Sequence record: MZ152915.1 | Reading direction: 5' to 3' (one strand) | Source of the DNA: Staphylococcus phage SeAlphi | DNA length: 18,292 nucleotides | Shown here: in pieces, positions 1 to 18,292 of the stretch | How the letters are laid out: the number at the start of each line of letters is the position of its first letter | How positions within the stretch are numbered: position 1 is the first letter of the stretch | Notes under the pieces: generated by a model | What the model saw: only the letters and a program-made list of their open reading frames with translations | What the model was told of the DNA's origin: nothing | Databases searched by the model: none | Program-made: the position numbers and the translations under genes

Positions 1-38
1 TTTTTACCTTCACCCACCCCCACCCAGAAACGAGAACA

Positions 39-126
39 GAATTAGATCGCGTAGCGACAAAAATTTTGAGTGAAAGGTTAATTAAAAAATACATTTAAAT
101 TTTACTATGGATTATGAATAATAAAC
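39..126. repeat. Left inverted terminal repeat (88 bp, perfect reverse complement of 18179..18266)
   Basis: Base-by-base reverse-complement comparison of 39..126 with 18179..18266 gives 88/88 identity. Flanking bases 38 and 127 break the match. This is typical of protein-primed (phi29-like) linear genomes. Confidence 0.9.
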
Positions 127-150
127 TTTTTATATTATAATATAATATGT
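127..150 (+). promoter_or_regulatory. Candidate late promoter region (tandem TATAAT hexamers at 136..141 and 141..146, no good -35)
   Basis: These are the only -10-like hexamers upstream of the first late gene. The poor -35 suggests an activator-dependent late promoter, by analogy with phi29 A3. Confidence 0.25.
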
Positions 151-174
151 AATGTAAATTTTTTTAAAAAAATA
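144..174. repeat. Sub-terminal conserved block, left copy (ATATGTAATGTAAAT7A7T), inverted copy at 18130..18161
   Basis: It lies 17 nt inboard of the ITR at both ends and is identical apart from a 1-nt indel. The T7/A7 tracts suggest bent or AT-tract DNA. Possible origin-associated or regulator-binding element. Confidence 0.7.
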
Positions 175-195
175 AAGAAAGAGGTGTATAATAAA

Positions 196-522
196 ATGGC
201 AGAAGAAGAAAAAATCACTAAAGAAGAACCTGAAACAGAATCAACAGAAGATTCACCAGAAAAAATAGAAAGTGCAGAAGATGTTGTCACTGAACCAGAA
301 AAAGAAGTGACTGAAGAAAAATCAGAAGCATTTGTTCAATTAGAACAACGTGTCACTGCTTTAGAACAAAGATTAAATAATCAAGAAGCACAACCACAAC
401 CAACGGGTGAATCTAGTGACCCAAATTTTGAAGATAAAACAGTACCAACTGAAGTTGATGACAATCAAGAAACAGACGGTATTGAATCAAGTGAAGAAAT
501 TAAACAAATGTTAAATTTATAA
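196..522 (+). CDS. Acidic Glu-rich coiled-coil protein, putative head scaffolding or core protein (phi29 gp7-like)
   Basis: It is the first gene of the late operon and is 108 aa if started at the ATG at 196. That ATG has an AGAGGTG RBS 9 nt upstream, whereas the ORF track starts at the GTG at 184. The protein is extremely acidic, with EEEK/TEE repeats and a predicted helix. Position and size match phi29 scaffold gp7. Confidence 0.4.
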   Translation: MAEEEKITKEEPETESTEDSPEKIESAEDVVTEPEKEVTEEKSEAFVQLEQRVTALEQRLNNQEAQPQPTGESSDPNFEDKTVPTEVDDNQETDGIESSEEIKQMLNL

Positions 523-534
523 GGAGTGATAATA

Positions 535-726
535 ATGGCAAATTTTGACGGTAATGAAATGCGTGGTATGACACATGCCAATTATGAAGATTCAAGATTA
601 AACAAATCAAGAGAATTAAACGCAAATATGAGTATTGGTACATCAAAATCCGAGGATGAATACGGACGACAAGTTCACTCACTAACAAAACAATCATATA
701 GCGATGATTCAGTACAAGAATTATAG
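535..726 (+). CDS. Small hypothetical protein (63 aa)
   Basis: ORF with an AAGGAGTG RBS 6 nt upstream of the ATG at 535. Tightly packed between the scaffold-like gene and the capsid gene. No recognisable motif. Confidence 0.4.
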   Translation: MANFDGNEMRGMTHANYEDSRLNKSRELNANMSIGTSKSEDEYGRQVHSLTKQSYSDDSVQEL

Positions 727-738
727 GAGGATTAAACA

Positions 739-1956
739 ATGGCAGATAAAAAAACAGATATACCAACTTTAATTGCAGATTCTACTAAAGCGTCATTGCA
801 AGATTTTAACCATGATTATGGTAAAAAATGGACTTTTGGTGAGAATTGGTCAAACGTCAATACAATGTTTGAAACATATGTAAATAAATACCTATTCCCT
901 AAAATCAATGAAACATTACTCATTGATATTGCTTTAGGAAATCGTTTCAACTGGTTAGCAAAAGAACAAGACTTTATCGGACAATATTCAGAAGAATATG
1001 TGATTATGGATACAATACCAATTGAAATGAATTTATCTAAATCAGAAGAATTAATGTTAAAACGTAATTATCCACAAATGGCAACACGTTTATATGGTTC
1101 AGGAATTGTTAAAAAACAAAAATTCACATTAAATAATAATGATGTACGTTTTAATTTCCAAACATTAGGTGACGCTACAAATTACGCTTTAGGTGTATTA
1201 CGTAAAAAGATTTCAGATATTAACGTTCAAGAAGAAAAAGAAATACGTGCAATGATGGTTGATTATGCAATTAATCAATTGCAAGATTCAAACCGTCGTA
1301 CTGCTTCATCAAAAGAAGATTTAACAGAACGTGTATTTGAAGCAATTTTAAATATGCAAAATAACAGTGCAAAATACAATGAAGTACACAAAGCGTCAGG
1401 TGGTTCAGTAGGTCAATATACAACTGTTTCAAAATTAAGTGATATTGCAATTTTAACAACTGATTCACTCAAGTCATATTTACTTGATACAAAAATTGCG
1501 AATACTTTCCAAATGGCAGGCATTGACTTCACAGACCATATCATCAGTTTTGATGATTTAGGTGGTGTATATAAAACAACAAAAGATGTCACTTTAGCAA
1601 ATGAAGATACAATCAATTATTTACGTGCCTTTGGCGATTATCAAGCGATGATTGGTGATGTTATCCCTACGGGTTCAGTATTTACATTTAATGTATCTGA
1701 TTTAAAAGAATTTAAAGGAAACATTGAAGAAATCAAGCCACAAGGTGAATTGTTTGCATTTATTTTTGATATTAATGCACTTAAATATAAACGTAATACA
1801 AAAGGTATGTTAAAAGAACCATTTTACAATGGTGAATTTGATGAAGTAACACACTGGATTCATTATTACTCATTCAAAGCTATGTCACCTTTCTTTAATA
1901 AAATATTAATTACAGAAGCACCAAAGGAACAACCTGACGAAGGTGCAACAGAATAA
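739..1956 (+). CDS. Major capsid (head) protein
   Basis: 405-aa ORF with a strong RBS (AGGAGGA). It sits immediately after the scaffold-like gene and before the portal and collar genes, matching phi29-like and staphylococcal picovirus synteny. Its size is close to known about 400-aa MCPs of these phages. No motif-level proof. Confidence 0.6.
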   Translation: MADKKTDIPTLIADSTKASLQDFNHDYGKKWTFGENWSNVNTMFETYVNKYLFPKINETLLIDIALGNRFNWLAKEQDFIGQYSEEYVIMDTIPIEMNLSKSEELMLKRNYPQMATRLYGSGIVKKQKFTLNNNDVRFNFQTLGDATNYALGVLRKKISDINVQEEKEIRAMMVDYAINQLQDSNRRTASSKEDLTERVFEAILNMQNNSAKYNEVHKASGGSVGQYTTVSKLSDIAILTTDSLKSYLLDTKIANTFQMAGIDFTDHIISFDDLGGVYKTTKDVTLANEDTINYLRAFGDYQAMIGDVIPTGSVFTFNVSDLKEFKGNIEEIKPQGELFAFIFDINALKYKRNTKGMLKEPFYNGEFDEVTHWIHYYSFKAMSPFFNKILITEAPKEQPDEGATE

Positions 1957-1976
1957 TAAAGGAGGACTTTTAAACC

Positions 1977-2984
1977 ATGAGTTATTTAGATAACGATTAC
2001 ATCGGAAAAAATAAAGATGTTGGTTTAAAAGTTGAATTGACTGAAGATATTGACCGACGAATAATGGAACATAGGAACCGTTTTCGTCGGTTAATTTTTA
2101 ATCGTTACGTTGAATTTTTACCCCTACTTATCAATTATACAAATCAAAATTCAGTTGGCATTGATTTCTTACAACTTGAAATTGCTTTAAGACAGGGTTT
2201 TCAAGTTGTAGTTGGTAAAGCAAGAAATGGTGTCATTATGATATTAGGTTATATCCAATCAATGTATTATAAAAATAGTAACGATTTTATAAATAACTTC
2301 AATTTAACTTTTAATAAGAGATTAACTCAAGATGACATCACATTTATTATTCCTGATTATTTAAGACCTGATTATGCTTTAGAAATTGAATATTATGATA
2401 ACTGCCAAAGTGGTGACTTTATTGTATTAAGAAATAAACCCGTCAATTTAAATAATGATTATCAGATTATCGAACATTATTGTGATGAATTAGCTGAAAT
2501 TATATTATCTCGCTTTTCACTTATTATGCAGTCTAAATTTAGTAAAATATTTTTATCTGATATTCAAGATGAAACGATTAATCATTTTATTAATAAATTG
2601 TATAATGGTGCACCTTTTATTAAGACAGATAAATACATTGACCCTGAAGAAGATATTATTGACTTGGGTAGTGATTTTGTCACAACTGCTTTAGTTGAAA
2701 TGAAACGAGAATATCAAAATAAAGTCAGTGAGTTAAGTAATTTCTTAGGTGTCAACTCACTTGCAGTTGATAAAGAAAGTGGTGTGAGTGATACGGAAGC
2801 TAAATCCAATCGTTCATTTACTACATCAAATAGTAATATTTATTTAAGAGGTAGAAACCCTTTTGAAATGTTAAATCGTCGTTTTAATTTGGATATTCAC
2901 CCTTACTATGATGATGAAGCTATTTCTGAAATGGATATTATGAATTTAAAGACTGATAATTTTGGTGGTGGAAAAGTTGAGTAA
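1977..2984 (+). CDS. Portal / upper collar (connector) protein
   Basis: 335 aa with an AAAGGAGGA RBS, directly downstream of the MCP. Size is similar to phi29 gp10 (309 aa). Called from synteny only. Confidence 0.5.
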   Translation: MSYLDNDYIGKNKDVGLKVELTEDIDRRIMEHRNRFRRLIFNRYVEFLPLLINYTNQNSVGIDFLQLEIALRQGFQVVVGKARNGVIMILGYIQSMYYKNSNDFINNFNLTFNKRLTQDDITFIIPDYLRPDYALEIEYYDNCQSGDFIVLRNKPVNLNNDYQIIEHYCDELAEIILSRFSLIMQSKFSKIFLSDIQDETINHFINKLYNGAPFIKTDKYIDPEEDIIDLGSDFVTTALVEMKREYQNKVSELSNFLGVNSLAVDKESGVSDTEAKSNRSFTTSNSNIYLRGRNPFEMLNRRFNLDIHPYYDDEAISEMDIMNLKTDNFGGGKVE

Positions 2985-3813
2985 ACACACAACGACGTTA
3001 TATGAAATTATTGAAAGTGAATTACAACGTTTAGGGTTAAATGAATTTGTTAATAATGATAGAATCCACTTTAATGATTCAAAACATGCATTTATGCAAA
3101 AGATGTTGTATTTTGATGATGATGTTAAACAAATTGTTGATCATATGTTTTTTAAAGGTTTCATGTTTAATGATGAACGCATTGACCGATATTTTAAAGA
3201 AAGTTTTACATTGCGTTTTTTATATAGAGAAATTGGTAGACAAACGGTAGAATCGTTTGCAAGTCAAGTTTTATATATCACCATGACACATGAAGATTAT
3301 ATATATCGTGTCTATGGTTCAGATATGTATAAATACATTGAACAAGTAACAGACACACAGTCTACTGATATTGGTAAAGCATTAGAAAATGCAATCGAAC
3401 AAGGTCAAACGAAAGACAGACAACAAGACAAAGGTCATGAAGAATATAAAGACTATGAAGATACAATCACAAAAAGTTTTGATGATAATCGCACTGCAGA
3501 ATCTACCCTACCACAGTCAAAAGTTAATATTGATGTAGATAATACAGTGCTTGATTATGCAGACACAAACACGATTTCAAGAGATAAAAATACAAGTGAA
3601 ACAGTATCAGAAAAAACAGGTACAAAAGATAATACGTTTGATTCATTAAGAAACGGTGAAAGTGATACGAAACGTAATACACAATCACAAAATGAAATGA
3701 ATCGAACAGGATTAACAAAACAATACTTAATAGATAACTTACAAAAGTTATATTCAATGCGTGATACAATATTTAAAACATATGATAAAGAATGTTTTTT
3801 ACACATATGGTAG
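2962..3813 (+). CDS. Lower collar protein (phi29 gp11-like)
   Basis: 283 aa, overlapping the end of the portal gene. It uses a non-ATG start (TTG or GTG at 2962..2977) and the first in-frame ATG is 45 codons in. It has a long polar Ser/Thr/Asp/Lys-rich C-terminal tail consistent with the tube-forming hairpins of lower collar proteins. Confidence 0.45.
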   Translation: MVVEKLSKHTTTLYEIIESELQRLGLNEFVNNDRIHFNDSKHAFMQKMLYFDDDVKQIVDHMFFKGFMFNDERIDRYFKESFTLRFLYREIGRQTVESFASQVLYITMTHEDYIYRVYGSDMYKYIEQVTDTQSTDIGKALENAIEQGQTKDRQQDKGHEEYKDYEDTITKSFDDNRTAESTLPQSKVNIDVDNTVLDYADTNTISRDKNTSETVSEKTGTKDNTFDSLRNGESDTKRNTQSQNEMNRTGLTKQYLIDNLQKLYSMRDTIFKTYDKECFLHIW

Positions 3814-3825
3814 GAGGATAAAAAT

Positions 3826-5655
3826 ATGTATATAAATAACGGTCGAATCAATTATAATAATGAATACGGGTATCGTCGTGGTATATATCGTGAACCATTT
3901 TACAGTGATAATGCAGATTATAATACCAATTCAAAATCATATTATGATTATTTAGCACGATTTAATGGTTTTATTTTTGAATTATGTGATTTTGTAAATG
4001 GACTAGCAGATGATATACAAAAAATGAAAGAAACATACGACGCTTTAACGTTATCAAATACAGATGTCACATATACAGTAGGACAAAAAGGTGATTTTGA
4101 TACATTGAATCATTGTTTTGATTACATTGAAAATTTAATTGTGCAACCTAAATCAATACGTGTCATTTTACTTAAAGATTACCAGATGCGCGAGCAATTA
4201 TTCTTACGTGATAAGCGTTATAATCACATAACGATTACATCAGAAAATGACATTGTTGAAGCCTATGAAACTGAATTAAATCGTCAAGTTGAAATAAAAA
4301 CAAATCCAATTTTTAGAGTAAAACCATTATTTTATGGAATTAATTCAACATTCCCTAAAATTGATTTTAAACTTCAAAACAAAGATTTTTCAGATAGTAT
4401 TAATTGTGGTTTCTTAATGGATAATACAACGTTTGAAATGACTGAACGTGGTGGGTCAACACACTTTAATTTTATTGGTTTATGTGGTGTCAATGGTTCA
4501 CATATTCAAACCAACTATTGTGATTTTTCCTATAATGGTAATCGTGAACAATTAGAAGAATATAATAAAGATCAAAATATGTATGGTGACGGATTAAGAA
4601 TTTTTAATTCATCATTAACAGGTAATTATATGACAGTCAATCGTTGTGGTGAAATTGGAATACACTTCTCACATGGTGCAAGTGGTTATATTGATTTTAC
4701 CGAAGCAAGATTTAACGGACACCATGGTTTAATGGTGACAACTGGTTCACAAGCGAGTGCAAGAAACTGTAAAATCACTGATACAATTGATGATAATGTT
4801 GTCAGTTATGCGTCAAGTGATATTGATTTAAGAAGTAGTGATTGTTCAAATTCACAAACAACATACGGTGTCATTGCGACACGTTCATCAAACATTAACT
4901 TTGATAAAGGCATTGCTAATGGTTGTGGTGCAAGTGGTATCATGGCAAACAGGGGTTGTTCTATTGACGCCACGGGGGCAACTGCTTCACGTAATAAATG
5001 GCATGGTGTCATTGCAAGTAATAACTCAAAAGTGGATTTCACAAGTGGTAACGCTAATGAAAATGGTTTAGATGGAATCCAATGTACACATGGTTCAACC
5101 GTACAAGCAAGATTATCAACATCCAATGGTAATAAACGTAATGGTGTGCTTGCTTATGCAGGTGATGTTTACGCTCAAGAAATTAATTGTGATGGTAACG
5201 GTCGTCGTGGATTAGAGGCAACACGTGGTGGCTATGTGGCAGCCTACGGGGCAAAGGTATCACGTTCCAAAGATGATAACGTGCTTGCCTATGGTTCAAT
5301 GATTTCTATTAATGAAGCAGTAATTACAGGTGCAGGTCGTAACGGTATTGAAGCTACACGTGGTGGACAAATATTTGCTGATAGAATTACGATTACGGGT
5401 AGTGGTGATTTTGGTATTTTAGCTTATGCGTCTAAAGTATTTGCAGCATCATCAAATATTAGTGGTACGAAAAATGAACCCGTTTATGCGACACGTGGTG
5501 GTGAAATTACTTGCTTTGGTTCAAATATTTTGAGTAACAAAACCATTTATAACGTGTATAATGGTAGTAGGATATTCACAGATAAAAACCATGGATATTC
5601 TACCAATGTTGACCCTCAAACATTATCAAGTAAAGGGTTGATTATTCTAGGGTAG
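3826..5655 (+). CDS. Tail fibre / pre-neck appendage with right-handed parallel beta-helix (pectin-lyase-like) repeats, putative receptor-binding depolymerase
   Basis: 609 aa with an AGGAGGA RBS. Many approximately 22-aa coils are present (GIEATRGG, GLEATRGG, VYATRGG, GIMANRG, GVIATRSS, GVLAYAGD and others), with N/G/S/T-rich stacks typical of beta-helix fibres. At the nucleotide level ACACGTGGTGG recurs at 5221, 5356 and 5491, a 135-nt period. Confidence 0.65.
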   Translation: MYINNGRINYNNEYGYRRGIYREPFYSDNADYNTNSKSYYDYLARFNGFIFELCDFVNGLADDIQKMKETYDALTLSNTDVTYTVGQKGDFDTLNHCFDYIENLIVQPKSIRVILLKDYQMREQLFLRDKRYNHITITSENDIVEAYETELNRQVEIKTNPIFRVKPLFYGINSTFPKIDFKLQNKDFSDSINCGFLMDNTTFEMTERGGSTHFNFIGLCGVNGSHIQTNYCDFSYNGNREQLEEYNKDQNMYGDGLRIFNSSLTGNYMTVNRCGEIGIHFSHGASGYIDFTEARFNGHHGLMVTTGSQASARNCKITDTIDDNVVSYASSDIDLRSSDCSNSQTTYGVIATRSSNINFDKGIANGCGASGIMANRGCSIDATGATASRNKWHGVIASNNSKVDFTSGNANENGLDGIQCTHGSTVQARLSTSNGNKRNGVLAYAGDVYAQEINCDGNGRRGLEATRGGYVAAYGAKVSRSKDDNVLAYGSMISINEAVITGAGRNGIEATRGGQIFADRITITGSGDFGILAYASKVFAASSNISGTKNEPVYATRGGEITCFGSNILSNKTIYNVYNGSRIFTDKNHGYSTNVDPQTLSSKGLIILG

Positions 5656-5680
5656 GACTTTCTACCCTTTAATTATATTA
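5649..5680 (+). terminator. Weak hairpin / attenuator overlapping the fibre gene stop
   Basis: Stem AGGGTAG (5649..5655) pairs with CTACCCT (5662..5668) around a 6-nt loop, followed by the T-rich TTTAATTATATT. Probably partial termination only. Confidence 0.3.
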
Positions 5681-5706
5681 TAAATCACTATTTAGGAGGA
5701 TATATA

Positions 5707-6465
5707 ATGGTAAAAATTACTAAAAATTTAAGTTACAACAATAATTATTACAGAGAACGTAATTCAAAACTGTATATTACAATTCATGAAACAGCAAATC
5801 GAAGTGTTGGTGCAAATGCAAACGCTCATGCTAATTTCATAAATAATGGTTCACAGGAAACATGGCATTATACCGTCGATGATACACATGCAGTTCAACA
5901 CTTTTATCACACAACTTCTTGTTGGCATGCAGGGACATATAATGGTAATACGCAATCCATTGGTATTGAAATGTGTATCAATAGTGACGGAAATTATAAA
6001 AAGACATTACAAAATACAATTGAATTAGTTAAAAAAATTATGAAACAAGAAAATATTACTGCAAGTCACGTTGTTCAACATCATTTTTGGAGTGGTAAAA
6101 ACTGTCCTACTCTATTACGTGAGGGTACACATGGTATGACATGGAATGATTTTATTTTAAACATTAAAGGTCAATCAACACGTAAAAAACCTAAAGGTTG
6201 GAGTGAAAATCGTTATGGGACTTACTATAAAAAAGTTGATAAAACATTTATTGTAGGTTCAGAAAAAATTGAAACACGAATTGGTTCACCTTTCTTATCT
6301 GCACCAAGTGGAGGACACGTTAAACCAAAACAAAAAATGACCTTTGACTATTTAGCACAACAAGATGGTTATGAATGGGGACAACTTGAAAATAATAGAG
6401 GACAACAAGAATTTGTACCAATTCGACCATTAAGTCAAAAAGAATATTGGGGTATTTTAAAATAG
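5707..6465 (+). CDS. Endolysin: N-acetylmuramoyl-L-alanine amidase (Amidase_2/PGRP fold) with C-terminal SH3b (SH3_5) cell-wall-binding domain
   Basis: N-terminal half carries Amidase_2 hallmarks (ITIHETAN..., WHAG, SIGIE, H..WSGKNCP zinc/PGRP signature). The C-terminal 90 aa, GW..N.YGT.YKK...GSPF...P..G......DY..QQDGY.WGQ...GQQ.FVPIRP, matches the lysostaphin-type SH3b pattern. It has its own AGGAGGA RBS. Confidence 0.9.
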   Translation: MVKITKNLSYNNNYYRERNSKLYITIHETANRSVGANANAHANFINNGSQETWHYTVDDTHAVQHFYHTTSCWHAGTYNGNTQSIGIEMCINSDGNYKKTLQNTIELVKKIMKQENITASHVVQHHFWSGKNCPTLLREGTHGMTWNDFILNIKGQSTRKKPKGWSENRYGTYYKKVDKTFIVGSEKIETRIGSPFLSAPSGGHVKPKQKMTFDYLAQQDGYEWGQLENNRGQQEFVPIRPLSQKEYWGILK

Positions 6466-6477
6466 GAGGATAAAACT

Positions 6478-7317
6478 ATGGCAAGTAAATTTGTAAGAAG
6501 TGTCAAAGATATTTATCATTTAGAAAAGTTTAATACGAATCTTGTTGACGAAAACGACATATTATCAACTGTTGATGGTGATGTTTACATTTACACTAAA
6601 AACGGATTTCTTCATTTAGAAAGTACTGAACCCTTACAAGATGAAATACAAGAAGTACAAGAAAAATTATCAGATAATGAAAAACGTATCTATGATAATG
6701 AAGAAAAAGTTAAAGTGATTGAAACATCAGTTGAAGATAATCAATTAAAAGTAAAAGAAGTCACTGAAAAATTAGATAACATACATTTAGATGAATTAGA
6801 ACAAAAAATTGATTCAATCAATATAGATGAATTAAAACAAAAAATTGATTCAATTAATATCGAGGATTTGAAAAAAGAACAAAAAACGTTATCAGAAAAG
6901 ATTGACGAAACAACAAACGAAACAAATGAAAAAATTAAATCGAATACGGATAAAATCAATGAAATAAATATTACTGATACAGGTTGGCAAAATATTAATA
7001 TCACAGGTAGTGGCTTAGTACCTCACACAGACCCACCACAATATCGCATTACAAACGTAAAAGGGATTAAAACCGTTGCTTTACGTGGTGCAGTAAAAGG
7101 GTATAAAGGTGATTCTATTACAGTAGGAAAAATACCAATCAATGGAGAGTTCACAAATCCACATTACTATGTTCAAAATACAAGTAAAAAATCAGGTTCA
7201 ATTTACTACACAAGAATTACAATTATGCGTGCAGGTGATGTTGTTATTGAGGGAACAACCTACCCTAGTCCAACAGGCGATGAGTGGTGTCCAATTAATA
7301 CCGTATTTATGGATTAA
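6478..7317 (+). CDS. Fibre protein with central trimeric-coiled-coil-like stalk and C-terminal beta-rich knob (head fibre gp8.5-like or tail fibre)
   Basis: 279 aa with an AGGAGGA RBS. Heptad-rich E/K/L/I segment with tandem 12-aa repeats (LDELEQKIDSIN / IDELKQKIDSIN). The C-terminal 110 aa is Gly/Thr/Tyr-rich. Size and architecture resemble phi29 head fibre gp8.5 (280 aa). Confidence 0.45.
   Translation: MASKFVRSVKDIYHLEKFNTNLVDENDILSTVDGDVYIYTKNGFLHLESTEPLQDEIQEVQEKLSDNEKRIYDNEEKVKVIETSVEDNQLKVKEVTEKLDNIHLDELEQKIDSINIDELKQKIDSINIEDLKKEQKTLSEKIDETTNETNEKIKSNTDKINEINITDTGWQNINITGSGLVPHTDPPQYRITNVKGIKTVALRGAVKGYKGDSITVGKIPINGEFTNPHYYVQNTSKKSGSIYYTRITIMRAGDVVIEGTTYPSPTGDEWCPINTVFMD
6791..6862 (+). 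repeat. Tandem 36-nt coding repeat (2 copies, 34/36 identical) inside the coiled-coil fibre gene
   Basis: AGATGAATTAGAACAAAAAATTGATTCAATCAATAT is followed by AGATGAATTAAAACAAAAAATTGATTCAATTAATAT. A third, degenerate unit follows. Confidence 0.85.
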
Positions 7318-7321
7318 ATTA

Positions 7322-7330
7322 TGATATAAT
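7322..7330 (+). promoter_or_regulatory. Extended -10 element TGATATAAT (TGnTATAAT consensus) upstream of the tail-knob gene
   Basis: Perfect extended -10 match located in the 59-nt gap after the fibre gene. It overlaps the 5' arm of the terminator hairpin. Confidence 0.3.
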
Positions 7331-7358
7331 AGACACGTGAAAGCGTGTCTATTTTTAC
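7328..7358 (+). terminator. Rho-independent terminator-like hairpin between fibre and tail-knob genes
   Basis: Stem AGACACG (7331..7337) pairs with CGTGTCT (7344..7350) around a TGAAAG loop, extendable to 10 bp by AAT/ATT, and is followed by ATTTTTAC. Confidence 0.55.
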
Positions 7359-7376
7359 ATATAAGGAGGTTATTTT

Positions 7377-9143
7377 ATGGCAGATAGAAAACTGACACAT
7401 TTTAAATTTTTCTATAATACACCACTGACAGATTATCAAAATACGATTCACTTTTCATCAAACAATGAACGTGACAACTATTTTTTAAATGAAAATCATT
7501 TTAAAGCAATTGATTATAAAAATATTCCGTTTAATTTTATACGTGATAGAAACATGGTGAATCTTGAGCAAATGTCATGGCAAGACGCACAGGGTATCAA
7601 TTATTGTACGTTTAAATCTGATTTTGAAAATAGACGTTATTATGCGTTTGTTAATCAAATTGAGTATGTCAACGATCATGTCACACGAATGTATTTAGTG
7701 ATTGATACAGTGATGACTTACACACAGGGTAATGTTTTATCAAATGTACAAAATGCGTTTATTGAACGTCAACATTTACCACGTGAGGTTTACAATTATT
7801 TATTACCCTCACTTAGAAATAACGATGATGTTATTAAAGCAAGTAACAAATACTATTTAAATAATTATCTTGAACAGTTTGGTGGTAATCTTGTTTTATT
7901 CCAATCAAGTGCTGATTTATCTAAAAAGTTTGGTACGAAAAAAGAGCCTAACCTAGAATCATCAAAAGGGATTACTTACGATTACATTACAAGTCCAGTG
8001 AATCTGTATGTGATGAATCGTAAAGACTTTAACGAATTTATGGATAAAATGAGTAAATATCCATGGATTACGCAAAACTTTCAAAAAATTATTTTAATAC
8101 CTGCTACATTTATTAATATTGATGATTTAGAACCAGTCAAAACACAAGAAGATATTAAAGGTTTAATGACACTCAAAAATGAAAAGTTATCGAATGAATG
8201 GGAATTAAAAGAATTACGTGTGCCTTTTGAAAAATTACAATATATGATTAATGCTAATCAAGATGAATTAAAACATTTAGTGAGAAATGAATATTTAACG
8301 ATTGAAATATATTCATGGAATGGTGACAGTTTATTACTTGACGCAGGAAAAATAACAGAAAAAACAGGGGTTAAATTAAGAACAAAATCTATTATTGGTT
8401 ACCATAATGAGGTACGTATTTATCCCGTTGACTATAACAGTGCGCCAAATGAAAAACCAATACAAGCAAGTGATAATTCAATATTGATTGATACGGGTTC
8501 ATTTTTAAATACTGCTATCACGTTTGATAGTTTTGCCGAAGTCCCTATTTTAATTGATAATGGATTACTGGCACAATCTCAACAAGCTAATAAACAAAAA
8601 AATGCACAAAGTAATTTAATATCTAATAGAATCAATAATGTTGTCAATGGTAATGATTTGAAATCAAGATTTTATGACGCCGTAAGCATTGGATCTAATC
8701 TTTCACCAACGGCATTATTTTCAAAATTTAATGATGAGTATAATTACTATAAAGAATTACGAGCAGAATATAAAGATTTAGCATTACAACCCCCTACTGT
8801 GACAAGTTCACAAATGGGAAATGCGTTCCAAATTGCAAATAGTATTAATGGATTAACAATGAAAATCGGTGTACCAGCGCCCTATGACATGGATAATATT
8901 CAACGTTATTATTTCATGTTAGGTTTTGAAACTAACGACCAAGCAGGAACACCATTCCCAATTGATTCATGGACGGTATGCAATTATTTAAGAATGAGAG
9001 GTACATATACTATTGACGGTATCGACCCTATGCTTTTAGAACAATTGAAAGTATTACTTGAAACGGGTGTCAGATTTTGGCATAACGACGGAACAAACAA
9101 TCCAATGGCACAAAATGTATTTAAAAATAAATTTAGAAAGTAG
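7377..9143 (+). CDS. Distal tail / tail knob protein (phi29 gp9-like)
   Basis: 588 aa with an AAGGAGG RBS. Its size (phi29 gp9 is 599 aa) and its position immediately before the holin and tail lysin fit the tail-knob slot. No diagnostic motif seen. Confidence 0.4.
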   Translation: MADRKLTHFKFFYNTPLTDYQNTIHFSSNNERDNYFLNENHFKAIDYKNIPFNFIRDRNMVNLEQMSWQDAQGINYCTFKSDFENRRYYAFVNQIEYVNDHVTRMYLVIDTVMTYTQGNVLSNVQNAFIERQHLPREVYNYLLPSLRNNDDVIKASNKYYLNNYLEQFGGNLVLFQSSADLSKKFGTKKEPNLESSKGITYDYITSPVNLYVMNRKDFNEFMDKMSKYPWITQNFQKIILIPATFINIDDLEPVKTQEDIKGLMTLKNEKLSNEWELKELRVPFEKLQYMINANQDELKHLVRNEYLTIEIYSWNGDSLLLDAGKITEKTGVKLRTKSIIGYHNEVRIYPVDYNSAPNEKPIQASDNSILIDTGSFLNTAITFDSFAEVPILIDNGLLAQSQQANKQKNAQSNLISNRINNVVNGNDLKSRFYDAVSIGSNLSPTALFSKFNDEYNYYKELRAEYKDLALQPPTVTSSQMGNAFQIANSINGLTMKIGVPAPYDMDNIQRYYFMLGFETNDQAGTPFPIDSWTVCNYLRMRGTYTIDGIDPMLLEQLKVLLETGVRFWHNDGTNNPMAQNVFKNKFRK

Positions 9144-9152
9144 GTTTAAAAA

Positions 9153-9560
9153 ATGGAAAAAGGTGAATTACACGTACAATATACACAAACTGACGCATTT
9201 CACACATTTATATATGCAGGTGATATAAAATTACTGTATTTTTTAATGATATTAATGTGTGTTGATATTATTACAGGTTTAGCAAAGGCATTTAAAAATA
9301 AAAATTTATGGAGTAGAAAATCAATGTATGGATTTGGTCGTAAAATACTTGTTTTCTGTATTATTATTTTAGCAAATATTATCGATCAAATTTTAAACTT
9401 AAATAATGGATTATTAATGGTAACAATATTTTTCTATATTGCGAATGAGGGATTATCTATTATTGAAAACTGTGCAGAAATGGGGGTTCTTATTCCAGAT
9501 GAAATAGGTGAAAAATTAAAAGTGATACGTGGAAAAAAAGAGGGTGGAAAAGATGAATGA
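9153..9560 (+). CDS. Holin (three predicted TM segments, phi29 gp14 / class I-like)
   Basis: 135 aa. Hydrophobic stretches are LLYFLMILMCVDIITGLAKAF, ILVFCIIILANIIDQIL and LLMVTIFFYIANEGL, with a charged C-terminus (RGKKEGGKDE). It lies next to the lysin gene. Confidence 0.75.
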   Translation: MEKGELHVQYTQTDAFHTFIYAGDIKLLYFLMILMCVDIITGLAKAFKNKNLWSRKSMYGFGRKILVFCIIILANIIDQILNLNNGLLMVTIFFYIANEGLSIIENCAEMGVLIPDEIGEKLKVIRGKKEGGKDE

Positions 9561-10974
9561 TAAAGAAAAAATTGATAAGTTTATACATTCCAATTTAAAT
9601 GATGATTTTGGGTTAAGTGTTGATGATTTAGTACCTAAAGTTAAGGGTATTGGACGATTTCAAGCGTGGTGTGGTAATGATTCAAGCAAAATTAGGCAGG
9701 TCTTGAATGCAGTTAAAAGCATTGGGGTATCACCTGCATTATTTAGTGCTTATGAAAAAAATGAGGGCTATAATGGTAGTTGGGGTTGGCTTAACCATAC
9801 AACACCACAGGGTAATTATTTATCAGACGCACAATTTGTTGCACGTAAACTTGTTTCTCAATCTCGTCAAGCAGGTACACCCTCATGGATTGACGCAGGA
9901 AATCCCGTAGACTTTGTGCCTGCAAGTGTAAAAGCAAAAGGTAATTATGATTTTTCACATAATATGAAAAATGGTAAAGTCGGTCGTGCATATATTCCAC
10001 TGACTGCAGCTGCAACTTGGGCTGCATATTATCCTGAGGGATTACAAGCAAGTTATAACCGAGTACAAACATATGGAAATCCATTCTTAGACGCTTCAAA
10101 CACGATTTTAGCTTGGGGTGGTAAAATAGACGGAAAAGGAGGTTCAAGTAGTGGTTCAAGTAGTTCTAGTGGTTCTAGTGGTGGGCTTGATGTTGTGGCA
10201 CGTGCCTTTGAAGAATTTCTCAAAAAATTACAAGACAGTATGCAGTGGGATTTGCATTCTATTGGTACTGATAAATTTTTTTCTAATCAGATGTTCACCA
10301 TTACAAAAACATACAATAACACCTATCGTTTAAACATGAATCAAAAATTACTTGATGAAATGAAAGACTTAATATCAAGAATTGACGGTGGTAGTGGTAG
10401 TGATACAGGTGCCGATGATAGTGAGGGTGGCGCAGATAAAGGGGGTAAATCAGTTGCACCTAATGGTAAAAGTGGACGTGTGATTGGTGGTAACTGGACT
10501 TATTCTCAATTACCACAAAAATATAAAGACGCAATTGACGTGCCACTATTTAAACCTAGTTATCTAAATAACAGTGGTAATACATTTCCGAGGTTTGGTA
10601 ATACAGGTCAATGTACAGAATTGACACAGTGTTATATGACACAATTACATGGTAAAGTACAACCTGCCGACGACGGACAAGTCACAAACGGTCAACGTGT
10701 GTGGGTGGTATATCGTAATCGTGGCGCACGTGTCACACATCGACCAACAGTTGGCTATGGATTTAGTAGTAAACCCCCTTATTTACAAGCCTCATTACCC
10801 GGTGTCGGACATACGGGTGTCGTAGTAGCAGTATTCAAAGACGGTTCATTTTTAGTAGCCAATTATAACGTGCCACCTTATTGGGCACCTAGTCGTGTTG
10901 TTGAATATACATTGATTGACGGTGTACCTGAAAATGCAGGGGATAATATTATGTTTTTTAGTGGCATTAAGTAA
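9553..10974 (+). CDS. Virion (tail-tip) peptidoglycan hydrolase: N-terminal glycosidase-like domain, Gly/Ser linkers, C-terminal CHAP peptidase domain
   Basis: The likely start is the ATG at 9553, which has a GAGGGTGG RBS and overlaps the holin stop by 8 nt. The ORF track instead starts at 9529. The C-terminus has a CHAP signature (GNTGQCTELTQCYM ... GVGHTGVVVAVFKDGSFLVANYN, the Cys/His catalytic pair). There are two flexible linkers (GGSSSGSSSSSGSSGG; GGSGSDTGADDSEGGADKGG). The two-domain tail lysin architecture parallels phi29 gp13. Confidence 0.8.
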   Translation: MNDKEKIDKFIHSNLNDDFGLSVDDLVPKVKGIGRFQAWCGNDSSKIRQVLNAVKSIGVSPALFSAYEKNEGYNGSWGWLNHTTPQGNYLSDAQFVARKLVSQSRQAGTPSWIDAGNPVDFVPASVKAKGNYDFSHNMKNGKVGRAYIPLTAAATWAAYYPEGLQASYNRVQTYGNPFLDASNTILAWGGKIDGKGGSSSGSSSSSGSSGGLDVVARAFEEFLKKLQDSMQWDLHSIGTDKFFSNQMFTITKTYNNTYRLNMNQKLLDEMKDLISRIDGGSGSDTGADDSEGGADKGGKSVAPNGKSGRVIGGNWTYSQLPQKYKDAIDVPLFKPSYLNNSGNTFPRFGNTGQCTELTQCYMTQLHGKVQPADDGQVTNGQRVWVVYRNRGARVTHRPTVGYGFSSKPPYLQASLPGVGHTGVVVAVFKDGSFLVANYNVPPYWAPSRVVEYTLIDGVPENAGDNIMFFSGIK

Positions 10975-10980
10975 AAATTA

Positions 10981-10989
10981 TGCTATAAT
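10981..10989 (+). promoter_or_regulatory. Extended -10 element TGCTATAAT downstream of the last late gene
   Basis: Perfect TGnTATAAT match 7 nt after the lysin stop. The only thing it could drive is an approximately 110-nt untranslated segment ending at the bidirectional terminator. Confidence 0.3.
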
Positions 10990-11069
10990 ATAAGTATGCT
11001 AGAACATTCTAGTAAATAAACAACAAAACATAATCCGTATGGCAAACGTCACTTGTCACTATACCTCGT

Positions 11070-11107
11070 AAAAAAAGACGCTACTATCATGTAGCGTCAT
11101 TTTTTAT
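11070..11107. terminator. Bidirectional rho-independent terminator at the convergence of the late (+) and early (-) operons
   Basis: A7 run, then stem GACGCTAC (11077..11084) pairing with GTAGCGTC (11091..11098) around a TATCAT loop, then ATTTTTTAT. It is symmetric, so it terminates both strands. The DNA polymerase stop codon sits in the loop. Confidence 0.75.
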
Positions 11108-13378
11108 ATCTTGATGAACCATATATAAAATATTAATATCACATTTATTTTTAATTTCAAATTGATAAGGAAATAGATCACTAAATGAAAATGCGCCAAC
11201 ATCACTTTCAATGTATAATATATCATCGTCATTGACATCATCATATTCACGTCTTGCTTGTTTTAATACATCTTCTTTTCTATCCTCTAATTCTTTAGTG
11301 AAATAATAATCATAAGGCGTACCTTTTTCAATATATGTTTTTGACGGGTAAATAGATATTGTTTTTTGTTCGTTATAAATGGATTTATTGTTATACACAA
11401 TTGCTTTATGGTGAAAATCATTTTTAATAAAATTTTCAAAAGATTGATTCTTATTAAATGCGTCTAATGGAATACCTGCACTGGCAATTTTAATTGTGTT
11501 ATCTTCTTTTTGGTAGGCGTACTTTTTATGATTGAGTACATACATTTTTTTAATGACATGATTTTCTATATCCCACTTACCTAATGCAATAGGGTCAAAT
11601 AATTCATCATTTAATTTATGTTTAATTTTTGATTTTAAATATAAACTGTCAGTATCACAATATATAAAGCAGTCATCTATTTCAGATTGTGTTAGAGACT
11701 TTAATGGTTCAAGTAAATTATAAAGGGCTTGTGATGTCACAAAAGTAGAAAATAATAAATTACGTTCACTGTTTTTATATCCATTTTCATGGTTAACTAA
11801 AAAACCGTCCTCATCACGTCTAAACAAATTAAAATGTGACCGTAAAGCAGGTATACCATACAGACCATTTAAAACAACTTTACTTAACATGATTTCTTCT
11901 TTTGAATAAGTATGTGTATTGACTTCATCAGTGATCGTGTAATTATAGGGTGAATCCATAATGATTTTTTTATCTAATTTACCTTGCGTTTTGATGAAAT
12001 AATTATGATGAATAATATCACGAGCGCCAAAGTATTCACATTCATAGCACACAAAAGCAAACACTTTTATTTTGTCAAAAGTTAAACCCGTTAAATCTTC
12101 AATCATGCGTAAAGTGTTTGTATTTATATTAACAAACTTTTTGTCATTATTGTAGTATTTAACAAGACATTGCTTAATTAAATCACTTTCAATATTTCTT
12201 AAAATAGTACGATTAAATGTGACCTTATCCATTTTATAAAGTGAAAAATAATCTTTATTGGTTAAATCAATGTGTATCGTTGTCGGTTGTTCATATTCAT
12301 CAAAATCATAAATATACATCGGTAATTTTTCATGATACATCACATAGGGATAACTACTATTTATGTCTATTGAAAAACATTCCTCATTGATGATTTTATC
12401 AACATAACGTGAATTATACATATTTAATCCACCACGATAGAAACCCTTAATAAAGTCATAAAAATTCATATCAAAAAAAGTAAAATCTGTGTATGATATT
12501 TTTTGCTTTCCTTTTTGGTTTAATAATTGTAAGCGTGTTGTTTCATTATTGATATAACTTTTCATAATATTAACACTAAAGGTCATTGCACTATAATCAA
12601 AATTAGGGAATATATCACTATAATGTATGTGGCACATACCTAAAATAATGACATCGTTTCTAATATAGGTCATTTGTGATTCTGTAAGTTGATGAAAACA
12701 TTCATATGCATAATCATAGGCTTGTGTATCTGTCATATCATGTTCTACATCAAACACATCATATTGAAAATCAGTTTTTAATTCATCTTCACTAATATAG
12801 CCACCGTCTTTGAGCTTTTTACCTAATGTAGCGATTGATGTATTTGTTTTCATAAAATTATCTATAATATTAAATTTAAATCCTTTTAAATACATCATTA
12901 AATCTAAATTGATACTTGATTTAACACGTTTTTCTAATATAACATTGGTTTCTTTAGATAATAATTTTGCTTCATTCATATTAATTGTGTTTGAATTATC
13001 ATCAGCACTTTTCATATATAAATTTTCAATAATCAGATCATCACTGAAAAAATGTTGTGTATCGTGTAGTAAAAAGTGATTATCATATTTATTACAGTTA
13101 TGTGCTATCATGTTGATTGTCGTTTTTGATTTAGTGATGGTGTCACGTCTTTTTGCATAATCAAAAAAAGATTGATAAAATGCTTTAAAACTAGGAAAAA
13201 CTTCAACATCAATATGTTGTCCGTCATACCAACCAATAGCAAGACTATAAGTCACATTTTTATATTTAGTTGGTTTTTCTCTTCCTGCTACCTTATTATA
13301 GTTTAATGTTTCAATATCCCAATAAAGATATAAATTTTTTTGACCTTTATGTTTTTGCATTGCTTCTAATAATCCCAT
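11087..13378 (-). CDS. Protein-primed family-B DNA polymerase (phi29 gp2-like)
   Basis: 763 aa. Exo I is WDIET, Exo II is AHNCNKYDNHF and Exo III is YIRNDVIIL. Motif A is DINSSYPYVMY, motif B (Kx3NSxYG) is KVVLNGLYG, motif C is YCDTDSLY, and KxY-like is LGKWDIE. These closely parallel phi29 polymerase motifs (YIKNDIQII, DVNSLYPAQMY, KLMLNSLYG, YCDTDSIH). RBS is AGAGGTG. Confidence 0.95.
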   Translation of the reverse strand: MGLLEAMQKHKGQKNLYLYWDIETLNYNKVAGREKPTKYKNVTYSLAIGWYDGQHIDVEVFPSFKAFYQSFFDYAKRRDTITKSKTTINMIAHNCNKYDNHFLLHDTQHFFSDDLIIENLYMKSADDNSNTINMNEAKLLSKETNVILEKRVKSSINLDLMMYLKGFKFNIIDNFMKTNTSIATLGKKLKDGGYISEDELKTDFQYDVFDVEHDMTDTQAYDYAYECFHQLTESQMTYIRNDVIILGMCHIHYSDIFPNFDYSAMTFSVNIMKSYINNETTRLQLLNQKGKQKISYTDFTFFDMNFYDFIKGFYRGGLNMYNSRYVDKIINEECFSIDINSSYPYVMYHEKLPMYIYDFDEYEQPTTIHIDLTNKDYFSLYKMDKVTFNRTILRNIESDLIKQCLVKYYNNDKKFVNINTNTLRMIEDLTGLTFDKIKVFAFVCYECEYFGARDIIHHNYFIKTQGKLDKKIIMDSPYNYTITDEVNTHTYSKEEIMLSKVVLNGLYGIPALRSHFNLFRRDEDGFLVNHENGYKNSERNLLFSTFVTSQALYNLLEPLKSLTQSEIDDCFIYCDTDSLYLKSKIKHKLNDELFDPIALGKWDIENHVIKKMYVLNHKKYAYQKEDNTIKIASAGIPLDAFNKNQSFENFIKNDFHHKAIVYNNKSIYNEQKTISIYPSKTYIEKGTPYDYYFTKELEDRKEDVLKQARREYDDVNDDDILYIESDVGAFSFSDLFPYQFEIKNKCDINILYMVHQDIKNDAT

Positions 13379-13402
13379 GTTCTACACCTCTAATCAAAAA
13401 AC

Positions 13403-13431
13403 ATTATATCATAAAAAAAGCAATATGTAAA
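13403..13431 (-). promoter_or_regulatory. Sigma-A-type promoter for the DNA polymerase gene (TTTACA-N17-TATAAT with TG extension), minus strand
   Basis: Minus-strand reading is TTTACAtattgctttttttaTGaTATAAT. The -35 lies at 13426..13431 and the -10 at 13403..13408. The -35 sits within the 3' arm of the hairpin that follows the ATPase gene. Confidence 0.5.
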
Positions 13432-13446
13432 AACTTTACACATTGC
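13420..13446 (-). terminator. Hairpin overlapping the packaging ATPase stop codon (attenuator)
   Basis: Minus-strand GCAATGTGTAAA-gttt-TTACATATTGC forms an 11 of 12 bp stem, followed by a U7 run. Confidence 0.4.
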
Positions 13447-14695
13447 TTATAAATGATTTTACTAGATTTTTTTTAGTTCTTTCAATGTAGTTATCATGAT
13501 ACATTTTTTCTTTTTGTTCAAAAGGTTGATAACCTTTTTTGTTACGTTCTGTTTTTAAATGATACTTTATAATCTTGTTCATGTTTAAATGAATAAAATC
13601 GTCCTCATTGAGTATAAATGATTTACTGTATGCATTATCAAAATGAAGATTTGAGGGGTTATAATAACGCCTTTGATGATTATCTTTATAAAATGATTCT
13701 TTTAAAAATAATGCACCATGTTCAACATCTGATACATCAGTACAAAACTGGTAATTTTCGGAATAGGGTACAACTTTAATATTCGTTTGATAATCATTTA
13801 AGTTATACATCACTTTAATATAATTATAGGGTGTTTTGATATGGAAAAAGTTTCCATTACTTGATATGTGCGCCCTCAAATAATCATCTGCTAAATTAAA
13901 TGTATTAAAATCAAATTCACCTGTTGTCATAGAATCATCATCAGTATTAAATGCACGTGTGTTACGATTCTCATTAGAAAATTCATTTCTTCTCATCTCA
14001 AGCATGATATTACTATACTGACGTTTGCTATTCATACCAAATTTTGAGTGATGTTGTAATTGTTCATAAATATTTAAGTTTGCGAGTAGTGGACTAGAAA
14101 AGTTTACTGCATTTCCTAGTAATACAATTTTAGGTATTTTGATATATTCAATATTACCATGGTTACGATCAATACTTTCATATATGGTTTTCAACTTTTC
14201 CCACTCATCTATGAGGTAATCGCTTTCTAATGCTAAAAACTCATCATAAATAATGATAGGAAAATTCTTCATAAAGTTAGAATGATATTTTAAATCGGTT
14301 GCATTATTAAGGTGAGTAATAATACCAATTTCTTTATCACCATAACCCACTGCAATATAATCTTGCGTATTTCTAAAAAATAAATCTTTATCATTAAAAT
14401 GTTTTTGTTCAATACATATTCTTTCAAGTAATTCACGATAAGCGTCACGCAATGTATGATGTCTTGCTAGTAAAGTAAACTTAATATCTAAATCAATAGC
14501 TAACTTCATAAAAAATGCAACATAGTTAAATGTTTTACCGTCTGAACGGTTGGATATGGAAATTAAAAAATCAATATCTAAATTCATTAAGTCATCTGCA
14601 AGTTCAATTTGGTTATATTGTTTGGGAATAGAACGTCTAAACTTAGTGACAAAATTTTGATAGTCTTTGACTTCATTTAATCGTGACTTTTTCAT
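13436..14695 (-). CDS. DNA encapsidation (packaging) ATPase, phi29 gp16-like
   Basis: 419 aa with an AAGGAGG RBS. A deviant Walker A is present near the N-terminus (SNRSDGKT) and a Walker B about 100 aa later (IIIYDEF). It is adjacent to the polymerase gene, as in staphylococcal picoviruses. Confidence 0.65.
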   Translation of the reverse strand: MKKSRLNEVKDYQNFVTKFRRSIPKQYNQIELADDLMNLDIDFLISISNRSDGKTFNYVAFFMKLAIDLDIKFTLLARHHTLRDAYRELLERICIEQKHFNDKDLFFRNTQDYIAVGYGDKEIGIITHLNNATDLKYHSNFMKNFPIIIYDEFLALESDYLIDEWEKLKTIYESIDRNHGNIEYIKIPKIVLLGNAVNFSSPLLANLNIYEQLQHHSKFGMNSKRQYSNIMLEMRRNEFSNENRNTRAFNTDDDSMTTGEFDFNTFNLADDYLRAHISSNGNFFHIKTPYNYIKVMYNLNDYQTNIKVVPYSENYQFCTDVSDVEHGALFLKESFYKDNHQRRYYNPSNLHFDNAYSKSFILNEDDFIHLNMNKIIKYHLKTERNKKGYQPFEQKEKMYHDNYIERTKKNLVKSFISNV

Positions 14696-14753
14696 TTTTT
14701 AACCTCCTTATCTGAATAATATTCAATAATATCATCAACAGTTTCAAACATAA

Positions 14754-15257
14754 TTAACCCACCTGTCTAACATAATAGACAACGTTGTATTTGACTTGTT
14801 TTTTATTCACAATACTATCTACTTTTGTAGCTTCTTCAAGTTCTTCAAATAGTTCTTCCGTTGATTTAATAAAGTGGGATATTTCTTGTGAACCGTCATT
14901 GTCTTTAACTGCTTCTTGGAATAAGTGGCGTTTGTGCATATTACCTTTTTGTTCCCAATCATAATCAAGTTGTTTATAGACATTTTCTATTTCTGTTAAC
15001 TTTTCTTGGTTTTTACCACTCACTAAACTTTTAGCGTCATTATATGCAATCTTTTTTGGTTTGGGTAATTTGACTTTACCTTTTTCAACAAATAGGTTGT
15101 TAAAATGATTATATTCATGAATGTATTCTTTTTGTAATTCTTCATCATCAAATAAAAAAACAAAACCGTCACGTTCATAGGTTGATTGTTTTTTTGTTGT
15201 GGATTCCCTAAAAGCATTTGAACGTGCAATACGATTACTTTTGTTCCCTCTTTTCAT
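14754..15257 (-). CDS. Hypothetical early protein with strongly basic N-terminus (candidate DNA-binding or terminal-protein-like)
   Basis: 167 aa. The N-terminal 30 aa is K/R-rich (MKRGNKSNRIARSNAFRESTTKKQ) and the C-terminal half is acidic. RBS is GAGGTG. No recognisable catalytic motif. Confidence 0.45.
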   Translation of the reverse strand: MKRGNKSNRIARSNAFRESTTKKQSTYERDGFVFLFDDEELQKEYIHEYNHFNNLFVEKGKVKLPKPKKIAYNDAKSLVSGKNQEKLTEIENVYKQLDYDWEQKGNMHKRHLFQEAVKDNDGSQEISHFIKSTEELFEELEEATKVDSIVNKKQVKYNVVYYVRQVG

Positions 15258-15267
15258 TGTCTACACC

Positions 15268-16497
15268 TCAATCAAAATTTTTATGATATGTTTCTGCAAT
15301 GCGATAATACATCATTTCATGACCCCATTTTGTTGGGTGTAAACCGTCTTTCATAGACGATTGTCTAAATTTTTCATCATAAGGATTGATTAATGAATCT
15401 TCATAAGCGTTATATAAGGCTAATCCTAAATCTTTAGTTGCTTTCACTTGTGAATCAACATAAGTTTTTAATGTATAACCTTTTTTATTCTTATCTGTAT
15501 CACGTCTTATAACTTTTCCTGTATCATCAATTTTAGCTTGTTTCGTTGGTGTAATTACAACGATTTTAGCTTTTGAGTTATTTTCTTTAACCGTATCTAC
15601 AACCTTATAAAATGCACCGATATATGTTTTTGTATCAGTAAGTTTATTACCTACTTCAACACCTGCATTTGAATTAAACAACCAATCATCATCAGTACCC
15701 TGTATAATCACGAGTTCATTATCTTTGAGTTGTTTAGCTTGATTTAATATATTATTGTCTTTAACTTCACTCATTGTAGCACTGCTTACTGATAAGTTTT
15801 GAATTTTTGCACCTGTTTTTTCTTTGATGTAATCACCAAAGTTATATGAAGCATGCGCGCCTTTACCCACACTGTCACCAATGATTCCAACAGATTTAAC
15901 ATATTGTATTGATGAAACGGGTGTATAATCTTTCATTACTGTACCATTTAATGTTTTAATGGTTCTCACTTTTGGTGTATGTTCTTCTGGTGGTAGGGGT
16001 TTTGTATCAGGTTTCTTATTTGGTGGTGTCACGTCTTGTTCTGTTTTATGTGGGTATGTTCCACTCGCTTTATTATGTGGGTAAATATGCTTATTCTGAT
16101 TAGCTTCATATTCAAATTGATGATACATATATTCATCAATGAGTTGTCCGTCTTTATAAATCAATATATGTGAATCATCATCATTAATTAACCAAATATC
16201 TGATGTTGTATTTAAAAATAATAAATCCTTAATAGCAATATTTTGATGTTCACGATAATTTCCGTACATATCTTTCTCTAGGAAATAGTCAATCGGTGTA
16301 TTTAATGTGATTTCAATTTCTTCTATAACATTAAATAAATCATTTTTGTTTATAATATAGGTTTCTACTACTGCACTATGGTCAAATATTACATATGAAC
16401 CATTATTTGAGTGAAACTTTTCAGATGTTACACCATTACGCCACGCCCAATCAACCAATTCATTTAAATGTAATTTCATTTGATGTTTAATTATCAA
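15268..16497 (-). CDS. Two-domain protein: unknown N-terminal domain, Pro/Lys-rich linker, C-terminal SGNH/GDSL-family hydrolase (esterase/acylhydrolase)
   Basis: The C-terminal domain has SGNH block I (GIIGDSVGKG, nucleophile Ser in GDS), a central QGTDDDW block and block V (DGLHPT, the catalytic Asp-x-x-His). The linker is PPNKKPDTKPLPPEEHTPK. The probable start is the in-frame TTG at 16497, 8 nt after GTGAGGG, whereas the ORF track extends to the GTG at 16512. Confidence 0.6.
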   Translation of the reverse strand: MIIKHQMKLHLNELVDWAWRNGVTSEKFHSNNGSYVIFDHSAVVETYIINKNDLFNVIEEIEITLNTPIDYFLEKDMYGNYREHQNIAIKDLLFLNTTSDIWLINDDDSHILIYKDGQLIDEYMYHQFEYEANQNKHIYPHNKASGTYPHKTEQDVTPPNKKPDTKPLPPEEHTPKVRTIKTLNGTVMKDYTPVSSIQYVKSVGIIGDSVGKGAHASYNFGDYIKEKTGAKIQNLSVSSATMSEVKDNNILNQAKQLKDNELVIIQGTDDDWLFNSNAGVEVGNKLTDTKTYIGAFYKVVDTVKENNSKAKIVVITPTKQAKIDDTGKVIRRDTDKNKKGYTLKTYVDSQVKATKDLGLALYNAYEDSLINPYDEKFRQSSMKDGLHPTKWGHEMMYYRIAETYHKNFD

Positions 16498-16732
16498 AAT
16501 ATTTTCCCTCACTTTCTAAATCATTAAGAATATGCGTAATTTCAAATAAAGCATTTTCTAATTTATCTCTTTGTTCTTTTGTTAAATCGTAATCATTGAG
16601 AGCGTTAACAATATTATAATATGCTTTAATCAAATTCATGTAATCACTCCTTTTATAATTAACGATTGAAACAAGTATTAAAGCAATTATACCATATAAA
16701 CATAATCCTATTGTAACGATTGTACCAAACAT
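16487..16732 (-). CDS. Small membrane-anchored early protein (N-terminal TM helix + helical cytosolic domain), phi29 p16.7/p1-like role possible
   Basis: 81 aa. The N-terminal FGTIVTIGLCLYGIIALILVSIV is a clear single TM segment, followed by a K/R flank and a predicted helical acidic domain. It is translationally coupled to the downstream SGNH gene. Confidence 0.5.
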   Translation of the reverse strand: MFGTIVTIGLCLYGIIALILVSIVNYKRSDYMNLIKAYYNIVNALNDYDLTKEQRDKLENALFEITHILNDLESEGKYFDN

Positions 16733-16735
16733 AAA

Positions 16736-16945
16736 CTAAACCCCTTTATAAGAATTAACATCAATCACAATATTAATAGTACCGTCTTTATCAGTAATTG
16801 TTATATACTCACATTTAATATCATCAAGAAATTTTAGTGTACGACTTAAATATTTTTTACTTCTTTGACAAAGCACAACAAATCCTTTATTCATAGCATA
16901 GGCTTTTTCTAATACATCAATAATACTTTTTTCAAACGATAACAT
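16736..16945 (-). CDS. Hypothetical early protein (69 aa from internal Met)
   Basis: The ORF track starts at 16975, but that ATG lies inside a terminator hairpin. The second ATG at 16945 has a GGAGTGA RBS 6 nt upstream and is the more plausible start. Confidence 0.4.
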   Translation of the reverse strand: MLSFEKSIIDVLEKAYAMNKGFVVLCQRSKKYLSRTLKFLDDIKCEYITITDKDGTINIVIDVNSYKGV

Positions 16946-16957
16946 TTTTATCACTCC

Positions 16958-16990
16958 ATAATAAAAAGGAGGCATTGCCCCCTTTATTCA
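16958..16990 (-). terminator. Rho-independent terminator / attenuator inside the early operon (also hairpin-capable on the plus strand)
   Basis: Minus-strand GGGGGC-AAU-GCCUCC (6 bp, one G-U pair) followed by UUUUUAUUAU. On the plus strand it is GGAGGC-ATT-GCCCCC followed by TTTATT. Confidence 0.55.
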
Positions 16991-17044
16991 GTTTTTATTA
17001 AAATGGTAAATCTTCATCACTAATATCAATTGGTTTAGTAGAAC

Positions 17045-17126
17045 GAGCGAACGGGTTACGTCGCTCATATACTACTTTTTTTCAGATTCAGGTTCAGGCT
17101 CACTATATAACGGGTTACGTTGCTCA
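17045..17126. repeat. Direct repeat of an 18-nt motif AACGGGTTACGT(C/T)GCTCA (copies 17050..17067 and 17109..17126). The first copy is embedded in a GAGCGA/TCGCTC hairpin.
   Basis: 17 of 18 identical, 59 nt apart. One copy encodes the C-terminal EQRNPLY of the 144-aa protein. The other lies just past its stop, inside a 6-bp-stem, 10-nt-loop hairpin (17045..17066). Confidence 0.8.
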
Positions 17127-17506
17127 GGTTCAACCTCTTGTTTTGCTTTTTCACTTGGTACTAAATTAATACTATGTGATACACGATTATATTTCTTAGA
17201 TTCAAATTCATAAATTTCAAAATCAAATAAACGTTGATTGATTGCGTCAACCATTTCACTATCTTGTCTCATTTCTTCAATCATTTCTGTTAAGTGATTA
17301 GGTAGATTTACAATATAATCACCACTAATAATAACACCTTGATCACCAAATTTACCTTTCGTATTGATGAATAACGCTTCAATAGGGTATGTTTTTGACA
17401 TATCCAATTCACCTAATTTAATGTATTCTCTTTCTTTTTCATTGTCATACTCGAATTTTGCGCCACCGTTTGAATATTTGTTTAATAAATCTTTTACATT
17501 TGCCAT
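17072..17506 (-). CDS. Hypothetical early protein with acidic Pro/Glu-rich C-terminal tail, possible ssDNA-binding protein
   Basis: 144 aa with a GGAG RBS. The C-terminus EVEPEQRNPLYSEPEPESEKK resembles the disordered acidic tails of SSBs. Its position in the early operon matches phi29 p5 and p6. No OB-fold motif can be confirmed by eye. Confidence 0.35.
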   Translation of the reverse strand: MANVKDLLNKYSNGGAKFEYDNEKEREYIKLGELDMSKTYPIEALFINTKGKFGDQGVIISGDYIVNLPNHLTEMIEEMRQDSEMVDAINQRLFDFEIYEFESKKYNRVSHSINLVPSEKAKQEVEPEQRNPLYSEPEPESEKK

Positions 17507-17521
17507 TTTTTATTAACTCCT

Positions 17522-17737
17522 TTAAATTTCAATTTTTAATAATTCATCATAACTTACTGTAATGATTTTTGACGTACGTTTGCTATCTAGTAATGTATGT
17601 CCTTCTGGAATATGTTGTAATATTTCACGTTTAGTTATTCTGTAATCTTGTTTTGGAATAAAAAAGTCATATTCTTCATGTCTATCATTTTTTGCATAGA
17701 CTGTAAAACCTTTGATTTCAACATCAATGTAGTTCAT
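17522..17737 (-). CDS. Hypothetical early protein (71 aa)
   Basis: ORF with a GAGGTGA RBS 4 to 5 nt upstream of the ATG. Second gene to enter from the right end. No motif. Confidence 0.45.
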   Translation of the reverse strand: MNYIDVEIKGFTVYAKNDRHEEYDFFIPKQDYRITKREILQHIPEGHTLLDSKRTSKIITVSYDELLKIEI

Positions 17738-17784
17738 ATGTTCACCTCACATTAATTTATTAGAATATAGTATTAAATGTTATT

Positions 17785-18057
17785 TTAAAAAATATGAACG
17801 TTGTAATTATTATAAAAACCTTTGTAAAATTGCCATTGTGATAATCCGTCATCACCTGCTAAATATCTTAGTAGTGATTTATCTTCATTTTCATCATTAA
17901 TAAATTTAATGACTGGGTCATTGTAATTAATTAATAATTGTTGACATGCAACTAATAAATTACTTGCATTTTCTGATGTATAAAAATCATTCCATTGTTG
18001 AAGTAAATTAAATAGTTGCAACATTTCCGTATATGCTTGTCCTTTTTCAGGTGTCAC
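17785..18057 (-). CDS. Hypothetical early protein (90 aa, GTG start), first gene of the right-end early operon
   Basis: The GTG start is preceded by GGAGGTGA plus an A7 run. It lies immediately downstream of the strong early promoter. Acidic, no known motif. Confidence 0.45.
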   Translation of the reverse strand: MTPEKGQAYTEMLQLFNLLQQWNDFYTSENASNLLVACQQLLINYNDPVIKFINDENEDKSLLRYLAGDDGLSQWQFYKGFYNNYNVHIF

Positions 18058-18088
18058 TTTTTTTCACCTCCATTTCTAACTTGATTAC

Positions 18089-18117
18089 ATTATATAATAA
18101 GCGTGAATTTTTTGCAA
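18089..18117 (-). promoter_or_regulatory. Strong sigma-A early promoter TTGCAA-N17-TATAAT (minus strand), just inboard of the right ITR and its conserved block
   Basis: Minus-strand reading is TTGCAAaaaattcacgcttattaTATAATg. The -35 is at 18112..18117 and the -10 at 18089..18094, with exactly 17 nt between them. It sits 30 nt upstream of the first early gene. Confidence 0.65.
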
Positions 18118-18129
18118 TAGTTTTGACGA

Positions 18130-18161
18130 TATTTTTTTGAAAAAAATTTACATTACATATT
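18130..18161. repeat. Sub-terminal conserved block, right copy (inverted copy of 144..174)
   Basis: The reverse complement reads ATATGTAATGTAAATTTTTTTcAAAAAAAT. It lies 17 nt inboard of the right ITR. Confidence 0.7.
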
Positions 18162-18292
18162 TAATAGAAATAATGATCGTTTATTATTCATAATCCATAG
18201 TAAAATTTAAATGTATTTTTTAATTAACCTTTCACTCAAAATTTTTGTCGCTACGCGATCTAATTCACTCGCTAATATCGTATGCCGTCTTA

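Follow-up and report, generated by a model that had tools for sequence, protein, structure and literature searches.

The c4 antisense RNA of phages P1 and P7 acts in trans and masks the ribosome-binding site of its target, and the OOP RNA of lambda and the sar RNA of P22 are short phage antisense RNAs. In Staphylococcus, the small RNAs (sRNAs) RNAIII and RsaE carry C-rich anti-Shine-Dalgarno motifs. sRNAs that derive from 3′ UTRs and have an internal promoter of their own form a further class, which has been reviewed (PMC9438474). Apart from a proposal for Cp-1, no packaging RNA (pRNA) is known outside Bacillus phages (PMC11476376, PMC6266182). For the Rountreeviridae, a search of the literature returned no sRNA, pRNA, transcriptome, RNA-seq, Northern, or 5′-end data.

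The window that we analyzed (18,292 nt; MZ152915.1) is the whole genome of an Andhra-like Staphylococcus picovirus (Rountreeviridae, Rakietenvirinae). Two converging gene blocks are separated by a gap of 112 nt (10975–11086), flanked on the left by the CHAP tail-lysin gene (plus strand, stop ending at 10974) and on the right by the DNA-polymerase gene (minus strand, stop codon 11087–11089). A preliminary description had counted this gap after the last late gene as one of only two sizeable noncoding stretches, and we find that it is the longest internal one; the next has 96 nt (16976–17071) and the rest have 59 nt or less, with the two genome termini besides. Its fold potential reaches z = −5.3 to −5.8, whereas all other intergenic regions have |z| ≤ 3, and a tRNA/tmRNA scan found none. 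The same layout is present again in Andhravirus, Rosenblumvirus, DSP1, PT1-9, and metagenomic relatives. Other Rountreeviridae (Enterococcus, Streptococcus C1, Lactococcus, and Tetragenococcus phages) have no homologous gap to compare, because their genes 3′ of the polymerase run on the same strand.

An extended −10 element, TGCTATAAT, is present at 10981–10989, where the preliminary description had placed it, and begins 7 nt past the lysin stop. Together with a −35-like GTGGCA (10961–10966; a 4/6 match within the last lysin codons) and a 17-nt spacer, it makes up a predicted plus-strand promoter at 10961–10989. The gap ends, as had also been noted, at a strong bidirectional intrinsic terminator (11077–11105), which consists of GACGCUAC (11077–11084), a UAUCAU loop that includes the polymerase stop codon, and GUAGCGUC (11091–11098), followed by A and U6. 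The stem is flanked by A7 (11070–11076) and T6 (11100–11105), and termination is therefore possible both ways. The proposed plus-strand transcript of about 110 nt, running from the −10 element to the terminator, agrees with our prediction of a small RNA of ∼111 nt (10996 to ∼11106), which would start at the A 7 nt after the −10 and end in the terminator U-tract. We find no terminator between the lysin gene and 11077, and the sequence of the predicted RNA doubles as the 3′ UTR of the late (plus-strand) operon. As such, the locus shows the hallmark of a 3′-UTR-derived sRNA with its own promoter—i.e. a promoter at the end of the upstream CDS and a terminator shared with the operon.

Minimum-energy and centroid folds both consist of a 5′ hairpin, a 22-nt unpaired stretch, a weak hairpin, and the terminator. 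The 5′-terminal hairpin (10997–11014) pairs UGCUAGA (10997–11003) with UCUAGUA (11008–11014) around an ACAU loop. A local hairpin had been recognized here before, with its loop written as -cat-; the correct reading is CTAGAA-CA-TTCTAG, and the fold is the one given above. As an aside, avoidance of CTAG was considered as a cause of the hairpin arms and rejected, as CTAG is not under-represented in the genome (18 observed vs 20.4 expected). The hairpin is followed by an A-rich stretch (motif 1; 11014–11035), AAAUAAA-CAAC-AAAACAUAAUC, with the core AAAACATAATC at 11025–11035. The unpaired probability is ∼1.0 over the 22 nt from 11015 to 11036, which are invariant across genera, and the RNA thus offers the accessible, conserved single-stranded region expected of a trans-acting base-pairing sRNA.

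The middle hairpin (11037–11064; GUAUGG.../...CUAUAC) is weak, with z = −2.0 once the terminator is left out; its sequence varies in relatives, and the RNAalifold consensus did not recover it. This hairpin includes the direct repeat GTCAC-TT-GTCAC, which is present at 11046–11057 as previously reported but is unconserved (the first copy reads GATAC, GACAC, or GAAAC in relatives) and has no evident significance. A 10-nt inverted repeat (10948–10957 and 11025–11034) was likewise discarded; it is unconserved beyond the Andhra-like clade, and its left copy lies under coding constraint. The last part of the RNA before the terminator stem is a CU-rich candidate anti-Shine-Dalgarno motif (11059–11076), composed of CUAUACCUC (11059–11067) and then the A-run 11070–11076. 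Positions 11059–11064 are partly sequestered (unpaired probability 0.2–0.6), and 11065–11068 are free.

Comparison with relatives argues that this element is an RNA. A covariance model, R1, has 42 matches at E below 1e-4, with one copy per complete genome; the match in this genome covers 10978–11039 and scores 82 bits. The 5′ half of the gap is 75–88% identical to P68, compared with 59% genome-wide. In 26 distinct sequences, 97.8% of cells in the hairpin are paired, and compensatory changes affect 3 of its 7 pairs. In 20 of the 26 sequences, a single pair is of the G.U type, and G.U and U.G pairs are frequent; these would be mismatches on the other strand, which favors a plus-strand RNA. Among relatives, the loop or insert has anywhere from 2 to ∼45 nt, and in the long forms an upper stem shows numerous compensatory changes of its own. 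RNAalifold finds the 5′ hairpin independently, and its consensus of 14 sequences keeps only that hairpin. The covariance analysis that the preliminary description had called for recovers a conserved element with a compensated hairpin. Its best-conserved part is the A-rich stretch (AAAUAAA..AAAACAUAAUC), which is invariant from phages of S. aureus to those of coagulase-negative staphylococci.

Matches to the apical-loop pattern GACGATAAAA..GTTGTGC are a copy of relative L021, a copy of an L059-type gap RNA, and one further picovirus contig (L111). Collection scans with AAATAAN{3,6}AAAACATAATC had unrelated AT-rich genomes among the matches listed and are uninformative on host or distant copies.

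Conservation had also been named as a point on which the idea could fall, i.e. if the gap were absent or unconserved in related phages. It is conserved in 42 related loci, yet some relatives have no such RNA. Overall, the comparison strongly supports the core of the earlier proposal, a putative small noncoding RNA transcribed independently from the plus strand, and we consider it probable that the gap holds a real RNA gene, conserved across the subfamily.

Two readings that dispense with such a gene bear on this assessment. According to the first, the gap simply combines the end of the late operon (3′ UTR and terminator) with a conserved DNA element, for example a protein-binding site common to the polymerase and terminal-protein leaders, with a −10 that is nonfunctional or otherwise used. 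Late transcripts must indeed cross the gap to reach the terminator, the motif GAGGTRTAG is common to three sites and could be a DNA motif, and a generic promoter scan does no better than chance (133 found vs 122 expected), a scan that is uninformative because the genome is AT-rich. However, 35 aligned relatives show little or no variation in the extended −10 (TRTGNTATAAT), which, together with its constant spacing from the hairpin, is kept while the flanking coding DNA diverges. In some relatives, the promoter–hairpin–terminator arrangement is present a second time in tandem, and this second unit resembles the 3′ end of 16S rRNA. Hairpin arms that lie 2 to ∼45 nt apart and contain G.U pairs point to RNA rather than to a DNA operator, and the motif in the gap runs antisense to both leader copies. 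Within the genome, TGNTATAAT occurs only 4 times, and 3 of the 4 are found, each correctly oriented, in short internal intergenic regions that make up 2.6% of the genome. We therefore judge this first reading to be improbable.

The second reading is that the gap encodes a small peptide, either from a leaderless 7-codon ORF at 10996 or from a minus-strand ORF of 16–20 codons. An ATG does coincide with the predicted transcription start, both strands contain short ORFs, and in some relatives small CDSs have been annotated automatically in this place. The earlier statement that no ORF exceeds 7 codons holds for the first ATG, but an ATG at 11039 opens an ORF of 10 codons, and those on the minus strand have up to 20. 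Against a peptide, the ORF is unconserved (7 aa here, ∼31 aa in P68, 8 aa in DSP1, and no ATG in PT1-9), the plus-strand ORFs lack a preceding Shine-Dalgarno site, and those on the minus strand lie downstream of the polymerase terminator. Because no ORF is conserved and relatives carry 1-nt indels, coding can be ruled out for the gap, and we give the peptide next to no credence.

What the RNA might do is a separate matter. The preliminary description proposed a phi29-type pRNA for the packaging ATPase. In this role, the RNA would bridge the portal and the 419-aa ATPase on proheads, whether as a diverged phi29 pRNA or as an unrelated analogue. As a member of the wider phi29-like group, the phage packages terminal-protein-bearing DNA, the gap is one of few noncoding regions, the RNA is conserved, and no other intergenic region has fold potential. 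However, an Rfam scan of the whole genome on both strands (E up to 10) gave no pRNA match and nothing in the gap, and in nine related loci Rfam at permissive thresholds again found no pRNA; sub-threshold terminator look-alikes were the only hits there and in this genome. The fold is wrong as well: there is no 5′/3′ helix A and no three-way junction, most of the RNA is unpaired, and we see neither conserved complementary loops nor, in the short forms, a second conserved loop. The hairpin loops vary freely (ACAU, AAU, UCAUU, AUUA, GAAA, and inserts of up to ∼45 nt). Moreover, relatives with the same gene order and homologous ATPase, polymerase, and portal genes have only a bare terminator or a gap of 11–22 nt, and searching 13.5–14 kb of each genome (all but 1.5–3 kb) with R1 reveals no copy at another location. 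A packaging role is thus highly unlikely.

The premise behind it, that phages of the phi29 family need a pRNA, fails with asccphi28, for which there is no sign of one (PMC7823558). The packaging ATPase, as modeled (mean pLDDT 80.7), has its best structural match in gp11 of that phage (E = 3e-11, vs 3e-8 for phi29 gp16), and staphylococcal picoviruses, like asccphi28, probably do without a pRNA. There is only a very slim chance that the RNA is a structurally unrelated pRNA analogue, with the ATPase assembled on a mostly unpaired RNA and the A-rich stretch binding protein. Were this so, RNA-dependent packaging would reach beyond the Bacillus phi29 group.

A different role is suggested by the CU-rich motif, as CUAUACCUC is complementary to GAGGUGUAG, which occupies the Shine-Dalgarno regions of two minus-strand replication genes. 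The first candidate target is the DNA-polymerase leader (13379–13411), with GAGGUGUAG at 13382–13390, the start codon at 13376–13378, and an extended −10 of its own, TGATATAAT, at 13403–13411. The second is the terminal-protein leader (15258–15273; GAUUGAGGUGUAGACA), with GAGGUGUAG at 15261–15269; its 167-aa gene is the homologue of Andhra gp7 (PMC9710869). Within the genome, GAGGTGTAG occurs exactly twice, only at these two Shine-Dalgarno sites (0.01 expected), and GAGGTRTAG is found in the same two leaders plus a single gap copy, which is antisense (0.09 expected). Predicted duplex energies are −15.3 kcal/mol for the polymerase and −16.8 kcal/mol for the terminal protein. The pairing here is modest, as it comprises 9 bp, one of them G.U, and the weak middle hairpin partly ties up its 5′ half.

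Across diverged lineages, pairing of the RNA is better with the polymerase leader of the same phage than with those of other phages (permutation P = 1.5e-4 to 2e-3, 10 lineages; P = 6e-5 and 4e-5, 13 lineages including two negatives; P ∼ 1e-4 with near-duplicates removed), although these values are indicative only, because the lineages are related and the 60-nt RNA segments were picked by eye. A set of 8 phages gives similar signals for longest match and duplex energy, respectively, in both the polymerase (P = 0.021 and 0.025) and the terminal protein (P = 0.005 and 0.011). Control genes show no consistent effect: the ATPase, holin, and tail knob have P of at least 0.59 for both measures, and the lysin has P = 0.67 for longest match and a borderline 0.049 for duplex energy. 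In 7 of the 8 genomes, the polymerase leader ranks first to fourth among all genes. Perfect complements of 9–11 bp occur in independent lineages, i.e. L125 (UUUUAAAGGGU), L144 (UAUAUUAAAGG), L136 (UUAAAGAGGU), L137 (AGAGAGGUUU), and L115 (AGCAAUUAA), and DSP1 has one of 9 bp with one G.U. By contrast, pairing is weak in L135 and PT1-9, and no leader pairing was found in L142 and L138, which have another type of gap RNA. The complementarity is also partly generic, because GAGG is common to all Shine-Dalgarno sites. In statistical terms, complementarity to a translation-initiation region does co-vary across species. On this basis, we regard action of the RNA on the polymerase and terminal-protein leaders as possible, somewhat short of an even chance.

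The A-rich stretch could point elsewhere. The small RNA may be real and yet have its function in this stretch, either by pairing with a conserved host RNA or as a binding site or sponge for a protein of the host or the phage, so that the leader match is secondary or incidental. No other part of the RNA is as well conserved, the stretch is wholly unpaired, and the leader-pairing mechanism does not explain it. No conserved complementary site for it exists in the phage genomes; its best duplex with the phage genome is no better than shuffled controls, and across 8 genomes no partner site is conserved in position. In some phages, 7-mers of the stretch match polymerase codons 2–4, but only at chance level. 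However, relative L144, which has neither the hairpin nor the A-rich stretch, keeps only the complement to its own polymerase leader, and the stretch is also absent from L125 and L021. In addition, the co-variation with the own leader is supported statistically. We thus consider a function seated in the A-rich stretch unlikely, though far from negligible.

Leader complementarity and co-variation instead favor what the preliminary description had offered as a fallback, a late-stage antisense or regulatory RNA. Our best explanation overall, held tentatively and at close to even confidence, is a small regulatory RNA of ∼110 nt that would pair with the two leaders; the element is best read as a previously undescribed, putative trans-acting antisense sRNA that is also a late-mRNA 3′ UTR. 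Transcription of the plus strand, by host sigma-A RNA polymerase, would run from the promoter at 10981–10989 to the bidirectional terminator, and the hairpin, 1 nt from the 5′ end, would probably shield the RNA from 5′-end-dependent decay. The CU-rich motif would then pair with the GAGGUGUAG Shine-Dalgarno regions of the polymerase and terminal-protein mRNAs, and such pairing would modulate, and most likely repress, translation of both proteins of protein-primed replication. Transcription of the late operon meets no terminator between its last gene and the gap, so that the anti-leader sequence is also part of the 3′ UTR of the late mRNA, and the dose of this sequence would therefore rise late in infection. 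The A-rich stretch may bind host RNA or protein.

If this mechanism is right, the RNA would give the replication genes of Rountreeviridae their first described regulator, acting through masking of ribosome-binding sites, and the copy in the late-mRNA 3′ UTR would provide a simple shut-off of replication once morphogenesis starts. For P68, 44AHJD, Andhra, and their kin, a conserved and unannotated RNA gene alters the view that genomes of 17–18 kb are fully accounted for, a view for which staphylococcal picoviruses are favored in phage therapy. The group that isolated Andhra has reportedly described CRISPR-Cas10 editing of virulent staphylococcal phages, and with such editing, a small element, and sharp predictions, direct tests should be feasible.

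Compared with known systems, the gap RNA resembles phi29 pRNA (RF00044) in being a small noncoding RNA of a small podovirus with terminal-protein-linked DNA, with a strong promoter predicted to be read by the host polymerase. However, phi29 pRNA has 120–174 nt, is highly structured, with helix A, a three-way junction, and loop pairing between copies, and lies at the left genome end, whereas the gap RNA is mostly unpaired, lies at a central convergence point, and is dispensable in related lineages. With c4 it has in common a length in the range of ∼80–110 nt for a phage RNA, and its short unpaired stretches are proposed to pair with ribosome-binding regions of distant mRNAs. The two share no relation of sequence or host; c4 is cut from the transcript of its own target and controls an antirepressor in a temperate phage, whereas the gap RNA has its own predicted promoter in a strictly lytic phage and putative targets among replication genes. 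OOP and sar RNAs are likewise short promoter-to-terminator transcripts from compact regulatory regions, convergent to a coding gene. These act in cis on an overlapping transcript, whereas the gap RNA overlaps the polymerase mRNA only at the shared terminator and has proposed target sites 2.3 and 4.2 kb away. Like RNAIII and RsaE, it would use a short C/U-rich motif for Shine-Dalgarno pairing in Staphylococcus; their UCCC sits in hairpin loops, whereas the gap motif, (A)CCUC(U)C-UUAA, is linear and adjoins the terminator, and there is no Rfam homology. Finally, 3′-UTR-derived sRNAs have been defined in bacterial chromosomes and are mostly Hfq-dependent and enterobacterial, whereas the gap element belongs to a lytic phage of a Gram-positive host; in both cases, the promoter overlaps the end of the upstream CDS, the operon terminator is shared, and one sequence serves as both sRNA and mRNA 3′ UTR.

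SeAlphi is an Andhra-like Staphylococcus picovirus (Rountreeviridae, Rakietenvirinae, Andhravirus) whose complete 18,292-base genome makes up the window; it matches 97 phage records in GenBank, all from Staphylococcus, and S-CoN_Ph30 is 99.7% identical over the 701 bases tested. Late genes (structural and lysis) occupy the plus strand up to 10974, and early genes (replication and packaging) occupy the minus strand, beginning at about 18057 and ending with the polymerase stop codon (11087-11089). The two blocks converge on a 112-nt gap (10975-11086) between the genes for a CHAP tail lysin and the DNA polymerase, which is the largest internal noncoding stretch of the genome (the second largest is 96 nt). 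The same gap and layout are found in Andhra, S-CoN_Ph32, DSP1 (S. pseudintermedius), P68, Portland, PT1-9 (S. chromogenes), and other Rosenblumvirus genomes, as well as in IMG/VR and metagenome contigs and in contigs retrieved via the neighboring ATPase gene. In the Rountreeviridae of Tetragenococcus, Enterococcus, Streptococcus C1, and Lactococcus (L040-L044), same-strand genes lie downstream of the polymerase gene, which indicates that the convergent gap and its predicted RNA are specific to the staphylococcal subfamily Rakietenvirinae.

The preliminary description of this gap is largely correct. The extended -10 element (TGCTATAAT, 10981-10989, plus strand) is present, with a 4/6 -35-like GTGGCA 17 nt upstream, as is the terminator hairpin (11077-11098), which holds the polymerase stop codon in its loop and, being flanked by A7 and T6, is able to work in both directions. 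A generic promoter scan is meaningless in this AT-rich genome (133 found vs. 122 expected). The strict extended -10 pattern TGNTATAAT occurs at only four sites in the window, three of them in internal intergenic DNA (2.6% of the genome), each aimed at a gene or at the gap hairpin. The fourth (TGGTATAAT, 16686-16694, minus strand) lies inside the ORF at 16487-16732, upstream of the GDSL-hydrolase gene (15268-16512), and is a possible internal promoter. Other details needed revision: the local hairpin exists with a CA rather than a CAT loop, and the GTCAC-TT-GTCAC repeat is there but was given no weight because close relatives vary in it (GATAC, GACAC, and GAAAC). ORFs also exceed the 7 codons originally allowed, since one that starts at the ATG at 11039 has 10 codons and minus-strand ORFs have as many as 20; none is conserved. 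A coding gap was excluded, as the first-ATG peptide varies in length (7 aa in the window, about 31 in P68, 8 in DSP1), PT1-9 has no ATG, and relatives carry 1-nt indels within the gap.

Comparison with relatives supports the small-RNA reading well, and shows a conserved layout of putative promoter, hairpin, unpaired A-rich stretch, and terminator. A covariance model of the first three elements (R1, built from 14 sequences) matches the window at 10978-11039 with 82 bits, occurs exactly once per complete genome (window, P68, and Andhra), and reaches E below 1e-4 in 42 loci, with further matches in loci added later. The window and P68 share 75-88% identity in the 5' half of the gap, as opposed to 59% across the aligned genomes. 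For the predicted RNA (10996-11106), the fold (-28 kcal/mol; z = -6.2, only -2.0 without the terminator) consists of a 7-bp hairpin starting at the second nucleotide, 22 unpaired nt, a weak middle hairpin, and the terminator. Notable fold potential is absent from all other intergenic regions of the window.

The 5' hairpin (10997-11014, plus strand; UGCUAGA and UCUAGUA around ACAU) is the sole consensus structure recovered by RNAalifold from 14 full-length sequences. Across 26 distinct sequences, 97.8% of cells are paired, and shifting one arm by 1-3 columns reduces pairing to 13-54%. Both sides change in three of the seven pairs (C-G to U-A), and L056 and L057 have the U.G intermediates. At one pair, 20 of the 26 sequences have G.U, which would be a C/A mismatch on the opposite strand, so the structure is assigned to the plus strand; the alignments show strand-specific covariation in the predicted hairpin. 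The arms are separated by 2 to about 45 nt, a variability typical of an RNA hairpin and unlike what would be expected of a dimer-bound DNA operator. Long versions (PT1-9, L021/L061, L056, L059/L115, L111, L134, L136, and L137) have an additional upper stem rich in compensatory changes (GGUUAG/CUAACC, GGUAGG/CCUACC, and GGAUAGG/CCUAUCC) and share the apical loop ACGAUAAAAA(N)GUUGUG.

Downstream of the hairpin, AAAUAAA-N4/5-AAAACAUAAUC is invariant from phages of S. aureus to those of coagulase-negative staphylococci and is predicted to be fully unpaired. We found no conserved partner for it within phage genomes, and a host RNA or protein is therefore a possible partner, representing either the main rival to the regulatory role proposed below or an additional function. 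A perfect 10-nt inverted repeat also links the last lysin codons (ATTATGTTTT, 10948-10957) to this stretch (AAAACATAAT, 11025-11034) on the plus strand; it could mask the stretch in read-through late mRNA, and is not conserved in P68 or DSP1.

The suggestion that the gap encodes a packaging RNA (pRNA) is unsupported. The Rfam pRNA family has no match on either strand of the window (E up to 10) or in related loci, and the predicted fold shows no paired-end helix, three-way junction, or two loops pairing between copies. Relatives that carry homologous polymerase, ATPase, portal, and capsid genes (L062/63, L073/77, L074, L132, and L139) have here only a bare terminator or a gap of 11-22 nt; in L132 and L139, no R1 copy was found elsewhere within 13.5-14 kb of their genomes. 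The premise that phi29-family phages need a pRNA is itself too strong: the molecule has been described as confined to phi29 and its relatives among Bacillus phages (PMC11476376), that of Cp-1 is only a proposal (PMC6266182), and for the phi29-like asccphi28 there is "no evidence for a pRNA" (PMC7823558). The 419-aa ATPase (13436-14695, minus strand; PHROG "terminase" family) has no Pfam match and no sequence match in PDB, and its AlphaFold model (mean pLDDT 80.7) is closest to asccphi28 gp11 (E 3e-11), followed by phi29 gp16 (E 3e-8), the extra length being mostly a C-terminal helical extension (about residues 372-417). We consider a pRNA function very improbable, and the findings suggest indirectly, short of proof, that DNA packaging in staphylococcal picoviruses is independent of a pRNA.

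A CU-rich motif lies immediately before the terminator in every form of the RNA, reading CUAUACCUC-GU-A7 in the window and AAACCUCUCUUAAUU, AACCCUCCUUUAAUUG, or AAACCCUUUAAAAUUG in relatives. The window motif (11059-11067) is complementary, with one G.U, to GAGGUGUAG, a 9-mer with exactly two copies in the genome (0.01 expected), both in minus-strand Shine-Dalgarno regions: that of the DNA-polymerase gene (13382-13390) and that of a 167-aa gene (copy at 15261-15269, gene at 14754-15257) homologous to Andhra gp7, the 5' terminal protein (PMC9710869). The degenerate GAGGTRTAG (3 found vs. 0.09 expected) adds only the antisense copy in the gap. Within the Andhra-like clade, though not in P68, the two leaders (13379-13396 and 15258-15275, minus strand) are near-identical (UUUUGAUU(A)GAGGUGUAGA..AUG), which suggests that polymerase and terminal protein are co-regulated. 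Predicted duplexes reach -15.3 and -16.8 kcal/mol, respectively, with the A-run of the RNA pairing with the U-run of both leaders; in the window, the weak middle hairpin partly ties up half of the motif (unpaired probability 0.2-0.6). Elsewhere, in the 96-nt intergenic region, a hairpin flagged as terminator-like (AAAGGGGGCAAUGCCUCCUUU, 16965-16985, minus strand) sequesters the Shine-Dalgarno and start codon of the ORF at 16736-16975 using its codons 2-4, and is a possible translational control or dual terminator/ribosome-binding-site element.

Across phages, RNA motif and polymerase leader change together, such that the predicted complementarity tracks each phage's own sequence. This is seen for leader and motif in L125 (UUUUAAAGGGU and ACCCUUUAAAA, 11 bp), L136 (UUAAAGAGGU and ACCUCUUUAA, 10 bp), L137 (AGAGAGGUUU and AAACCUCUCU, 10 bp), L115 (AGCAAUUAA-GGAG and CUCCUUUAAUUGCU, 9 + 4 bp, by eye), L134 (AGAGAGGU and ACCUCUCU, 8 bp), and DSP1 (GGUGUGGUA and UACUACACC, 9 bp, one G.U). 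L144 has a minimal 82-nt gap (5582-5663) with a TTGACA-17-TATACT promoter, and its short RNA has lost both 5' hairpin and A-rich stretch but keeps CCUUUAAUAUA, which is perfectly complementary over 11 bp to the polymerase leader of the same phage (UAUAUUAAAGG). For 10 lineages, permuting each RNA (60 nt before the terminator) against each polymerase leader yields P = 1.5e-4 for the longest Watson-Crick run (2e-3 if G.U is allowed) and 4e-4 for duplex energy; for 13 lineages, including two without such pairing (L142 and L138), it yields 6e-5 and 4e-5 (about 1e-4 without near-duplicates). These values come from lineages that are not independent and RNA segments picked by eye, and generic CCUC:GAGG accounts for part of the pairing. 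With one set of eight RNAs used throughout, P is 0.021 (longest match) and 0.025 (duplex energy) for polymerase leaders, 0.005 and 0.011 for terminal-protein leaders, at least 0.59 on both measures for the ATPase, holin, and tail-knob controls, and 0.67 and a borderline 0.049 for lysin leaders. By duplex energy, the polymerase leader ranks 2/19, 1/21, 4/23, 1/14, 1/13, 6/12, 3/14, and 2/13 in eight genomes, often adjoined by other replication-gene leaders.

We propose a mechanism that is a hypothesis with comparative support. The host polymerase would transcribe the RNA from 10996, the 5' hairpin would stabilize it, and the CU-rich motif would pair with the polymerase and terminal-protein mRNAs at their Shine-Dalgarno regions, altering their translation, most likely by repression. 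Because no terminator precedes 11077 in the late operon, this sequence would also form part of the 3' UTR of late mRNAs, where it may provide a built-in late-infection shut-off of replication-protein synthesis.

In many relatives, though not in the window, another small transcription unit follows in tandem and lies between the first terminator and that of the polymerase (L133 6310-6636, L134 6002-6343, L135 5701-6037, and L137 5613-5923, minus strand of these loci; also L058 and L006, about 700-830). The unit combines an extended -10 promoter of its own with a hairpin (GUGGAC..GUUCAC) that is followed in L133, L135, and L058 by CACCUCCUUUCU, which equals the 16S rRNA 3' end (anti-Shine-Dalgarno sequence), or in PT1-9, L134, and L137 by diverged versions, and then by a conserved AUAUAUUUUACUUACGA and a terminator. 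A more distant lineage (L022-L030, L064-L072, and L142) has a different gap RNA after the polymerase gene, one that contains a covarying stem (GAUUUAAAC..GGNNCGGAAANNCC), and 0-2 copies of a structured insert of about 85 nt (GGAGACATACAG...CACGTGAAAACAACGAGCG...GTTGACCACGAAAG), neither matching Rfam. The insert also sits upstream of the promoter or after the terminator, and thus looks like a small mobile element.

The gap RNA is an unannotated, conserved, and testable candidate regulator for which a specific target is predicted, and it belongs to phages used for therapy. It matches no Rfam family, and the literature searched, where unrelated papers swamped part of the results, does not mention an RNA gene in staphylococcal picoviruses. 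Known systems resemble it without being homologous, and we therefore class it as a putative new family within a known kind of regulator. It is like 3'-UTR-derived sRNAs with their own promoter in gene layout, and like staphylococcal anti-Shine-Dalgarno sRNAs in motif. In its proposed mechanism, it comes closest to c4 of P1/P7, an antisense RNA that acts in trans by masking a ribosome-binding site.

Follow-up and report, generated by a model that had tools for sequence, protein, structure and literature searches.

Our analysis assigns the minus-strand gene at positions 15268-16497 of Staphylococcus phage SeAlphi, on the strength of its sequence, as the ortholog of gp6 of phage Andhra (RBP anchor; hydrolase). 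Its 409-residue product is very likely a two-module structural tail protein, in which an anchor for the receptor-binding proteins (RBPs) carries a tethered, predicted esterase that would act on the outside of the cell at adsorption. The architecture and tail location of gp6 are already known, having been published for Andhra (PMC9710869). What this study adds is a variant oxyanion hole in the esterase-like domain (Ser239 and Asp269), the existence of natural relatives that keep the same RBP and have no esterase, and a probable homolog of the anchor in P68-type phages. Staphylococcal picoviruses are therapy candidates against S. epidermidis device infections, and the tail enzymes they carry have an influence on host range and are potential anti-biofilm reagents. 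For specialists, the points of interest are the substrate of the esterase, the close relatives that do without it, and the role of the stand-alone homologs of the anchor in siphoviruses and myoviruses.

Gene, genome and assignment

The window, that is, the whole 18,292-bp stretch of SeAlphi DNA that was analysed, was found to be the complete genome of an Andhra-like staphylococcal picovirus, with two convergent gene arms, a G+C content of about 30% and inverted repeats of 134 nt near both ends (39-172 and 18133-18266); its orientation is opposite to that of the Andhra record. When the Andhra genes were compared with it one by one using tblastn, all of them except the endolysin had homologs in the window, with the order kept and protein identities of 85-99%. 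The reading frame of interest opens with a GTG at 16512 and ends at the stop codon at 15268-15270, and the TTG at 16497-16495 gives the 409-aa product. This start, already chosen in the earlier note, is supported by the one observed in Andhra, where cryo-EM density puts the true beginning of gp6 at a TTG that lies upstream of the annotated ATG by six codons (PMC9710869).

Matches to the DNA of the gene were found in 20 Staphylococcus phage records; in 18 of these the match spans 80% or more of the gene, with 93-99% nucleotide identity, and such full-length conservation in 18 phage records indicates that the reading frame is not a chance feature. The best of these matches are vB_ScaM-V1SC05 (99.0% nucleotide identity) and Andhra (95.2%). 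All the full-length matches are Andhra-like picoviruses of about 18 kb (Rountreeviridae, Andhravirus), with the exception of one 26-kb record, which is probably misassembled. At the protein level, the product matched chain K of PDB 8EGR over residues 1-409 of 409 (E = 1.2e-265), as well as phrog_33778, annotated as 'virion structural protein' (E = 1e-278). It is the full-length match to 8EGR chain K, together with the Andhra gene order and the inverted terminal repeats, that leads to the assignment as gp6 ortholog.

With reference to the gene order, the homologs follow one another as gp5, gp6, the terminal protein gp7, the packaging ATPase and the polymerase, just as in Andhra, and the gp6 homolog has the same orientation as the genes for DNA polymerase (11087-13378) and packaging ATPase (13436-14695). 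The earlier note had described the gene as lying between a membrane protein and a basic DNA-binding-like protein. As to the former, the upstream gp5 homolog has 81 aa with one strongly hydrophobic helix (KD19 of 2.7, KD19 being the mean Kyte-Doolittle hydropathy in a 19-residue window); the downstream product is indeed basic (167 aa, pI 8.5), but the DNA-binding-like label is not supported, its Andhra counterpart gp7 being entered as 5' terminal protein in the published list (PMC9710869). The same note had framed the gene as part of an early replication operon, and this framing is not supported, for gp1 (tail tip protein), gp7 (terminal protein) and gp8 (packaging ATPase), as these are named in the Andhra paper (PMC9710869), belong to the arm as well. 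Because gp1, gp7 and gp8 are all encoded on this arm, co-orientation with the polymerase is not indicative of early timing. A scan of the minus-strand arm for consensus promoters returned 57 sites as against 59.6 expected in shuffles, which is chance level; the only convincing terminator on this arm is a bidirectional one at 11077-11098; and our literature search found no transcriptome of a staphylococcal picovirus. The structural partners of the anchor domain, the RBP gp15 and the stem gp16, are both encoded in the window (Table 1).

Table 1. Positions of the gp6 homolog, its domains and predicted active-site blocks, and its structural partners in the SeAlphi window
Feature	Coordinates	Strand	Basis or remark
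Complete CDS, Andhra gp6 ortholog	15268..16497	-	409 aa plus stop; TTG start
Shine-Dalgarno GAGGG	16506..16510	-	Precedes the TTG by 8 nt; located within the 3' end of the gp5 homolog
RBP-anchor domain, aa 1-143	16069..16497	-	91.6% identity with Andhra gp6; includes a WAW (WxW) helix motif (aa 17-19)
Flexible Thr/Pro/Lys-rich linker, about aa 144-176	15970..16068	-	Composition; confident C-terminal fold begins at about aa 177
SGNH-fold esterase-like domain, aa 177-409	15271..15969	-	Pfam PF13472, AlphaFold, Foldseek
Block I, G207-D208-S209	15871..15879	-	Invariant in 34/34; Ser209 predicted nucleophile
Block II, N234-L-S-V-S-S239	15781..15798	-	Ser239 in place of the oxyanion-hole Gly
Block III, G267-T-D269-D270	15688..15699	-	Asp269 in place of the canonical Asn
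Block V, D384-G-L-H387	15337..15348	-	Predicted catalytic Asp and His; His invariant in 34/34; position 384 Asp/Glu in 33/34
Receptor-binding protein, gp15 homolog	3826..5655	+	609 aa; 97.0% identical to Andhra gp15; Pfam Beta_helix
Tail stem / lower collar, gp16 homolog	2962..3813	+	98.9% identical to Andhra gp16

Anchor domain, linker and SGNH domain

The layout proposed in the earlier note, an N-terminal domain joined by a Pro/Lys-rich linker to a C-terminal SGNH/GDSL hydrolase, was borne out in both its parts and in their connection, the composition of aa 144-200 being 16% Thr, 16% Pro and 12% Lys. The N-terminal domain had been described there as unknown and without a recognisable motif. 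The latter stands as far as Pfam is concerned, given that no Pfam family matched aa 1-143 and that 11 homologs of the anchor domain gave chance-level Pfam scores only; the former does not, since the structure of this domain has been solved as the RBP anchor (8EGR, chains K and L). Our AlphaFold model of aa 1-143 (pLDDT 86.4) displays this anchor fold, and when it was searched against the PDB with Foldseek, the only matches were 8egr_L (E = 2e-21) and 8egr_K (E = 8e-21).

Hawkins et al. (2022; PMC9710869) found Andhra gp6 to be abundant in purified virions by mass spectrometry (61/62 normalised spectra) and named it 'RBP anchor'. It is present in 12 copies per virion, arranged as six asymmetric dimers, which link twelve trimers of the RBP with the tail stem gp16 and thereby keep the RBPs in place (PMC9710869). 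In that cryo-EM map, residues 1-143 were built as two small alpha/beta subdomains, the linker has no resolved density, and the C-terminal region of about 200 residues was represented by an AlphaFold model fitted as a rigid body into twelve weaker densities with a correlation above 0.85, the fitted hydrolase domains being located at the RBP periphery and the distal tail stem (PMC9710869). By analogy with these structural and proteomic data from the ortholog, the SeAlphi protein would be a tail component of the virion.

In the C-terminal domain, the three SGNH signature blocks pointed out in the earlier note are all present, with GDSVGKG at aa 207-213, QGTDDDW at aa 266-272 and DGLHPT at aa 384-389. 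The HMM search placed Pfam Lipase_GDSL_2 (PF13472) at aa 206-394 with an E-value of 6e-9 and 37.1 bits, above its curated cut-off of 32.9, and PF00657 remained below its own (20.3 vs 23.6). AlphaFold predicted an SGNH fold for the C-terminal 235 residues with a pLDDT of 96.6 from a 34-sequence alignment. This model gave 90 Foldseek matches in the PDB at E<=0.001, and the best 50 of the 90 were all of GDSL/SGNH type or carbohydrate esterases/lipases. The top matches, 7bxd, 3dc7 and 3bzw, displayed TM-scores of 0.66-0.84 (0.75-0.84 for 7bxd and 3dc7); a literature search on the function of 7BXD gave no clue to a substrate. Further fold matches include Axe2, rhamnogalacturonan acetylesterase (RGAE), CE2 enzymes and the peptidoglycan O-acetylesterase Ape1.

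The active site was compared among 34 aligned homologs with 23-61% identity from several Firmicute genera, residue equivalence being taken from the alignments. At position 239 in block II, Gly occupies the site in 29 of the 34 homologs and Ser is found only in four Andhra-like sequences; the position aligns with a Gly of 7bxd. The block II Gly of SGNH enzymes donates its backbone NH, so a Ser substitution may be tolerated there. Position 269 in block III holds Asp in 32 of the 34 and Asn in the two most distant homologs; in the alignment its counterparts are the N residues of GTND (3bzw) and GVND (3dc7). Taken together, the alignments argue for a working Ser209-Asp384-His387 triad, as predicted, though its catalytic competence is not guaranteed, because, of the four residues after which the SGNH family is named, two are replaced (by Ser239 and Asp269). 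We class the domain as one with an SGNH fold and a Lipase_GDSL_2 signature whose oxyanion hole is variant and subfamily-specific, and not as a canonical SGNH enzyme; it is on account of the changes from Gly to Ser239 and from Asn to Asp269 that it is filed as an atypical member.

Proposed action and rival explanations

According to the reading that we favour, the N-terminal dimers would clamp the RBPs to the tail stem, as seen in the Andhra ortholog, and twelve flexible Thr/Pro/Lys tethers would present the SGNH domains outside the RBPs and at the distal stem, as sequence, fold and the published rigid-body fit suggest. At adsorption, the predicted esterase would most likely act extracellularly and remove an ester-linked acyl group from a polymer of the staphylococcal envelope, and this removal may ease the cutting of the wall by the tail-tip lysin gp10. 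Candidate substrates are the O-acetyl groups on peptidoglycan MurNAc, the ester substituents of teichoic acids and the O-acyl groups of the PIA/PNAG matrix. A glycan-borne acyl group is likelier than a lipid, because the characterised neighbours of the fold are carbohydrate deacetylases.

A narrower proposal can be formed from Asp269 and from host distribution, since the homologs of Asp269 type are tail-associated and come from phages of Staphylococcus, Enterococcus, Bacillus, Leuconostoc, Lactiplantibacillus and Lactococcus. The 'GTDD' SGNH subfamily could be specialised for the positively charged D-alanyl esters of teichoic acids, which we offer as speculation and consider unlikely. If it were true, gp6 and 80alpha Tal would not be O-acetyl esterases but de-D-alanylases of teichoic acids carried on the virion, and the receptor polymer would be unmasked or re-charged before penetration.

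Whether the SGNH-like domain is an enzyme at all deserves to be weighed, as it could be a carbohydrate-binding or structural module that decorates the RBPs, for instance a secondary adhesin. Such a module would agree with the deviations of the oxyanion hole at Ser239 and Asp269, with the packing of the domain against the tail stem and the periphery of the RBPs in Andhra (PMC9710869) and with the existence of natural variants that have no SGNH domain; in addition, neither gp6 nor 80alpha Tal has a reported esterase activity, and for the latter the 80alpha paper (PMC7048315) says that it is not established. Nevertheless, Ser209 and His387 are invariant among the 34 homologs and Asp/Glu384 nearly so, a pattern that fits a working triad and not a binding module, and the presence of Asp269 in 32 of the 34 points to a functional, subfamily-specific active site and not to decay. 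We regard a non-enzymatic domain as distinctly improbable.

Three roles had been offered in the earlier note, which had correctly remarked that phage esterases of this family are usually structural. The one that agrees with the data from Andhra virions is that of a virion protein expressed from the opposite strand; the other two place the protein inside the infected cell. Remodelling of teichoic acid or of peptidoglycan O-acetyl groups from within, as superinfection exclusion or lysis priming, would accord with the gene sharing its arm with the replication genes, and free protein would gain access to the wall after the holin and the endolysin act. However, neither a signal peptide nor a membrane segment was found in the SeAlphi gp6 homolog (maximum 19-residue hydropathy 0.88), so the wall would be out of its reach before lysis, the ortholog is built into the tail in a stoichiometric number of 12 copies, and the arm encodes virion and packaging proteins too, which makes action from within very unlikely. 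A lipid acylhydrolase at a membrane-bound replication site has a probability close to nil: apart from the generic name 'GDSL lipase' and the adjoining small membrane protein we found nothing in its support, whereas the nearest characterised folds are carbohydrate acetylesterases and not lipases, the Andhra ortholog is located in the virion tail, and the homologous modules all lie in tail/baseplate gene clusters.

Relatives of the two modules and comparison with known systems

The two modules of this tail protein are also found apart from each other. In S-CoN_Ph32, gp6 has 152 aa and is followed directly by the terminal-protein gene, and in PT1-9 it has 129 aa; no esterase-like or SGNH coding sequence was detected anywhere in these two genomes. 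The RBP, stem and anchor of S-CoN_Ph32 are 92.6%, 95% and 80% identical to those of the window, and for PT1-9 the RBP is 72.6% and the anchor 55% identical. Anchor-only proteins of 122-152 aa were also noticed on several metagenomic contigs of about 17-18 kb, and there is a second lineage of full-length gp6 whose esterase domain is only 60% identical. Judged from these genomes, the esterase module is an optional accessory, and some Andhraviruses with the same anchor and RBP do without it.

Beyond the Andhra-like group, ORF6 of P68 is a probable remote homolog of the anchor, at a syntenic position in P68-type phages. Compared with the anchor by sequence, it gave an hmmsearch E-value of 0.008 with high bias and an hhalign probability of 53%, and we raised the homology to probable because a comparison by fold with Foldseek matched it to the Pabna ortholog with an E-value of 8e-6 (BFVD). 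The table in the Andhra paper (PMC9710869) gives gp6 no equivalent in P68-type phages.

Residues 1-120 also match phrog_467 (E = 1.4e-18), a family of stand-alone proteins of about 130 aa whose members, 27-37% identical, occur in a further 154 records of staphylococcal phages; ORF035 of phage 96 matches this family with an E-value of 4e-44. The stand-alone proteins (for example phage 96 ORF035, StauST398-3_0028 and SEP1_120) are homologous to aa 1-120 of the anchor and differ from gp6 in having neither linker nor esterase. In phage 96 and StauST398-3 their gene belongs to a group of small non-structural genes that is flanked by the DnaB helicase of the replication genes and by the late-activator genes (dUTPase/Rin activators), and in the myovirus SEP1 it is part of a run of hypothetical genes in an accessory region. 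On a weaker reading, the anchor fold may have been recruited from this family of small early-region proteins with an originally non-structural role. A 2025 paper calls a siphovirus protein of phrog_467 type a 'putative RBP anchor subunit', apparently from similarity only.

The esterase module is likewise dispersed. Outside the Andhra-like group, 225 phage records match it at less than 60% identity (27-49% among the matches listed), nearly all of them staphylococcal and most labelled as minor structural or tail proteins. It also occurs as proteins of about 340 aa in prophages of Staphylococcus, Enterococcus, Bacillus, Leuconostoc and Lactiplantibacillus, and in S. pseudintermedius prophages as 347-aa proteins encoded between Tal and a BppU-like baseplate protein. 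The module is about 43-49% identical to siphovirus tail/baseplate proteins, including 80alpha Tal (gp59), whose residues 394-630 matched it with an E-value of 1.3e-57 and 43% identity. Membership of the SeAlphi protein in Tal was considered and rejected, for it has no gp27-like hub Prophage_tail (PF06605, Pfam), its N-terminus has the anchor fold, its genome is that of a podovirus, and the C-terminal module alone is shared with Tal. The siphoviruses that bear phrog_467, phage 96 and StauST398-3, also carry the esterase module on their own Tal, and gp6 thus unites in one protein two modules that are encoded separately elsewhere.

Among known systems, Axe2, RGAE and Ape1 share with the SeAlphi domain the alpha/beta/alpha fold, the block I Ser and the block V Asp-x-x-His at only 12-16% identity, but they display the canonical Gly of block II and Asn of block III where SeAlphi has Ser239 and Asp269. 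80alpha Tal (PDB 6V8I; PMC7048315) is nearer, as it belongs to the same SGNH subfamily, harbors the same unusual GTDD in block III and is also tail-borne. The two proteins differ in what carries the module, a gp27-like trimeric hub of the baseplate tip in 80alpha Tal and a dimeric RBP-anchor domain in SeAlphi, and in block II, which has Gly in the former and Ser in the latter. Andhra gp6 occupies the same genomic position, with 409 aa and the same TTG start, and is about 96% identical to the SeAlphi protein overall (anchor domain 91.6%, esterase domain 97.9%), the differences being strain-level substitutions only, mostly in the anchor domain.

Distribution of the gp6 anchor with and without the esterase

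It was observed that gp6 of some Andhraviruses consists of the anchor domain alone (122-152 aa; proteins P0002-P0015), and no esterase domain was detected anywhere in the genomes of two such phages, S-CoN_Ph32 and PT1-9. Since these anchor-only phages nonetheless keep an Andhra-type receptor-binding protein (RBP), with identities of 92.6% and 72.6%, respectively, the esterase domain of gp6 is an optional add-on. In the record of S-CoN_Ph34 (P0001), a frameshift in the linker splits gp6 and leaves a product of 170 aa, and the record itself, at 25,977 bp, is about 8 kb in excess; faulty assembly or sequencing is a more probable cause than a biological one.

The RBP-anchor domain of gp6 belongs to the family phrog_467, whose members are stand-alone proteins of about 130 aa from staphylococcal siphoviruses and myoviruses, where their genes are located amid small non-structural genes. 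P68-type phages also harbor a gene syntenic to gp6, with a product of 133-136 aa. Alignment of this protein to the anchor with hhalign gave a probability of 53% (E 1e-4), and the Pabna protein was matched by Foldseek against BFVD at E 8e-6; on these profile and structural comparisons, the product of the syntenic gene seems to be distantly homologous to the anchor. In the Andhra paper (Hawkins et al. 2022, PMC9710869), gp6 is listed without a counterpart in P68.

Features located in the window and in related phage loci (the latter in their own coordinates)
Feature	Locus	Position	Strand	Remark
Anchor-only gp6, S-CoN_Ph32	L003	2036-2494		
Anchor-only gp6, PT1-9	L004	1730-2119		
phrog_467 protein, phage 96 ORF035	L005	3992-4384		
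phrog_467 protein gene	L006	4001-4408		
phrog_467 protein gene	L007	2992-3402		
Gene syntenic to gp6, P68 ORF6	L008	1708-2118		
Gene syntenic to gp6, Pabna_06	L011	1857-2258		
Endolysin	window	5707-6465	+	Amidase_2 + SH3_5, 252 aa
Bidirectional terminator-like hairpin	window	11077-11098		8 bp with 5 G-C pairs; each strand has a T-run
Hairpin and overlapping promoter-like site	window	13403-13448	-	14-bp stem, just upstream of DNA polymerase gene
Inverted terminal repeats, 134 nt	window	39-172 / 18133-18266		92% complementary

Hairpins and genome ends

The terminator-like hairpin lies where the two convergent arms meet and overlaps the final codons of the polymerase gene. The 14-bp-stem hairpin is overlapped by the best promoter-like site of the minus strand (TTTACA-17-TATAAT with extended TG), and together they could form an internal regulatory point within the arm. 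The true genome termini may be missing or misassembled in the window sequence, because the inverted repeats begin 38 nt (left) and 26 nt (right) inside its ends, the outermost bases (1-38 and 18267-18292) do not match one another, and the left end is unusually rich in C.

Endolysin compared with Andhra

The endolysin of the window shares only 29% identity over 78 aa with Andhra gp14, being unrelated across most of its length, whereas that of PT1-9 is nearer (52%). With the rest of the genome 85-99% identical, the difference from Andhra has, at the sequence level, the appearance of a lysin cassette swap.
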